Source: Candidatus Obscuribacterales bacterium
GTDB lineage: Bacteria; Cyanobacteriota; Vampirovibrionia; Obscuribacterales; Obscuribacteraceae
Length of the DNA: 64,000 nt
Assembly: GCA_965228855.1 (NCBI GenBank)
Contig: CBDDIJ010000003.1
Coordinates: 288,001-352,000 of the forward strand
Reading direction: 5' to 3'
Below the pieces are notes generated by a model. That model saw only the letters and a list, made by a program, of their open reading frames with translations, was not told the origin of the DNA and did not search any database. Numbering within the stretch: the first letter of the stretch is position 1; each line of letters starts with the position of its first letter. The translations under genes and the position numbers were made by a program. Shown here in pieces: positions 1 through 64,000 of this stretch.

Positions 1-2
1 TC

Positions 3-533
3 GACGACCTCTGTCGCAATCAGATCGGTCATGACTACAAGAAATTCTTACCGTTGATTGCGGCGATATTTATTTTTGTGTTAATGGGCAATTTGTTCGG
101 AATCTTTCCATGGGGAGCTTTCGTGCATATTCCTGGATGGCCGCATTTACCCAATGGCCATGAGCATTTCGAAGTTGCATCACCAACCACTGACATCAAC
201 GTAACGCTGGGCTTGGCTGTGATTGCGGTCATCACTTACGTCTGGGCCGGCTTCCAAAAACACGGAATGCATTACGGGCAGATGTATTTCACGCCGCTGG
301 GCATCATCGAATGGATGGACTTGATTATCCGTCCAGCCACACTGACACTGCGTCTTCTGCTCGTTATCACGGCAGACGAATTGACCAGAATGGTGGCATT
401 GCTCCTCTTGCCATGGATCGTCGCGCCAGTCGCTGTCATGGGATTCGAGATTTTCATCGCGTTGTTGCAAGCCTTCGTATTTTCGTTGTTGACTTCGATT
501 TACATTGGCTTGGCGGTCGCAGACCACCACTAA
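3..533 (+). CDS. atpB: F0F1 ATP synthase subunit a (5'-truncated by window edge)
   Basis: Frame open from nt 3 (DDLCRNQIGHDYKKFLPLI...); SPTTDINVTLGLA, RPATLTLRL..ADEL and LQAFVFSLLT..YI motifs; first gene of the atp cluster. Confidence 0.95.
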   Translation, partial: DDLCRNQIGHDYKKFLPLIAAIFIFVLMGNLFGIFPWGAFVHIPGWPHLPNGHEHFEVASPTTDINVTLGLAVIAVITYVWAGFQKHGMHYGQMYFTPLGIIEWMDLIIRPATLTLRLLLVITADELTRMVALLLLPWIVAPVAVMGFEIFIALLQAFVFSLLTSIYIGLAVADHH

Positions 534-693
534 CGTACTGATATAATCTAAGGCGTTCTTTGAAGCGAACTGGCTTGAATTCTCGAATTTCGAAGGTTCG
601 GTTAGTACAGTTTCATGTGGCAGCACACGCTAATTATTCGAATCGGTACAAAGAAAAGTTCGTAGGTTAGCTAGTTAGTCGAGGGAGAAAAAA

Positions 694-990
694 GTGGACC
701 ACCAATTAATTGCCCAAGCAGGTACAGTTGCAGCTGATCCAGCTCAAATGGAAGTGATGATCAAAGTCGCTTCGAGAATCGGCGCAGGTATCGCCGCAGT
801 TGGCGTTTTCGGTCCTGGAATCGGAATCGGAATCGCAGCATCGAAAGCACTCGAAGGTATGGCACGCCAACCTGAAATGACTGGTAAGCTCCTTGCAAAC
901 GGCATCATCTTCGCCGCTTTGATGGAAGCTCTCGGTCTGTTCGCTTTCGTCGTAGCAGTTCTTCTTTACTTGTTCCCGCTCGGTTTCTAA
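694..990 (+). CDS. atpE: F0F1 ATP synthase subunit c
   Basis: GxGxGxG helix, ARQPE loop, essential Glu in LMEAL; GTG start after GAGGGAG RBS; lacks the Q...ES/T Na+ signature, so probably H+-type. Confidence 0.97.
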   Translation: MDHQLIAQAGTVAADPAQMEVMIKVASRIGAGIAAVGVFGPGIGIGIAASKALEGMARQPEMTGKLLANGIIFAALMEALGLFAFVVAVLLYLFPLGF

Positions 991-1005
991 AAATCAAACC
1001 GAAGA

Positions 1006-1038
1006 CCTGCATGAGCGATTTTGCATTGCTCATGCAGG
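1006..1038 (+). promoter_or_regulatory. Intercistronic stem-loop after atpE
   Basis: CCTGCATGAGCGAT-tttgc-ATTGCTCATGCAGG, 14-bp stem with one G-U pair and no U-tract. Confidence 0.7.
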
Positions 1039-1100
1039 GAGTTAGACAGGATCGCGAGCACAACTTGCGAGAAAAATACTGACGGAATCCGTAAGAAGAA

Positions 1101-1580
1101 ATGCTTTTTCCAAACGCAACAATCATAGTGTTCATAATCAGCTTCTTGATCTTCATGATGCTCTTGAACGAGATCTTCTTGAAACCAGTTGGAGAAGCAA
1201 TCGAGGCTCGCAATCGTAAGATCGCGGCTGGTCTCGAAGCAAGCAAAGGATCTCGCGATGAGATTCGAGCTCTCACCGATGAATACGAAAAACGTCTCGC
1301 TGCCACTCGCGAAGAAGCGCAAACCGTCATCAGCACTGCTGTGACGTCCGCGCAGACTGTTCGCAACAAAGAGCTGGGAGCTATGAAAGATCGTGCTCGT
1401 AAACGTCTTGATGAGTCACGAGAACAACTGCAGTCTGAAAAGACCGTTCTCATCGATAACCTTGTCACCGAAGAAGCGCAGCTGGTGTCGCAAATCGTCG
1501 GTAAGGTCCTGAACGACCCGAGTAAATCGGTCGAAGTCAATTCGCAATCGGTTAAACAAGCACTGGAGGGAGCAGTCTGA
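1101..1580 (+). CDS. ATP synthase peripheral stalk subunit b'
   Basis: N-terminal TM (NATII..ISFLIFMMLLN.IFLKPV..IEAR) then coiled coil; first of two b-like genes. Confidence 0.9.
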   Translation: MLFPNATIIVFIISFLIFMMLLNEIFLKPVGEAIEARNRKIAAGLEASKGSRDEIRALTDEYEKRLAATREEAQTVISTAVTSAQTVRNKELGAMKDRARKRLDESREQLQSEKTVLIDNLVTEEAQLVSQIVGKVLNDPSKSVEVNSQSVKQALEGAV

Positions 1581-2161
1581 TGTTCTTCTTTGCCACAGAA
1601 ACAGCTCACCACCAGATGGGTCTCATAGATGTCATCCTGGATTGGAAACTCAATGTAATCAACTGGTTATTGTTGGTTGCATTTCTTGTTTATGGATGGA
1701 ACAAATTGGTTCCACCGAAACTGGCTCAGAGAGAGCAATCAATTAACGAGGCTCTGACTGTTGCCGAGCGTTCCAAACAAGAAGCTGACGCTCTTCTTGC
1801 TGAACAGAAGGACAGACTCGCTGACGCTGAGAAAGAAAGAGAGAAAATCGTCGACGAAGCCAAGGCAGTCGCAAAGCAACTGCAAGCAGATATCGAGTCT
1901 CAAACCAAGCGTGAAGTAGCGGATCTCGAGAAGAAAATGGAATCGGCGATTGCCAACGAAAGGCAGTTGATCATTACCGAAGTTCGCACTGCCGCAGTCA
2001 AAGCTGCGATGCAACTTTCCAGGCATCATCTCGAACAAAGCGTCACGGAAGCGGACAACAAGCGCTTGCTCACGCAATTTATGCAAGAGCTCGACAGCTT
2101 GGATAGCGGAAAATCGTATCCTCCGGGCACCGCAGTTGGTGCGACCGGAAGAAGCGAATAA
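1580..2161 (+). CDS. atpF: ATP synthase peripheral stalk subunit b
   Basis: NVINWLLLVAFL TM followed by long coiled coil; TGATG overlap with b'. Confidence 0.9.
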   Translation: MFFFATETAHHQMGLIDVILDWKLNVINWLLLVAFLVYGWNKLVPPKLAQREQSINEALTVAERSKQEADALLAEQKDRLADAEKEREKIVDEAKAVAKQLQADIESQTKREVADLEKKMESAIANERQLIITEVRTAAVKAAMQLSRHHLEQSVTEADNKRLLTQFMQELDSLDSGKSYPPGTAVGATGRSE

Positions 2162-2185
2162 TTTAGTCGGAGGCACTGTAACTAA

Positions 2186-2737
2186 ATGAAGGGTGAGTTG
2201 GCAGCAGTCGCAGCACAGTATGCAGAAGCAGTACTGGAACTCGCGGAGCAAGCTGGTCAGGGAGCTGACGAAAAGGTTCTCGACGATCTTAAACTTATAA
2301 ATGCAGTGCTCGAACAAACTCCTGATCTCGTGGTGATCTTGAATCATCCGGCGATTGACGGAGAGCAGAAATCCCAACTGCTTCTTAAATCATTCGAAGG
2401 CAAAATCAGTGAAACCACTCAGCGGATGCTGCGCCTGCTCGCAGACCGCCGCCGTCTGGATACGCTGAAGCCGCTGGAAGAAAAGTACGCAGAACTTTTG
2501 AGAGCCCGCAAAAATATCGTGAGCGCAAAACTCACAAGTTCAAAAGAGTTGAGCCAATCGGAAGTCGCCGATATCAAGGCAAGACTCACCGAACACCTCG
2601 GTAAGAAATTGGAACTTGAAGTCGAAGTCGACAAAAGTCTTTTGGGCGGAGTCGTTCTTCGTCTCGGAGACCAGGTTATAGACGGAAGCTTGAAAGGCAA
2701 ACTCGCAGTCATCGAAAAACAATTGACAGCGGTTTAA
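2186..2737 (+). CDS. atpH: ATP synthase F1 subunit delta
   Basis: VAAQYAEAVLELA N-terminus; VDKSLLGGVVLRLGDQVIDGSLKGKL C-terminus. Confidence 0.97.
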   Translation: MKGELAAVAAQYAEAVLELAEQAGQGADEKVLDDLKLINAVLEQTPDLVVILNHPAIDGEQKSQLLLKSFEGKISETTQRMLRLLADRRRLDTLKPLEEKYAELLRARKNIVSAKLTSSKELSQSEVADIKARLTEHLGKKLELEVEVDKSLLGGVVLRLGDQVIDGSLKGKLAVIEKQLTAV

Positions 2738-2819
2738 ACCGAAACAGTTTTTCAAACGCATCAGATATGGTGCAGTTTAAAGAGTAAGGACACCGAATAA
2801 CAGAGGTTAGGAAAACAAA

Positions 2820-4343
2820 ATGGCAATCAGACCCGACGAGATTACCTCGGTTTTGAAGTCACAACTGGAGCAGTACAAGTCGCAGCTCAACGTCAGCAAC
2901 GTCGGCAGCGTTCTCCAGGTAGGCGATGGTATCGCTCGTGTCTATGGCATGGAAAAAGCGATGTCGATGGAACTCGTTGAGTTCGCTGATCCGGACAAGA
3001 CCATGGGCATGGTTCTTAACCTTGAAGAAGATAACGTCGGTGTCGTTATCCTCGGTGAAGGTCGCAAAATTTATGAAGGCATGGAAGTAAAAACGACGGG
3101 TCGTATCGCTTCTATTCCCGTTGGTGAAGCCATGCTCGGCCGCGTCATCAACTCAATCGGAACACCGCTTGATGGTAAAGGACCGATTGCATCGACCGAG
3201 TTCTCACCGATGGAAATCATTGCTCCCGGTATCGTAAAACGTAAGTCGGTTCACGAACCACTGATGACCGGTCTTACTGCTATCGACGCCATGATCCCGA
3301 TTGGACGTGGTCAGCGCGAACTTATCATCGGCGACCGTCAGACAGGTAAAACTGCCATCGCCATCGATACGATTATCAACCAGAAGAATCAGCCTAACAG
3401 ACCGATTTGCATTTACGTCGCAATCGGACAAAAATCGTCGAACGTCGGTCGGATCCACAAGATTCTCGAAGACCACGGCGCCATGGAATACTCGGTTATC
3501 ATCCACGCCGCCGCGACCGATGCTCCGGCGCTGCAGTTCCTGGCACCATACGCCGGATGCGCAATCGGCGAGTACTTCATGAATAAAGGACAGCACGCTG
3601 TCGTTATCTTCGACGACTTGTCGAAGCATGCGCAAGCATACCGCGCTATGTCGCTGCTCCTCCGTCGTCCGCCAGGTCGTGAAGCGTTCCCTGGAGACGT
3701 ATTCTATCTGCACAGCCGCCTTCTCGAGCGTTCGGCTAAATTGTCCGATGCTCTGGGAGCTGGCTCCATGACCGCTCTTCCGATTGTTGAAACTCAAGCC
3801 GGCGACGTATCCGCATACATCCCGACCAACGTAATCTCAATCACAGACGGACAGATCTTCCTTGAAACCGACTTGTTCTACGCCGGTATCCGTCCTGCTA
3901 TCAACGCAGGTATCTCGGTATCCCGGGTAGGAGGCGCCGCGCAAACCAAAGCTATGAAAGCCGTAGCCGGTAAGCTTCGTCTCGACTTGGCGCAATTTAG
4001 AGAATTGGAATCGTTCGCTCAGTTCGCTTCCGACCTCGACAAAGCGACCCAAGATCAGATTCGCCGCGGGCAAAAACTGATGGAAGTTTTGAAACAGCCT
4101 CAGTTCCAACCGCTCAACCTCGCGGAACAAGTTTCGATCATCTACGCCGCTAACAACGGACTTCTCGATGATGTTGAAACCGGCAGCCTTCAGAAGTTCA
4201 AAGAAGAGTGGTTCAAGTATCTCGCTGCTCAGGCGAAAGATCTGTCTGCGAAGATCCTCACTGGCGACAAGCTCAGCGACGAAACAGAGAAAGAACTCAA
4301 AGAGCACGTCTCGAAGTTCAAGACCAATTTCTTCGTCAAATAG
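2820..4343 (+). CDS. atpA: ATP synthase F1 subunit alpha
   Basis: Walker [45 protein letters not shown]. Confidence 0.99.
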
Positions 4344-4362
4344 TTAAAGAACGATTCGTTCG

Positions 4363-4383
4363 GCCCGGCTCTCTGAGCCGGGT
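4363..4383 (+). promoter_or_regulatory. Intercistronic stem-loop after atpA
   Basis: GCCCGGCTC-tct-GAGCCGGGT hairpin followed by a short T run. Confidence 0.6.
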
Positions 4384-4406
4384 TTCCTGAGGTACTCAAG
4401 AATCAA

Positions 4407-5348
4407 ATGGCAAACCTGAAAGCTATTCGTGGACGGATTAAAAGCGTCAAGTCGACGCAGAAAATTACGAAAGCAATGCAAATGGTGGCAGCTGCTCGAG
4501 TGAGAAGAGCGCAGGCGAGAACCCTTGCGACACGCCCGTTTACGAAGAAAATTATTCAGATGCTTCAGCAAGTCGTGCATGAAGCGAATGCGGTCGACTT
4601 GCAAGACATTCCGTTGTTGCATAAGCGCGAGCATATCAAACGAGTTGCCTTAGTCGTAATCTCGTCAGACCGCGGACTGTGCGGCTCTTATAACACCAAC
4701 GTTTTCAAAGCAACCATCAAACGCATTCATCAGCTCAGAGCTGAAAACAAAGAAGTTGTTTTGATCACGATCGGTTTAAAGGCGACTGGATTCTTCAAGC
4801 GCATTAAAGAAGTAGAGAGAATCAAGACATACACGAACTTGCCTGCGATTCCTACTTTTGAGACTGCAAAGATGGTGGCAGATTATGCCAACCACCTCTA
4901 CGTTCACGGTAAACCTCCGGAATCCGATCACAAGCCGGACTACGACGCTCCAGCTGATTTGAGCCAACGCGTCGATCAAGTTGAAATCATTGGAACTCGT
5001 TTCTTGAACCTCGGCAAACAAGAAACCGCCGAGTCCCAATTCTTGCCTGTACAACTTCCTGAAGGCGTCGATCACTTCCCGATGAGCGCCGAAACAATCT
5101 TCGAACCTACTCTTACCGAGTTGATGGAAGAAGAATTGATTCCCAAGTACGTCGACAACGTAATTTATCAAGCAATGCTCGAAGCTTCGGCTTCGGAGCT
5201 CGCTGCACGTATGAATGCTATGAGTAATGCAACTTCGAAAGCTTCTGAGCTGATTCAGGAGCTTACCCTTGTTTACAACAAGGCGCGTCAGGGCGATATT
5301 ACGCAACAGCTCCTCGAGATTGTCGGCGGTGCCGAGGCTCTGAAGTAG
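4407..5348 (+). CDS. atpG: ATP synthase F1 subunit gamma
   Basis: KITKAMQMVAAAR, SSDRGLCGSYN, ASELAARMNAMSNAT, YNKARQ..IT..LLEIVGGAEAL. Confidence 0.99.
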   Translation: MANLKAIRGRIKSVKSTQKITKAMQMVAAARVRRAQARTLATRPFTKKIIQMLQQVVHEANAVDLQDIPLLHKREHIKRVALVVISSDRGLCGSYNTNVFKATIKRIHQLRAENKEVVLITIGLKATGFFKRIKEVERIKTYTNLPAIPTFETAKMVADYANHLYVHGKPPESDHKPDYDAPADLSQRVDQVEIIGTRFLNLGKQETAESQFLPVQLPEGVDHFPMSAETIFEPTLTELMEEELIPKYVDNVIYQAMLEASASELAARMNAMSNATSKASELIQELTLVYNKARQGDITQQLLEIVGGAEALK

Positions 5349-5375
5349 CCTCGAAATTGACAGAACCATGTAAGG

Positions 5376-5410
5376 CGGGCGCTCCAAGATTGGGCGCCCG
5401 TTTCGCTTTT
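5376..5410 (+). terminator. Rho-independent terminator ending the atp operon
   Basis: CGGGCGCtCCA...TGGGCGCCCG stem followed by TTTCGCTTTT. Confidence 0.75.
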
Positions 5411-5467
5411 AAGAATTTAGGTACGGGGCGATGAGATTAATGTGAGATCGAATAGATATGCTGTTAT

Positions 5468-5486
5468 GATAATGAAAACGATTATC
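5468..5486. promoter_or_regulatory. Fur box
   Basis: GATAATGAAAACGATTATC, 16/19 match to consensus GATAATGATAATCATTATC, directly upstream of the tonB-like gene. Confidence 0.8.
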
Positions 5487-5497
5487 ATTCTTGCCTG

Positions 5498-6064
5498 GTG
5501 TTGGTATTTTCGATGACTTTACGTCTTTCGCTATGTCGTAATTTTGGAGCCGCTTTAGCCGCCGTCTTCGCACTTTCGATGGGCTATCCAGGCGACGTAT
5601 TTGCACAGGAAGCTAGTTCTGCGACTACAGATAGGATAGAAACGTCCGCTCGAACGGTCACTTTCGGAACAGCCGCAACTACGGTTTCGGAAACCAAAAC
5701 GCCCCTTGCTGAAAACCACGCAGAATCCAGGGAGACCCCGCCTGAGCCGAAGGGAAAGACGCTAGTTTTGAAGGGCGGGACCACCGATTCGTCAAGTTAT
5801 GAAGACGCTCTTGCTATCGAAGCGCCGCAGCCGGAACTGCCTGCAGAACACAACGAGCAAGGGATTAAAACCAGCTGCTGCGCGCGATTTACAATCGAGG
5901 AAAACGGCAAGTTCTCAGTGCGGCTGGTTTCATCAACCGGCTCCCAGGAAGTTGATGACTTGGCTCTGGCTACGCTCAGGCGCTGGAAGTTCAAACCCGC
6001 GCAGTTGAACGGAAAAGCCGTAAAGTCGAGCCGCAAGATCAAGATTGAATTTGAAATTGAGTAG
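5498..6064 (+). CDS. Energy transducer TonB-family protein (start may be ATG 5513)
   Basis: N-terminal hydrophobic segment, linker, TonB C-domain (FTIEENG...STGSQEVDDLAL..LRRWKFKPAQLNGKAV...IEF). Confidence 0.88.
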   Translation: MLVFSMTLRLSLCRNFGAALAAVFALSMGYPGDVFAQEASSATTDRIETSARTVTFGTAATTVSETKTPLAENHAESRETPPEPKGKTLVLKGGTTDSSSYEDALAIEAPQPELPAEHNEQGIKTSCCARFTIEENGKFSVRLVSSTGSQEVDDLALATLRRWKFKPAQLNGKAVKSSRKIKIEFEIE

Positions 6065-6295
6065 TTTTTAGTTCTGACTACTCTTCGATTGAGCTCATGA
6101 CGCCACGCAAGCGTTGCCTGAACGTGTAGGAAGCATCTGTGCTTCTGCGGTTTAGAAACTCGGCGAACTCGAATTGTTTTCGAAGCGAATTACCTTCCGC
6201 TGCGCTCCTGGATTCCAACACTCTAGTGGACGGTTTACAAGTGCAAATCCAGGATGCGAAGGGTTGATTTGCCCGGTTTTGTGTAATATCATTTT

Positions 6296-6314
6296 GGAAA
6301 TGAAAACGATTACC
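6296..6314. promoter_or_regulatory. Second Fur-like box
   Basis: GGAAATGAAAACGATTACC (13/19 to consensus); shares the exact 14-mer AATGAAAACGATTA with the box at 5468. Confidence 0.65.
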
Positions 6315-6440
6315 ATTTTAAAACAGCCGCTAAAACGTCGAACTTTTGGCTGAAAGCAATAGCAGTCGTTTTCATACGGGAGTCGATATCTCTTATGCGG
6401 ATTATTTAAATTCGCTACCAACCTGGAATCCGAAGTACTT

Positions 6441-9137
6441 ATGAATAGTCGAGCAGTAGCAGTTCTGTTTGCAACCAGTTTGTTGATTCAACAACCTGCT
6501 CTGGCTCAGGATGACGGCAAGTTCAATTCGATTTTAAACTCAACATCCGGATCTACACTGGCACCAGCTTCGGTGGCAGGTGAGCAGACAAAACCGAAGC
6601 CCGCATCAATTACGGGTAAAATTACCGACCTTACTAAAGTCTCCCCCGTGCCCGGCGCCAGGCTGCTTCTGATCAAGGAAGGTGCTGAGCATGTTCGCAA
6701 GGAAGTTGATGTCGCCAATGATGGCACTTTTCGCGCCGACGATTTAGAAGCAGGGCGTTGGGAAGTTACGATCTCTGCGCCAAATATGCTTTCGCATACA
6801 AATACAATCGATCTGTCTTCCGGCGAAATTCGCAGCATGGATGTCGCGCTCGAAGAACTCGAAGCCGAAGACGTCATGCGGATTACAGGTAAGCGCTCGC
6901 TTGTTCATCCTGAACAAATTGGGAGCAGGACAAACGTCACGCATGACATTATTTATCAATACAAATCCGGAAACAGTCTCAAAGAATTGATTGAAACTAC
7001 ACCTGGAGTTGTAAACGATAGCTTCGGCAATATCATCGTTCGTGGTGAGCACAACGCCGTCAACTACGTCCTTGATGATGTGATTCTGCCGGAGGCTGCC
7101 GGCGTTCTACAACAGACCAGTTTCGTCACGCCGCGCTCGCTGCAATCATTCGCGATGGACATTGGTGGTTACAAGGCGTCGGATGGTGGCGGACCGCTTG
7201 GAGCGGTCGCCCGCATGAAGTCTCTGCCCGTAAGTGCGAAGCCGAGCCTGACCATTGGTCAGCAACTTGGTGGACCGATGCAGGGCAACATTTACTATAA
7301 TGCCAGTGGTGCTTTTAGCCAAGATGAAACTTCGAAACTGAACAAACTGCGATTTGAAACTTCCGGCTCGTTTCGCGGAGCCGCGCTCGGGCTGCCCCCT
7401 CCGACCAGAAATTTCAAGCATGATGCACGCGCCGACATCAACGTTCTATCGAAGCTCGAGTATCAATTGTCGGAGCGCGATAGGTTTCGTTTGACTCTAG
7501 GACTGAACCATTCGTGGCTGCAGGTGCCGACTTCCAGGCTGTCGTATCGTGCTGGCGTTCGAGCCAGCCAGTACGACGCGCAAGACTATTTGATCGCAAG
7601 TTACAAACACACCTTCGAAAAATGGTTTGACGAAGCCAATCTTCATTTGGTTAACGCTTTTTACTACGAAGGCTACAAAAGCCGAAACGTCTTCGATCCC
7701 GATCCTGTGATAAACGGAGGTCAGCCTCTATGGTCAATCGCGCCGGATGCGAGTCGGTTCAATTATGCGTTTAGCGCGCAGGGAAACATCATCAAGACGT
7801 ATCGGAACACACATCGTTTGGAGGCGGGTTTCCTCTCAGAGGCACGTCCTGTGAGAACGAACTTCAGCGCAACCTATTACAACGCAGACCCTTTCAATCC
7901 TGACGTTCCGTACGGCGCAATCATCAGTCCCTTTACAGGAACGACCGCTGGTCCGCAGTTCAGTCCCGGGACCGGCAAGGTAAAGGGTTTCCGCTACCTG
8001 CAGAGTGCATATTTCCAGGATACCTGGCGACCGACGACCGGAATTCTAAAAAGACTAACTCTTGATGCGGGTGTTCGTGCGGACGTGTACCATGGCGTGT
8101 TCGGCAACACGAACCGGGTCGCGCAGACTTTGCTGACGATTCCCGATATTCCGGCTTTTTCTTCGTTCCCATTCCAAACGCAAAAAGTTACCAACGCTCA
8201 GGCAAGCGGTCGCTATGGCGGGTCGTTCGTACTGACACCAAATACGGTGCTCCGAGGATCGTTCTCGAACCTATTTATGCCACCACCCGTAGATGTGTTC
8301 GCTGTTCCTCCGGATGTGAATTCGATTGTGAACGGTGTATTTACAGGCACGTTGCGTCCGATGCAAGCAACTCGCGGCTGTCTTGCTGATACCAGTATTG
8401 AGCAGCAAATCGGACCGCGGTTTATGACGCGTACAAACTTGTTCTACAAAAAGCTGAAGAACTACGGTGACTCAGGAGTCATCGGAAACAGTCCTCTGTA
8501 CAACCGTCAAACAATCACAGGCCAGGAAGCTTATGGCGTTGAAACCCGTGTTGAGTTGAAACCGACCCGCGACGGCTATGGCTTCAACGGTTTTATCTCC
8601 AACACTTGGCAGATTGCCCTTCTACGCGGTCAAAAAGGCGTTAACGGTGGCATCTATGATCAGGCTGAAGCGCTCATTGAGGACAAATATCCGGATCACG
8701 ACAGGCGAGAAACTCTCACCGCCGCTGGTGGCTTTACTTCTCGAAGAGGTTGGTGGGTATTAGCTGACTATAAGTTCATGACTGGTCTACAGGACGGTCG
8801 CGATCCTGAACTTTACGGACCTCATCCTAAGCGCACACCGTACCTGAACATTTTTGGTGTCAGCGGTGGCTATAAGGCGCCTGAGGCGTTCACCGCAAAA
8901 CATCGTTGGATGCCGGACACCATCGATGTGCGTTTGGAAAACTTGTTCAACAATCGCCTTCCGACAAACCTGGGAAGTCCGTTCCAAGGTACTCGTTTCT
9001 TGCAGCCGTTTAATTTCCTCATAGGCTGTTCCTGGCATATAGGCAAACAACAGTACCGATTGAGCCAGAACCCGAACACGCCGACGCAACCCAAGATTGC
9101 TCAGTTGGTCTCAGGGAAAACGCTGTCATCGCCTTAG
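6441..9137 (+). CDS. TonB-dependent receptor with N-terminal carboxypeptidase-regulatory-like domain
   Basis: Signal peptide (ALA-Q); ITGKITD...PVPGA domain; plug (LIETTPGV...IIVRG...YVLDDV); barrel motifs AYFQDTW, LTLDAGVRAD, VRLENLFN. Confidence 0.9.
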   Translation: MNSRAVAVLFATSLLIQQPALAQDDGKFNSILNSTSGSTLAPASVAGEQTKPKPASITGKITDLTKVSPVPGARLLLIKEGAEHVRKEVDVANDGTFRADDLEAGRWEVTISAPNMLSHTNTIDLSSGEIRSMDVALEELEAEDVMRITGKRSLVHPEQIGSRTNVTHDIIYQYKSGNSLKELIETTPGVVNDSFGNIIVRGEHNAVNYVLDDVILPEAAGVLQQTSFVTPRSLQSFAMDIGGYKASDGGGPLGAVARMKSLPVSAKPSLTIGQQLGGPMQGNIYYNASGAFSQDETSKLNKLRFETSGSFRGAALGLPPPTRNFKHDARADINVLSKLEYQLSERDRFRLTLGLNHSWLQVPTSRLSYRAGVRASQYDAQDYLIASYKHTFEKWFDEANLHLVNAFYYEGYKSRNVFDPDPVINGGQPLWSIAPDASRFNYAFSAQGNIIKTYRNTHRLEAGFLSEARPVRTNFSATYYNADPFNPDVPYGAIISPFTGTTAGPQFSPGTGKVKGFRYLQSAYFQDTWRPTTGILKRLTLDAGVRADVYHGVFGNTNRVAQTLLTIPDIPAFSSFPFQTQKVTNAQASGRYGGSFVLTPNTVLRGSFSNLFMPPPVDVFAVPPDVNSIVNGVFTGTLRPMQATRGCLADTSIEQQIGPRFMTRTNLFYKKLKNYGDSGVIGNSPLYNRQTITGQEAYGVETRVELKPTRDGYGFNGFISNTWQIALLRGQKGVNGGIYDQAEALIEDKYPDHDRRETLTAAGGFTSRRGWWVLADYKFMTGLQDGRDPELYGPHPKRTPYLNIFGVSGGYKAPEAFTAKHRWMPDTIDVRLENLFNNRLPTNLGSPFQGTRFLQPFNFLIGCSWHIGKQQYRLSQNPNTPTQPKIAQLVSGKTLSSP

Positions 9138-9418
9138 GACGCTGTATGGCCTTGGCTAAGCTTAAGAACGCTGAAATGGTCGTGGATTACTAAGATTGAA
9201 ACGCCGCCGTGGTCGTGAGAATTAAGCTTCACCACATGTAGTGGCGCTGTGGAATACAGCGATGCCGCCTGAGTACTTTGGCGTCCAATAATTGCGGAGC
9301 AAGGTTTCTTTCAATCGTGTGATGTCTGATGTATATCTTCCCGTGCGGCTCGATCCTTGGGTTTTCATAAGGTTGGCAACCTCTTCTTAATAGACGCAGG
9401 TAAAGATATAATCAAGAG

Positions 9419-11449
9419 ATGGTCGAAAGCCTCTCTTCCCACAAAGTAGTCAAAGCCCCAGCTGACGCAGACGAGTCGGATATCGTCGCTTGCATTGCTG
9501 CTGTGACGGCGTACATAAAGGCCGAGGAAGAGGAACTGGCTGCGGCGGTCAATTGCCATAAGAAGGAACAGTTGTCGCCCTGGGGGCAGGTTGCTTTGTT
9601 AGAAGGTGTTCAGCATTTCGTTGCGAGCCACGCTGTTGCAGACGTCTCGAAGTCCAATTCGAAGAGTAAGAACCTGTCTTTATGGCGTAATTTTCCGGCA
9701 ATTTTCTGGGGCGCATTGAGTCTGACCGGGTTGCTAACCGGATTCGGCGCGCAGGCTGTTTATGCCGACCCTATCGACTTGAACGCCGAACAGAGTCTCA
9801 GTGACGACGTGACCTATACGGCGCAGGTCTCGCCGCGCACAGGCTGGCGGCCGGCTTCGCCGCCTGTCGTCCCGAACAGCTTTAAATCATCTCCAGTCAT
9901 CAAAGTGGCTCTGGCTGTTGGAGTTGGTGATATCGCGATTGATGCCATCGACGGTGCCCAAGTCCTGGATATGTCATCCGGGCGACAAATCGCGCAACTG
10001 CAGCCGTTAAGCCAATGGCGGGTCGGCTCACGCACCATTAGTGGTGCACCGGCAATTGCCTTCACAGGACGTCGCGATGTCGACCAGTACCTGGTTGCTA
10101 CAGGCGATCAGTTGAAGCCTGCCACCGAAAGAAATGTAGCCTTCTTCCCATCTCAGTTTTTGGGACCGCCGGCGCTTAAAGCCTTCCAAGCCGCTCAGCA
10201 GAATGGGACGGTCGCGAAGAAAACGGCGACTGCTTCGATTGTCGTTTGCTGCGGACCCCAAGCACCAGTTGTGGTATCACCAGGAACTCAAGCGCAAAAC
10301 CTTCTGACACCAGGCGCGGTATCATCGAGTGTCGCCAACTCTGCATCCGCCGCAACGTCCCTGCCTTTCGCACCGCCTAGAACCGCAACTGCACCGCGGT
10401 CCGGTCCGGCTCTGGAAGAGGTTGAAGTCGATGATATCGACATTGATGAGGATGAGGAGCGGGCAAGCAATTCTGCCACTTCGCAGGCAGGCAACGCAGC
10501 ATCTTCCGGGCAATCTCAATTCGGTGGTATTACTAACGGTGTCATAATAACTCCCAACGTTACCGGCGCGAGTGGGTCGCAATCGGTTTTCAACCTGAAC
10601 GGCCGCTTGTATCGTGGTTCGCTATGGGTAAAACCGGAGACCGTGAAAGACAAGAACGGTGCCTCTGTGACCAGGCTCACCGCGATTAACGTCATCGACC
10701 TCGAAGACTACCTGATGTCGGTTCTGCCTTCTGAAATGCCGAGCTCTTGGCCGCGTGAGGCTCTGAAAGCGCAAGCCATCGCTGCCCGCTCCTACGCGAT
10801 CGCGAATCTCGGGAAGTATCGCTCTAAAGGATATGATGTTCAGGCGACTGTCATGGACCAGGCGTACCGCGGAGCGAGTGCGGAGACGCTCGCGAGTAAC
10901 CGCGCGGTTTCTGAGACGAACGGGATTGTCATGAAGCATGCGGGTAAAGTCGTTCCGGGCTTCTTTCACAGTTCATCTGCAGGTCACACAGACGTCGCCG
11001 AGCACGTCTGGACCAAGGAAGTACCTTATTTGAAGTCCGTGCCGGATGTAGACCACAAGTCAAAGTACGTGCTCTGGGAGCGGAAGTTCCCGATCACGCA
11101 AATCGACGGCTCTCTCGGTAAGGATGTGGGAACGGTGCTGGGGCTTTTCCCTGTGCATCGCAGCCCGGCTGGTCGCGTGAAAAACCTGCTGGTGATAGGC
11201 ACTAAAGGAAGCACATTTGTTTCAGGCACTGCTGTGCGCCAGATGTTCGCGCTTCCCAGCACGAATTTTAATGTATTGGCTTACCAGGACTCGTATCTGT
11301 TTAAGGGCCAGGGCTTTGGGCATGGTCTGGGAATGTCTCAATATGGCGCTCGGGGTCTTGCGGAGCACGGCTATAATGCGGCCCAGATTTTGACGTATTA
11401 CTATAAAGACGTAACCTTTGAGCAAATAGTCGAGACACCTGCGCTTTAA
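9419..11449 (+). CDS. SpoIID/LytB-domain lytic transglycosylase-like protein with long N-terminal extension
   Basis: INVIDLEDYLMSVLPSEMPSSWPREALKAQAIAARSYA and GFGHGLGMSQYGA...ILTYYY motifs. Confidence 0.93.
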   Translation: MVESLSSHKVVKAPADADESDIVACIAAVTAYIKAEEEELAAAVNCHKKEQLSPWGQVALLEGVQHFVASHAVADVSKSNSKSKNLSLWRNFPAIFWGALSLTGLLTGFGAQAVYADPIDLNAEQSLSDDVTYTAQVSPRTGWRPASPPVVPNSFKSSPVIKVALAVGVGDIAIDAIDGAQVLDMSSGRQIAQLQPLSQWRVGSRTISGAPAIAFTGRRDVDQYLVATGDQLKPATERNVAFFPSQFLGPPALKAFQAAQQNGTVAKKTATASIVVCCGPQAPVVVSPGTQAQNLLTPGAVSSSVANSASAATSLPFAPPRTATAPRSGPALEEVEVDDIDIDEDEERASNSATSQAGNAASSGQSQFGGITNGVIITPNVTGASGSQSVFNLNGRLYRGSLWVKPETVKDKNGASVTRLTAINVIDLEDYLMSVLPSEMPSSWPREALKAQAIAARSYAIANLGKYRSKGYDVQATVMDQAYRGASAETLASNRAVSETNGIVMKHAGKVVPGFFHSSSAGHTDVAEHVWTKEVPYLKSVPDVDHKSKYVLWERKFPITQIDGSLGKDVGTVLGLFPVHRSPAGRVKNLLVIGTKGSTFVSGTAVRQMFALPSTNFNVLAYQDSYLFKGQGFGHGLGMSQYGARGLAEHGYNAAQILTYYYKDVTFEQIVETPAL

Positions 11450-11523
11450 TCAGAGATACTCTATAAAAGCACTCGTAGTTGCTCGAGCTGCTATGACTTT
11501 TTTCCCTTCAGGACTCCTTGTAG

Positions 11524-12957
11524 ATGAATCTGGATTTTGTGATGTGGGTACTCGCCTGGCTCTTGATGATAGGCATCATCAGCCTTCTCGTGATTGTCCA
11601 TGAGTGCGGGCACTTTTTAGTCGCTCGATTTTTTGGTTTCCAGACGCCAGTGTTTGGCATCGGATTGCCGGTCGGACCGCACATTGTCGTCGGTCATAGG
11701 TGGGGAACCCAGTTCCGGATTCACTATGCGCTGCTCGGCGGCTATGTTGCAATCCCTGAGCTGGGCGACGAATCGCAGGTTGACGCTGAAGCTTACGGTG
11801 TTCCGCTTAAACCATTCAAAAAGTTTCCAATCTGGCAAAGAGCGCTTGTGGCAGTTGCTGGCGTAAGTTTCAATGTTCTGTTCGCATACTTAATTATGTT
11901 CATGATGCTCATGATTCAAGGCGAACCAACGTATCAAACATTCACGCCCGGCACCATCGATTCGAATCCAATCGCCAAGAACGCCGGTGTCAAGGCTAAC
12001 GACGTAATCGTCAGTATCAACGACGAGAAGGTCAACGACTCGAATGATGTTGTAAGCATCCTCGGAAGGCACAAATCTGAGCCGGTTACGCTGCATCTAT
12101 TGAGAGCAGATAAACCGATTGATATCACGCTTACACCTAATGCGAGCGGAAAAGTCGGCATGATGCTGGATGTGAAACCGCTGGGCTTCAAGCAAATCGA
12201 AAAGAGCCCGCCTGAAATCGCGGTCATGGCCGGAGACCGGCTGGGCAAGCTGACGGGCGGTATGCTTCAGGCTCTCGGCATGATGGGTCAGGGAATGTAC
12301 AACTGGGCGACTCACATCGGGCAGCCCGCCACGAAGAAAGCTGAAAATTCCGTCGGACCGGAGAACATGCACGGCATTCTTGCGGTCATGAAACTGGGCG
12401 CTGACATTGCCAAAGAGCAAGACTGGAACCAGCTTTTCGTCTTCACGATTTTGATCAGTATGGACCTTGCAATCGTTAATCTGTTGCCGTGGCCCGCACT
12501 CGATGGCGGGCACCTGGCGTTCATGTTTATAGAACTGGTACGCGGAAAGCCAATGGGAGAGCGTGCTCAGGGCGAAATCTTCAGATGGGGCTTATTGAGT
12601 CTTTTATTGTTGATGGTCGTGATTATGGTCAATGACGTAAGCGCACTTGTCACCGGAAAGCTCGATTACAAGGCTAAAGCCAAGCAAGCAGCCCAGGATA
12701 AAGCCAGGGAAGAAGCAAAAGGCAAGACGTCTTCAGGAGATGAAACGAAGGCGCCTGACGGCACTGCAGTTCCTTCAGAAGAGACAAAAGCGCCGGTTGC
12801 AGTTCCTTCTGGGGAGCCAACGGCGCCGGCTGACGGCGTGGACGCTCCATCGCAAGATCCTAAAGCTCCCGCTAATGCAGCCGACGAGCCTGCGAAAGCT
12901 GATGAAAAAGAAGACTCGGATAAGACCTCTGTCGACGCGCCAAAAGGAGCAAAATAG
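11524..12957 (+). CDS. rseP: RseP/RasP-like M50 intramembrane zinc metalloprotease with PDZ domain
   Basis: HECGH, LGGYV, PDZ region, NLLPWPALDGGH; acidic low-complexity C-tail. Confidence 0.92.
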   Translation: MNLDFVMWVLAWLLMIGIISLLVIVHECGHFLVARFFGFQTPVFGIGLPVGPHIVVGHRWGTQFRIHYALLGGYVAIPELGDESQVDAEAYGVPLKPFKKFPIWQRALVAVAGVSFNVLFAYLIMFMMLMIQGEPTYQTFTPGTIDSNPIAKNAGVKANDVIVSINDEKVNDSNDVVSILGRHKSEPVTLHLLRADKPIDITLTPNASGKVGMMLDVKPLGFKQIEKSPPEIAVMAGDRLGKLTGGMLQALGMMGQGMYNWATHIGQPATKKAENSVGPENMHGILAVMKLGADIAKEQDWNQLFVFTILISMDLAIVNLLPWPALDGGHLAFMFIELVRGKPMGERAQGEIFRWGLLSLLLLMVVIMVNDVSALVTGKLDYKAKAKQAAQDKAREEAKGKTSSGDETKAPDGTAVPSEETKAPVAVPSGEPTAPADGVDAPSQDPKAPANAADEPAKADEKEDSDKTSVDAPKGAK

Positions 12958-12959
12958 CC

Positions 12960-13202
12960 ATGCCTAGTTATGACTACCGTTGTACCGATTGCCGTGAGCC
13001 GTTTACCGTAGAACGCTCAATGAAGGATAGTACTGAAACCAATTGTGAGCACTGCGGAAGCGAGAATGTTTCCCGCATTTGGAATATGTTCATCCGCTCG
13101 AGTGGTATCACTCAAGACGTCGGGCAGGGTCGCAGTTCAGCTCCGGCTCCATCGTCGGGCGGTGGGTGCGGTTCTTGTTGCGGTGGCGGCGGCTGCTGCT
13201 AA
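12960..13202 (+). CDS. FmdB-family zinc-ribbon protein
   Basis: MPSYDYRCTDC...CEHCGS plus GGCGSCCGGGGCC tail. Confidence 0.9.
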   Translation: MPSYDYRCTDCREPFTVERSMKDSTETNCEHCGSENVSRIWNMFIRSSGITQDVGQGRSSAPAPSSGGGCGSCCGGGGCC

Positions 13203-13300
13203 TCGGCGGAGCTTGTGCTTAAACACCTCATTCGCTATGTTTCACACGCATCAACGAGCGCACAAGTTTTCGCGCATCAAAACTCACACATGAGCGTGCG

Positions 13301-14047
13301 CTAGACTTTCATGACCTGAAAGTCTACGGCGCCCAACCGTTTTGCGACATTCTTTTCGTCCGTGATCAAATAGTCGAGATCCGAGATTGCGCAGAGCGTG
13401 TAATGTAGCGAGAATCCAAGTTTCTCTTTGCCTGATACGATTGCCAGCTCAGATGCTCTTTTGATAAACGCGGTCTTGACCATTGAATCCTGATAGTGGC
13501 TTACAGTAGCGCCATTCTCCCTGTTGAGTCCTTGCACGCTGATTATCGCCAGGTCGGCGGTAAATCGTTGTATGGCGGTGAGAACTTCGGGACCTTCGTT
13601 GATTAGAAGCTCGGGAACAAGAGTGCCGCCCAGGAGAATGACTTTGGACGTCCGGCAATTCGCAAAGGCGATTGCGTTTGCGGCGCTGTGTGTCACGAAT
13701 GTGGCGTTTAAACCTGCTGGTAAAAACTCGGCGATTAATTGAGTAGTAGTTCCGCCGTCGATGAAAACGAGCATGCCCGGCTGAATCAGCTTTGCTGCTT
13801 CGGACGCCATTTTTCGCTTCCCTTCGAGATTTAATTCGATGCGCGCCGAATATTCGAATGGTACAGGGCTGATCGCCATAGCGCCGCCGTGAACCTTTTT
13901 CAGTTTCCCGCTCTCCGACAGGTCTTTGAGATCTCGGCGGATGGTGTCTTCTGAGACGTTCAATTCGGAGGCGAGTTCGAACGATGAAGCTTTGCCCTTC
14001 ACATTTAAGTGGTTGAGAATCCACTGTCTGCGTTCTTCAGTGAACAT
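13301..14047 (-). CDS. DeoR/GlpR family transcriptional regulator
   Basis: ERRQWIL...LNVSEDTIRRDL...KVHGGA HTH; FIDGGTT sensor domain. Confidence 0.95.
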   Translation of the reverse strand: MFTEERRQWILNHLNVKGKASSFELASELNVSEDTIRRDLKDLSESGKLKKVHGGAMAISPVPFEYSARIELNLEGKRKMASEAAKLIQPGMLVFIDGGTTTQLIAEFLPAGLNATFVTHSAANAIAFANCRTSKVILLGGTLVPELLINEGPEVLTAIQRFTADLAIISVQGLNRENGATVSHYQDSMVKTAFIKRASELAIVSGKEKLGFSLHYTLCAISDLDYLITDEKNVAKRLGAVDFQVMKV

Positions 14048-14061
14048 GCGCCTTCACATAC

Positions 14062-14114
14062 CCTTGCGTTTTTGTGCCGATTTGTGCATGATTATACACG
14101 AAATGTGCACGAAC
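14062..14114. promoter_or_regulatory. Divergent promoter region with repeated TGTGC/GCAC boxes (candidate DeoR operator)
   Basis: TTGCG, TTTGTGCC, TTTGTGCA, ACACGAA, TGTGCACGAA at about 11-bp spacing between the regulator and the nucleotidase. Confidence 0.45.
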
Positions 14115-14125
14115 GGGAGGCAAAT

Positions 14126-14683
14126 ATGAAAAGAATAGCGATCGATATGGACGAGGTCATTACGGACGCTCTTTCCAAGCACGTTCGTCTTTACAACGAG
14201 CACTTCAATAAGCAGGTAATCATTGATGAACACCTGGTTGGTCTATCGCTTCGCGAATTTGCCGAAGAGCATGAACGCCTTAAAGTGCGCGAATTTGTCG
14301 ATGATGAAATGTTCTTCGCTGAAATGGACGTTTTGCCGGGGGCGCTTGAAACTTTGGAAGCTCTCTCTCATGAAAACGAGCTGTTCATCACAACTGCGGC
14401 CATGGAAGTTCCTTACTCATTTCGCGCAAAGTATGAGTGGCTTTTGAAGCACACACCATTCATCGACCCTATGAATTTTGTCTTTTGCGGCGACAAATCG
14501 ATCGTGCAGGCCGATTTCTTGATCGACGATAATGTCCGTCACTTCAAGCGTTTCAAAGGCACCGGCTTGCTTTTCGATGCACCGCACAATAGATATGTCG
14601 ATTACAATCCTCGCATGCTTGGCTGGTCGGATGTGGCAAAATTTTTTGGCGTGAGCGTCAAAGAAAAAGCGGTTTGCTCTTAA
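14126..14683 (+). CDS. 5'(3')-deoxyribonucleotidase (NT5C-type HAD)
   Basis: MKRIAIDMDEVITD motif I, KYEWL, FCGDKSI..ADFLIDDN; GGGAGG RBS before ATG 14126 (track start 14009 is too long). Confidence 0.92.
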   Translation: MKRIAIDMDEVITDALSKHVRLYNEHFNKQVIIDEHLVGLSLREFAEEHERLKVREFVDDEMFFAEMDVLPGALETLEALSHENELFITTAAMEVPYSFRAKYEWLLKHTPFIDPMNFVFCGDKSIVQADFLIDDNVRHFKRFKGTGLLFDAPHNRYVDYNPRMLGWSDVAKFFGVSVKEKAVCS

Positions 14684-14806
14684 GTTTTGCCTTGAACTTT
14701 GTTAGAGTGATTATGTCGCTGGGAGCTTTTTTGAAGTCTGGGAACTTCCTCAAAACGAGCAGCGTCGTAACGACTCAATTGTAGAAACTGCTTTCTCAAG
14801 TTGGTC

Positions 14807-15199
14807 ATGAAGCGGATTATCAAACAAGCAATCAATATGCTACTCAGCGCTGCATTTGCGCTGAGTTCGATTGCTGTTGGAAGCGCGTCCGCCTGCTCCG
14901 TGTCTGGTGCCGCCGTTGTTGCTGAGAAGATGACGATGGCGTGTTGCATGCAGCATAAAACGACAGGCATGAATAATGTTTGTCATTGCAGCATGAAGCA
15001 GGCGCCCGCCAGTGCTCCGCAGACCATAAGCACCACGCAAAGCATTGATGCGCATCTTCCCGCAGTCGAAGCGCCGGCACCAAAATCGTTTGTCGCGTTT
15101 CGTCAGGAGCCGCTCAACTCACAGTGGCTCGCACTGGATTGCCGGTTGCGCGCGCCACCACCACGGCTTTATATATTGAACTGTGCCTTCCTGAGTTAA
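14807..15199 (+). CDS. Secreted Cys/Met-rich leader protein with C-terminal RAPPP motif (DUF2946/CutF/CruR-like candidate arrest peptide)
   Basis: Signal peptide (..SASA-C); MTMACCMQH..VCHCSM metal-ligand cluster; LRAPPPRLYILNCAFLS end. Confidence 0.7.
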   Translation: MKRIIKQAINMLLSAAFALSSIAVGSASACSVSGAAVVAEKMTMACCMQHKTTGMNNVCHCSMKQAPASAPQTISTTQSIDAHLPAVEAPAPKSFVAFRQEPLNSQWLALDCRLRAPPPRLYILNCAFLS

Positions 15200-15268
15200 A
15201 TCATGGGTGTAAATCGCTGAGCCAGTGAGCTTTAGCGAGATCGTCGTACCCATATTTAATTTCAGGAG
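15188..15268 (+). promoter_or_regulatory. Long stem-loop sequestering the Shine-Dalgarno of the copper-storage gene
   Basis: TTCCTGAGTTAAAT (15188-15201) pairs with ATTTAATTTCAGGAG (15254-15268); ATGGGT/ACCCAT and TCGCTGAG/TTTAGCGA form the inner helices. Confidence 0.7.
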
Positions 15269-15277
15269 TATTTCTAT

Positions 15278-15736
15278 ATGAAACGTATTATTTTTTCGTT
15301 GCTCGTTATTTTGTCCTTTCTCGCCTTCAATCCGATGTTGAATGCCGCGACCGCAGCTGACAAAGCTAAGACCGGCGCTGCATGCAGTCACAGTGACACA
15401 TGCAAGAGCTGTCAAAAAAGTTGCGAAGATGCATTGAAGTATTGCCTTTCAAAAGGCGGTAAGCATGCTGAGAAAGCGCATATCGACGCCTTGAAAGATT
15501 GCATCGCGATGTGCAAAGTCTCTGCTGACCTCGGTTCTCGTAACTCGAGTTTGCTTCCGAAGATCAGAGAAGTCTGTGCTGAGGCGTGCAAAAAGTGCGC
15601 TGCAAGCTGTGAAGCTCTCAACGATCCCAAGTTGAAGGATTGCGTCACTGCCTGCAACGAATGCGAGAAATCCTGCACCAGCAGCACAGGATCGTCGTGC
15701 TGCACTGATGGCAAGGACAGTAAAAAAGCGAAGTAG
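15278..15736 (+). CDS. Exported four-helix-bundle copper-binding/storage protein (Csp/DUF326-like)
   Basis: Signal peptide; CKSCQKSCEDALKYCL..GGKHAE..HI..LKDCIAMC; CAEACKKCAASC; CVTACNECEKSC (CxxxC/CxxC periodicity). Confidence 0.88.
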   Translation: MKRIIFSLLVILSFLAFNPMLNAATAADKAKTGAACSHSDTCKSCQKSCEDALKYCLSKGGKHAEKAHIDALKDCIAMCKVSADLGSRNSSLLPKIREVCAEACKKCAASCEALNDPKLKDCVTACNECEKSCTSSTGSSCCTDGKDSKKAK

Positions 15737-15760
15737 TTAACTATTTCAAAAAACACGACA

Positions 15761-15792
15761 AATCGGGAGTGCGATAAACACTCCCGGTTTTC
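15761..15792 (+). terminator. Rho-independent terminator after the copper-storage gene
   Basis: AATCGGGAGTG-cgataaa-CACTCCCGGTT followed by TTT. Confidence 0.75.
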
Positions 15793-15917
15793 GCGTGCGC
15801 GGTCCAAGTTCGTTGAAAAAGGCGGCACCGGATATGGTGTCGCCGATTCGCTCGATGAGTTTTGATGCGCGCAATTCTAATAGCGCTGCCGGTACTGCTT
15901 AGACGCGATATTGCTGT

Positions 15918-16499
15918 CTAGCCCTGGCGTGCTTCGTTTACTAGCACTCGCCAGCGAGCCGATTCTTTGAGATTTTTGACGGTGCCGGTTCCCGCCTCAT
16001 AGAACTTTGCGATCTTATCTTGCGCTTCAATTACGCCCTGCTCTGCAGAAAGTTTGTACCAGTCGAATGCTTCGTGTAAGTCTCTTTCGACTCCGGAACC
16101 ATCTTCGAATAATTTTCCAAGCAAGCATTGAGCGCCAGGGTCTGAAGACATGGAGAGCGCGAGCTTGTACGCTTCGTTGTATTGACCCTTTTCATATGCA
16201 TTGTAGGCGTCATAAAGCAGTTTTACCGGCGCAATTGCACGCAGCAGGCGCGGTCTTGTGCGCAGGTCCACGGTCGGCGAAGTTGTAAGCAAGAGCCCGT
16301 CTTCGTCTGAGCCGATAATATTTACCTCGACCTGTTCGCCTCGTTGAAAGACGTGGTCAGATGGCAAAAAGCCGTGGCGCGGGTCCTCAGGCAGCGAAAG
16401 CCGGTATCCGCCAATGTCGGTGGCCTTCACCGTTCCGGTGATGGACTGCCCTGGCTTGTAATTTGGTAGGGGTTTGGGATTCCTGGTATTTTTGGACAT
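15918..16499 (-). CDS. S1/OB-like domain plus Sel1-repeat protein
   Basis: YKPGQSITGTVK...GGYRL...HGFLP (S1-like); AQCLLGKLFEDGSGVERDLHEAFDWYKLSAEQG (Sel1). Confidence 0.75.
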   Translation of the reverse strand: MSKNTRNPKPLPNYKPGQSITGTVKATDIGGYRLSLPEDPRHGFLPSDHVFQRGEQVEVNIIGSDEDGLLLTTSPTVDLRTRPRLLRAIAPVKLLYDAYNAYEKGQYNEAYKLALSMSSDPGAQCLLGKLFEDGSGVERDLHEAFDWYKLSAEQGVIEAQDKIAKFYEAGTGTVKNLKESARWRVLVNEARQG

Positions 16500-16677
16500 T
16501 TATTTCAACTTTGAATTCTGGACATAGAGATCCTTCCCCGTAAATCGAATAGGTAAGCGTTAATCTGCGGACAGTGTTGCTCAGGCAACGTTTTCCAAGG
16601 CGCGATATCATGAACGTTGTCGTATGGTTTATATTGGCAACCCGGCGCTCGGGTGATTTTCGATAAAGAGGAATGCA

Positions 16678-18198
16678 ATGAACCTTTTCCGGTTTGAACG
16701 GAACCCGCATACCATCAACTTTTCCGATGTATCGAGGTGCGCGTTGAAAACGGCAGGCGTTTTTGTTTTTGCTCTAATAATGATGGTGAATTCGATCGCG
16801 TTCGCTCAGCAATACAACAACCCCAATGCGGGCGGGCAGAATCCGGGGAAGGCCCAGGAAATTTTTCAGAAAGCGAAACAGGCTTTTGCTGCCGGCGATT
16901 ATGCGGCGGCAGTAAATTTGCTGGAACTCGCCAAGAATTACAATCATTCCGATAAAAACGTCATACATATGCTCGCGCTCGCGTACGCTGAGCAGGGCGA
17001 CAATTACAATGCGATGCTATGGTTTAGATCGGCTCTCAGTCTCGATTACAACTTTCTCGAGGCTCGCAACAATTACGGCATCTTTCTGAATAAAACCGGA
17101 AAGCAGAAGGAAGCTAAAAAAGAATTCGAGACCTGCATTCAGATAAACCCAAACTATGCAAACGCTCATTATGGGCGGGGTTCCATCCTTAAAGATCAGG
17201 GTGATCTGGATGGTGCGATTGAAGAATTTCGTACGGCGATTCGTTTGCGCCCGCAATATTACGAGGCGAGGCGCGATCTCGGTTTATGCGTCTATGAGAA
17301 GTACAACAGTGGTGCGCTGAAGGACATCAGCGAGTCGGTCGAACAGTTGCGAAGCGCCGCGAAGCTGGTCCCGCGCAGTCCTATGATTCACTACTACCTG
17401 GGCACTATCTGGTGTGCGCAGGGAAATCTGGATGAGGCTGAGAAGGAATTCCGAGTAACGCTGATGAACGATCCGCAGCATGGCGCCGGGCATTATGAGC
17501 TCGGGAAGCTGCGTTACTTGCGCGGCGACATCGATCGTTGTATGGATGAAATGGGCGCGGCTCTCAAGGTAAACCCGACGTACACTGAATCTAAGCAGTA
17601 TCCGAACATCAATCGCAAGGAAACGAAGACGTATCTCGCCAAGTGTAAGGAGCTGAAACACTATTATCCGGCGGCGATTCGCGATTGGACCGAAGTCGCA
17701 TCGCAGACGAAATCAAACAGTGAAATCTTGTCTCACATCAAAGAACTACAGCGCCTCGAGCAGCGCAAGCAGAAGGCTAGTGGCAAGAAAAACGCGCCGG
17801 TGTTTGACGAGGATGAGGTCAATTCTCTGATTATCCGCGGTACCGAGGAAGTCGACGAGGGGAACTATCAGGGCGCCAAGGCGACCTTTAACCGCGCCCT
17901 TGAGATCAATCCTAATTGCTGGGAGGCGTATCAGCATCTGGGCGGAATTTTGGAACAGGAGGGCGATCTGACTCGCGCTTCCCAGAGTTATCAGAAGGCG
18001 ATGGAACTTGAACCGGCTTGTTGCGGGCTTTATTACAACATGGGTTATGTGCTGGAAAAGATGCGCCTGCCTGTGGAAGCGGGACGGATGTATAAGCGTT
18101 ATCACGATTGTGACGGTCGTTATCCTTACGACCCTAAGCACATCACGCAGCTTCAACTGGAAGATGTTCGTCAGCAAATGCGTGAGCGCTCGAAATAA
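16678..18198 (+). CDS. Exported tetratricopeptide-repeat protein
   Basis: Signal-like segment (AFA-Q) and many TPRs (ARNNYG, AHYGRG, AIRLRP, ALEINP). Confidence 0.9.
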   Translation: MNLFRFERNPHTINFSDVSRCALKTAGVFVFALIMMVNSIAFAQQYNNPNAGGQNPGKAQEIFQKAKQAFAAGDYAAAVNLLELAKNYNHSDKNVIHMLALAYAEQGDNYNAMLWFRSALSLDYNFLEARNNYGIFLNKTGKQKEAKKEFETCIQINPNYANAHYGRGSILKDQGDLDGAIEEFRTAIRLRPQYYEARRDLGLCVYEKYNSGALKDISESVEQLRSAAKLVPRSPMIHYYLGTIWCAQGNLDEAEKEFRVTLMNDPQHGAGHYELGKLRYLRGDIDRCMDEMGAALKVNPTYTESKQYPNINRKETKTYLAKCKELKHYYPAAIRDWTEVASQTKSNSEILSHIKELQRLEQRKQKASGKKNAPVFDEDEVNSLIIRGTEEVDEGNYQGAKATFNRALEINPNCWEAYQHLGGILEQEGDLTRASQSYQKAMELEPACCGLYYNMGYVLEKMRLPVEAGRMYKRYHDCDGRYPYDPKHITQLQLEDVRQQMRERSK

Positions 18199-18336
18199 AT
18201 CGCTGCATCCATCGCCACTTTATTGGTTCGCCTGCTATCATTTGCGAAGATCATGATTTCTCATGACATCGGTTGTTCGGTCTGACACAGTTAGATTCGG
18301 CGGAACGCTCGAATCCTCATCTGGAGATTTCGCTAC

Positions 18337-19200
18337 ATGGGCAAAGCCGTCTCAACGCTGACGCTGCAGAAGTACAAAGAAGATGGTCGCAAGATTGTTT
18401 GCCTGACCGCCTACGATTATTCGACCGCGAAGATTTTGGATCGCGCGGGCGTGGATGTAATCCTCGTCGGCGACAGTCTTGCCATGGTGGCTCTTGGGCA
18501 TAAAACCACTCACGCCGTCACCGTCGAAGAGATGTTGCACCACACCAAGGCGGTGACCAGAGGCGCTGAATTCGCGCTTGTGGTGGCTGATTTGCCGTTC
18601 ATGAGCTATCAAGTCGACATCACTCAAGCGATCACGAACGCCGGCCGCTTTGTCAAAGAGGCTCAGGCACAGGCTGTTAAGCTGGAAGGTGCCAGCGAAC
18701 ATAATCTTCAAATTATCGAACGTCTTGTTGGAATGGGTATCCCCGTGATGGGGCACCTGGGCTTTACTCCTCAGTCTATTCATGGACTGGGTGGAACGCG
18801 AGTTCAGGCGCGCAATGCCGATGACGCGCTTAAGTTACTTGCTGAAGCAAAGGCTCTGGAAAAAGCGGGTGTCTTCGCAGTCGTTTTGGAGATGGTACCA
18901 ACCGCGGTGGCGCGCGCAATAGCTAAGCGCTTAACGATTCCAGTCATCGGAATCGGTGCCGGAGTAGACTGCGACGGACAAATTCTTGTGACAGACGACT
19001 TGCTGGGCAAGTACGTTGATTTTAAACCGCGTTTTGTTCGGCGTTATGCAAGTCTCGATGAAGTCTGCACTGAAGCGATTCGCTCATATGCGCAGGATGT
19101 GATGAGCAGCGCGTTTCCGACCGATACTGAATCATTCGCTTTCCCGGAAGAAGAAGAAAAGGTGTTGCTGAAGAAGTTGGATGCTCAGCCAGTCGGCTAA
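18337..19200 (+). CDS. panB: 3-methyl-2-oxobutanoate hydroxymethyltransferase
   Basis: LTAYDY, ILVGDSL, ADLPFMSY, VKLEG, GHLGFTPQS, IGIGAG.DCDGQILV. Confidence 0.98.
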   Translation: MGKAVSTLTLQKYKEDGRKIVCLTAYDYSTAKILDRAGVDVILVGDSLAMVALGHKTTHAVTVEEMLHHTKAVTRGAEFALVVADLPFMSYQVDITQAITNAGRFVKEAQAQAVKLEGASEHNLQIIERLVGMGIPVMGHLGFTPQSIHGLGGTRVQARNADDALKLLAEAKALEKAGVFAVVLEMVPTAVARAIAKRLTIPVIGIGAGVDCDGQILVTDDLLGKYVDFKPRFVRRYASLDEVCTEAIRSYAQDVMSSAFPTDTESFAFPEEEEKVLLKKLDAQPVG

Positions 19201-19364
19201 GAACGTCGCACGCCCTTGTTTTCCGCTGCTTTCATTATCCTCTTATTCCTGAGCAGCATAAGTCTCAAAATTTGATTCCGCATGGGAATTTCGGATACCT
19301 AATCAGAATCCGGGAGATACACGAGCCACAAGCCACGAGCCAGAATCGGTCTCATATGCCGGAA

Positions 19365-19470
19365 GCGTCCTCGGTCGGCAGATGGCGTCCTCGGTGGTGG
19401 CTCGGTCGGCAACGGCGTCTCGAGCGGCTTCCTCGCATGGTGGCTCGGTCGGCAACGGTGTCCTTCGGCG
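19365..19470. repeat. Degenerate GC-rich intergenic repeat
   Basis: TGGTGGCTCGGTCGGCAACGG at 19395 and 19438; GCGTCCTCGGT at 19365 and 19385; CTCGGTCGGCA three times. Confidence 0.65.
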
Positions 19471-19483
19471 TGGCGGGCGCTAG

Positions 19484-22400
19484 CTATTTTCGTAGGCCTT
19501 CGCCTTGTTGTTGCATGCGGCGGAGTTCGTTGTAGTCGATGGTCGATGGTTTGCGGTCGCTGAGACCTTTCATCCAAGGATCGACTGGTTTCGGAATGTC
19601 ACGCGGGCTGCCTGCGTTCTTGCCATCGCCGTTCGGAACGACGACTTTGTCGGCAGGGAGATCGACCGGACGACCTTTGGTGTCTCGATTTGGATCTTGC
19701 GCCTCGACAGGAGCGATGCCACCACCTGTAGCATCAGCCGCGACTGGCGTTGCGCCGGCTTGTTTGCGTCCTTCGTTGATTAGCGATTGTACTTGAGAGC
19801 CCGGAACATAGGTCGAGAACATATCTCTTCCCAGAGCCATTCCGCCGTAGCCGTAGATAAAGCGGTCCCGTCCGGACCAATCGCGTACTCCCGAGATTGC
19901 GCTGCTCAAACTCTTTCCAGTGTGGCGGGCAGCAAGCGATGGATTGAGAGCCAGTTGAGAAATGGACGGTTTTGCATTGATCGGTGCGATGTGCGGGTCA
20001 CCTTTGGTGTGGAATTGCAGTTCCAGGTAATCTGACACACGGTTCACTTCGGCGTTGACTTGTTCTGCTGTCATGCCTTTGTCCATGAGCCGCAGAGCTG
20101 TAGGCATGGCTGAATTCTGCAGCTGAATCATGGTGTAGTCTTGTGTGTTGAATGAAATGGACTCCAGTGGTTTCTTGTTCACGATCACATCGACCATGAG
20201 GCTGGACAACTGATCCATCTTCTTCATCTCAGTGGGCAAATGCGGCAGGATGTCCGCGAAGGTCTTGCCTTTGAGCGCGTCCAGAGGCGTGTTCAGCTGG
20301 GCACTTACGAGGTGAGGAATAACCGCGTCGAGTTCCGCCCGCGAGATTGTAATCTTCTGACCGGGGTTGTCGATACTCGCCCAGACGTAGTCTTTTTCGC
20401 CACGTGATCCGACTTCGGCATAAGCGTCAAGCTGTTTGGCGTATTCCATGATGAGCGGATCGCCTTCGCCGCGCTGGCGTAAAACTTCGGCTATCAGCTT
20501 CGGTCTGAAGGTGTCGATGGAGTGAACCTCGATTCCCATCGGGTTTTCGGCGCTAGCCATTTCTTTACCGAAAACGTTTCTCGTCTCTAGCTTGCCATCT
20601 TGACGCAGAGCCTGGAGCAAGACACCGAGGGTGGTGCCGCCGTTGGGTCCGGTATAGGCAGCGCCGCCGATATCTGCCGTGTTCTCGTTGGCTTGCGCTT
20701 TGAGGATACCGATGACCAGGTCGAGTTTCGACATTTTGCCATGACCTGGCACATCGACCATCTCGCCGGACTTGTCTCCGAGCGCTTTGCGAACGGTTCC
20801 TTCGATGACTTGCTCCCGGATTGAATCGGGGAAACGCATGATGCCACCATACTGGTTGTGATTGTTTTCGTGACCGTTGATGCCGGCACGCAGCATCCGC
20901 AGGTTTTGCATGTTGCGCGGCCATTGCACGAGGTCGACGTCCCAGACGCCCTGGATTTCCGGAATCGTGTGCGGACCTGCTCCGTTGTCGCGCGCGACCA
21001 GATTGAGCGGCGGGTTTTTGGCAGACAACACTTCGTCTGCCGGAATATTTTTCTGGTTCATTCTTGTCTTGGAACCGGTGTAGAGTTCCAAACTGAACAA
21101 GTTCATGCTGTGAACATTCGCGCCTGTAGGACCGAGATCCGCAGACATCTGTCCAATAGCTGCATCTCTTCCGCGGAAAAACAGCGGCGCTACTTGTTGA
21201 AGTTTTTGCGTATCGCCACCGACTTCGTTGGCAAGTCCGACCATCTGGGTGAGCCATTCTCGGTAGCCCGGGTCAAGCGCCTTGTGGTTCGGATTGAGCG
21301 CGGCATGAACCGGTCCGACCGATCCTTCAACAAGATCTATGACTTGTTGCTGCTCATCGGTGAGCTTGTTCATCTCGTCTTTCGCCATCTTCGCGAGCAA
21401 TTCGATATTTTTCGGATTGACCTCGGCCGCGATGCGCGCTGCCAGTTCCGGTGTGCTTCCGGGAACCGGAGTGTTGTCCGTGGGTTTCGCGGTAGCGTCT
21501 GCCGATTTCGGTTTAGCCGCTGAGGCCTCGCCTTCCGCTTTCACGAATTCCGAAATCTGCTCGGACGTCATCTTCCGCGGATCTTTTCCGGCGAGGAAGA
21601 TGCCGATGGTCTGGTCGAAGCCGATTTCTTTGCCGTCGGTCGTTCTGATTCCATGCTTATGCATGTTGTGGCTGTGAAGGATGCCTTCGTACTCACCATG
21701 CGCCTCCTGGGCCTTCGCCATTTTTTGCTCGAAGGTCAAAGGATTTTCTTTTGCCGAATTCAGTCTGCCGGATAGTTTGTCGGCGAGCGTTTGCGTGCCT
21801 TTGTCGACTGCGTTGCCCAGGCGGTTGATTTGCCTGCCGAAGAAATATTTATCGCTGCCGAGATAATCACCCTTGGCGGTTTCGAAAGCGTTGAACTTTT
21901 GTTCGCCCAGTATGCCCTTCATGCCCTTCTCGCCGAGGCGCTCGCCGTGCATGGCGATCTTCATGCCCCAGTATGAATCCCAGGCAAACATGCCGAGTCC
22001 GTCGCCCATCTTTTGAGCGGCGGCGTTGACCTGTGCGTGGTCTTTAGCGTCCCATGCTTCGGAAAAACCTTTTGCGACCGGAACTGCTGCATCGCGAACC
22101 ATAAAGTAGGTGAACGCTGTTGCCGCGGCGGCTCTTGCCGCGCCTGCTTTCGGCAGTGCGATTCTCATGGCCACACCGAGTGCAAGAGCGGTGCTGCCTT
22201 TTTCGATCGCTTGCACCGGATGCGTAATGTCATGCAGAGCTGTGTTGACTACACCGGGAACCGCATATCCTGCGCCTTCGACGGTGAGGAGTCCGAGGCG
22301 GGCTAAGCGGTTGTTTTCAACAATGTGATCTAGAGCGGTTGTTTTCGGGTCTACTGGGGCGACATTGCCATCGAGCCCGTTGGCTCGCAAAATGTTTTGA

Positions 22401-22552
22401 ACGCGGTCGCCTTCCGGGCGAACATTCAGCAGCAGATCATTTGCTTGCGCCTGCAGGGCGTTGGGCTGCGCGTCCTTCGCGTCGTTGCCGCCCATCAATA
22501 CTTCCTGCGATCGACTCTTGCTCGTGGTTGCCGTGTCTCCAGTGTCACCCAT
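19484..22552 (-). CDS. Large hypothetical protein with gluzincin metallopeptidase motifs
   Basis: HENNH plus downstream ENTADIGG; hydrophobic helices near the N-terminus; no signal peptide; GGAG RBS. Confidence 0.7.
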   Translation of the reverse strand: MGDTGDTATTSKSRSQEVLMGGNDAKDAQPNALQAQANDLLLNVRPEGDRVQNILRANGLDGNVAPVDPKTTALDHIVENNRLARLGLLTVEGAGYAVPGVVNTALHDITHPVQAIEKGSTALALGVAMRIALPKAGAARAAAATAFTYFMVRDAAVPVAKGFSEAWDAKDHAQVNAAAQKMGDGLGMFAWDSYWGMKIAMHGERLGEKGMKGILGEQKFNAFETAKGDYLGSDKYFFGRQINRLGNAVDKGTQTLADKLSGRLNSAKENPLTFEQKMAKAQEAHGEYEGILHSHNMHKHGIRTTDGKEIGFDQTIGIFLAGKDPRKMTSEQISEFVKAEGEASAAKPKSADATAKPTDNTPVPGSTPELAARIAAEVNPKNIELLAKMAKDEMNKLTDEQQQVIDLVEGSVGPVHAALNPNHKALDPGYREWLTQMVGLANEVGGDTQKLQQVAPLFFRGRDAAIGQMSADLGPTGANVHSMNLFSLELYTGSKTRMNQKNIPADEVLSAKNPPLNLVARDNGAGPHTIPEIQGVWDVDLVQWPRNMQNLRMLRAGINGHENNHNQYGGIMRFPDSIREQVIEGTVRKALGDKSGEMVDVPGHGKMSKLDLVIGILKAQANENTADIGGAAYTGPNGGTTLGVLLQALRQDGKLETRNVFGKEMASAENPMGIEVHSIDTFRPKLIAEVLRQRGEGDPLIMEYAKQLDAYAEVGSRGEKDYVWASIDNPGQKITISRAELDAVIPHLVSAQLNTPLDALKGKTFADILPHLPTEMKKMDQLSSLMVDVIVNKKPLESISFNTQDYTMIQLQNSAMPTALRLMDKGMTAEQVNAEVNRVSDYLELQFHTKGDPHIAPINAKPSISQLALNPSLAARHTGKSLSSAISGVRDWSGRDRFIYGYGGMALGRDMFSTYVPGSQVQSLINEGRKQAGATPVAADATGGGIAPVEAQDPNRDTKGRPVDLPADKVVVPNGDGKNAGSPRDIPKPVDPWMKGLSDRKPSTIDYNELRRMQQQGEGLRK

Positions 22553-22965
22553 CTATAAGCACTCCTTGGCGATTCCATAAAAGCATGCGAACACGGACGG
22601 CGCACCCGTCCTGTCTCAGCGGTTCCCCGCCGTTCATACTAATAAGTTAATTGAAGCGCCCCCTGTTGGAAAGGGGGGGAACTACGAATGAAGTCGTAGA
22701 ACCCGCACGAATTAATTAGCGATATGGAAATTCAGCGCTGGATACGATCGCGCCCGATTAATCACGTTGCCCAAAGAAGCTGGCATAATTCTCATTTGTA
22801 ATCTGCCAACCCGGGTCGTTGACAAGGGTTTTGGGATTTCTTCGGGGGTTGCATCGTTTTCCTGTTGAAAACGACTTCTGGAGATTCTGCGGCGACGGGC
22901 TTTTTTCGGCCGGCGAAGGCTGTTCGGGTCGACCGACAAAAGTCTTTCAATACATAGGATTGAGG

Positions 22966-23961
22966 GTGAGTGAATTGACGGAAAAGAAGCTTACGGAAGA
23001 AATGAAGGATCGCCTGCGAGGCGCCATCTGGGGGGCTTGCGTGGGTAGCTCGCTGGGCGGGAGCTGTGTTGGGCTCAACCACAAAGAAATTCTTGCTACG
23101 GCGGGGATTTCGGTGCTTCGGGACTTCGTTCCTGGGCTTTCGAAGAGCCAGATGCCGGACCACAAGCCAGGCGATATCCACGCCGACGCAGAGCTGGGGC
23201 TAGCTCTGGCGGAAACACTCATCGCTTCAGGTGGGAAGCTGCCGCCCGAAAGTCTCAAGGGGCGATACACTCAGCTCCTCGAGTGCAATGATTTTCTGGA
23301 AGGGGGACCTGGTCCACTCTGTCTGGCTGCGCTTCGGCGTATGGCGGACGACAGCCCGCTCGTCGATGACGAACCGGAAAGCACCCATGTAAGCGGTGCC
23401 GCGCGAGCCTTTCCGATTGGCTGCCTGCCGATTGACGACGATGCTCGCAAAGAAATTGCCATGACGCAAGCGGGGATGTCACACAGGCACCATGCGGTTT
23501 CGGCCGCGGCAGCCGTCATAGCCGATATCATTCATCACTTCATCTGCGGTCAGCGACTGGATTCGGTCGATGAAGTGCGTGAATTCGTATCTAAGGAATT
23601 CGCGCTTGCAAAGGGTATCGATGAACGCTTCGCCGACTTCTGGGACGATATCGCCCCTGACCTTGATTACACGAAGCCGGCTGATGACCTTCCGTACTCG
23701 CTTGTTAACGTGCAATCCAGCGTTAACGAATGCGTCCCCACCTCTGTCGGCATTTTTCTTATCTTCCGCCACGATCTGGAAGAGGCTGTTTGCGCAGCGG
23801 CCCGCGTAGGTGGCGACACCGATACTGCTGCGTGCATTGTGGGCGCGCTTTCAGGTGCCTACCATGGCGCCAAGAAGATTCCGGCCCGCTGGATGGAGCA
23901 AATAAAGGAACGCGATCGAATCGAAGCCGTAGTTAACGGTTTGATAGATTTATGGGATTAA
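22966..23961 (+). CDS. ADP-ribosylglycohydrolase-family protein with degenerate N-terminal motifs
   Basis: DRLRGAIWGACVGSSLG; GGDTDTAACIVGALSGAYHGAKKIPARW; probable GTG start 22966 (track gives 22819). Confidence 0.88.
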   Translation: MSELTEKKLTEEMKDRLRGAIWGACVGSSLGGSCVGLNHKEILATAGISVLRDFVPGLSKSQMPDHKPGDIHADAELGLALAETLIASGGKLPPESLKGRYTQLLECNDFLEGGPGPLCLAALRRMADDSPLVDDEPESTHVSGAARAFPIGCLPIDDDARKEIAMTQAGMSHRHHAVSAAAAVIADIIHHFICGQRLDSVDEVREFVSKEFALAKGIDERFADFWDDIAPDLDYTKPADDLPYSLVNVQSSVNECVPTSVGIFLIFRHDLEEAVCAAARVGGDTDTAACIVGALSGAYHGAKKIPARWMEQIKERDRIEAVVNGLIDLWD

Positions 23962-24146
23962 TTAATCGCAAATCCTGACTACTGGTTTATGATTCCTAGC
24001 TTGATTGGATTCAACGCTTGAATTGGAATGTTCAATGTGACGTTGACGCATTCGATGCGCTGTTGAAACCAACGCAGAACTGGCGGTGTTTACCCACTGG
24101 TTCTCGATTTGTTTTTATCCGTACAAAATTCAAAGGATAGTGAAGT

Positions 24147-24923
24147 ATGACCACCAACACGATGCCGGTTCGCGAAGACGAACAGCTCAAACTCAAAGAT
24201 CAGGTTGCCATTATCACTGGTTCCGGAAGAGGTATTGGTCGCTCGATCGCCGAAGCGTTCCTCAGAGCCGGCGCCAAAGTGGTTATTTCCGACATTAACC
24301 AGGACACTTGTAATCAGACCGCCAAAGAACTCAAGGACCAGGGCGGTGAAACGCTTGGAGTCGTTTGCGACGTAACCAAATCCGAAAGCGTGGACGCGCT
24401 TGTTGCGGCCGTGACAAAAGAGTGGGGACGCATCGATATTCTCGTAAACAACGCGGGTATCACGCGCGACAACCTGATTATGCGTATGGGCGACGATGAG
24501 TGGCAAGCTGTCATAGACACCAACCTGACGTCGGCATTTAAAGTAAGTAAGGCTGTTCTCAAGGTGATGTCGAAGCAAAGAAGCGGTCGCATTATCAACA
24601 TCGCATCGACTACCGGTGTTCACGGAAACTTCGGTCAGGTCAACTATGCAGCAGCGAAATCCGGCTTGATTGGTTTAACCAAAACCGTAGCGCTCGAATA
24701 TGCCTCGCGCAATATCACCTGCAACGCGGTCGCTCCTGGTTTTATCGACACGGACATGACCAAAAAATTAAAAGAGGAAATTATTAACGGAATCCTCTCA
24801 AGAGTTCCGCTGGGTCGTATGGGCACACCTGATGACATCGCCAATGCGGTGCTCTTCTTTGCCGGTCCCGGCGCTTATGTTACAGGTCAAGTGCTGGAAG
24901 TCAATGGCGGACTCTATACGTAA
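24147..24923 (+). CDS. fabG: 3-oxoacyl-ACP reductase
   Basis: TGSGRGIG, NNAGITRD, GQVNYAAAK, VAPGFIDTDMT; next to acpP-fabF. Confidence 0.96.
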   Translation: MTTNTMPVREDEQLKLKDQVAIITGSGRGIGRSIAEAFLRAGAKVVISDINQDTCNQTAKELKDQGGETLGVVCDVTKSESVDALVAAVTKEWGRIDILVNNAGITRDNLIMRMGDDEWQAVIDTNLTSAFKVSKAVLKVMSKQRSGRIINIASTTGVHGNFGQVNYAAAKSGLIGLTKTVALEYASRNITCNAVAPGFIDTDMTKKLKEEIINGILSRVPLGRMGTPDDIANAVLFFAGPGAYVTGQVLEVNGGLYT

Positions 24924-25060
24924 AGTAGCGTAAGAAAACCAGGGGTCTCTAGAATGATAGTTCTTAGCTGACGTGATATTCTAGTTGCCCTTGGCACGCC
25001 TTAGTAGCCAGCATGATTTAACGTGCCTATTGGTTCGTAATTTTAGGGGGTTTAAAGTAC

Positions 25061-25300
25061 ATGGAAGAGAAGGATGCCTTCGAACGAGTAAAGAAGGTGG
25101 CCGTTGCCCAACTTAACGTCAATGGTGACGAAGTTACAATGGAAGCCAGCTTCACCAAAGACCTCGGCGCAGATTCACTCGACCAGGTTGAATTGGTGAT
25201 GGCTCTGGAAGAAGAATTCGGAATGGAAATTCCGGATGAAGAAGCAGAGAAGATCACGACCGTTGGCGAAGCTGTTAAATACATCTCCGGCCATCTTTAA
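25061..25300 (+). CDS. acpP: Acyl carrier protein
   Basis: [21 protein letters not shown] phosphopantetheine site. Confidence 0.98.
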
Positions 25301-25411
25301 TTCGTTAACCAACGAATAAATTCGACTGGCAGATGATTACCTATAGGGGCGCGTTCACCGCGCCTTAAAGGTATCTTTGTTTGCCCTGGAATCAAGGAAT
25401 AGACCTGGTAG

Positions 25412-26665
25412 ATGTCTAAACGTCGCGTTGTTGTAACTGGTATCGGAACAGTCACGTCACTCGGAATTGGCAAAGACCAATTCTGGGATGGGATCGTCAA
25501 CTGTCGCTCCGGTATACGTCCGGTGACTTGCATCGAAGAAAAATATCGATCAGCTTGCCGGATCGCCGGTGAGATAACCGAATTCGATGCAAAAGAGTAC
25601 ATGGATTTCAAAGCGGTGAAACGATCCGATCGGTTCATTCACTTTGCGATCGCTGCTGCAAAACTTGCTGTCGAAGACGCTGCAATCGATCTGTCGAAAG
25701 ACAAGCCTGAGCGCGTCGGTGTTGTAATCGGCAGCGCTGCAGGCGGTTTCGGTTCGATCGAAACTCAGTTCAGAACTCTGACAGAAAAAGGTCCCGATCG
25801 TTGCTCACCATTTACGGTGCCAATGATCATTGTGAATATGGCCGCCGGTTGGGTGTCTATGCTTCACAACGCAAAGGGACCAAACCTGTGTCAAGTGACA
25901 GCCTGTGCGACTTCTACGCATTCAATCGGCGACGCTGCCGGTTTGATTGAGCGTAACGAAGCCGATGTGATGTTCGCCGGAGGAAGTGAAGCGCCTATCG
26001 TTTCGCTCGTGATGGCTGGCTTCGCGTCGGCTAGAACGTTGTCTACGCGTAATGACGAACCAGAGAAAGCGAGCCGACCATTCGACTCGGAGCGCGATGG
26101 ATTCGTTATGGGCGAAGGCGGTGCGGTTTTGATTCTTGAAGAATTGGAACACGCTAAAGCGCGCGGCGCAAATATCTACGCTGAGATCGTCGGCTACGGA
26201 ATGACCGGTGATGCATACGATATCGTCGCGCCTTGCGCTGACGGCGATGGTGCAGGACGTGCCATGAACATGGCTCTGTCGCAGGCTGGTATCAAGCCCG
26301 AGCAAGTTGACTACATCAATGCGCACGGAACCTCGACGCCAGTCGGTGACGTTGCTGAGACCACCGCAATCAAAACAGTATTTGGCGAACACGCCACCTC
26401 GCAAAAACTGCTCGTCAGCTCGACCAAATCGATGACCGGTCACTTGCTCGGCGCCGCAGGCGCTATCGAAGCGGCTGCAACGGTTCTTGCGATCAAACAT
26501 TCAATCGTTCCGGCGACGATCAATTTGACGAATCCGGATCCGAAATGCGATTTGAATTATGTTCCGAATAAACCGCTTGTCGGTCACGATCTGACTTACG
26601 CGATGTCCAACAGCTTTGGCTTTGGTGGACATAACGGTTGCCTGCTGTTCAAGAAATACGAATAG
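25412..26665 (+). CDS. fabF: Beta-ketoacyl-ACP synthase II
   Basis: TACAT, INAHGTST, KSMTGHLLGAAG, SNSFGFGGHN. Confidence 0.98.
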   Translation: MSKRRVVVTGIGTVTSLGIGKDQFWDGIVNCRSGIRPVTCIEEKYRSACRIAGEITEFDAKEYMDFKAVKRSDRFIHFAIAAAKLAVEDAAIDLSKDKPERVGVVIGSAAGGFGSIETQFRTLTEKGPDRCSPFTVPMIIVNMAAGWVSMLHNAKGPNLCQVTACATSTHSIGDAAGLIERNEADVMFAGGSEAPIVSLVMAGFASARTLSTRNDEPEKASRPFDSERDGFVMGEGGAVLILEELEHAKARGANIYAEIVGYGMTGDAYDIVAPCADGDGAGRAMNMALSQAGIKPEQVDYINAHGTSTPVGDVAETTAIKTVFGEHATSQKLLVSSTKSMTGHLLGAAGAIEAAATVLAIKHSIVPATINLTNPDPKCDLNYVPNKPLVGHDLTYAMSNSFGFGGHNGCLLFKKYE

Positions 26666-26670
26666 CGATT

Positions 26671-28212
26671 ATGGCAGATTTTGATTTGATCGGAAAAACA
26701 GCGTCGGAGATTCGAAAGTTAATCGGCGACAAGCAAGTTTCTGCCCGCGAAGTTGCGGTCGGTTACCTGGAGCATACGAAGCGGAATGATAAGGAAACAA
26801 ACGCGTTTCTTTGTCTGACAGAAGAGCTTGCGTTAAAACAAGCCGATGCTGTTGATAAGAAAGTAGCATCCGGAGAAGAGCTCCCAGCCTTCGCCGGAGT
26901 ACCTGTTTGTCTTAAAGACAATATTTGTGTGCCGGGATATCCCACCACTTGCGGAAGCAAAATACTCGAGGGGTTTGTACCTCCGTATCAGGCCACCGCT
27001 GCCGAAAAACTCTTCGAGGCAGGCGCCGTGCTGATCGGCAAAGGCAACCTCGACGAGTTCGCGATGGGATCGTCCAACGAAAACACCGCGTATGCTAAGC
27101 CGCACAATCCCTGGAACTTGAGCAAAGTACCAGGGGGATCATCCGGTGGACCGGCAGTGGCTGTGGCTTCCGGATATTCAGCTGTTGGACTTGGATCGGA
27201 TACCGGTGGCTCGATTAGATTGCCGGCGTCCTTCTGCGGCATCGTCGGAATGAAACCGACGTATGGGCTGGTCTCCCGATACGGGCTTGTGGCCTATGCT
27301 TCCAGCTTGGATCAGATTGGACCGTTTTCGTATTCCGTGGAAGATTGCGCGCTGACGCTTGCCACTCTATTCGGAAAGGACCCGAAGGATTCGACGTCGA
27401 TAGAGGATCCGTTCGGCAGCAAAATGAACCCCAGAAAGTTTCCAACTATGGACCTGGCATTCGCTCAGGGACTGGCGAAACACGATGGTTCTTTAAAGGG
27501 AATCAAAGTCGGAATCTTGAAGGAATTGGTCGGGGAAGGTCTCGAGCCTGAAGTCAGGGCTGCCACCGAAAACGGTATCAATGTTCTGCGGCAACTGGGC
27601 GCTGAAGTTGGCGAAGTCTCAGTCGACCACATCGATATTGCACTGCCTGTTTATTACATTATCGCCACCGCAGAAGCCAGCGCCAACCTCTCTCGCTACG
27701 ATGGTGTCAGATATGGTGTCCGAAATAAAGACGCCAAAGATTTGATGTCAATGTACACGTCGTCCCGACATGATGGTTTCGGCGATGAGGTGAAACGTCG
27801 CATCATGCTTGGAACTTACGCCTTAAGCTCCGGCTATTATGATGCCTATTATAAGAAGGCTCAGCAAGTGCGCCGCCTGCTGAAAGAATCCTTCGATCGA
27901 GCATTTGAAAAGTACGACGTTCTGGTTTGCCCGGTATCGCCAACGGTGGCGTTCGGTATGGGTGAAAAAATTGACGATCCTTTAACTATGTATCTGGGCG
28001 ACATCGCGACGGTTCCTATCAACCTCGCCGGACTGCCTGGAATTTCACTGCCGGCCGGTTTCGGTCGCGACGGTCTGCCGGTTGGATTGCAGTTGATTGG
28101 ACAACAGTTGTCTGATGCACAGTTGCTTACCGTAGCACACGCTTTCGAGAAAGCCACTGACTTCTCATCGAAACGCTCGCCAATAGTTGAAGCCCGTCAC
28201 CAGCGCGTTTAA
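26671..28212 (+). CDS. gatA: Asp/Glu-tRNA amidotransferase subunit A
   Basis: KDNI, PGGSSGG, GSDTGGSIRLPA, EVKRRIMLGTYALSSGYYDAYYKKAQ; ATG 26671 lies just after the fabF stop. Confidence 0.97.
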   Translation: MADFDLIGKTASEIRKLIGDKQVSAREVAVGYLEHTKRNDKETNAFLCLTEELALKQADAVDKKVASGEELPAFAGVPVCLKDNICVPGYPTTCGSKILEGFVPPYQATAAEKLFEAGAVLIGKGNLDEFAMGSSNENTAYAKPHNPWNLSKVPGGSSGGPAVAVASGYSAVGLGSDTGGSIRLPASFCGIVGMKPTYGLVSRYGLVAYASSLDQIGPFSYSVEDCALTLATLFGKDPKDSTSIEDPFGSKMNPRKFPTMDLAFAQGLAKHDGSLKGIKVGILKELVGEGLEPEVRAATENGINVLRQLGAEVGEVSVDHIDIALPVYYIIATAEASANLSRYDGVRYGVRNKDAKDLMSMYTSSRHDGFGDEVKRRIMLGTYALSSGYYDAYYKKAQQVRRLLKESFDRAFEKYDVLVCPVSPTVAFGMGEKIDDPLTMYLGDIATVPINLAGLPGISLPAGFGRDGLPVGLQLIGQQLSDAQLLTVAHAFEKATDFSSKRSPIVEARHQRV

Positions 28213-28238
28213 CTCGCTGCAATCCACACGGTCCTAAA

Positions 28239-28434
28239 CATGCACGTGGCTGGTGCATCCAGATAGGTCGCGAGCATGCACATGGATGGTGCATCCAAGT
28301 CGGTCACGAGCATGCACATGGGTGGTGCATCCAGATAGGTCGCGAGCATGCACATGGATGGTGCATCCAGATAGGTCGCGAGCATGCACATGGATGGTGC
28401 ATCCAGATAGGTCCCGAGCATGCACATGGATGGT
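28239..28434. repeat. 36-bp tandem repeat (5 copies plus a partial one), each unit with an internal hairpin
   Basis: Consensus CATGCACATGGATGGTGCATCCAGATAGGTCGCGAG; ATGCAC-N7-GTGCAT inverted repeat in each unit. Confidence 0.95.
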
Positions 28435-28531
28435 AGCCACATCAGTCACAACCATCTTATAGTTGTTCTAGAAATAGTAGATTCGGCAATTAGCTGTTTT
28501 CCAGTCGGAGAAGTCTGAGAATCGTCGTGAA

Positions 28532-28740
28532 AGCTCTAAAGTGCTTGGTTTGCATTGTTCTCCCTTGCCAGAAAAAATCTACTCCTGGTAGATGGGAGCC
28601 TAAGAGGTCCGGAGCAGAGCCATCGCATTCCCGTTTCCTCGAAGGCTCTTATCAGGTGTGCCGGCGCGACAGCTTTGCGAAACAATGAGAGCTATATAAG
28701 AAATCGCCAAGTTGCAGAGCCGCGTTCAGTCGGGTAGATT
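28532..28740. ncRNA. Candidate structured ncRNA (rod-like, possibly 6S-like)
   Basis: Nested pairings: CATTGTT(28553)/AACAATG(28681), GATGGGAGCC(28591)/GGCTCTTATC(28644), GAGG/CCTC; local ATCTAC/GTAGAT hairpin. Confidence 0.35.
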
Positions 28741-28828
28741 GGGTTTTTCTTAGAAATATTGGGCACTTTGGAGCTACTGACATTGTCAATAATCCTCTAG
28801 ACTATGAACCGGCCTACTCAGGAGACGT

Positions 28829-29278
28829 GTGATGCAAAAGGACCGTAAACTTGCACTTACAGCCATGGTTATCGCGGCGCTTGGCGCTGGACTGCCAGCT
28901 TTCGCAGGCAGCAACGATTTCTTCGGTTCTCAGGTGCCCGAATCGTCGCCGGTGAACACACCGAAACAGACCTCCAATCCTTACGCAGACCCGACAGTGC
29001 CGCAGGGCGACTTCACTGCTGACGAAAAGCGCATGCAAAAGAAGTACAAAGCGAGTATCACGCACTGCAAAGGTTTAATCGCTAAAGGCACCAAAATGAT
29101 GGAAGCCGGTCAGCGTGGTAAAAACGACAAAGAATTCAAGAAAGGCAAGGTACTGAAGGAGATTGGTGAAAAGCAGCTTGCTGAACTCGCCGCCAATAAT
29201 CCGCTTGCTGACATACTTGATGACAAAGGCGCCGATAAAAAGAAAACTGCCGACTCTGGATCCGGTTCAACTCAGTAA
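28829..29278 (+). CDS. Exported hypothetical protein
   Basis: AGGAG RBS; signal peptide ending PAFA; Lys-rich helical body. Confidence 0.75.
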   Translation: MMQKDRKLALTAMVIAALGAGLPAFAGSNDFFGSQVPESSPVNTPKQTSNPYADPTVPQGDFTADEKRMQKKYKASITHCKGLIAKGTKMMEAGQRGKNDKEFKKGKVLKEIGEKQLAELAANNPLADILDDKGADKKKTADSGSGSTQ

Positions 29279-29339
29279 TCTGGTTGGCCGCGCTACCGAG
29301 ATTTGCATGACTCATCGGTGAAACAAGAGTTTGATTTTT

Positions 29340-29366
29340 ACGACTACGGTTAACGTAGTCGTTTTA
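29340..29366. promoter_or_regulatory. Perfect 9-bp inverted repeat upstream of cysK (operator or terminator)
   Basis: ACGACTACG-gttaa-CGTAGTCGT followed by TTT. Confidence 0.5.
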
Positions 29367-29390
29367 CTAGGTTTTGAAAGAAGAAAAAGA

Positions 29391-30353
29391 ATGCGACTTG
29401 ATATTACTGACGCAATAGGCAACACACCGCTAGTTAAGCTCAACAAGCTCACCGAGGGCTTGAAAGCGACCGTAGCCGTGAAACTGGAGTCGATGAATCC
29501 GCTTGGCTCTGTCAAAGATCGAATCGGAATTTCGATGGTTCGCGAGGCGGAGAAGGATAAATTGATTCATCCTGGATCGACGCTGCTCGTTGAGCCAACC
29601 TCTGGTAACACCGGCATCGCGTTGGCTTTTGTCGCGTCGGCGCGAGGGTATCGTCTGATTCTTACGATGCCGGAAACCATGTCGCTGGAGCGCAGAAATC
29701 TCTTATCGGCTCTTGGGGCTGAGTTAGTGCTGACCCCTGGAGCGGAAGGCATGAAAGGCGCTCTGGCTAAGGCTGAAGGTCTGGTCTCTGAGAATAGCGA
29801 TGCGTTTATGCTCCAGCAGTTCAACAACAAAGCTAATCCAAAAATCCATCGCGAAACGACGGCAGAGGAGATTTGGAAAGACAGCGAAGGCAAAGTCGAC
29901 ATATTCGTTGCCGGTGTTGGAACTGGTGGTACCATTACTGGTGTCGGTCAGGTTTTGAAACAGAAAAAGCCATCGGTAAAAATCGTCGCCGTCGAGCCGA
30001 AGGATAGTCCGATCATCACGCAGAGTTTGGCTGGGCAACCGCTGAAACCGTCGGGCCACAAGATTCAGGGTATTGGTGCCGGTTTTATTCCGGGCGTGCT
30101 CGACTTGTCGGTTATCGACGAAGTGTTCCTTGTATCAAATGACGAAGCCTTCGAGATGGGGCGCAAACTTCCGCGCGTGGAAGGAATTTTGGCTGGTATC
30201 AGTAGTGGTGCCACGGTTCATGCTGCTCTTGAAATTGCGAAGCGCCCTGAAAACGAAGGGAAGCTAATTGTCACCATCGTCGCCAGCACCGGGGAACGTT
30301 ATCTTTCTACGCCGTTGTTTCAGGGACAGCCCGCTGCTACTGCGAGCGGCTAA
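29391..30353 (+). CDS. cysK: Cysteine synthase A
   Basis: [51 protein letters not shown] 29391. Confidence 0.97.
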
Positions 30354-30357
30354 GATA

Positions 30358-30428
30358 TAGCGGCTAGAACTGTAGCGGTAGAACTGTAGCGCTAGAACTG
30401 TAGGGCTAGAACTGTAGCGGCTAGAACT
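30358..30428. repeat. 14/15-bp tandem repeat, about 5 copies
   Basis: TAGCGGCTAGAACTG units; the three middle copies each lack a different base of the GCGGC core. Confidence 0.9.
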
Positions 30429-30476
30429 TCAAGGCCGCTATTATAAGCGGTTGTGCACCACAAAAGTTCGCATTAC

Positions 30477-30513
30477 AAAACGACGCCAGGATAATCCATC
30501 CGGCGTCGTTTAA
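30477..30513. terminator. Bidirectional terminator between convergent cysK and DHS-like genes
   Basis: AAAACGACGCCaGGAT...ATCCGGCGTCGTTT. Confidence 0.75.
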
Positions 30514-30566
30514 TTGCTTGAGTTTTCCGACTGAAACATTAGAGTTTCAATCGCTCGTTATGTGGC

Positions 30567-31592
30567 TTACTTGGTCTTTGATTTGCCCGAGACAAGCTCG
30601 CGCTCTTGAACGTGCGCACCAGAATCGAGCACGTATTGGAAGACCAGCGGAGCCACTATACTCGCGTCTGATTCAATCACGAAGCGAGGAGTTTCGGGAG
30701 TAATCTTGCCCCAGGTGATTTTCTCGTTCGGCACAGCTCCGCTATAACTTCCATAAGATGTGGTGCTATCCGAGATCTGGCAGAAGTAATCCCAGCACTT
30801 AACATGACCTTTGATGTCCTGCTCGATAAGCGGAACAACACAAATGGTGAAATCGCCCGCGATACCACCGCCAATCTGGAAGAAACCGAGCGAGTTCTTT
30901 TCGCTCTCGTCGATATACCAGTGAATCAGCTTTTCCATGGCTTCCAGACCGGACTTCATAATGCCGTAGCCTTTGATGTCTTTCTTGTAGATGTGCGACA
31001 CGAAGATGTTACCCATCGTCGAATCTTCCCAGCCCGGAGTCCAGATGGGCAGATTTTTCTCCGCTGCAGCCAGGAGCCATGAGTCTTTCGGATCAATTTG
31101 ATAGCTGTCTTTGAGCACTCCGCTCAGAAGCAGTTGATACATGTATTCGTAAGGGAAGTAGCGAGCGTTTTCTTGCTCAGCTTTCTTGTAGAGGTCCAGA
31201 AGCGGTTTTTCAACTTTTCTGAATGCGCTTTCTTCCGGAATACAAGTGTCGGTCACTCGGTTCATACCTTTGTCGCGTAACTCAACTTCCTGTTCGGCTG
31301 TCAGTTCGCGATAGTTTGGAATGCGGACATATTCATCGTGAGCGACGAGATTGAATATATCTTCTTCGAGGTTGGCGCCTGTGCAAGTGATGGCGTGAAC
31401 TTTGTCCTGCCGGATCATCTCAGCGAGCGAGACGCCGAGTTCCGCAGTACTCATTGCTCCAGCCATTGTGAGCAGCATCTTGCCGCCCTTCTCTAGGTGC
31501 GCAACATAAGCCTGGGAAGCGTCTTTCACCACAGCGGCATTGAAATGTCTGTAGTGATGATCGATAAAGGTTTTGATGTTCATTTTTTCCAT
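30567..31592 (-). CDS. Deoxyhypusine-synthase-like protein (probable polyamine/homospermidine biosynthesis)
   Basis: AGAMSTAELG, CTGANLEED, FQIGGGIAGDF, YGSYSGAVPNEKITWGK. Confidence 0.92.
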   Translation of the reverse strand: MEKMNIKTFIDHHYRHFNAAVVKDASQAYVAHLEKGGKMLLTMAGAMSTAELGVSLAEMIRQDKVHAITCTGANLEEDIFNLVAHDEYVRIPNYRELTAEQEVELRDKGMNRVTDTCIPEESAFRKVEKPLLDLYKKAEQENARYFPYEYMYQLLLSGVLKDSYQIDPKDSWLLAAAEKNLPIWTPGWEDSTMGNIFVSHIYKKDIKGYGIMKSGLEAMEKLIHWYIDESEKNSLGFFQIGGGIAGDFTICVVPLIEQDIKGHVKCWDYFCQISDSTTSYGSYSGAVPNEKITWGKITPETPRFVIESDASIVAPLVFQYVLDSGAHVQERELVSGKSKTK

Positions 31593-31733
31593 TCACCTGC
31601 AAAGTAGCTTTGACCGGGTTCAACCCAGTCGGTACATGCGTTTTACTCTGCGTATTCTATATAAAAGATGTTCTTTAGAAGGTGTTTTTGAGGAAAGTTG
31701 ACGTAACTGAATAAGACTTAATCTTTCCGAAAC

Positions 31734-32651
31734 TCACTTAGCTGGCGCAGCGCCTTGCAAATTGCCTTCAGCGAGCTTTGCGTTTTTCTCCAGAAAGCCC
31801 TTCAACCCTTCGACGTACAGTGTCCAGTCTTTCGAGAAATCATTGTGCGTGCTGTTTGGACCAATGATAAGTTGCTTGGACTCGCTGCCCTCTGCGAACA
31901 TTTTTTCACTGTGGTGGACCGGAATCATATCGTCCAATTTGCCGGCAAACAAGAGAAGAGGTGGATGTTTCCCTCTCACGTAATCTAGATTGTCCAGCGT
32001 CGGCTCCATCATCAAAATCGATGGATAGATATTTAGCGCCTGAATTTTCTCCTTCGCTCTTTGCTCCGGAGATGTGAAACCCGATTCTAAAATGATGGCT
32101 TTGCTTTTTCGCCGACGGGCAATCTCGGTGGAAATGCCAGTGCCGACCGATTCTCCGTAAAGCACGATATTTTCCGGCGAATAGTGTTTCTCATTTACAA
32201 GATAATCAAAGGCGGCAACTCCGTCGTTGATCACACCGCGGATCGAGGGCTCTCCCGTGCTTTTGCCATAGCCTCGGTAATCGTACGCAAGGACGCTGAT
32301 ACCGCAGTCAAGCATAGCTCGTAGTTTTTCAATCCGATTATCGAGGTCGGAAGCGTTGCCGTGACTCATCAGAATTACATCGGGCGTTCCCGATTTTCTG
32401 TAAAACATTCCGTTGACAGTCGCACCTTCAACTGGAATCGAAACCTCTTCTGCTTGCACACCGGACAGAACTTTCATGTTGTCGTTGTGCTTCTCAATAT
32501 GATTTGGATGAAACAGAATCGCATTTACCAGCGGCTCATTCAGGCGAGGCGACAGGTAGAAATAGAGCCCGATGATCACCAGAACTTGAACCGAAGCGAG
32601 AGCTATAATCACCCGCTTCCAAAAACCTTTGGTTTTTAGAAAATTCATCAT
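31734..32651 (-). CDS. Membrane-anchored alpha/beta hydrolase
   Basis: N-terminal TM; HGNA, DYRGYGKS, GESVG nucleophile elbow, later D and H. Confidence 0.92.
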   Translation of the reverse strand: MMNFLKTKGFWKRVIIALASVQVLVIIGLYFYLSPRLNEPLVNAILFHPNHIEKHNDNMKVLSGVQAEEVSIPVEGATVNGMFYRKSGTPDVILMSHGNASDLDNRIEKLRAMLDCGISVLAYDYRGYGKSTGEPSIRGVINDGVAAFDYLVNEKHYSPENIVLYGESVGTGISTEIARRRKSKAIILESGFTSPEQRAKEKIQALNIYPSILMMEPTLDNLDYVRGKHPPLLLFAGKLDDMIPVHHSEKMFAEGSESKQLIIGPNSTHNDFSKDWTLYVEGLKGFLEKNAKLAEGNLQGAAPAK

Positions 32652-32669
32652 TCAAGCAAATCGCCTTTC

Positions 32670-35600
32670 TTAGAGTCCGCCCTCGATTTCGTCCTCGTCA
32701 TCGTAGTCCGAGTAAGGGTCCCATGTATCGGGCTGTTTGCTGGTCGCTGTCGCTCCTTGCGAGAGGCGCTGCTGCTGCGCCTGCTGTGAAGTTGGCGAGA
32801 CTGATTGGTGAACAGCTTGCGCTCCCGCTTGTGCTGCCGGAGGTGCCGCCTGCTGCGCTGCGGGCGGAACTGCCTGCGCTGCTGAAGGAGCGGCAGGCGT
32901 TTGCTGTGCCGTTGGCTGAGGAGTTTGCGCTGGATTGGAAACTTGTATAGATTGCCCTGGCTGCTGAGACTGCGAGATGGTGCCGCTCAGGTTGGTTCCA
33001 TAAGGCTGTGGCATTTGCCCTTGCACCATATTCGGTGGCATCTGCGATTGCTGGATCTGCGGCTGGGGTTGTGGAGCAGAGAGCTGATTCCCAGTGGCCG
33101 GAACCGGCTGTCCCGCGGCGTATGGACGTGGATAACCCTGACTGTCTGGTGCGCCCGGCTGGCCGAGTTGAACTCCTGCAGGCATTCCCTGGGGACCATT
33201 GGGATTCTGCGGTGGGAGGGGACCGGTGGCGACTTGCGCTGGTGGTAAGTTTTGCGACGCTCCAGCGGGAGTTTGCATGCCCTGTTGGACAGCCTGGTGT
33301 TGCCCAGTAGGCGACCGGTGGGAGTTCTGTTGAGGCATACCGGGTTGCTGGGGCACTGCTGCGTATCCAGTACCGGATGCGGTGCCTGGCTGTGTTGGCA
33401 TCGCGGGGGCACCAGGGTGCTGCGGGACCGATGCATATCCAGTACCGGATGCGGTGCCTTGCTGTGTTGGCATCGAGGGGGCACCAGGGTGCTGCGGGAC
33501 CGCTGCATACCCAGTACCGGATGCGGTGCCTTGCTGTGTTGGCATCGCGGGGGCACCAGGGTGCTGCGGGACCGCTGCATACCCAGTACCGGATGCGGTG
33601 CCTGGCTGTGGTGGCGTCGCTGGGGCACCAGGGTGTTGCGGGACCGCTGCATAACCAGTACCGGATGCGGTGCCTGGATGTGGTGGTATCGCCGGGGTAC
33701 CAGTCGGTTGTTGGACCGCTGCATATCCAGTGCCGGACGCGGCGCCCGGCTGTGCCACCTGAGACGGTGCCATTGGATTTTGCGCAGTTTGGATCGCGGA
33801 TATGTTTGGATGTTGACCTGATGCTTGTTGCAGCTGCGTGCTTTGCTGTGACTGGATACCGTGCGGTATTTGCGACGGCTGCGCCGGTTGTGGTTGACCG
33901 GGGGAAATCTGTCCATGCATTGGTGCGGAGACCTGTGCTGGGATTGCAAGATTTTGCGAAGTCGGCTTCACGAGTCCCGAAAGCTGTTGTGTGGTTGACG
34001 AGGAATTTTGTGCCCCTGTCTGATTCTGCCCTGCGGCTGGACCGAGACCCTGGGAGCTTGACTGTTGAGGGGGAGGCAGCGCCGTGGTTCCTGGCTGCTG
34101 TTGCGCTGGGTTCGTCGGCAGAGAGTTGGATTGTGAATCCGTCCCTTGCGAGACAGCTAGAGGTGAACCGACTTGGGTCGCAGCCGACTGAGAGCTACCA
34201 GGCTGTGGAGAACTTGGTCCCGGAATTCCGAAGCCTCTCTTCTCGGGAAGCCCTGGAACGTAATCGTTTTTTTCCTCTCCGGGCGCATTTTGTTGCGTCG
34301 CTCCGGCAGGAGACGCTTGAGATCCTGCCGCCTGCATGGGGGGCTCGTCCGGAGTCGGGAGCGGTACGCGCACCGGGGCTGGTATCGAGACTGGTGCGCT
34401 CTCTTGCGAGATTGTATGTTCGTCTGAACGCGCAGTTGCCACAGTGGCTTCTTCCACAAATTTGAGCAAGGACTGCGTTCCAGTGCGTTCGCCATCGAAT
34501 CCGCCAGGTGCCACCGCCGGCGATGCCGCAGAGGTGGGCGGACTCACAGGCTTAATCACCGGACCTATGACGGAGGAAATTTTGGACGGCTCCGTTCTTT
34601 GCTCGAAATCTACACCACCATCATGAGGTTCCTGGGACTTCTCGGAAGGTGGAGACGGCTGAGCTTGAACTGGCTGAGCTTGAACTGGCTGAGCTTGAAC
34701 TGGCTGAGCTTGAACTGGCTGAGCTTGAACTGGCTGAGCTTGAACTGGCTGAGCTTGAACTGGCTGAGCTTGCACTGGCTGAGCTTGAACTGGCTGAGCT
34801 TGAACTGGCTGAGCTTGAACTGGCTGAGCTTGAACTGGCTGAGCTTGAACTGGCTGAGCTTGAACTGGCTGAGCTTGCACTGGCTGCGCTTGCACTGGCT
34901 GAGCTTGGACTGGCTGCGCTTGCTCCGGCGGCGCTGGTCGTTGTGATACCGGTCGCGGTGGCAGTGGCGCAGGCGTGCCGCTCGGATGCTCTCCGGCTCT
35001 TGCGAGTGTTGCCGCGAGAGCAACTTTCGCTTGAACCTCTTGAGTTGTTTCTCGCATACTCTTCATCACTGCGCTGAAAATTTCAATGAGAAAAGGATCC
35101 CATTGTTTCCCCGCACCATCCTTCAGTACGCGCAATGCTTCGTCGTGCGTCATCGCGGGACGATATGGTCGCTCACTGATCATCGCGTGATACGAATCGA
35201 CAATTGCGACGATACGAGCCGGTAATGGAATATTCTCGCCCTTCAGACCTTTCGGGTATCCAGTACCATCCCAGCGTTCATGGTGATTTTCCAGGATCTC
35301 GCAAATGTCTTTCAAGGCGCGCACTGGTCGCAGCATCTGGGCACCGAGCGTTGCGTGCTGATTGACCTGCTCTCTTTCTTCTCGAGTCAGTTGACCTTCT
35401 TTGTGCAAGAGTTCTTGTGGTAGCTGAAGTACGCCGACATCGTGAAGCAATCCAGCTACGCGAATCTGTTCCACCTGTTGTGCGGACAAACCCATGACCT
35501 TCGCCAGAAGTTCGCTCATGCGTGCGACTTCCAAATGGTGCTGCTTGTTGTAGTCTGACTTGGCATACAGAGAAGCTGCCAGCGATTTGACCATGTCCAC

Positions 35601-37832
35601 TACTTCAGGAACGAGCTCTTCGTGCTGACGCGCCTCTTCTGATATCACAGGCGGTGTGAAGGGACCATCGCGCAGATCCTTTGCCACATCTTCAGTTTTC
35701 TTGTCTTGTTCCGGTGCCGGCTCGAACATCAAATCAGCGGCCGTGTGCACCTGATCGCGACCCATCCGCTTCGAGAGATACAATGCTTTGTCAGCGAGGT
35801 CGAGCATTGCTTGCTGACTGTCCGCATCATCAGGAAAACTGGCAACGCCGAAACTGCCAGTAATGCTTATTTCGACGTCTTCGTGCTTAATCGGCTCACT
35901 CTTAAGAGCAACACGGATACGTTCGGCCACCACGGTAGCGCCGTCTTGTGTGACTTCAGGCAAAACGAGCAGGAATTCTTCACCGCCGTATCTGACTGGA
36001 ATATCAACGTCACGGCAGCTGTTGCGAATTAGTCTTGCAACGGATTTCAGAACCGTGTCTCCTGCCGGGTGACCGTGCGTGTCATTGATAGATTTGAAAT
36101 GGTCCACGTCCAGCATGATCACGGAGATGCGTCTTTGATAGCGCTCCGCTTGCTTCATTTGATCGGCGAGTTTTTCCTGGCCGGTTCTGTGGTTAAACAG
36201 GCCTGTGAGACCGTCTGTGGTGGCTTGACGTTGAACCGTCGCATACAGGCGAGCGTTAACGACGCCTACTGCAACCTGGTCTACGACCGACTTCATAAAG
36301 GTTTCGTTGATACGGCTCCAATTCGCCTTTGCCTCGCATTTGTAGCCGACAAGGAGCCCTTGAAGTTTTTGCTCGTAGGTAATTGGAATCAGGAACAAAG
36401 ATTGGATCGCAAATCCGGATTTCAAAATCTTGTGAAATGGATCGAGTCGGCGGTCGCTGGCTGCTTCATTCGAAATTATTGCTTGATCTGCCTGGAAGTT
36501 CTTCTTGAAGATTTCGAAGATATCGAGGTCTCGATCGTATGCCACCACTTTGTAGGCTTTGTCCGATACGCACTCAACTCGAATCGTGTCTTCAGGTTCC
36601 GCTTCATTCGGCATGACGATGAAAGTGCTGTCGAGCGAGAACCACCCGGAAAGCGCTTCCAGCATCTCTTCCAGGTTCTCTCGAATGTGAAATGATTTCC
36701 GGATTATGTTACTGATTCGGTGTAACAAATTATCCTGGTGACGCTGAACTTCACCTTCTCGACGCAATTGTTCCAACTGCGAATTGCGTTGAATAGTATC
36801 TTGTCTATCGATTGAGAGCTGTTCGTGCGCCTTCTCCAATCGCTGCGCATAGTCTTCGAGCAGTTGCAATTGCACGGCTAGTTCGCGTTCAGACTTGCGA
36901 TGTCGCAGCGATGAACTGACACGGGCTAGCAACTCAGCATCGAAGCACGAGTCCGGGATGCAGTCGTCCGCTCCGACGTTTAGCCCTTCTACGCGGGCCG
37001 TCGTCGAGTTCTCCGTAACAACGAGAATTACCGGAATGTGTTTCCACTTTGTACTTTCCTTTAGTACTTTGCAAAAGCCGAAGCCTGATGCTCCTTGCAA
37101 GTCGCTGTCGACGAGGATTACATCCACTCTCGCACTTTCAAAAGTTTCCAGCGCTTTCTCACTGGTTTCAGCTTCCAGAACGTGATACGAACTACCGAGA
37201 ATCCGATTAAAACGACGTCTTACCAGTCGGTTGGAATGAACGATCAAAACATTGTCAGCATCGCCTTTGCTGTCCGTCGATTTCAACGACTTAGATGACG
37301 CTGTAAACTCGCCGAACAAGCCAGTTCTGCTAGCCAAGTGCTCTCCCATGAGTTTGAGCGTCATCATGTCCTGCGATGTGATGTCGCGCGACGCGTCAAA
37401 CGATATAACCCGTATGAGTCCCGTCACTTCGCCCTCTCCGGCGCTCGGGTTGCTCAGTACCGGAACAATCATGTATGGAAAACCCTCGGTCTCCTCATCA
37501 AGACCTTGTTCGATATCTTCCACCGAATATGCTTTACCGATCCAAGAACGCCTGGTTTCTTTGACCTTCTGCGCAACTAGTGTGTTTGCCGTGGTAATTG
37601 GTTGCTTATTCTCGTCAAGCAGCGCTTCAACAAATTCGCCTGCCACATCCGCCTCGTCTTCGAAGCAAAATGACGCGACGTTCTTGATTTCATGACCTGC
37701 GGACACGTCGATGAAACCGAAGTCGAAACCCAAAATCTGGCAAATGTGTCGGCGAATCGCATCAAGGAATTCTCCCTTGGATTGCGATTGGTCGTCGTCT
37801 TTTATCGGTAAATTTTCGTCTAAATCGGACAC
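32670..37832 (-). CDS. REC-GAF-GGDEF-HD-GYP c-di-GMP signalling protein with a ~790-aa P/Q-rich repetitive tail
   Basis: Receiver (VILVDSD..G), TDGLTGLFNH, RDVD I-site, RYGGEEF, LLHDVG, HHERWDGTGYP. Confidence 0.93.
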   Translation of the reverse strand: MSDLDENLPIKDDDQSQSKGEFLDAIRRHICQILGFDFGFIDVSAGHEIKNVASFCFEDEADVAGEFVEALLDENKQPITTANTLVAQKVKETRRSWIGKAYSVEDIEQGLDEETEGFPYMIVPVLSNPSAGEGEVTGLIRVISFDASRDITSQDMMTLKLMGEHLASRTGLFGEFTASSKSLKSTDSKGDADNVLIVHSNRLVRRRFNRILGSSYHVLEAETSEKALETFESARVDVILVDSDLQGASGFGFCKVLKESTKWKHIPVILVVTENSTTARVEGLNVGADDCIPDSCFDAELLARVSSSLRHRKSERELAVQLQLLEDYAQRLEKAHEQLSIDRQDTIQRNSQLEQLRREGEVQRHQDNLLHRISNIIRKSFHIRENLEEMLEALSGWFSLDSTFIVMPNEAEPEDTIRVECVSDKAYKVVAYDRDLDIFEIFKKNFQADQAIISNEAASDRRLDPFHKILKSGFAIQSLFLIPITYEQKLQGLLVGYKCEAKANWSRINETFMKSVVDQVAVGVVNARLYATVQRQATTDGLTGLFNHRTGQEKLADQMKQAERYQRRISVIMLDVDHFKSINDTHGHPAGDTVLKSVARLIRNSCRDVDIPVRYGGEEFLLVLPEVTQDGATVVAERIRVALKSEPIKHEDVEISITGSFGVASFPDDADSQQAMLDLADKALYLSKRMGRDQVHTAADLMFEPAPEQDKKTEDVAKDLRDGPFTPPVISEEARQHEELVPEVVDMVKSLAASLYAKSDYNKQHHLEVARMSELLAKVMGLSAQQVEQIRVAGLLHDVGVLQLPQELLHKEGQLTREEREQVNQHATLGAQMLRPVRALKDICEILENHHERWDGTGYPKGLKGENIPLPARIVAIVDSYHAMISERPYRPAMTHDEALRVLKDGAGKQWDPFLIEIFSAVMKSMRETTQEVQAKVALAATLARAGEHPSGTPAPLPPRPVSQRPAPPEQAQPVQAQPVQAQPVQAQPVQAQPVQAQPVQAQPVQAQPVQAQPVQAQPVQAQPVQAQPVQAQPVQAQPVQAQPVQAQPVQAQPVQAQPSPPSEKSQEPHDGGVDFEQRTEPSKISSVIGPVIKPVSPPTSAASPAVAPGGFDGERTGTQSLLKFVEEATVATARSDEHTISQESAPVSIPAPVRVPLPTPDEPPMQAAGSQASPAGATQQNAPGEEKNDYVPGLPEKRGFGIPGPSSPQPGSSQSAATQVGSPLAVSQGTDSQSNSLPTNPAQQQPGTTALPPPQQSSSQGLGPAAGQNQTGAQNSSSTTQQLSGLVKPTSQNLAIPAQVSAPMHGQISPGQPQPAQPSQIPHGIQSQQSTQLQQASGQHPNISAIQTAQNPMAPSQVAQPGAASGTGYAAVQQPTGTPAIPPHPGTASGTGYAAVPQHPGAPATPPQPGTASGTGYAAVPQHPGAPAMPTQQGTASGTGYAAVPQHPGAPSMPTQQGTASGTGYASVPQHPGAPAMPTQPGTASGTGYAAVPQQPGMPQQNSHRSPTGQHQAVQQGMQTPAGASQNLPPAQVATGPLPPQNPNGPQGMPAGVQLGQPGAPDSQGYPRPYAAGQPVPATGNQLSAPQPQPQIQQSQMPPNMVQGQMPQPYGTNLSGTISQSQQPGQSIQVSNPAQTPQPTAQQTPAAPSAAQAVPPAAQQAAPPAAQAGAQAVHQSVSPTSQQAQQQRLSQGATATSKQPDTWDPYSDYDDEDEIEGGL
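33340..33755 (-). repeat. 72-bp coding tandem repeat (24 aa), about 6 copies
   Basis: GTASGTGYAAVPQHPGAPAMPTQQ units; CCAGT(A/G)CC recurs at 33367, 33439, 33511, 33583, 33655, 33727. Confidence 0.92.
34657..34923 (-). repeat. 15-bp coding tandem repeat (AQPVQ), about 17-18 copies
   Basis: GGCTGAGCTTGAACT repeated almost perfectly. Confidence 0.97.
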
Positions 37833-38107
37833 TGGATTTTCGTTCTAGCTTATTAGCTGCCATTCTTGCTACGGCGGACAGCTTAATATACCCCCTATTA
37901 CTTAAGCTTATTCAATTCAAATGCGTTTTTCACGCGCTTTTCAAAATTAACCTTTGGAGCCACCGGAATGCGCCACCCTGCTGGACCCCACAGGGTATTA
38001 CCACTGCATATATTTTGTGGAAAACCTTTTGCGCTGTTCGGTTGTGAAGGGGCGAGATCTATTTTTCCGGGCATTATCATTTAAGAACAGCACCCGAGAA
38101 CTGGCAG

Positions 38108-39358
38108 ATGGTCGACGATAACAAAACACCAGAGTCGCTCGTTTCAAAAGAGATAAACGTCATCGAAGGTGCTCAACTCGATGCGCGTCCGGTCCCCACT
38201 CTCGATGAACCCGACCTGCCGCACGGTATGCTTGGTCGAATTCTCGTGAAGCTGAATGTAGCGCAGAGCGGCGCGTCCGTCGTGATCAAAAGCGCTCTAT
38301 TCTTCGTTTTGATAGCGTTCTTGCCATTGCTGGTACTTTGTGTTTTTCAGGGAACTGCTCTTCCAGGCTCGGTAAAGGTGCCACTGCTGGGTGACGCCAT
38401 CACGCTTTCTCGCCTGCTTCTGGTCGCGCCAATCTTGATGTTGTCGGACCTGCTGACGCGTCCCTGGCTTATCAAAGTTGCCGAGCACTTCTTAGGCACA
38501 TTCATCGAGGCTGAAGACGTTGATGAATACAAGTCAATGTTCAAGGGCGTCTTTATGATTCGCAATTCTGTTTTGATCGATGGCTCCTTGTTCGTACTGG
38601 CGTTTGTTTCGTCGGTTTTTCAAGCAAGCATGGTTGTTGCGCTGGACATCTCGAGCTGGCAGCTCATAGGCATACACTCTCATCCGGTGCTATCGATACC
38701 TGGTTGGTGGAATGCGGCGATCTCGCAGCCGCTGTTTCGTTTTGTTATTTTGAGCTGGAGTTTCGATTATTTGTTGTGGGTTTACTTCCTGTTCAAAGTA
38801 TCGCGATTCAAACTGAAGGTAATTGCAACCCATCCTGACGGGGCTGGTGGACTGGCTTTTGTGAGTGTTGCTCAGACGCCATTTTGTATATCCGCATTTG
38901 CGTTGTCTGCTGCGATCAGCAGTGTGGTGGCACATGCGGTGCTTTATACACATATGAAACTGCAATCGTTTACCAATCTCGGAATTGTTTTTCTCGCCCT
39001 GATGCTCTTGATCTTTGTTGGACCTCTGATTGTTTTTACTCCGACCCTGTTACGAACGAAGCTGAAATCGGTTTTCTCTTTTGGCGCGTTATGTCACGAA
39101 ATGAGCACACTATTCGCCGCTAAGTGGTTGGTTCCACGCGCCGAAGGAGACCCCAAAATTCTCGATAGTGCAGATTCGTCCGCCCTCGCCGATTTAAATT
39201 CGAGCTATGTAACAATGAGCAGTATGCGTCCGTTCATTTTTAATCACAAATTTGTAGTGACATTTGCAGTCGCATCGGCGCTTCCCGCACTACCATTGGT
39301 GGCAACAGTAATGCCCCTAAAAGATATACTGATGCAAATTTTAAAAGCGCTGACATAG
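38108..39358 (+). CDS. Multi-pass membrane hypothetical protein
   Basis: About 7-8 hydrophobic segments; HPDGAGGLAF and D.SALADL..SY motifs. Confidence 0.8.
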   Translation: MVDDNKTPESLVSKEINVIEGAQLDARPVPTLDEPDLPHGMLGRILVKLNVAQSGASVVIKSALFFVLIAFLPLLVLCVFQGTALPGSVKVPLLGDAITLSRLLLVAPILMLSDLLTRPWLIKVAEHFLGTFIEAEDVDEYKSMFKGVFMIRNSVLIDGSLFVLAFVSSVFQASMVVALDISSWQLIGIHSHPVLSIPGWWNAAISQPLFRFVILSWSFDYLLWVYFLFKVSRFKLKVIATHPDGAGGLAFVSVAQTPFCISAFALSAAISSVVAHAVLYTHMKLQSFTNLGIVFLALMLLIFVGPLIVFTPTLLRTKLKSVFSFGALCHEMSTLFAAKWLVPRAEGDPKILDSADSSALADLNSSYVTMSSMRPFIFNHKFVVTFAVASALPALPLVATVMPLKDILMQILKALT

Positions 39359-39377
39359 CTATATAAAGGAAGGGTGA

Positions 39378-40031
39378 GTGGGTTTTAAGCCATTTCTACA
39401 ATGGAGCGAAGATGACTTAAGGGCGACCTTACCGCAGGAATTCTTTGAGCGGAATACCGTTGAGGTTGCGCGTCATCTGCTGGGCACGGTGTTATGCCGA
39501 CGTCTCCCTGACGGGGCGATTTTGCACGGACAAGTTGTTGAGGTGGAAGCCTACACTCACGATGATCCTGCCTGCCATGCGTTTAAAGGCAAGACACCGC
39601 GCTGCGAGGTGATGTTTGGACCGGGGGGGTTCAGCTATGTCTATTTTATCTACGGTATGTACAACTGTTTAAACGTTGTCACCGAAGTTGATGGCGTCGC
39701 TGGTGCCGTTCTTATTCGGGGAGTAGCTGCCGAAGGCACTAATGGTCCCGGCAAACTTTGTCGACAGTGGAGCATCGACCGATCTCATAATGGGTTGAAC
39801 TTGATGGATCCGGAGTCAGAAATCTGGCTTGCGAAGGGGGTGTCGCTAGCCGACGAAGAGATAATCATCACGCAACGAATAGGATTGTCTGTGGCACAAG
39901 ACCAGATGTGGAGGTTTGCCGCGAAGGATCACCCGAGCGTTTCCGGACCCCGCGCCGCGCGTATATCTTCGGAACCTAAAGCAGAAAAATTGCTCCGTCC
40001 AGTCAAGAGAGTGAAGCGCAATGCCAGGTAA
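39378..40031 (+). CDS. mpg: DNA-3-methyladenine glycosylase
   Basis: VEVEAY...DPACHAF, YVYFIYGMYNCLNVV, AVLIR, NGPGKLC, RIGLS. Confidence 0.95.
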   Translation: MGFKPFLQWSEDDLRATLPQEFFERNTVEVARHLLGTVLCRRLPDGAILHGQVVEVEAYTHDDPACHAFKGKTPRCEVMFGPGGFSYVYFIYGMYNCLNVVTEVDGVAGAVLIRGVAAEGTNGPGKLCRQWSIDRSHNGLNLMDPESEIWLAKGVSLADEEIIITQRIGLSVAQDQMWRFAAKDHPSVSGPRAARISSEPKAEKLLRPVKRVKRNAR

Positions 40032-40512
40032 GCTGGTCCGATGGCTGTGCGTCGTCGCCTGGATGGTAGTCATCTTTGCGTTCTCGCATCAGGCATATTC
40101 TGGAAAAGTAACGGAAAAATATCTTGGTGGCATGAACGTGCCAGTCCGAAAAATGGGACACGTTACAGAATTTATGATTTTGTTTCTCCTCGTGCGATGG
40201 GCACTAGCTGCTCAAAAACGGAGTAGCGAAGATCGCGGTATCATGGGCGGTACCGCAGTCGATACAGAGCAGCGAGTTGCGACTGTTTCACCCACAAAAA
40301 TATTCTTGTCGCCATCAGTTATAGCTTTTGTCTTTGCGATCTCTTATGCGGCGACCGATGAATGGCATCAAAGTTTCGTTCCAGGCAGAAGTTCGAACTG
40401 GACTGATGTTGCTGTTGATGCTAGCGGAGTGACTGTAGGTGCGATTCTTCTGGCGATTGCATTAAGGATCCGCAAGACCACAATAAATCCGTTGGATGTC
40501 CGCAACGAATAG
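40021..40512 (+). CDS. VanZ-family membrane protein
   Basis: WMVVIFAFSHQ, RKMGHVTEF, YAATDEWHQSFVPGRS...DVAVD. Confidence 0.9.
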   Translation: MPGKLVRWLCVVAWMVVIFAFSHQAYSGKVTEKYLGGMNVPVRKMGHVTEFMILFLLVRWALAAQKRSSEDRGIMGGTAVDTEQRVATVSPTKIFLSPSVIAFVFAISYAATDEWHQSFVPGRSSNWTDVAVDASGVTVGAILLAIALRIRKTTINPLDVRNE

Positions 40513-40576
40513 GGATGAGCAACTTTCCAGGGAATGTGGCACAATAATACCGTTCCCGGGAGCGACCGGTAGCCTA

Positions 40577-41125
40577 ATGAAAACATTCGCGTATTTAACT
40601 AGCTCTGCACTTATTTCTTTGTGGCTCCTGCTGCCGCCGTGTGAGGCAGCGGAGAACGTCGTTGAGCCGCCGTTAGAGAGAAGTAAAACGGTCGGGGACT
40701 TCTACGCGACGGATCCAACATTTCATCCCGATGCTCGAGCCCATCGAAATAAACTTTCTAAGGTTCAAAACGACTGGAATTCGTGGAGTCGATTGGTGAC
40801 TCTCTCATTGGTACGGCTTCTGAATGGTGCCCCCATGGAGCCGTTCAAAGGAAAAGAATTGGCTTGTAAGTTCACCTTTTGCATGACGAAAGACCATAAA
40901 GTCAAAGATGCAAAAATCATTGAACCAAGCAAAGATCCCGTGTTCGATCAGGCGGTTCTAACTCGGGTTGTTGAACTGGAAAAATCTCCGGGGCAGTTTC
41001 CGAAAGCGGCAAAGGAGCGCATAGTACGAGTCACGGCAACTTACTCCTCGAAGCCAAGTTTAACTGACGTCGATGTAACAACGCTGAAAGGCGCTTTGTT
41101 GAATAGAAAGGAATCCTCAAAGTAA
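40577..41125 (+). CDS. Exported TonB/TolA C-terminal-domain-like protein
   Basis: Signal peptide from ATG 40577; F.MTKDHKVKDAKIIEPSKDPVFDQAVL pattern. Confidence 0.6.
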   Translation: MKTFAYLTSSALISLWLLLPPCEAAENVVEPPLERSKTVGDFYATDPTFHPDARAHRNKLSKVQNDWNSWSRLVTLSLVRLLNGAPMEPFKGKELACKFTFCMTKDHKVKDAKIIEPSKDPVFDQAVLTRVVELEKSPGQFPKAAKERIVRVTATYSSKPSLTDVDVTTLKGALLNRKESSK

Positions 41126-41757
41126 TGGCTGAAATTAAAGCAGTAATATTCGATTACGGAAACGTTCTATGCCATGAGCATCTTGACTCCGATTTGCAGG
41201 AAATGGCTGAGTGCATCGGCGTGGATTGGCAGGCCTTCAAAGACGCTTACTGGCATTACAGGCTTGATTATGATGCCGGAAAGAGTTTTGACTCTCATTA
41301 TTATCAAATGGTGGCAGAGATGTGTGCCGCTTCAATCACTGCTGAGCAGATCAAACAATGCATTGATTTTGATAACGCAGGTTGGAGCAGACCGAATCAA
41401 CCGATGGTCGATTGGGCTCACAGACTGCGTGCGCATGGAACCAAAATTGCCATCCTCTCAAACATGCCGCAGGATTTTCGAGATTTCTTTTCCACTTGTA
41501 CGTGGTTGCCTGAATTTCATCACTCCACTTTCTCTTGTGAGTTGAAATCTGTGAAACCGTCCCCTGAGATTTATCATCACTCCATTAATGGCTTAGGTGT
41601 ACCCGCAGAGAACGTCCTATTCATTGATGATCGCCTGCCCAATATCGAGGCGGCGAAAGAACTGGGTTGGCACGGATTCGCGTTTACAAACGCAAGGGAC
41701 TTGCATGAGTTCATCAAGGATACAAATCTTCCGGCTGTACTTTTGGAAAATAACTGA
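41125..41757 (+). CDS. HAD-family phosphatase
   Basis: AVIFDYGNVL, ILSN, KPSPEIY, FIDDR. Confidence 0.93.
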   Translation: MAEIKAVIFDYGNVLCHEHLDSDLQEMAECIGVDWQAFKDAYWHYRLDYDAGKSFDSHYYQMVAEMCAASITAEQIKQCIDFDNAGWSRPNQPMVDWAHRLRAHGTKIAILSNMPQDFRDFFSTCTWLPEFHHSTFSCELKSVKPSPEIYHHSINGLGVPAENVLFIDDRLPNIEAAKELGWHGFAFTNARDLHEFIKDTNLPAVLLENN

Positions 41758-42244
41758 TCTGCCGTTGTGCGGTGAATCTAAAGAAGCTGCAAAAGCAAAA
41801 TTGCAAAATAACTTTTGAGTTTTAAAAATATCAAAAGCTTTCAATTTTTAATTGTGGTAACTACGTAGTTCGATTTTGATATTGACCGAAAACGGCATGA
41901 AAAGCCGTCCAATTAACTTGTCAAAGTAATTTGCCGGATGGCATACTGAAAATCACGCACACAGATGTCGCTATGCAAGCGGGTGAAGCGTTCAATCCGA
42001 TGGACAGCTGAAATTCGTTGATAGAACCCCCGATGTCTCTCGTTTGTTGGAGAAAGCAAACGTAAGGCCCCTTAAAATCCTTTACTATCAACACAGGTTC
42101 TGCCATCACCAATAGTGCAGCATAAGAAGTTGAGTTTGTGTGGAAACGCACCGGACTCCGCTCTCTCAATGGGAAAGACTGGGGCTCTCTTCGACTTGCG
42201 GAAGTCGAACATCCGGGTCTGGAGTGAAATAGGAATCTGAGTTC

Positions 42245-45200
42245 ATGGATCAAATCGAAAGTACCAAGACGCAATTTTCGCCGGAGAATCCATACCGGCC
42301 AAATTTCAACGAACTGATACCATCCGTATCAGATCTACGTCGTCCAGAACAGACGCCAGCGACCTCAAATGAAAACGACACCAGGGATAGTTCTACCTCG
42401 ACTATACCTGATACAAGCAAGGCTCCCCGCCCGGGCGGTGTTCCAAGTCTTAAGCTATCTGAGGGCACAGATGTTTTTCTGCCCGACATGAGTTGGGATG
42501 TACTGGACAAAGGCACCATTCCTGGCGCCGTGTCACCAGCGGACTCACCTGACAAAGGTGATGTCTCGCCGAAGCCCGCAGTGCCAGGCGCAGAACCGAA
42601 GCCCTCAGTTCCCGAGGTTTCAGCGAAGCCATCAGTTCCCGAGGTTTCGCCGAAGCCCTCAGCTCCCGAAGCCTCACCAAAGCCATCTGTTCCCGAAGCC
42701 ACACCGGCAGCTCCCAGAGATGGTGGCACTGTTCGTCCGCCTGCCCCTGGTGACAATAGCGGTGTCGTGACGCGTAAGCAGGAGATCACTTCGGACAAGC
42801 ATGGTAACGTCGCTACTGTGAAGTTACCCGACGGATCGTCGCGCACATATAAATTTGATGAGTCTGGCAAGGAGATTTTGCAAATTACCGACCGCATCAA
42901 ATCTCCAGCTGGCGAGCGGGTGGAGGAGTGGACAAGACAGGCTGATCCAACGACTGGGAAGTTTGGAGAGAAATTTAGTAGAACGCAGCCCGCAGGGTCT
43001 AATGAAGTTCGCGACAAGGTCAAGCAACTGCCCGACGGGAGCTACGAGTATTCCGACGCTAAAGGCGAACGCAAAACCTCGCAAGTTTCCATGCAGGGAG
43101 ACGCGAAGCCCGATACTCCCTGGAAAGCTGATGTTAAGCGCGATGAGAAAGGACGTTTTTCATCGATTGAGAACGAACGTTTCAAGAGAGAGTATCAATA
43201 TTTTGAAGGCACTACCAAGATCAAGTCTTATCACGTAGTTGATAAACAATCGGGTCAGAGTGCTACCTGGTCACGTTCCGCACCAGAATCCGCGAATTGG
43301 ACTGCTCAAACAGGTGACGGTCGTACCGCTACCCTGCAGGGCGAGTTTGCCGTGACCGATGACGGAGTTCATGTCGTTCAGCGACTTTCGTGCAGCTGGG
43401 GTGAAGGGAAGGACAATTATGCGTTTCTTGGTAACGGCACCAAAGTTGGTATCAAGGCAACCGATGGGAATGGTTTAACCGCAGCCGATGGTTCGACCTC
43501 GCGATACGTGAAACGAGCGGACGGTAGCACGGTTTCTTACACCTCGTACGACAACAAGCAAATTTCTGTTTACGACGCATCCACGAAAACGCGCACCAAC
43601 TGGACGCAAGGCGCTGATGGTCTGTGGAAATCTGACTCCCCGTACGAACCCGAGGCTCGCAAGGACCTAAGCTTCAACGATAAGGGGGAACTCAGTTATG
43701 TCGACAAGGATGGCAGCACACGAACTCGGACGCTTGCCGGTGAGGAGATAGTCGGCAAAAAAGATGGATCGAAATTGGTTTATGACCGACAGGGTAAGCT
43801 GTCGAAAGTCATCTACGGAGATGTGACCAGAACATTCCAGAAAGACGAGAAGGGTTCAATCAAAGCTGTCCAGGAGGTTAATGCGAAGGGGGAGTCGAAG
43901 ACCATCTTCCCTCCAGCTTTGAAGCCTGGTGAAAAATTCGAAGATGCAAAATTGAGCGAAGACGGGGACCTCACCTATGTAGTTAAAGATACCGGTGGTA
44001 ATACCGTTAAAAAGGTCAACGAGCGTTCCAATGGCATGACGCTCGACCATGACAAAGATAACGCCTTAATTAGAGCGAGCAAACCTAATGGTGTATCAAG
44101 GAGTTTTGAATACGCGGGCAACGGTGAGAAGAAGCAATTAATCTCAGTCACAGACACGCGTGTGACTAAGGATGGTGCGAAGTCTACGGTCTGGGCGCGT
44201 CAAGCTCAAGCCGACGGCAGCTTTAGCGAAGATTTCCACAGCAAAGACGACAAAGGTAAAGAGAGACCAAGTCGCAAAATCGGCAACGTTCTTCCCGATG
44301 GGAAGTACGAATACGTGACCAAGGATTCGAAGCCTGGTGACAAACCGCGCATTCAGTCTCTGGGTGGTGGCGATGGTGGTTTCTCTGATTCTGTCGACGA
44401 GTCGCGTCAGAACCTGCTTGAGTCGATGGAGAAGGGTCTTGATGAACCACGCCTGAAGCGCATGGAAGAGATGATGAAGGCTTACGAACAGCGAATGACC
44501 GACCGTGCTGTCGCTCGAAAGCTGGCTGGTGTCACCGCGCCTGATGCTATAGACGATGATGTTTCTAAGACGGTCTCGCGAACCTACGACAATATCGCGC
44601 AAATGGTCAATAACGATGACCCTAATAGTTTCTACAGTAAGGAGCAGCGAGCTTTTCTGGCAGAGAACTTTATGTACCATGCACAAGATCCGACTACGAT
44701 GGATCAGGGTGCGGCAGACAATCGGGACTGGCAAGGGCACGGCACTTGCTGGATTCAATCCGCTCATATTTGGGGCATGACCCAACGAACCGATCACATG
44801 GCCGACTTGTTGAAACAGGTTTCGTTAACAGGTTCGTACACAACTAAAAATAGTGGTGCCGCAGGAGAACAACCTAAGACGGTTACTTTCTCTAAAGACT
44901 ATTTGAAGTTTCCTGATGGATTCCAGGAAACAAATTGGTCGATCAGTAAGGCCACCGATACCTGGGATCGGCAGCCGGGTTTCATGCGTCAATGCGACGG
45001 AGATCGAAGCCCGGTCGGCAAGATATTTGATTATACGATGCCCGTGATAGGAAACCGTTCGCAAGACCCGCGCGCCATGGATGGTGGCACGCACAAATCG
45101 TTCACTACTACCGGAGGTCGCTGGTACGTTGGTAACGCCGAGATTATGCAGATGGTGACAGGCGACCAACCTTGTGACATCAAAATGGGCGACCATGGAG

Positions 45201-45667
45201 AAGGGACCCTTATCAATAACGACTTCAGAAAGACGCTTTTGGAGAAAGGAACCGTTCTTAATTACAGTCCCGGACACGCGAAGTCGATTGCATTGAAGAA
45301 TATTGAGGGCACCTGGTGCATCGTGCAAGATAACCAGCACGGCGAAAATGATGACCGTATCATCGCCAAAATTACTGACATTCAAGCTTGGGCGCGCGGC
45401 GATAGAAACGCTGAGCAGCAGGTCAACGAGGCGGTAAATCAACGCAAGTACAAGCTGGATACGGATAGTACCATTCGCGGTATCGTCAAGCCCACGTCTG
45501 ATGACACCTCTAATAATCAACGATATAACTCCGCTTCCAACGGTAGCTACTATCCAGGTCAGAATCAGGGTGCCTACCCGCAACCAGGCTATCCGCAGCC
45601 GAGTTACCCTCAACCGGGTTACTATCCGCAGCCCGGGCATGTCCGCATGAGAGGGCGGTGGCGCTAA
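42245..45667 (+). CDS. Large hypothetical protein: Pro-rich repeats, YD/RHS-like hairpin repeats, C-terminal papain-like domain
   Basis: PEVSPKPS repeats; PDGSSRTYKFD / PNGVSRSFEY hairpins; DQG...GTCW, GHAKSI, QDNQHG; YPQPG tail. Confidence 0.7.
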   Translation: MDQIESTKTQFSPENPYRPNFNELIPSVSDLRRPEQTPATSNENDTRDSSTSTIPDTSKAPRPGGVPSLKLSEGTDVFLPDMSWDVLDKGTIPGAVSPADSPDKGDVSPKPAVPGAEPKPSVPEVSAKPSVPEVSPKPSAPEASPKPSVPEATPAAPRDGGTVRPPAPGDNSGVVTRKQEITSDKHGNVATVKLPDGSSRTYKFDESGKEILQITDRIKSPAGERVEEWTRQADPTTGKFGEKFSRTQPAGSNEVRDKVKQLPDGSYEYSDAKGERKTSQVSMQGDAKPDTPWKADVKRDEKGRFSSIENERFKREYQYFEGTTKIKSYHVVDKQSGQSATWSRSAPESANWTAQTGDGRTATLQGEFAVTDDGVHVVQRLSCSWGEGKDNYAFLGNGTKVGIKATDGNGLTAADGSTSRYVKRADGSTVSYTSYDNKQISVYDASTKTRTNWTQGADGLWKSDSPYEPEARKDLSFNDKGELSYVDKDGSTRTRTLAGEEIVGKKDGSKLVYDRQGKLSKVIYGDVTRTFQKDEKGSIKAVQEVNAKGESKTIFPPALKPGEKFEDAKLSEDGDLTYVVKDTGGNTVKKVNERSNGMTLDHDKDNALIRASKPNGVSRSFEYAGNGEKKQLISVTDTRVTKDGAKSTVWARQAQADGSFSEDFHSKDDKGKERPSRKIGNVLPDGKYEYVTKDSKPGDKPRIQSLGGGDGGFSDSVDESRQNLLESMEKGLDEPRLKRMEEMMKAYEQRMTDRAVARKLAGVTAPDAIDDDVSKTVSRTYDNIAQMVNNDDPNSFYSKEQRAFLAENFMYHAQDPTTMDQGAADNRDWQGHGTCWIQSAHIWGMTQRTDHMADLLKQVSLTGSYTTKNSGAAGEQPKTVTFSKDYLKFPDGFQETNWSISKATDTWDRQPGFMRQCDGDRSPVGKIFDYTMPVIGNRSQDPRAMDGGTHKSFTTTGGRWYVGNAEIMQMVTGDQPCDIKMGDHGEGTLINNDFRKTLLEKGTVLNYSPGHAKSIALKNIEGTWCIVQDNQHGENDDRIIAKITDIQAWARGDRNAEQQVNEAVNQRKYKLDTDSTIRGIVKPTSDDTSNNQRYNSASNGSYYPGQNQGAYPQPGYPQPSYPQPGYYPQPGHVRMRGRWR
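42568..42705 (+). repeat. 24-bp coding repeat (PKPSVPEV-like), about 5 copies
   Basis: CCGAAGCCCTCAGTTCCCGAGGTTT variants. Confidence 0.85.
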
Positions 45668-45731
45668 CTATAGGAATTAACGAAGTGCCACCAGGAAACT
45701 ATTTTTTGACAGACGATCGGAGGATATAGAT

Positions 45732-46412
45732 TTGTCGATTTCGGTTCAAAGCCAGACACCAATGAAAGTAAAGGGCACTAAAGCTCTTGCTGCTCGTATT
45801 CGTAGTGCAGGTCGAGATGACTTCGAGCGCACGGAGCGCAACGCGGGTAAGGTCGACATCGATAACGACCTGAGCTTCGATCCTTTCGACCATCTTACTA
45901 ACAGTGTACTCGCGCTATCCGTTACCGGGCAATTTGATTTTTTGGATCCGCTCAGTTCAAACGCTTCGACAACGCCTGACTTCATGCAGATATTCGCTCA
46001 TCAGATGATGGTGGAATTTGGTACCGATAATGGTGCGTTTCTGATCGAGCGGTTTCAAAAAGGGAATGTTTCTCCGCGCATGAACAAGCAAATTGAAGCG
46101 ATTCGTGAGTACGTCGCTGGTGTTTACCGCAGGCAATATTTGAACAAGCACCGGGAAGTCCTGGATGTTGTATCTACGCTCTATCGCGAAGCTTATCGCA
46201 AAGGGGGCTTGTCTCAGGTTGACCAGGCAATTGCACATGTAAATGACAGGTTACGATTGGCCGGTGCGCGTTTTGGTTTCGGCCCCGGAACCGCCTGTAT
46301 GGAAGGCGATAACGGCACCACCGAATGGATTGCGATCATCTTTTCTGACCTTGAACGCGAGGAGTTTATCGCACTCGAGTGGTGTCACATTCAGAATCAG
46401 CCAGCGCTGTAG
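45732..46412 (+). CDS. Hypothetical protein
   Basis: 226-aa ORF with GGAGGA RBS before TTG; no motif recognised. Confidence 0.65.
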   Translation: MSISVQSQTPMKVKGTKALAARIRSAGRDDFERTERNAGKVDIDNDLSFDPFDHLTNSVLALSVTGQFDFLDPLSSNASTTPDFMQIFAHQMMVEFGTDNGAFLIERFQKGNVSPRMNKQIEAIREYVAGVYRRQYLNKHREVLDVVSTLYREAYRKGGLSQVDQAIAHVNDRLRLAGARFGFGPGTACMEGDNGTTEWIAIIFSDLEREEFIALEWCHIQNQPAL

Positions 46413-46413
46413 C

Positions 46414-46773
46414 TTACTTCTTCATCATGAAAATGCCACGCGCACGCTTGGCGTGTTTTTCAGCCTCGCTCTCTCGATTGCAGGCGCGAAGCATCGTCGC
46501 ATAATTTTCGAGAATCGAAACCAATCCGTCGCTGAAGGGACCATCTGACTTTTCCTTAGCCATGATTGCGCGCTTATATACAGGGTCCGCGTCATCATAT
46601 CGACCTTGAGCGCGTAAACAGTTCGCAAGGTTGTTTAAACTCGTCGCCAGCTTCGGATCCTTTTCGCCCATTTTTTCGGCTTCAGTGACGGCCAACAAAA
46701 AGTGCTTTTCCGCCTCGGCTTGCTTGCCCTGGGACATCGCCTGTTGACCGGCTACGTTATATCGCTCCCACAT
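46414..46773 (-). CDS. Small TPR protein (kinesin-light-chain-like repeats)
   Basis: LATSLNNLANCLRAQGRYDDADPVYKRAI..KEK. Confidence 0.85.
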   Translation of the reverse strand: MWERYNVAGQQAMSQGKQAEAEKHFLLAVTEAEKMGEKDPKLATSLNNLANCLRAQGRYDDADPVYKRAIMAKEKSDGPFSDGLVSILENYATMLRACNRESEAEKHAKRARGIFMMKK

Positions 46774-46823
46774 GGTTCGTGCCTCGCTGAAAGTTCACAA
46801 CAAGGTTGTTCCCTGCGATGCGA

Positions 46824-47804
46824 TCATTTGACCACATTACCTTGAACCGAGCGACGAATTAATTTGCCGGCTTCTTTTTGTTTGTCTCCGCCAAGCATTT
46901 TGCTCTGAATTTTCAACATCTCGTATTCTTCGCGGAGTCTACCGAATTCACGCGCAAGTTTTTCCTCCTCGCGCTGCCGCACTGATTCGTTTGCGGTGGC
47001 CGCTAAGTTTGCTGCTACCATGTTGCGACTTTCTTGCACCAATGCATTGTTGTTGCGCAACTCTTGCATGCTTGAGGCCAATTTTTGTTCGTCGGCTCGG
47101 AGCATATTCGCGATGTGACTTGCTTCACCGGCGGTGGCTTGAAGCGCTCCGCAAATGTGCGGCGGTTCGATTGTGTTTAGCCCATTGACGTGAAACTGAT
47201 TGCAATGCAGATCGTATAACTGACGTTGCTGATCGTAGGTCGCTTGAGCACGTTGGCACTCACCGATGGTGGTGCGGAAGACATTCAAATTATACTTGTA
47301 TCTGTCGGCGTGATTAACGAAGGTCTGCAGGTCTTTTGTGTAGTCGCGGACGGCCGATTGCAATGCTGCGCCCGAAAGCTTCGGCGGCGCAACAGCCGGC
47401 ATGCCGTTTTGCATCATGTTCGCGGAGCCCTTCAGCGTTTTCGCAATCAGAAGTTGATTTTGCATTTTTTCGTGCAGCTCTTTTCCTGCACGGATGAAAT
47501 CTCGATTCTCCTCTATCAAATATCTCGCCTGCAGAAACCGCTTCGGGTCGCACCCTGGTTCCGGAATGTCAAACGTAAAGTCTTCGTTTTTGTCCGTTGC
47601 TTTTGCCGAGCAGCAGCTGTCGCTGTTACTACCGCGAGCTAAACCTTCTACGCTGACACTTGATGCGGTCCGAGAAGTCGAATCTCTTCGAGTCAGTGAT
47701 GCACCGTCAACGGTGTCAGCAAAAGTTGGCGCTTGAAGAGAGACGATTACCGACGAAGCCGCCATCAGCGCCATCATGTATCGAAGTCGGTTTGTTGCCT
47801 TCAT
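46824..47804 (-). CDS. Exported coiled-coil hypothetical protein
   Basis: AGGAG RBS; signal peptide (PTFA); long helices; LHCNQFH...PHIC motif. Confidence 0.75.
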   Translation of the reverse strand: MKATNRLRYMMALMAASSVIVSLQAPTFADTVDGASLTRRDSTSRTASSVSVEGLARGSNSDSCCSAKATDKNEDFTFDIPEPGCDPKRFLQARYLIEENRDFIRAGKELHEKMQNQLLIAKTLKGSANMMQNGMPAVAPPKLSGAALQSAVRDYTKDLQTFVNHADRYKYNLNVFRTTIGECQRAQATYDQQRQLYDLHCNQFHVNGLNTIEPPHICGALQATAGEASHIANMLRADEQKLASSMQELRNNNALVQESRNMVAANLAATANESVRQREEEKLAREFGRLREEYEMLKIQSKMLGGDKQKEAGKLIRRSVQGNVVK

Positions 47805-47818
47805 AGCTTTCTCCTTTG

Positions 47819-48745
47819 CTACTTTGGTGCATTCGGTTTTTTTGCCGCCTGAATCTCCTCAGGCGTCACAGTAGGAAACTTGAAAAATTTTGATTGCGCA
47901 TGCAACGCCCGCGGTAAATCAGAGAATTGTAGCTGTTGCGCGCGAAGTTCGATCGGCGGATCTGGCGGCGGCGGAATGTCTTCCTCCTGCGTTTTGCTTC
48001 GATAATATTGCACGTATAGATTCGAACCAAGTGCTCTGAGCGGTGGCGCGGAGCTGTTTGTTTTTCGTCCAAGTCGTTCGATCAATGCATTTGCAGTATC
48101 CTGGACAGTCTGGGCGAGGTGCTGTCCATGCGCCTTTGCGCGAGTCGATTCAATCGACGTATCGTAAATCAAACCTGAATTTTGAATAAAATCTCGGTCG
48201 CTGACTTCAGTTCCGTCGCGGCTGTTCATCAGCTCTGCCGGTGTATAAAAATAACCATGCCGACGACTGACATTCCGGCGATTTTTCGCATATGCGTTCT
48301 GTTCGCGAATTTTGCGCGCTTGCAAATCCAGTGATTGGCGCTGAATCAAAAGACCGCTGCTGATCACGTCCTCCGGCGTGTCGACGGCTCGGTGCTCATT
48401 GCCTTCCAACCGCCCGGCGACATCCATCGAAAACTGCTTCGCCCGCTTGCCGTCCGCGGAGAACGGATTTATAGAGTAACAGGCGCGATAAGTCATCTGC
48501 GCATCCTCTGGCTCTTTCAAAAATTCAAGCGTCTTCCCAAGAAACAGATAGGCTGCTTGGTTACCTGGATTTTGCTGAACCGCTGTCATGAACTGCTGTT
48601 TCGCCGCGTGATAGCGCTTCAGTTTAAACTCTTCGCGCCCAAGTTCAAACGCGCTCACTGCCACCGCCCGCGGCGCACATCCGAGCAGGCACGCACAGGC
48701 GGCGCCAATGGACAGCGCCGACTTGAGCTCATGACTGCGAATCAT
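47819..48745 (-). CDS. Exported TPR-containing hypothetical protein
   Basis: Signal peptide; AFELGREEF..KRY..A..QF..AVQQNPGNQAAYLFLG TPRs. Confidence 0.78.
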   Translation of the reverse strand: MIRSHELKSALSIGAACACLLGCAPRAVAVSAFELGREEFKLKRYHAAKQQFMTAVQQNPGNQAAYLFLGKTLEFLKEPEDAQMTYRACYSINPFSADGKRAKQFSMDVAGRLEGNEHRAVDTPEDVISSGLLIQRQSLDLQARKIREQNAYAKNRRNVSRRHGYFYTPAELMNSRDGTEVSDRDFIQNSGLIYDTSIESTRAKAHGQHLAQTVQDTANALIERLGRKTNSSAPPLRALGSNLYVQYYRSKTQEEDIPPPPDPPIELRAQQLQFSDLPRALHAQSKFFKFPTVTPEEIQAAKKPNAPK

Positions 48746-48804
48746 CGTGTCACCATAGACGCGTGAAGTTTCTACCCTAGAATGTTCCCCGATTTAAGCA
48801 TAAA

Positions 48805-49446
48805 ATGACACGCGAAATCAGCCAGACCGTACGTAGGGTTATCACTGTGGGCGCTCCGAATCTCATTCTTGAAACAAATCGATTACGACTGCGACGCTGG
48901 AAGGCATCGGACTTGCAGCCCTTCGCCGCGCTCAACTCCGACCCGATCGTGATGAAACATTTCCCGGCCCCTCTCAGTCTGGATCAAACCAAAAGCTTTA
49001 TTGGAGCGGTAGAAGCTCATTTTGAATTTGAGAAGTTTGGTTTGTGGGCAACCGAATTGAAGGACGGGGGCGACTTCATAGGGTTTGTCGGTCTGAGCAT
49101 TCCGAGATTTTCGGCGCCGTTTATGCCTTGCGTCGAAATCGGTTGGCGTTTGGCTCATAAATATTGGGGGCAAGGATACGCTCCGGAAGCGGCGAAAGAG
49201 GTTTTGCGCGATGGGTTTGAGCGTGTAAAACTTCTGGAGATTGTTTCTTTCACGGCGACTTCGAACGTCAACTCGATGCGCGTGATGGAAAAGATTGGAA
49301 TGAAACACAATCCGGCAGAGGATTTTGACCATCCGAATGTCGTAGATGGGCATCATCTAAAACGTCACGTGCTTTACAGGCTTACCGTTGACGAGTGGAA
49401 ACGCGGCATCGGTTGTGATCGAGATGTGAGTGAGACATTGATTTAA
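48805..49446 (+). CDS. GNAT acetyltransferase (RimJ/RimL family)
   Basis: ETNRLRLRRW, FIGFVGL, VEIGWRL...WGQGYAPEAA, N..SMRVMEKIGM. Confidence 0.95.
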   Translation: MTREISQTVRRVITVGAPNLILETNRLRLRRWKASDLQPFAALNSDPIVMKHFPAPLSLDQTKSFIGAVEAHFEFEKFGLWATELKDGGDFIGFVGLSIPRFSAPFMPCVEIGWRLAHKYWGQGYAPEAAKEVLRDGFERVKLLEIVSFTATSNVNSMRVMEKIGMKHNPAEDFDHPNVVDGHHLKRHVLYRLTVDEWKRGIGCDRDVSETLI

Positions 49447-49615
49447 TCTGATGCTCAACGACTGAAAACGGTTTTCTTCGTGGAACAAGATCTGCAAGAC
49501 CTCGTCTTGCAGCTTATTGCAGAACGCTGACCGACGTGTTTTTGCTGAATCTTTCAATAGATTTGCAAGCGCTCGTTTCGGGTATAGGTAACCCAGGGAT
49601 AAGTAGGAGCTGAGT

Positions 49616-50395
49616 ATGAACAGCCCATTTGGAAACCGCCAAAACGCTAACAATGGCAACAATAACCGCGGCCGGGAAGGAAGATTTTCCGAGACGGTCA
49701 TCATGGACAATAAATTTCACCAGTCGCTCAGTAATGTGCGAAATCGCGACGTTGAGCAGAATCATCCGGACATCGAGTTGATGCGGCGCGAGCAGATGCA
49801 GCAGTCCAATCGCCATCTAGCGACGCTTTATCGCCTGCCGGCGCTGAAGGATCCTGGCGTTCCAGCCGCTCAGGCGCGCGATCCCGAGCAGACTATCGCT
49901 GTGCGAGTGCAGTCGCCGGTCGTCAATTTTCACGAGTGCATGCAGCGGCTCGAAAGAGAAACCAAACGCGCCAATAAATTCGGTCGTCCGTTTTCTCTCG
50001 CTATAATCGGCTTCGGCGACATTCAGAACGTGCCGAATACCTTTGGCGTGGAGGCGTATGAACTCGCGCTGCAACAGATTGAGGCTGTTCTTTGCAATGT
50101 TGTTGATACGGACATCGATACAGTCGGCAAGTACAGCAACGACCGCTTCATGGTGTTGCTGCCCGAGTGCACCGGTCCGAGTTCGACGATGTTCGCGGAA
50201 ACGACGCGCCAGTATTTTGAAACTGTGCCGATAAAGTTTGGAGGACATGCCTTCTTCCTTCGCGCATCGATTGGCATTGCTTGCTTCCCTAACCACGGTC
50301 ACGAGTGGAAGGAAATTCTCGCGAGAGCCGATCTGGCGTGCGAAAGCATTCTCGGGCGCGGCGGCAATGCCTTCGGTTTTGCGTCGACGATGTAG
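49616..50395 (+). CDS. Degenerate GGDEF-domain protein
   Basis: GGDEF fold pattern (LERETKRA...PFSLAII; ASIGIACFP; LARADLA) but signature reads KYSNDRF. Confidence 0.85.
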   Translation: MNSPFGNRQNANNGNNNRGREGRFSETVIMDNKFHQSLSNVRNRDVEQNHPDIELMRREQMQQSNRHLATLYRLPALKDPGVPAAQARDPEQTIAVRVQSPVVNFHECMQRLERETKRANKFGRPFSLAIIGFGDIQNVPNTFGVEAYELALQQIEAVLCNVVDTDIDTVGKYSNDRFMVLLPECTGPSSTMFAETTRQYFETVPIKFGGHAFFLRASIGIACFPNHGHEWKEILARADLACESILGRGGNAFGFASTM

Positions 50396-50470
50396 CGCGA
50401 AAGTGAGTCTTTAAATTTGATCTGTTACCAGGTGCTCTCTTTAAGGGCATTTATCTAGTAGGCAGATTGA

Positions 50471-51019
50471 GTGGACTTTGCTTTGATAAAACGGCTAACA
50501 GTCTCGCAGCGTAGGGCGCCTCGGAAGAGGCGGCCGGGTCGCGACGCGCGCGGGATGTACATCGTCGAGGCGCTGGTCGCGATGGTGATATCCACAATAC
50601 TCTCGTTCGCTCTTTTGGATATGGCCATGAGTGCCATGAGAACAATGCAGCGCGCCAATTCGGATGGCCAGGCTTATGAAGTTATTGAGGAATTGACTGA
50701 GTTTACCAGAGCTTACGGTTATGAAAGGCTGGTCGATTATAAAGATCAAACTATGACCTTGGTGCTCAACAGATCGGAAGGAACGCAATTTGAAAACACT
50801 TCATTTCATAATAGGGCACTTCTACTTGATTTTGTTCGGCGGCAGTGGCAATCGAGGACTTCTTCAAGTAAGTTTGAAGGAACTTTGACCTATTACGTAT
50901 TCAATGGACCCGAACCTGATTCGTTGAACGTCGCCATAGATTTGCTCTGGCATGACAGTGCTAGTTCCGAACGCGCCTTGGGGCGTGTAATTGTTGTTCA
51001 AGATGTCCCGTCAGGTTGA
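50471..51019 (+). CDS. Type IV minor pilin/pseudopilin (PilV-like)
   Basis: Basic leader then G|MYIVEALVAMVI class III signal with E at +5. Confidence 0.8.
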   Translation: MDFALIKRLTVSQRRAPRKRRPGRDARGMYIVEALVAMVISTILSFALLDMAMSAMRTMQRANSDGQAYEVIEELTEFTRAYGYERLVDYKDQTMTLVLNRSEGTQFENTSFHNRALLLDFVRRQWQSRTSSSKFEGTLTYYVFNGPEPDSLNVAIDLLWHDSASSERALGRVIVVQDVPSG

Positions 51020-51022
51020 GTT

Positions 51023-51886
51023 ATGCGAAGACGATGCATACGCAAAACCGCAGAGCGGAAATCAGACGGTCTATCGCTGACTGAATTGTTGGTCGGGTCT
51101 ATCCTAATGGCCGTCTCCATTGCTGCTGTTGCGGAGATAATGTCTTTGTGTGTTCTAGCCAATACTAAGCTTTTTCGCCAGTTTGACGCGCAAGCGGGTG
51201 CAAACTTCGCGTTGGATCGCATCAAGGGTAGCATCCGAATGTCGAGCGAAGTTCTGCCTTATTCTGATCTTTTTGGGTCTGTAAAAGTCTTAAGTCCACA
51301 GACACTGATATTGTCACAACCTGTGCACTTCTTGGCTAAGAACAACGACCCCTCTGACGCGCTAAATTATGACCCAGGCGCCGAGCAAAACCTGAAAAAT
51401 GGTCTGACAATCCCTGGAGCAAGTTACACGGTCGTTTATGAGGTTGTGCCCGACGATGATGCGCCCGGAGAGTTCAAAATGCTATGCACAACAAGAGGCC
51501 CCCAAGCTGTTTTTGATGAAACATCAGCTTTGCGTCTTCCAATAGAAAAACAAACTATGTGTCGAGGCATTATTGGCCCACTCGAGCCAGGGGCAGCTCA
51601 GGGCTCCCTGCCAAAGGTTTTCAGCTTTATTGCACGAAATCCTCTCCGAATGCAGCGTCTCGATTTGATAAAGGAATCTACCCTCTATGACTTTGGGGTT
51701 TCTCGCGGGATCAACTTGATTGGTATTGACTTAGAGATTAGAAAGGGAGCCGATTTCACTGCTGCCTCTACCAGTGGTGGCGCAGTAGAAGTTGGGGACA
51801 AGGTTATTGGAGTACATACCGAGGCGTTTTTGAGGTTGCCAACCTACACTCAGGGTAAACCTGAGGAGGCTATATATGAACCCTAA
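51023..51886 (+). CDS. Type IV minor pilin (PilW-like)
   Basis: G|LSLTELLVGSILMAV class III signal. Confidence 0.82.
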   Translation: MRRRCIRKTAERKSDGLSLTELLVGSILMAVSIAAVAEIMSLCVLANTKLFRQFDAQAGANFALDRIKGSIRMSSEVLPYSDLFGSVKVLSPQTLILSQPVHFLAKNNDPSDALNYDPGAEQNLKNGLTIPGASYTVVYEVVPDDDAPGEFKMLCTTRGPQAVFDETSALRLPIEKQTMCRGIIGPLEPGAAQGSLPKVFSFIARNPLRMQRLDLIKESTLYDFGVSRGINLIGIDLEIRKGADFTAASTSGGAVEVGDKVIGVHTEAFLRLPTYTQGKPEEAIYEP

Positions 51887-53576
51887 GAAGTTTCAGCGCC
51901 GGATAAAACGAACGCGCAATCGAGGTTGGGCGTTGGTAGCTGTAATAACACTTTCTCTCTTCGCGAGTATGTTTCTGTTTAGTATCGCGGGATTATCGAC
52001 TACGCTGCTTCGTTCTGAAGGTGTTTCGAGGCAACGAAATTACGCACTAGCTGCAGCCGAAGCTGGACTTGATTTTGCTCTCTGTGACCTTACTAAGCTG
52101 TTGAAAGGTGAAATTTCAGAATTGGCTCAGATCGAAGGCACTCCTTACGAAGTGCCAACGCGATACTTACCTCAGCTAGGAAATCGTTGTCGTGTAATGA
52201 TTCGAGTTAGAAGACTGACTGATGCTGAGTACACCTGGGTTAACACCTATAGATCTCAGGCGATTCCTGCGATAGTTAATCCGCTAAACAAAAGTCCTGT
52301 TGATACCTGGCGTTATGGCATGGATTGGACGCAGTTCGCACTTCCGAATGACGAGCCCTGCTGGAGTGTGGAGGTGACATCATATTGCGGTATTTTCGCC
52401 ACAAGCATTCGAAGTATTTTGGTTCCTGCGAGTGGGGCACCAAGTTCGAGTTCTACGACTACCAATCCATATGATCGATTCTTTCCCGAGGCGATAGTGG
52501 CAAACGGCGATGTGCAAATTGGGACCGCAGACCAGCCGTTTAAGCTGAAGTCCATCACCGATCCACAAGTTAAACTTGGAGAGAGTGAGAGCTCTTACAA
52601 AAGCGTAGTTCAAACAAACGGAAGAATTTCGGTTGAACAGGGTGGCGAGGTGTTTGGTGATTTGCGTGTCTCGAACCCCGACGGCGCAGACCCAACGTCG
52701 ACAAAATTGGCGCTTGGTGATCGCGATTCGACAATAATACACGGACGAGTGGAAACAAATGGTTTTTCTGATACAAGTATCAATCCGTTTTCAGGTCTTC
52801 AGCCAACCGAGCCAGGAGCGGAGTTAAAAACGGACACGGGAAACATCTACGCTGATGCTGATATTGCGTCTCTCGGCGAACGTACCGGTATTAATCAGAC
52901 GCCAAGCTCGACGAGTCCCATCATCAATCCGGAGTCACCAAATGCGATATCACTTCCTCCTAATACGGCTCCATTGCCACCGTTTCCGGCTGCCTTGCCG
53001 TACTTTGTTGATAATCCGTCATACCTCCCGGACGGAACCGTGCCTGTTGATACCTCATATCGGACACCTTCTTTAGATTCGAGCGAGGCGCAAGGTCCGC
53101 TAGTTTTTAATAAAGGTGGTGCTAACAGCCTCCCAACGCAGGTCTTTGTTGTTCCAGATCCAGCTTCCACGGGAGCTGAATCTACCATAAATCTGAAAAG
53201 TCAGTTCTTTGTAAATGAAGGGCAAGCTGCTGACCTGCAGATATTCTATAGCGGCTCCAATGATGTCACACTTCAAATTGACGGCTCCGAGTCGAGTCCA
53301 GGGAAGCTAAGTCTAGTAATATATGCGCCTTTCGCTAAGGTTACGACTACCGGGATTGGTGATTTCTCTGGAGCGATATTTGGCAAGCAAGTTTCCCTAA
53401 CACATCGAGGGGATATTCTGATCGATACGAATGCCCTTAATATTAAAGCAAATAATTCCAATGCTGGTTCAGGCGGCGCTGGTTCCGAAGACAGTACCTC
53501 AAGGGCGTCAAACCACTATCGAATTTCGACTTGGGAGCAGGTGTCAGGCAGGTTGGTACCTCTTGCTGGTGGCTAG
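51876..53576 (+). CDS. PilX/GspK-like large minor pilin with beta-rich C-terminal domain
   Basis: RG|WALVAVITL without E5; ALAAAEAGL motif; IYAPFAKV...FSGAIFGK; ends with ..STWEQ. Confidence 0.8.
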   Translation: MNPKKFQRRIKRTRNRGWALVAVITLSLFASMFLFSIAGLSTTLLRSEGVSRQRNYALAAAEAGLDFALCDLTKLLKGEISELAQIEGTPYEVPTRYLPQLGNRCRVMIRVRRLTDAEYTWVNTYRSQAIPAIVNPLNKSPVDTWRYGMDWTQFALPNDEPCWSVEVTSYCGIFATSIRSILVPASGAPSSSSTTTNPYDRFFPEAIVANGDVQIGTADQPFKLKSITDPQVKLGESESSYKSVVQTNGRISVEQGGEVFGDLRVSNPDGADPTSTKLALGDRDSTIIHGRVETNGFSDTSINPFSGLQPTEPGAELKTDTGNIYADADIASLGERTGINQTPSSTSPIINPESPNAISLPPNTAPLPPFPAALPYFVDNPSYLPDGTVPVDTSYRTPSLDSSEAQGPLVFNKGGANSLPTQVFVVPDPASTGAESTINLKSQFFVNEGQAADLQIFYSGSNDVTLQIDGSESSPGKLSLVIYAPFAKVTTTGIGDFSGAIFGKQVSLTHRGDILIDTNALNIKANNSNAGSGGAGSEDSTSRASNHYRISTWEQVSGRLVPLAGG

Positions 53577-54490
53577 GTGATAGTAATATCGCGAAGCCTG
53601 CGAGCAAATTCCTCTGCGCTCATATTTAATGCACCTGCATATTCCGTATTTGTTTCAGTAACCCGTTGACTATGGTTCTCGGAGTTCTCAATTAAGTGAT
53701 ATTGAATCAGCTTGAAAGCCTCTAGATCTCTATTTTGGGACATCAGAAACCGCGCATACTCAATCCGCGTGATACCAAATGGAGTATCATCGCCGGTCAT
53801 GCATTTACTAGTTTCCAAAGCGAGTTTGTATTCGATTTCTGCTGATTCTGCGTCACCAAGTTTTTCATAGCAGTGAGCGAGGTTCAGGTGCGCTATGTAT
53901 TCGAGATCGTTTTTTTCTTCGCTCGCGACGTTTTGCCAGTGGCGGATTGCGTCCTCGTAAAGTCCAGCTTCCATCAGCCGTTCCTTCGGTACGTCAGCTA
54001 GTCGTATGACAGTCACGCGCGAGAGATAATCATCCTCGGCGTCGAATTCCAGCGTGAAAAAGTAATCGTTGATTGTGTAGGTATCGAAGATTTCTATAGG
54101 CTCTACCTTCTGCAATTCCCACTTGCGCAGTTCGTCCTTGGAGTCGGTTTCGGGAGCGGGTTTGTGTTTCCCTCGCTCTCTTGTGGAAACAGGTTTGCCA
54201 ATTTCTCGATGAACATCATCGCGCGAAATTCCCAACTCGACGTCCTTCAGAACCTCCTCTTCAAAGCTCTCGAAGTTTTGGCGCTCGTAGAAGAAGTTTA
54301 CTTCGGTGTACGTTCCGTCGTTCTCACTTATGCTGAATCCGTTCGATTCAAAACCGTGCTCGACCAGGGCGATACCGCATGTGGTGTCTTTCGGTTCTGC
54401 GCCGATCAGTTTCACAAGTTTGAACCATTCGGGCGAATATGTTTTGGTCCCGAGTACATCGAGGATGGTTTGAACTTTTGATGTAATCAT
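53573..54490 (-). CDS. Acidic hypothetical protein with C-terminal TPR
   Basis: LGISRDDVHREIGKP motif; AHLNLAHCYEKLGDAESAEIEYKLAL TPR. Confidence 0.7.
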   Translation of the reverse strand: MITSKVQTILDVLGTKTYSPEWFKLVKLIGAEPKDTTCGIALVEHGFESNGFSISENDGTYTEVNFFYERQNFESFEEEVLKDVELGISRDDVHREIGKPVSTRERGKHKPAPETDSKDELRKWELQKVEPIEIFDTYTINDYFFTLEFDAEDDYLSRVTVIRLADVPKERLMEAGLYEDAIRHWQNVASEEKNDLEYIAHLNLAHCYEKLGDAESAEIEYKLALETSKCMTGDDTPFGITRIEYARFLMSQNRDLEAFKLIQYHLIENSENHSQRVTETNTEYAGALNMSAEEFARRLRDITIT

Positions 54491-54570
54491 GAGCTGACTG
54501 TTCCTTTATTGCGTTCCGCGCTCGCGTAAGAGAACCGCGAGTACCGGACGCTCTTGTTTCATCAGCTATT

Positions 54571-55074
54571 TTAACGACTTCGACCCGTGATTAACTCTCC
54601 AAGCCCGACAAACGTAAAAATAAAACCAGCTAAAGAACCTAAAAAGTAAAAGATGGTCGCCAATGTAAAACCGCTTTGAATATGGGACACACTCGGATGG
54701 TGCTTTTGGAAACGAACGTCTACGGGGTCGCCGGGCTTGAGAAACCACCCATGAAAGTCGAATGTCTCTTTTCCTGTGAGTGTCTCGTTGTCTACTGTGT
54801 ATATGTAAACGACGTTACGCTTAAGCTTACTGCCCGAGCGTACCTCGCTGACTTTACCGTGCGTAAAACCCATTTGAGACTCCCACGGAAGGCTGTACAA
54901 CGTGGAATAGCAAAGCACTCCGTAAACGATAAAGACGCCTAAACCGCCTAACACAGCAGCAAAGGGGTGGCTTTTGTAGGGCCTTTCATGCGGAAGAGTG
55001 TAGACCGGGTTTCGGGGGGCGTAAGTGCTAGTAACGCGTTGATTTTTCATAATAACGGCTCGCTCGTGAAGCAA
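54571..55074 (-). CDS. DUF3592-like two-TM membrane protein
   Basis: TM, W...THGKV, YIYTVD, GDPVDVRF..HPSVS, TM. Confidence 0.7.
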   Translation of the reverse strand: MLHERAVIMKNQRVTSTYAPRNPVYTLPHERPYKSHPFAAVLGGLGVFIVYGVLCYSTLYSLPWESQMGFTHGKVSEVRSGSKLKRNVVYIYTVDNETLTGKETFDFHGWFLKPGDPVDVRFQKHHPSVSHIQSGFTLATIFYFLGSLAGFIFTFVGLGELITGRSR

Positions 55075-55211
55075 TCCCAGCCACCACTATGAATTAAAAA
55101 GTTCCAAATCCAGCAAATATTCGCTTTTCTTTTGGTTTTCAAGAAGGGGGCGTTCCGTTAAATACGAATTCCAGACTTCCTGCGTCTCAGGTGCGTTCGG
55201 ATCCCCGTGTG

Positions 55212-55245
55212 AAAGAGGTTAGCCCTTGTTTGGACTAACCTCTTT
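55212..55245 (-). terminator. Terminator downstream of the giant exoprotein gene
   Basis: AAAGAGGTTAG...CTAACCTCTTT inverted repeat. Confidence 0.75.
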
Positions 55246-55269
55246 GGCTTTAAGTTATCGCCGACAGCG

Positions 55270-58200
55270 CTATCTGCTCGCCGTCACACGCGGATTGAAG
55301 TGTTGAACATAATCGCCGCGATCCGGGCAGAGCGTCATGATGACTGATGAGGTCTTCATGATCTGCTTAGCGAGTCTCTTTGACGCTGCATCATTCGATT
55401 TCATCAATTGATTAAGCGATTTCACTGCGTAGCATGCTGATGGAATCGCGAATTCCGAAGTGTATACTCGCAATCCGTTTTCCATTTGCGACTGTTGGAG
55501 TGCTCTATGTTGGATCAACTCGATCGGGTTTACATCGGCATAAACGCCTCGTTGTTGCGTGCTGATGTGCGCGTGTCTACCCGGCGGTAGGCTGATGGCT
55601 CTCCCGTTGATATTGATTACAACTGAGTTTTTATGGTTGTCGTGCAAGTTGTAAACGGCCAGACCATTGTTCGATTTTGCAACCAGCGCGACTGCGCCGG
55701 CTGCTAGTTTCACAGAGCCTTGTGCTGTTTCTACAATCATATCGCGCTTCGGTGCGAAGATCGCTTTGCCGTTATCCAAACGATGTGCCGACTCATCCGT
55801 CGCGTGGTGCATTGCGGCATCAACAATCAGATTGTCTGAGGTTGAACCGCCAGGTGCCGTGTCACTTTCGGTGGTGCCATGCTCGAACGACACCAGATTC
55901 AGTGATTCACTACCGATGGTGGCGCCTGTTAGCATACCGTTTCCACTTTGAGCACCTGCAGTTCCGTTTTCGCCGAACAAAATCAGGCTAATCGGTTGAG
56001 CTGCGCTCGAAACTGTCAGCGCGTTGGCATTGTTTATAATCGCCAAGTTCAGGGACACGTCCTGATTGATCGGAATGTTTACTCCCGGTTGCGCGGGCGC
56101 TATAGCATCAGTTTGGGCACTGAATTGAGAAACCGCTGATGTCACATCGCCGAGCATCGAAACGACAGGCATTGTCGACGGCGCATGGGAAGTAGTTGCG
56201 GTTGGTGGATCGGCTCTAACAACGGAGTTTGTCCCAAGGATAATCTTGTTCATGCCGCTGGACAGATTGTTGAAGATCACATCCTTGTTGACCACTTCTA
56301 CAGTTGCCGGACCGGAAGCTACAACTCCGTTGTTCGGTCCAAAATAAGCACGTCCGCGTGTACCGTCAGGATCGACGCTGACGCCTGCGGGTGCAGTATT
56401 CGGTGGTGTAGGATTGGTGCCTTTCTTCGGAGGCGCACCGATAGAAATAATGATGTCGTCCCCTTTCTTGCCGGACGTTTCTACTCTGGTGTTGTCCGTG
56501 ATAAGGACTTCGCCGCTTGCCACGTTGAGATTGGAAGCAACTATGCCGCCATTGACTGCATGGATGTTTCCAGTGAACGTAAGTGAGGCACCATTAGCGG
56601 TGAACTCCAGGTCTCCATCATTCGTCGTGGTATCGAACACACTCAAACTGCCTGCTGTGACTAGCGACATATCACCACCGGCAACCGCGCTTTCAATCGT
56701 TAGAAGGTTTGTGTTGATGTTATTCAAGTTGATTGAACTGCCGCTGTTCAAGGTCAGTGAGGTTGTATCTATGTTGAGAGGCTTCTTACCGATTGAGCCG
56801 GACTCCGAAGTAAGAGTCAAAGAGTCTGCTGTGATGACGACATTCTTGCCGACTTTGAACGTGCCTTTTCCGTTGGCGTGAAGTTCCAAAGCCGGAGAGT
56901 CAACCGCTTGTTGCGTCGCTACCTCGACTCCGCCGCCGAGATTTGTTATGGCGATACGTCCGCCGGCCCCCTGTGCAGACAGCGTTCCTTGAACGCCGTT
57001 CTTCGGTGCCTTCTTTCCGTTGTTGAGAACAAAGTCTTTCTTATTATCGGAGATGAGTGTTATGGTACCGCCAATGCCACCACCGACACTGCTGGCATCC
57101 AGGCTTCCTGCGATAATCAGATAGCCTTGTTTGCCATCGAGATTTCCCGCCTCAAGCGTGTAATTTGCACCCGCAGCGAGCGTCGAGGAGTTCGTGTGAG
57201 CATCGATGAGAGAAGTGTCGTTGACTGTGATGTTGCCGCCAGTCCTTACTGTGATAGAACCAGCATCGCCACCGAGAATTCCGCTAGTCGCTGAAATGCG
57301 CAGGAAGTCTGCCGGCGGCTTAGGCGTTTTCTTGATTATGCCGAAGAAGGTTGGAGTGGCGTCTTCTGTGACATATTCCACGGTACCGCCGCCGCCCAGA
57401 CCGAGACCATTTGCTGACAATTGAAGCGGACTTGTGGGTGAACTCGTGAAATCAATTAACTGAGTATTGATTTTGATTTCCCCGCCGAAGAAGTTATCGC
57501 CGGGAATTCCTTTTGCATTCGCTTCAGCGAGGAAACTCGGATCGTTTAGGGTTAATGTACCTGTTCCGTCTGCCGCAGCAGTGAGAAGCAGTCTTGCTCC
57601 GTCTCCTCGAGTGTGAGCGATATTCAGACCTCCGGTTCCGATTGTCAGATCACCAGTAGATTTTATATCGATCAGCGCACCGTCACCGGAACCAGTTGCA
57701 GACACCGTGATATCGCCACCGGTGGCGACTGTGAGGTCTGAGCGTGTTTCGTAAATAAAGCTGCCAGCATCACCTGTGGTTCCATTTACATTGAAAGTAA
57801 AGGTGCCGGTCGGATTTACGATGTCTGCCGTAATGATCTCGATGCTTCCGCCATTTCCTGAACCGTCTACTGAAGTCGACAAATTGTTGATTGTATCGAA
57901 GGTAATTGCCTGGATAGTAGATGAATTCAGAAAGATCGTGTGAGCACTCACGTTTCCTGCGATCCTGATGCCACCCGCGGTGCCAATTGCGATTGCGCCA
58001 TTATTGGTCAGGATGCTGCCGTTTACGTTGACTGCATTCTGCTGCGGAATGGCTCCTGGGAATGCAATGCCACCGCTGAGGATGCCTGCTTGAACCTGTA
58101 TCGGACCAGGTGTTTCCAGAAGCTGAACATCTGCAACTTGAAGGTTGACATCGCCGCCGGTCAAACCACCGGTAGTGGTGATGTTTCCAGTTGATATTCC

Positions 58201-61200
58201 ATTTGGAGCAATCATCAAGACGTCTCCACCGCGAGCGCCGGCGGAAGAGGTATTGATTGCGCCAGTAAGACTAATTGAACCCAGATTTGCCAGAGCGGTC
58301 AGACCTCCGCCCACTCCGTCGGAGCCACCACCTGTGAGAGTGATTGTACCCGTTCCGGTGATATCACCTCCGGTGGCATTCAAGGTAATGTTGTCGAATA
58401 ACCCCTGGCTCTGAATCTGGCCGATTTGAGTGCCCGGCGGTGGATAATCAAAATCCACGCCGGCCAGCATCACGAGGTTGCCGGAGTCTCCGGTCGGATT
58501 CGATAGGTTTATCGTGAACGCTCCCAGATTGATATTTCCAGACGAGAGAATCGCGACGCTTCGACCTACGAACGAGATGTTACTCGACAAGCTGACGTCG
58601 CCCTGGTTGTTAGCAATAGTGTAACCGGTGAAAATAAACTTGTTGCCTATGATATTTCCGTTGGTTTGCTGTACCCATGTGTTGGTTGTGAGCGTGACGT
58701 TGTTCGCTCCGATGAATTGAGAGTTGGTGTGCGAGGTCGTTGTTCCATTCGGGTTGTTTAGCAGGACGTCTCCGTTGAACGCCAGGGTTCCAAACAGATC
58801 CAGGTTCGCACCATCTGCGGTGAGGAACGAAATTGCAGCCGGGTTACTAGGAAATCCAGGAGCGCCAGCCGGCGGCTCCGAGGCCGTGATTGTGCTGCTT
58901 CCTCCATTTACTGTGAGACCGCCGGTAGTGTTTTGAGCTATGAACGTTTGAACGTCCAGGGTGACAGTATTAAAAGTCACGACCGGTGATTCAACGGTTA
59001 CGCTGCCAGTTGAGGTGAAGCTATTCTGGAAGGTGATCGAAACAGGGCTAGATGCCGCGAAGCTGTCGGACTGAATGGTGTCGATATTCAGGGCGATTCC
59101 GTTATCAAAGAACACATCGCCGGCGCCAGTCGTACTGATTGTGTTGACCTGGTTATTTGCAATAAGCGATGCGCTGCCACCTCCAGTAATGTTTACTTGC
59201 AGGTTGGTAGCAGTAATCACGTCGGGGACAGAGATCGCTCCAGCGTTGGTTGTCTGTAAAACTACGGAGCTGGAATTTGAGCCGACCGCAGTCAGAGATG
59301 CGGTTGTGATGTTGCTTCCAGCCGATAAGGTGATGCTACCTGCGGTGCCGGTTCCGTTTCCGCTTGTGTTGACACCACCAGTGGTGATCGAGCCCGATGT
59401 AGAGGTGATTTGAACAGCGCCGCCGTTCTGCCCGCCCGATAGACCGTTAGTATTTACTCCATCAGTCGTGATGTTGCCGACAGCATTGATGGTCGCTGTG
59501 TGCACGGCGGATGCGGCATTTGTTCTGAGAGTACCGTTAGGTGTGTCAATGTCGACTGTGCCTCCACTGTTAATTAGCACTGCTCCATCGACCGCTATAT
59601 TTCCAGTTGTCGTAACGAGAGATACGCCACCACCAGTTCCACCGGTTGTCTGGATTCCAAAATTGCCGGCAATCTGAATGGTACTAGCGGACAAGTTGAC
59701 GGAACCAGCCTGGAAGCCCACTCCTGATTGAACTGTGAGAGTCAGACCTGATGCGCTCGAAATCGCTCCATCGATGGCGCCAGCGGCCGCATCAATGGTG
59801 ATTGTTCCACCGTCTGTTGAGCCATTTGCATTGTACAGACCATTGAGCAAACCTATTCCGCCAGAACCGTAGTTTCGCACAGTGATGGATCCGCCGGAAC
59901 CGCTAGTCGAAGCAGCTGTAATTTGATTGGTGAAGAACTGGCTGTTGCTTACTACCTCTACTGTGACATCGCCACCCTGTCCGGAGGTACCGGAGTCGGC
60001 GAATATATTTCCAACTCCGTAGGAGCCGCCACCCAGGCTAATATGCACATCACCGCCACTGGTGGCACCTGCACCACTGGTCAAGATGTTAAGAGTCGTG
60101 AGGTTGCCGGTTCCTCCGATGACGATTTCCACATCGCCTGCGCTACCAGTGCCGTTCCCAACGCTGTTTCCTGTGGAGATCTGACCGGTGGTGACAGAAC
60201 CATTTTGTGCGTTTATAGATGTTTGCGAATTTGCAAGCATGGTTACGGTGCCAAGCACAATATTGCCGTTTGTCGCCGTCACGGTGCTAAACGGATTATT
60301 CGGAGAAACTGTGTTTGTGCTGATTATTACCGTATTTAAGGGGTTACCTACGGCGACATCCAGTGTGCCTCCGGAGGAAGTTGCGGTACTTGCCATGCTG
60401 ATATTTCCGACATTTATGGCGTTACCTGCATTTGCTCCTCCGACGAGTGTGATACTACCCGGAGTACCATTCGTACCGGACGAACCCGTAGTGAGCGTCA
60501 CTGCCGCCGGCAGCACCACTTGCCCGCCGCCGCTCCCGGCGTAGGCCACAAGTGTGAGGTCACCGCCCATAGAGTTATTCGCTGAAGTCGCTGTCGTTAG
60601 TTGCTGGAGTGTCCCGAGAGAGTTGAGGTCAACGTTACCGCCGGTGAAGGAAGCACCATTGGCCGTGACACTCGTGATGTTGTTTGTGAAGTCCACTCCG
60701 GCAATAAGAGCTATGTTGCCACCATTAGTGGTGCTGCTCGCCGATGTGATGCCGAAGTTGCCGCTCAGGTTGATATTGCCGCTTGCCATCGCGAGCAGAC
60801 CACCAGGCACTGTCATGTTACCTTGAATGGTCAAATTGCCATGTGCTAGCAATGAGGGCGCCGCTGTAGCATTGATGGTGTGTGTCGTGATTCCGTTGCC
60901 TTCAATAACGACTTGACCAGCGCCCGAAGTTAAATCTCCGAGAGCGATGTCTCCGTTCGTTCGAATGGATGCTTGACCGAGTAGTGTTGATATGCCAAGG
61001 GACACAGGGGCAGCCGACAGCGCTCCGGCCACCGGAAATGCTGTCGCATTCGAACCGTCGGCATTGATGACGAACGAGCCCCCAGGAAGCACAGGTGTCG
61101 CGCCTGAGATGTTCACGTTACCGGAGGTCGGCGAAATCCCTCCGGAGAGATCAATACTTGTGGGTGCAATGATGTTAATGTTGCCATTGACACCGGCAGA

Positions 61201-62976
61201 ACCGCTATCAATGCTTGCAAAAGGAACAGTAACCGAACCAGATCCAGCGTTTGCGCCGGCCCAAGCTGAAATGAATATATTTCCGGCGAAATTAAGGCCG
61301 GATGTTGTAATGCCTGAGACGTATGTTAGATTGACCGAGCCACCAGTTGCTGAAGCACCTGTAACGGTGATTGCTCCAGAGATATCAGTCGTAAAACTAG
61401 CTCCGGCAAGAATCGTCAAATTACCACCACCAGTCACGCCGGATGTACTGATGGAAGTCAGCAGGTTCGAGTAGACATCACCACCAGCAACCAGCGCTAG
61501 AGGTGCTCCGTTCGTAGTCAATGATAGTGCCCCGATATTCAGGTCGCCGCTGTTCGAAAATAGCGGATCTCCGGTGAAATTCATGTGACCGAGGCGGAGG
61601 TTGCTAGTGTCTGCATTGAAATGCCCGATACCCCCCGAAATATTGACCAGCCCTGACACTTCTCCCACATTTCCTAGAACGTGACCATCGCTCGAATCGA
61701 TGTTCAGGTTATTGGATTGCCAGTCACCGCCGATTAATGTTGTGTCGAGCTTTTGATTAAGGTTCGAAACCGTTGCAATATTGATATCGCCATTGAGAGC
61801 GTTGATACTACCACCAGTACCATTCAAACTTATGTTCGTGTCTGCCGGCGCACTTATTGAAACGTTCTGATTAATAGACGTGATTGTTCCGGAGTTGGTA
61901 ATGCTAGACGAATTGAGGTTTAGATTTCCGTTAGCTTGAGCCAATCCGGAGTTGTTGAAATTTCTTCCTGCACTGAGTTCGAGGTCTCCGGAACTTGTGA
62001 TTGCGCCGTCGTTGCTGAAATCGCGGTTTGCGTGCAGCGAGAGATTAAGCGTTTCGTTTGTGGTTCCGTACTGCGCGGACACGGAACCGGGAACGTCGGT
62101 GGTAATCAAGCCTGATTGCAGGTTGTTGATATCTCGCGCTCCAATAACTGCGGTGGTTTTGGATGCATCCGATGAGACCGCATATATCGAACCGGCGTTG
62201 TTCAGGTCACCTGTGACACGAACACCGTCAGCGTTTCTCGCAAAATCTCCTGACACCGCTACATTCTCGGGGATTACTAGAGCCGATGCTCTGATTGTTT
62301 TCCCATCATCATTTACCGAGTTTAAGTTCAGCGCACCGCCCGTGGCGGCACCCTTATCGCTGAGAATCAAACCTTGATCGCCTGTCGATAACTTCTGAGT
62401 CAGAGCTGCATACTCAGCTGCTGTGACTTTGTCTCCTGCGGAAATCGTTTTCTGTTCTCCGCCTACAGAAATTGTCACGCTGCCATCAAACAAATTTCTT
62501 CCCACAGTAATCTTTGAAGCCGTCGACGAAAGATCGAGCGAAACTCCTTTCCGAAGAATTTTTTCGTTGCCGGCATCATTAGTATATGTTGAACGTGCGC
62601 CCGGTCTTGTCGTTCGAAACTCGGAAACCTGACCCGGATAAATTATCGCGGTGTTCATCCGTGATTCGCGCCGCTGATTTGAGATGCTGATAGTACCCGC
62701 GGTTGCAAAGCTATTCGCACTATTTTGCAGGCTGTTCACCGCGGCGGCATTGCTCTCCAGGCGGCTTTGAATACGAACGTCCTGCCGCTCGATTCGTTGT
62801 TGATGGCGCTCCGCTCTCACAGTGTTTCGAACATTCGACTCCAGGGTGGGAACGTTCAAATGAGTGACACCATCGTTGGCTTGCGCGGCACCGGCCGTCA
62901 GCGATGCGAGCAGAGTAGCTGAGAGCGATACTCCCAGTCTCGATGACCATTGTGATTGGGAATCTTGCGACTTCAT
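55270..62976 (-). CDS. Giant secreted beta-helical (filamentous-haemagglutinin-like) protein, 2568 aa
   Basis: Signal peptide (AAQA); G/T/S/N-rich GG.I.I repeats; distinct C-terminal beta domain plus helix. Confidence 0.85.
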   Translation of the reverse strand: MKSQDSQSQWSSRLGVSLSATLLASLTAGAAQANDGVTHLNVPTLESNVRNTVRAERHQQRIERQDVRIQSRLESNAAAVNSLQNSANSFATAGTISISNQRRESRMNTAIIYPGQVSEFRTTRPGARSTYTNDAGNEKILRKGVSLDLSSTASKITVGRNLFDGSVTISVGGEQKTISAGDKVTAAEYAALTQKLSTGDQGLILSDKGAATGGALNLNSVNDDGKTIRASALVIPENVAVSGDFARNADGVRVTGDLNNAGSIYAVSSDASKTTAVIGARDINNLQSGLITTDVPGSVSAQYGTTNETLNLSLHANRDFSNDGAITSSGDLELSAGRNFNNSGLAQANGNLNLNSSSITNSGTITSINQNVSISAPADTNISLNGTGGSINALNGDINIATVSNLNQKLDTTLIGGDWQSNNLNIDSSDGHVLGNVGEVSGLVNISGGIGHFNADTSNLRLGHMNFTGDPLFSNSGDLNIGALSLTTNGAPLALVAGGDVYSNLLTSISTSGVTGGGNLTILAGASFTTDISGAITVTGASATGGSVNLTYVSGITTSGLNFAGNIFISAWAGANAGSGSVTVPFASIDSGSAGVNGNINIIAPTSIDLSGGISPTSGNVNISGATPVLPGGSFVINADGSNATAFPVAGALSAAPVSLGISTLLGQASIRTNGDIALGDLTSGAGQVVIEGNGITTHTINATAAPSLLAHGNLTIQGNMTVPGGLLAMASGNINLSGNFGITSASSTTNGGNIALIAGVDFTNNITSVTANGASFTGGNVDLNSLGTLQQLTTATSANNSMGGDLTLVAYAGSGGGQVVLPAAVTLTTGSSGTNGTPGSITLVGGANAGNAINVGNISMASTATSSGGTLDVAVGNPLNTVIISTNTVSPNNPFSTVTATNGNIVLGTVTMLANSQTSINAQNGSVTTGQISTGNSVGNGTGSAGDVEIVIGGTGNLTTLNILTSGAGATSGGDVHISLGGGSYGVGNIFADSGTSGQGGDVTVEVVSNSQFFTNQITAASTSGSGGSITVRNYGSGGIGLLNGLYNANGSTDGGTITIDAAAGAIDGAISSASGLTLTVQSGVGFQAGSVNLSASTIQIAGNFGIQTTGGTGGGVSLVTTTGNIAVDGAVLINSGGTVDIDTPNGTLRTNAASAVHTATINAVGNITTDGVNTNGLSGGQNGGAVQITSTSGSITTGGVNTSGNGTGTAGSITLSAGSNITTASLTAVGSNSSSVVLQTTNAGAISVPDVITATNLQVNITGGGSASLIANNQVNTISTTGAGDVFFDNGIALNIDTIQSDSFAASSPVSITFQNSFTSTGSVTVESPVVTFNTVTLDVQTFIAQNTTGGLTVNGGSSTITASEPPAGAPGFPSNPAAISFLTADGANLDLFGTLAFNGDVLLNNPNGTTTSHTNSQFIGANNVTLTTNTWVQQTNGNIIGNKFIFTGYTIANNQGDVSLSSNISFVGRSVAILSSGNINLGAFTINLSNPTGDSGNLVMLAGVDFDYPPPGTQIGQIQSQGLFDNITLNATGGDITGTGTITLTGGGSDGVGGGLTALANLGSISLTGAINTSSAGARGGDVLMIAPNGISTGNITTTGGLTGGDVNLQVADVQLLETPGPIQVQAGILSGGIAFPGAIPQQNAVNVNGSILTNNGAIAIGTAGGIRIAGNVSAHTIFLNSSTIQAITFDTINNLSTSVDGSGNGGSIEIITADIVNPTGTFTFNVNGTTGDAGSFIYETRSDLTVATGGDITVSATGSGDGALIDIKSTGDLTIGTGGLNIAHTRGDGARLLLTAAADGTGTLTLNDPSFLAEANAKGIPGDNFFGGEIKINTQLIDFTSSPTSPLQLSANGLGLGGGGTVEYVTEDATPTFFGIIKKTPKPPADFLRISATSGILGGDAGSITVRTGGNITVNDTSLIDAHTNSSTLAAGANYTLEAGNLDGKQGYLIIAGSLDASSVGGGIGGTITLISDNKKDFVLNNGKKAPKNGVQGTLSAQGAGGRIAITNLGGGVEVATQQAVDSPALELHANGKGTFKVGKNVVITADSLTLTSESGSIGKKPLNIDTTSLTLNSGSSINLNNINTNLLTIESAVAGGDMSLVTAGSLSVFDTTTNDGDLEFTANGASLTFTGNIHAVNGGIVASNLNVASGEVLITDNTRVETSGKKGDDIIISIGAPPKKGTNPTPPNTAPAGVSVDPDGTRGRAYFGPNNGVVASGPATVEVVNKDVIFNNLSSGMNKIILGTNSVVRADPPTATTSHAPSTMPVVSMLGDVTSAVSQFSAQTDAIAPAQPGVNIPINQDVSLNLAIINNANALTVSSAAQPISLILFGENGTAGAQSGNGMLTGATIGSESLNLVSFEHGTTESDTAPGGSTSDNLIVDAAMHHATDESAHRLDNGKAIFAPKRDMIVETAQGSVKLAAGAVALVAKSNNGLAVYNLHDNHKNSVVININGRAISLPPGRHAHISTQQRGVYADVNPIELIQHRALQQSQMENGLRVYTSEFAIPSACYAVKSLNQLMKSNDAASKRLAKQIMKTSSVIMTLCPDRGDYVQHFNPRVTASR

Positions 62977-63344
62977 GATTTTTCCTCAGGCACTGTAAGC
63001 GGTTGCGCGCGAGGATACCAGATGTGGAGGCACTTCGCATGAGTGGTTTTAACGATCGGCGCACTGAGAGCGGTTTTCGGTCGGTGATGATTTGGTGATG
63101 CTAACATGTCTGTTGTATCTTCTGGCGGAGTGTTTTGTATATAATCGGGCTACACAAACAGCATGAAGTTAGTCGTATGTATGCATGCGCGTTTCTTGAA
63201 GAATTTGAGTGTAAATTTACCTTTTTTATTCTGGGCCGGAAAACTGGTTCCGGTTCTAACGGCAGGTTGTATGCAGGGAAAATCCGGTGTGTTTTCAGCC
63301 TGCAAAGATCTAAGTTGGAATAGTTAGCAACCGGATTTTTTGCT

Positions 63345-64000
63345 GTGAAAAACTCAGAAGAGAACATTCTGGACAACCTGGTAATTGCCGCGCCCTGTTC
63401 GATCCCGTGGGAGGCAATGAGGGGTAATGACCGGCAGCGCGACTGCGCTGGCTGTGCCAAAACCGTTTACAACATTTCGGACATGACGAAGGCAGAGGCT
63501 GAGCGATTTCTAAAAGAAAGCGGTACGTCAGAGTGCATGCGCTTCTACAGAAGGGCTGACGGCACGATTATGACCGACAATTGTCCGCGCGCCCTGCGAA
63601 AAATACGCGAACACTACCGGATAGCAGTGCGAGCGGTCGCGGGGGTTGTGGCACTGATGCTGGCGGTTCCGGCAGCCTTCGCGCAGAATCGTTCTCAGGC
63701 TGTCTTGTTAGGGAAACCTGCTCGGCAAACTCAGCTGACGGAGCAGCAAATTCGACACCTCTCTGCCGCAGGCGGACCGTTCATCATACGTCCGCAGCAG
63801 CCGGGTCCTGTCACACAGGCGCCTTCAACTACTCTGCCTGTGACATCAGACATTCAAGCGACGCTAATCACTCGTGTTGTGACGTTACCCGATGGTCGCC
63901 GTGTAACAGTCGTCGTGCCGTCACGCGGAGGAAATGTAATCTGGATTCGAAATTCCGACGGGCGTCCGCTTGCAAATTCTGAACGCGTTCCGACGACTCA
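63345..64000 (+). CDS. Hypothetical protein with N-terminal Cys-rich domain and signal/TM segment (3'-truncated, absent from ORF track)
   Basis: GTG 63345, frame open to window end: ...IAAPCSIPWEAMRGNDRQRDCAGCAKTVYNISDMT...CMRFYRRADGTIMTDNCP...VALMLAVPAAFAQ. Confidence 0.85.
   Translation, partial: MKNSEENILDNLVIAAPCSIPWEAMRGNDRQRDCAGCAKTVYNISDMTKAEAERFLKESGTSECMRFYRRADGTIMTDNCPRALRKIREHYRIAVRAVAGVVALMLAVPAAFAQNRSQAVLLGKPARQTQLTEQQIRHLSAAGGPFIIRPQQPGPVTQAPSTTLPVTSDIQATLITRVVTLPDGRRVTVVVPSRGGNVIWIRNSDGRPLANSERVPTT

Follow-up and report, generated by a model that had tools for sequence, protein, structure and literature searches.

A candidate leader-peptide switch over the ribosome-binding site of a Csp-like gene in Obscuribacterales

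Described leader peptides and the csp locus

Three groups of described leader peptides resemble the locus studied here, each in part. In CutF of Rhodobacter capsulatus (cutFOG; DUF2946-like; PMC9973294, PMC8456105), a short exported leader with cysteines and a C-terminal proline run precedes a copper-handling gene whose Shine–Dalgarno (SD) sequence is hidden by a short intergenic stem, and the read-out is translational and expected to be copper-ON. Because the PPP of CutF is located two residues from the stop codon, the arrested ribosome opens the stem, and copper prolongs the arrest (PMC9973294). In CruR (Bp2923; PMC9426467, arrest in PMC12992588), a RAPP motif three residues from the end follows a CxxC motif at a fixed distance of 45 residues, and a spacing of +5 already impaired function (PMC9426467). 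The model for CruR is that copper relieves the RAPP arrest (PMC9426467), and the output is Rho-dependent termination, that is, copper-OFF. SecM and other RAPP export-monitoring peptides (PMC10987492, PMC10951233) combine a signal sequence, a RAPP-like motif and a downstream SD-sequestering stem, and among them arrest at a stop codon has a precedent (PMC10987492). RAPP arrests with its third residue in the P site, CruR included (PMC12992588), and the minimal motif RxPP is enough to cause stalling and is elsewhere under negative selection (PMC10951233). The copper storage proteins (Csps) Csp1 and Csp3 (TIGR04401; 5fjd, 6zif; PMC7558416, bioRxiv 2025.05.01.651437) are Cys-lined four-helix bundles; Csps bind Cu(I) and rise with copper (PMC7558416).

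The window analysed here is a 64,000-nt stretch of a Candidatus Obscuribacterales genome (assembly GCA_965228855.1), in which a leader ORF lies 78 nt upstream of a Csp-like gene on the same strand (Table 1). The ATG was taken as the likelier start of the leader since an in-frame TTG at 14801 is altered in a close relative. Codon changes against the closest relative, 14 of them synonymous and 6 non-synonymous, indicate that the leader evolves as coding sequence. Its N-terminus has a basic start, a hydrophobic stretch (best 12-residue hydropathy 1.99) and A-S-A before Cys30. Among 36 aligned leaders C46 and C59 are invariant, and C47 and C61 are kept in at least 90%. The RAPP codons occupy 15149–15160, and the proline predicted to sit in the P site (15155) is encoded by the 14th codon from the stop.

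Table 1. Features of the leader–csp locus and of two further leaders in the same genome
Feature	Position	Strand	Basis or remark
Leader ORF, 130 aa	14807..15199	+	ATG 14807 the likelier start
Sec signal-peptide-like N-terminus of leader	14807..14893	+	By eye and hydropathy
Two Cys clusters, C46-C47 and C59-H-C61	14942..14989	+	Candidate metal or redox site
W-L-A-x-D-x-x-L-R-A-P-P-P, candidate elongation-arrest motif	15125..15163	+	Conservation and SecM register
C-terminal tail LYILNCAFLS-stop, second candidate pause site	15167..15199	+	Divergent form of the family tail
Anti-SD arm: Phe-Leu-Ser-stop codons and 2 nt	15188..15201	+	Folding
Two inner helices of the intergenic stem	15203..15253	+	Folding
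3′ arm with Shine–Dalgarno sequence	15254..15268	+	Folding
Csp-like protein, 152 aa, 17 Cys	15278..15736	+	Sequence relationship to solved Csps
Second leader family member	G000:C5:104572-105033; L224:7573-8034	-	Before CzcB- and CusA/CzcA-family genes
Third leader, ends PPLYILKRALLI-stop, two Cys only	G000:C3:853634-854044; L223:7635-8045	-	Before a CzcB/CzcA-type pair

No Pfam or NCBIfam family matched the leader or 35 relatives; DUF2946/PF11162, to which CruR belongs, matched neither the leader nor any of the 36 aligned leaders, even with E allowed up to 1, and nothing in the genome passed its cut-off. An alignment-based homologue search returned 22 proteins, the named ones all from Melainabacteria/Obscuribacterales (one named homologue, from Candidatus Obscuribacterales, is 96% identical), and a single-sequence search reached two genera only, its weaker matches being noise. 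In the ESM Atlas the leader falls among unnamed clusters at 0.96, and the nearest named families, DUF8199/DUF6769, serve as a lead only.

By sequence relationship and its many cysteines, the downstream gene is assigned to the Csp four-helix-bundle superfamily. Against PDB sequences its product matched 3lmf (E 8e-14), RkCsp3 (6zif, E 7e-12), Csp1 (5fjd, E 0.007) and, more weakly than 3lmf and RkCsp3, Csp3; against TIGR04401, the Csp1 family, it scored 31.2 bits, below the cut-off of 100. Whereas the described exported Csps are Tat substrates, the present protein has a Sec-type N-terminus without a twin-arginine motif. Elsewhere in the genome (G000:C3:3550215-3550514, minus strand) lies a further Csp paralogue, poor in Cys and signal-like at its start, with no leader seen upstream. 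The upstream neighbours, a divergent DeoR-family regulator and an NT5C-type nucleotidase (13301–14683), are ordinary. Downstream, a 9-bp hairpin (15764–15786) between csp and a convergent Sel1-repeat gene is terminator-like on the minus strand and possibly serves both genes.

The leader passes the length, proline and neighbour rules used to find CutF-like leaders (PMC9973294), with 130 aa (limit 150), PPP at −14 to −12 (PP required within the last 15 residues) and a same-strand neighbour 78 nt away (limit 1000 nt). It nevertheless differs from CutF in several respects: its RAPPP lies 12–16 codons from the stop, its cysteines form CC and CxC rather than CxxxC, its prolines are followed by a conserved tail of 10 residues, a match to DUF2946 is absent, and the target is a Csp-like protein in Obscuribacterales. 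With CruR it shares RAPP and an upstream Cys motif; however, 12 residues follow RAPP, the distance from C61 to R115 is 53 residues, the motifs are CC and CxC instead of CxxC, and the output would be SD occlusion, such that release would mean ON. SecM-type peptides monitor protein export and their arrest opens the SD, and the polarity proposed below would therefore be the reverse of that of SecM and CutF.

The stem over the csp ribosome-binding site and the ribosome positions that open it

The original prediction was that the Phe-Leu-Ser-stop codons of the leader are complementary to the csp ribosome-binding site (RBS) and close a stem of ~80 nt with two inner helices, and folding bore this out. 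The anti-SD arm, TTCCTGAGTTAAAT, comprises TTC (Phe), CTG (Leu), AGT (Ser) and the TAA stop codon of the leader, thus the last codons of the tail double as an RNA arm; the opposite arm, ATTTAATTTCAGGAG, ends in AGGAG at 15264–15268, 9 nt upstream of the csp ATG. The 81 nt fold as a single stem of −31.0 kcal/mol (z −5.32; none of 200 dinucleotide shuffles as good), with z-scores of −2.81 and −3.82 in wider folding windows. The outer helix pairs 15189–15201 with 15254–15267 around one bulged U, and the inner helices pair 15203–15209 with 15247–15253 and 15214–15222 with 15229–15238. Instead of being left unpaired, the SD is predicted to be paired, with probabilities of 0.88–1.0 for A-G-G-A (15264–15267). 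A lower extension of the stem across the AUG appeared in one folding window and was absent in others, and is not relied on. Rfam covariance models gave four weak matches, all far below the gathering score and none on the stem, and scans of the intergenic plus strand found no terminator or promoter.

Opening the csp RBS costs 14.0 kcal/mol, compared with a median of 8.5 kcal/mol for 260 sampled AGGAG genes of the same genome; because 10 of the 260 are at least as occluded, the strength of occlusion alone lies in the top 4% and is not unique. When the last six codons were recoded synonymously the opening cost dropped to 8.9 ± 2.3 kcal/mol, and the native codons occluded better than 148 of 150 recodings, the other two reaching the native value. 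At seven other loci of the RAPP-bearing clade described below, 0–17% of synonymous recodings reached native occlusion.

We modelled a ribosome as blocking the RNA through 15 nt past its P-site codon, at equilibrium and without kinetics, and the P-site assignment for RAPP was taken from CruR toeprints (PMC12992588) and ApdA/ApdP structures (PMC10951233). The RAPP codons lie 28–39 nt upstream of the stem, within the 25–40 nt first proposed. With the ribosome at the RAPP proline the RBS stayed shut, at 16–17 kcal/mol, in agreement with the claim that arrest at RAPP would leave the RBS hidden, and this geometry holds by a margin of ~17 nt. With the ribosome at codon −8 the opening cost was 12.9 kcal/mol and at codons −6 to −1 it was 3.7–4.5 kcal/mol; in a second folding window it was at least 14 kcal/mol until the ribosome edge passed 15187 and 3.6–5.5 kcal/mol from 15193. 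The companion claim, that a ribosome reaching the stop melts the stem, thus also stands in the model, once the ribosome is some six codons or fewer from the stop. In this the locus differs from CutF: a modelled RAPP stall leaves the stem shut, and only a ribosome on the last six codons opens it. Across the RAPP clade, the median opening cost was 13.3 kcal/mol for free RNA, 13.65 with a ribosome at RAPP and 5.1–5.45 near the stop, and one member (L006) barely shifted, from 6.5 to 6.1 kcal/mol.

The leader family and related leaders

A search with the Csp found matches in 89 of the 107 genomes of the order. The best 90 of 142 matches were taken, leaving out the 52 weaker ones, and 3 of the 90 had no start candidate, giving 87 csp loci. 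Within this set of the best 90 matches, an upstream leader was present at 63 of the 87 loci, and leader and Csp-like gene were linked in 63 of 78 genomes and 19 of 27 genera. The filter for leaders required hydrophobic residues at −8, −3 and −2 together with His or an aromatic residue at −9, and those positions are hence conserved by construction. Among features outside the filter, CC is present in all 63 leaders, and R at −5 and I at −1 occur in 45 and 44 of 53 distinct tails. The resulting tail, [LRI]-Y-[IL]-L-x-R-x-L-L-I-stop (in short Y-xxx-R-x-LLI-stop), lies ~70 residues from the Cys cluster. Many synonymous codons are used at −10, −9, −8 and −5 (for R at −5 both AGN and CGN), so these positions are kept as protein, and at −3 to −1 codons are biased in a way that fits RNA pairing. 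Mean column identity of the leader alignment is 21%, and the distance from the second Cys cluster to the C-terminus is 63–82 residues, with a median of 70; it is 67–70 in leaders with RAPP and has a median of 70 in leaders without.

RAPP is present in 8 of the 63 leaders, which form a single clade; the other 55 keep the Cys clusters, the tail and the anti-SD. Only 19 of the 63 have PP within the last 20 residues. On a quick Csp tree (125 columns, weak support) the loci with RAPP form one group (SH-aLRT 89) adjoining three with AAPPP leaders (82), which suggests one origin of RAPP. These three sister leaders (L009–L011, genus g36) combine AAPPP, a variant of RAPP that does not arrest in published mutants, with a divergent tail, and are a natural control. 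In the RAPP clade itself R-5 is lost, with C at −5 in 8/8, and the last residue is S, E, N or K rather than I.

The most probable partner of the SD was found in the last codons in 41 of the 63 loci, 9–13 nt past the stop in 16 and elsewhere in 6. It fell within −9 to +13 of the stop in 57 of the 63 loci, compared with 16 of 170 control gene pairs of the genome, a range that was picked after seeing the data and counts related, not independent, loci. Where the anti-SD lies past the stop (16 loci), a ribosome mostly has to be on one of the final two codons to reach the arm. The native arm near the stop paired better with its own RBS than did arms from other genera in 15 of 19 genera (42 of 63 loci). 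Of the 64 cells of the 8-bp anti-SD helix in the RAPP clade, 62 are paired; three pairs vary on one side, and a single double change, A-U to G-C, which also alters the last residue, occurs in three sequences; the sequence of the inner helices is unalignable across subgroups. The covariation check in orthologues did not reach significance (77 of 500 shuffles; 8 sequences). Median RBS opening was 9.3 kcal/mol for the leader family, 13.3 for the RAPP clade and 6.1 for 22 csp loci without a leader.

A leader family paralogous to the csp leader precedes czc genes and repeats the layout with RAPP far upstream. Its members (L224 and its relatives L227–L241) have a signal-like start, CxC, CxDCGHxxxCC, an end in LL[ITV] and an anti-SD in the last codons. 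Among 15 relatives taken from 20 matches, 13 carry RAPP, 16–18 codons before the stop and 46–51 residues after CC, which matches the CruR spacing; 7 of the 15 loci lacked a downstream SD and ORF to model. In all 7 modelled loci that carry RAPP, a stall there left the SD about as shut as in free RNA; placed at the stop, the ribosome opened it in 7 of the 8 loci modelled. The third leader has the canonical tail without RAPP, and modelled opening occurred only at the last two codons. As the tail of the RAPP clade lacks R-5 and I-1 and this canonical-tail leader lacks RAPP, the two elements look complementary, on few independent events. A further leader-like ORF of the genome (L225; stop at 1747991, plus strand, G000:C2) has CxDCGHxxxCC, no RAPP and the tail Y-LAKQSLLI-stop, and a similar one is present in L234.

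Scanning 185,579 species genomes for the tail pattern turned up 98 stretches, the majority being chance hits in ORFs that are short or off-frame. The tail ends short exported-looking ORFs in Gemmatimonadetes, BRC1, two Bacteroidota, Thermoanaerobaculia and a deltaproteobacterium, and three further such ORFs were found besides the Obscuribacterales leaders; outside that order some are Cys-rich. Three leaders with this tail (L140, L167, L201) precede small exported CC-rich metallothionein-like ORFs of 69–95 aa, for which there were no family matches over the cut-off. Two Cys-poor Bacteroidota leaders with the tail (L148, L173) precede DabA (inorganic carbon transport) and a YfiR-like gene, thus the tail need not be metal-specific. 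The Bacteroidota HYC_CC_PP family presumably ends in a similar tail; a link between the two was absent from the literature searched, and there was no NCBIfam match. The tail was likewise not found in the accessible text of PMC10987492 and PMC10951233.

Arrest sites, metal and the direction of the switch

The three leading readings agree that translation of the leader governs access to the SD and differ in the arrest site and the signal. The best of them, tentatively favoured at slightly less than an even chance, is a gate at RAPP with metal-triggered release and opening at the tail, where the ribosome would dwell. The last codons of the leader would pair with and hide the csp RBS, and a ribosome stalled at RAPP, 14 codons upstream, would leave the stem shut; copper bound by the exported Cys clusters would free it, after which it would translate on into the tail as far as the stop codon, disrupt the pairing of the anti-SD arm and make csp accessible to translation. 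A dwell on the conserved tail or at the stop would probably prolong this open state. Since a stalled ribosome leaves the SD shut, arrest at RAPP would mean OFF and release ON. Genes for storage and efflux are expected to respond to metal by turning on, and for this the metal must release the ribosome, as in the CruR model (PMC9426467). We infer that the leader is exported and stalls its ribosome at RAPP, that it binds a metal, copper, and that binding frees the ribosome and turns csp on. In all 8 clade leaders, W, L, A, D, L and RAPP are conserved, with synonymous codon changes, and W-L precede the Arg by 8 and 7 residues, as in SecM WIxxxxGIRAGP (PMC10987492); RAPP therefore looks functional in its clade. 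Rho scored over the TIGR00767 cut-off in none of 41 genomes (best 36 of 509 bits), while 8 of 14 control genomes passed. As Rho was not found in these genomes and the intergenic gap contains no terminator-like site, the read-out is probably translational, and the Rho-dependent read-out of CruR is unlikely here.

For RAPP as regulator the original prediction is supported in part. The geometry, the conservation within the clade, the recurrence of the layout before czcBA genes and the published model of copper release in CruR speak for it; against it, 55 of the 63 orthologous leaders lack RAPP, hence it is not the core of the family, and leaders with and without it share one Cys-to-stop distance, hence the spacing ruler points to the stop. 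Moreover, the 53 residues from C61 to RAPP exceed the +5 that impairs CruR, L006 barely responds in the model, and in a related system a ribosome merely running through a stem gave basal expression only (PMC10987492). Pulling by Sec could also free a RAPP stall without any metal, and copper prolongs arrest in CutF, a sign that at RAPP would mean OFF (PMC9973294).

The same two facts, leaders without RAPP that keep the tail and one Cys-to-stop distance, make a CutF-like dwell a serious rival, if a rather unlikely one. The ribosome would pause at the last codon of the conserved tail or at the stop and cover the anti-SD arm, and copper on the exported Cys clusters would prolong the dwell so that the SD stays free; RAPP would be an added checkpoint, released by Sec pulling regardless of metal. 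The tail is present in 63/63 leaders by filter, and, outside the filter, R-5 and I-1 are common in it and the Arg is kept as protein. The Cys-to-stop spacing is held despite ~21% mean identity, and the SD partner lies near the stop at nearly all loci and far fewer controls. The dwell explains the anti-SD arms past the stop as well, and one sign of copper action would fit every orthologue. Precedents are CutF (PMC9973294; bioRxiv 2025.02.05.636593) and exported peptides whose arrest depends on the stop codon (PMC10987492). However, the RAPP clade has lost R-5 and I-1, and the codons remaining there are explicable by RNA pairing; stalling at the tail is itself an inference, and a C-terminus of hydrophobic residues might instead be a tag for proteases (PMC9426467); and the SecM-like context of RAPP, though conserved, is given a minor role. 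A reading that joins both sites is on the unlikely side: two interchangeable arrest sites would be wired oppositely to one hairpin, a stop-codon tail that opens the SD while the ribosome is stalled and, in one clade, a RAPP gate 14 codons upstream that shuts it until metal arrives.

It is distinctly unlikely that the same RNA switch answers another signal, such as Sec export, periplasmic disulfide formation, or Zn, Cd or Ag in place of copper. CC and CxC differ from the CxxC and CxxxC of CruR and CutF, related tails precede czcBA-type operons and, in other phyla with Cys-poor leaders, DabA and YfiR-like genes, and the CutF authors invoke disulfides as a pulling force. Against it, the leader is linked with a Csp-like gene in 63 of the 78 genomes, all 63 leaders have the Cys clusters, and Csps bind Cu(I) (PMC7558416).

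Plain translational coupling or RNA stability, very unlikely in our judgement, would have the stem tie csp initiation to completion of the leader or protect a processed csp mRNA, the leader motifs serving a small exported chaperone and its turnover. Consistent with it, occlusion across the family is modest (9.3 kcal/mol, near the genome background of 8.5) and native arms pair no better than those of other genera in 4 of 19 genera; two contigs from RNA runs, short pieces, cover csp only and are too thin to weigh. RAPP and its context, the fixed Cys-to-stop spacing and the layout repeated in the czc leaders are left unexplained by it. A copper-OFF switch, with copper prolonging the RAPP stall and shutting csp, or a stem that ends transcription, has precedents in CutF, where copper prolongs arrest, and in CruR, which controls transcription, but is highly improbable, given that Rho and a terminator-like site were not found and that OFF logic is hard to reconcile with storage and efflux genes.

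Leader control of csp, a release-ON SD switch and the tail were absent from the literature searched, and the supplements of PMC9973294 (logos, neighbour table) may hold them. The proposed gate at RAPP would rearrange the known copper switches of CruR and CutF, with the copper sign of CruR and a translational read-out. How copper bound outside the membrane alters a stalled ribosome is a question to which CutF and CruR give opposite signs, and the orthologues with and without RAPP, with their 70-residue ruler and compact hairpin, form a natural series in which arrest site, metal sign and read-out could be told apart. The present leaders would extend metal sensing by leader peptides to Csp-like storage and Czc-type efflux, in a lineage where Rho was not found, and their widespread C-terminal tail would be missed by surveys based on RAPP or PP. 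If the reading with two arrest sites is true, the family would provide a new termination-arrest motif, a release-ON translational switch and a flip of polarity between orthologues.

Follow-up and report, generated by a model that had tools for sequence, protein, structure and literature searches.

The window—the whole stretch of 64,000 nt that was analysed—carries a two-gene module in which a small leader with a predicted signal peptide precedes a Csp-family gene. This leader–Csp module is real, conserved, and of the CutF/CruR kind; the switch, however, was probably placed wrongly at the RAPP motif of the leader by a first-pass annotation of the same DNA, which had proposed a copper-sensing arrest peptide. 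What is shown in sequence is a module of leader, C-terminal tail, fixed Cys-to-stop spacing, and Csp target, and, judged by sequence conservation, it is built around the stop codon, with the C-terminal tail before it and the predicted anti-SD beside it, and not around RAPP. We tentatively favor, at a little short of an even call, a switch at the stop codon: the Cys cluster would be exported, the tail would slow termination, copper would prolong the dwell, and the SD would open, with RAPP as an upstream checkpoint.

The leader ORF (14807–15199, + strand), called as an ORF and conserved before csp, starts with ATG, encodes 130 aa, and ends with TAA. Sequence inspection predicts a Sec-type signal peptide for aa 1–29 (14807–14893, +) with an A-S-A end, and the structure model shows an N-terminal hydrophobic helix at residues 2–26 (pLDDT ~89). 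It is followed by a Cys/Met/His cluster (14894–14989, +)—a candidate metal site of C30, M44, C46, C47, H50, C59, and C61—which contains the motifs MTMACCMQH and CHCSM with eight residues between them; the remaining cysteines of the leader are at positions 112 and 126. The cluster is invariant in the eight leaders of the RAPP clade, and the C46 and C59 columns are invariant across 41 diverse leaders. Close to the end, RAPPP (15149–15163) is followed by the 11 residues RLYILNCAFLS and then TAA; every element from which the first-pass annotation had started is present in the sequence. Searches of the leader against Pfam and NCBIfam models assign no family, and those with 41 leaders gave no meaningful match. 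A 96%-identical leader carries the label Candidatus Obscuribacterales in its source. In the ESM Atlas, 30 unnamed clusters resemble the leader (best 0.96), most commonly from Thermodesulfobacteriota, Bacteroidota, and Acidobacteriota and with DUF8199 and DUF6769 as the nearest named families, which serves as a lead only. Upstream, a putative and weak extended −10 promoter element, TG-N-TAGAGT (14700–14708, +), can be seen by eye but is uncalled by the consensus promoter scan; TG followed by TAGAGT, TAGACT, or TACAGT stands at a similar place, again by eye, in 7/8 orthologous loci.

The downstream ORF (15278–15736, +) starts 78 nt after the leader and encodes 152 aa with 17 Cys and a signal that looks Sec-type and has no twin arginine. 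The Cys-rich four-helix bundle that had been recognized here is identified as a Csp by both its profile and its fold: a profile of the eight orthologues matches solved Csps (3LMF, E 1.5e-17; RkCsp3, 7e-13), and the structure model shows four helices at high confidence, onto which 6ZIF is superposed at an rmsd of 1.2 Å. Nearest are the Csp3-type 6ZIF and 3LMF at 35–37% identity, with the Cys-lined four-helix bundle as the common element. Against TIGR04401 the protein scores 31 bits, under the cut-off of 100; the window's protein has no match in Pfam, and PF03860 is precomputed on 118/120 homologues among the matches listed. Csp1 is exported via a twin-arginine Tat signal and Csp3 is signal-less (PMC7558416; this and the papers below are cited for the available parts of their text), whereas the Csp described here bears an apparent Sec-type signal without RR though the genome has TatC. 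No twin arginine occurs in the first 30 aa of the 53 leader-linked Csps or at 60 loci, two overlapping sets. We infer a candidate Cu-binding protein exported via a Sec-type signal, and the locus points to Csps of this signal type. Between csp and the convergent gene lies the terminator-like hairpin already noted (15764–15790, +); its part at 15764–15786 folds strongly (region z −4.5), and the terminator scan calls it on the minus strand only, the U tail on the + strand being short.

The pair of genes is maintained well beyond this genome. The Csp profile matches 89/104 family genomes, and 90 of the 142 places it marks were examined for leaders by a filter of length, Cys doublets, and hydrophobic start that made no use of RAPP or the tail. 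Leaders were found at 53 of these 90 places, spanning 19 genera; the remainder, leaderless by the filter, comprises 20 places of a separate paralog and 17 others, two of which (L038 and L047) do show a tail-bearing leader by eye. The profile of the RAPP leaders has strong matches in 8/104 family genomes, each directly before Csp, but misses the RAPP-less orthologues, for which the Csp gene was the only way in. Flanking genes vary among relatives, hence the conserved unit consists of two genes, leader and csp. That the RAPP leader and csp stay paired in these 8/104 genomes, with RAPP unchanged through synonymous substitutions, goes beyond chance. In a quick Csp tree of 87 rows with weak support, three leader-negative loci being left out, the loci with RAPP cluster together (SH-aLRT 81), surrounded by loci that lack it. 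The tail is absent upstream of 30 Csp-like ORFs at 29 loci in other classes of the phylum. Among 1.84 billion representatives, the profile of the eight RAPP leaders has seven matches, two of which are doubtful long proteins. Contigs of public RNA runs yielded short pieces over csp and the leader end in three runs and one probable DNA run, and these do not bear on transcript structure or expression.

A constant element of the leader is its C-terminal tail, LYILNCAFLS-stop in the window (15167–15199, +) with the consensus [KPR]LY[IL]LxR[SA]LLI-stop. Y/F at −9 and L at −2 are present in 53/53 leaders, R at −5 in 41/53, and I at −1 in 39/53. The tail codons vary freely, and the tail is kept in 12 loci whose anti-SD falls past the stop, which argues for its selection as a peptide. 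The tails of the RAPP clade have drifted—C replaces R at −5 and I at −1 is missing—and may have lost an arrest role there. The spacing is equally fixed: the end of the Cys cluster lies 63–77 residues from the C-terminus in 53/53 leaders and 67–70 in the RAPP clade. As the latter spacing is kept, it tracks the stop and not RAPP.

RAPP itself (15149–15160, +) belongs to the candidate elongation-arrest motif W-L-A-x-D-x-x-L-R-A-P-P (15125–15160). RAPP and the upstream W-L are invariant in 8/8 leaders of the clade despite synonymous codon changes and recur in the further homologues P0001, P0006, P0015, and P0018. W107 sits eight residues ahead of R115, the same spacing as between W155 and R163 of SecM. 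In the long ORFs of the genome, RAPP is depleted (8 seen versus 19.7 expected), and AAPP is found 65 times versus 33.4 expected; a scan for R[AGS]PP near ORF ends returned 117 ORFs, mostly spurious. When RAPP peptides stall, the P site holds the third residue of the motif (PMC10987492, PMC12992588), and the motif does not suffice unless the upstream context is also present (PMC12992588). Judging from these sequence patterns, RAPP is probably still functional in the RAPP clade. Across the orthologues, it is carried by only 8/53 leaders (2/19 genera), the other 45 lacking it, and PP occurs within the last 20 residues in 17/53. Conservation of RAPP in homologues, on which the first-pass annotation had staked its proposal, thus fails at the family level. 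In the sister group of the RAPP clade (L029–L031), AAPPP stands at the same position and the tails are off consensus, with E at −5 and C at −1.

A further element, absent from the earlier reading, is an SD-sequestering mRNA hairpin that is now predicted over the Csp RBS (15187–15269, +). Hereby, the anti-SD TTCCTG in codons F128–L129 pairs with the Csp SD AGGAG (15264–15268) across the 78-nt gap (z −3.3; 0/200 shuffles), and the eight RAPP loci share a consensus helix of 8 bp in which one pair is compensatory, being A-U in five loci and G-C in three. A confident SD partner is predicted in 44/53 loci, and in 43 of them it lies within −22 to +12 nt of the leader stop, compared with 112/200 and 12/200 for control gene pairs from the genome; these controls are 200 of 256 gene pairs with spurious ORFs included, and the 53 loci are kin, so that the comparison carries no formal test. 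For 17/19 genera the partner is near the stop in the majority of loci, while 10/53 loci are without a confident one there. When the last 12 codons are shuffled synonymously, the natural RBS is more closed than the mean in 44/53 loci—a modest effect. No intrinsic terminator was called on the + strand of the leader–csp gap by the terminator scan; given the U-rich 3′ arms in the gap, attenuation may nevertheless be conceivable.

With the ribosome footprint assumed to reach +13 nt from the A site, opening the RBS of the window costs 12.9 kcal/mol for naked RNA, 15.3 kcal/mol with a ribosome at RAPP, and 6.2 kcal/mol with one at the stop. In a 603-nt context, the costs are 12.7, 12.2, and 7.7, respectively, and the medians over the loci are 9.9 kcal/mol naked, 10.0 kcal/mol at the RAPP codon, and 6.4 kcal/mol with the stop in the A site. 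A ribosome at the RAPP codon lowers the cost by at least 2 kcal/mol in only 2/53 loci. When the blocked edge is slid along the RNA, the cost drops only past about −10 to −2 nt in 6/8 RAPP loci; in L026 and L027 the two ribosome positions differ by just 2.5 and 0.3 kcal/mol. Since in these folding models a RAPP-stalled ribosome leaves the helix closed and a ribosome at the stop codon opens it, the switch point is likely the stop codon, and by the same hairpin geometry csp would be kept OFF by an arrest at RAPP. RAPP as the switch, the center of the first-pass annotation, is thus supported neither by its distribution among the orthologues nor by the folding models.

The favored mechanism would hence proceed as follows. 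The anti-SD within the last codons of the leader would close the Csp SD, as the folding and the one compensatory pair suggest. The leader would be exported during translation, and by the time the stop codon arrives in the A site the ~70 residues would put the Cys cluster beyond the membrane. The tail might then slow termination, and copper bound to the exported cluster would lengthen the dwell—as proposed for CutF—keeping the SD open as long as the ribosome stays at the stop codon, so that Csp is made. In the RAPP clade only, RAPP would arrest the ribosome 12 codons earlier, short of the hairpin, and thereby hold csp OFF until the ribosome is pulled past this checkpoint and can go on to the stop. 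Leaders that arrest at termination are known: CliM, where a stem lies over the leader 3′ end (PMC13183943), the NSP/NAP/DGMK-stop leaders (PMC10987492), and LudP (preprint). We infer copper as the signal from the target and the cysteines only. As to the output, no Rho was found above cut-off in the genome, which is 95% complete; an output at the RBS therefore fits better than that of CruR, and a Rho-based output was rejected as unlikely.

The main rival, which we consider unlikely, retains the hairpin geometry and makes RAPP a sensor-coupled gate: without copper the arrest keeps csp OFF, copper releases it, and plain coupling opens the SD, while the tail has another job, e.g., as a degradation tag. 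The invariance of RAPP and W-L in the clade and their recurrence in the four further homologues speak for it, as do the known stalling position within RAPP, the relief of the CruR arrest by copper (PMC9426467), and the drift of the tail in this clade. Such a gate leaves unexplained, however, why 45 RAPP-less orthologues bear the same tail, spacing, and hairpin, and the Cys spacing is not shifted with RAPP. A second rival keeps the stop-codon switch and exchanges the signal, so that the leader would respond to a soft metal other than copper, to Sec load, or to the thiol redox state of the periplasm. With its Sec-type signal, a 17-Cys protein would presumably be unfolded while crossing the membrane, the CutF model invokes disulfides (bioRxiv 10.1101/2025.02.05.636593), and tail-bearing leaders precede many kinds of targets. 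Nevertheless, both profile and fold identify the target as a Csp, and the leaders before Csp carry Cys clusters whereas several of those before transporters are His- or acid-rich, which suggests a leader ligand matched to its target; we regard another signal as decidedly improbable.

Equally little, or slightly less, can be said for copper-promoted stalling at RAPP that turns csp ON as in CutF or SecM. The leader does conform to the CutF-like rule (PMC9973294), and the minimum-energy fold has its outermost pairs at about −30 nt from the stop, close to where a ribosome stalled at RAPP would end. Yet the SD helix stays closed under the RAPP footprint in both the short and the 603-nt contexts, opening is eased at the RAPP codon in hardly any locus, and RAPP itself is present in just 8/53 leaders, which makes this reading very doubtful. 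Just as remote is the absence of any regulated switch—a secreted metal-binding peptide with csp merely coupled in translation, which would account for an anti-SD at the stop—as the mature part of the leader is predicted to be unstructured (pTM 0.24, a low-confidence model) and poorly conserved (18% mean identity) and yet tail and stop spacing are fixed, a combination that fits a nascent-chain function. The position of RAPP and the stop 12 codons apart leads to opposite predictions for one point mutant: under the stop-codon switch, and likewise under the release of a RAPP arrest, csp should not be silenced by RAPP to AAPP, whereas stalling at RAPP as the ON state predicts silencing.

Among known systems, CutF of Rhodobacter capsulatus is close in layout: both are small ORFs that have a Cys motif, carry PP in their final 15 residues, and stand <100 nt before a copper-handling target; the signal peptide and the stem over the next SD are predicted ones in the present case. 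CutF-like proteins number 5,334 and precede many metal genes (bioRxiv 10.1101/2022.11.11.516240, PMC9973294); they are defined by a length of <150 aa, a PP no further than 15 residues from the C-terminus, and a same-strand neighbor within 1,000 nt (PMC9973294), and the leader has 130 aa, PP at 117–119, and its neighbor at 78 nt. Unlike CutF, it has no DUF2946 match, its PP/RAPP is dispensable across orthologues, its target is a Csp, its Pro motif is separated from the stop by a conserved tail of 10 residues, and its predicted anti-SD sits at the stop, where according to the models a ribosome stalled at RAPP would not reach it. Its motifs are CC and CxC, with C61 54 residues before R115, and not the CxxC that DUF2946 leaders have about 45 residues before RAPP. 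Of the proposed kinship with DUF2946/CutF-type leaders, the architecture is supported, with the CutF-like rule and a predicted SD hairpin, while the domain is not: DUF2946 (PF11162) gave no match for the leader at E ≤ 1 and 0/41 members at E ≤ 0.1, and none in a search of the genome in which the control was detected in 4/14. How CutF-like leaders control their neighbors is an open question (PMC12992588, PMC9973294).

[quoted passage not shown] In the present leader, on the contrary, 12 codons separate RAPP and the stop, to which the spacing is fixed, and the genome search detected no Rho. With termination-arrest leaders such as CliM it has in common a C-terminal motif other than RAPP whose distance to the stop is fixed and—for CliM—a stem that spans the leader 3′ end and the next RBS. 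Those leaders differ by their other motifs and by preceding Sec/YidC genes, CliM monitoring YidC; the available text reports no Cys sensor for CliM or NSP/NAP/DGMK-type leaders (PMC13183943, PMC10987492). HYC_CC_PP proteins of Bacteroidota (NF047658) resemble the leader in layout and tail, and three members end in Y-[IL]-[LF]-x-R-[SA]-F-L-I-stop. The suggested HMM check with this model came out negative, however, with 0/41 Obscuribacterales leaders matching; the corresponding genome search gave no match with controls likewise unmatched and is thus uninformative.

The first-pass annotation knew of no description of the leader–Csp combination, and the literature bears this out as far as it was covered, with no paper found on the pairing or on the tail. 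In the available portions, no Csp appears among the leader neighbors in PMC9426467 or the top 30 RAPP neighbor classes of PMC12992588, nor do Csp terms occur in those portions of the supplementary files that were covered. One row of the PMC12992588 list does combine RAPP and this tail before an RND adaptor. According to the same survey, RAPP uORFs are absent from many Cyanobacteriota; the locus thus places RAPP leaders in a phylum where they were reported to be largely absent.

The tail is not restricted to Csp leaders. A stop-anchored matrix from 32 distinct Csp-leader tails, run over 33,451 genome ORFs, retrieved seven ORFs at ≥12 bits, all short with a hydrophobic N-terminus, and RAPP is present only in the Csp leader. 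The six other, RAPP-less leader-like ORFs precede CzcB/CzcA (L230:4637-5044, −), CzcA (L231:3487-3825, −), a SulP transporter (L232:236-601, +), a cation/proton antiporter (L233:2334-2678, −), an unknown gene followed by a Fur-family gene (L234:149-688, +), and an unknown gene (L235:160-699, +). Their middle parts are rich in His, acidic residues, or Cys, which suggests that the ligands differ, and as the tail also stands before non-copper transporters, it is uninformative on the ligand. In GTDB, of which 36/64 parts were scanned, the tail pattern is noisy: its 119 matches comprise 92 with a short ORF or none, 14 leader-like ones, and 13 that are long or edge-cut. The tail was nonetheless found on three HYC_CC_PP members scoring above the model cut-off (Bacteroidota), in Kryptonium on a His-rich ORF that precedes a TolC, and in a Desulfobulbaceae genome on a truncated ORF upstream of an FtrD-like gene.

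It is a speculative and rather doubtful generalization that LY[IL]LxRxLLI-stop might represent an undescribed termination-arrest module of several phyla, fused to varied exported sensors for metals or ions and used at least seven times in this genome—whereby RAPP at the Csp locus would be a reversed OFF gate before a Sec-exported class of Csp. If the tail is an arrest motif, a function would be gained for the C-termini of unannotated leaders including HYC_CC_PP proteins.

Several observations were made alongside. An eighth leader (L236:4775-5176, −) before an RND adaptor and pump carries RAPP 16 residues before the stop and a variant tail, and its minimum-energy fold likewise pairs the following SD with the final codons of the leader. 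A second Csp-like paralog without leader (L237:682-1083, −, and 20 related loci) has a Sec-type signal and 9–16 Cys and forms its own branch in the Csp tree. At L147:1173-1870 (+) and L180:1173-1867 (+), a tail-bearing leader precedes a gene for a small exported protein in which CC motifs recur; the protein is metallothionein-like in composition and matches no family. Elsewhere in the window, a Fur-box-like site at 5468–5486 (three mismatches to the consensus; 0.01 expected by chance) precedes a short gene that appears TonB-like by eye, and a similar sequence at about 6297–6315 stands before an 898-aa gene with a plug-domain match, which directly follows ATP synthase genes.
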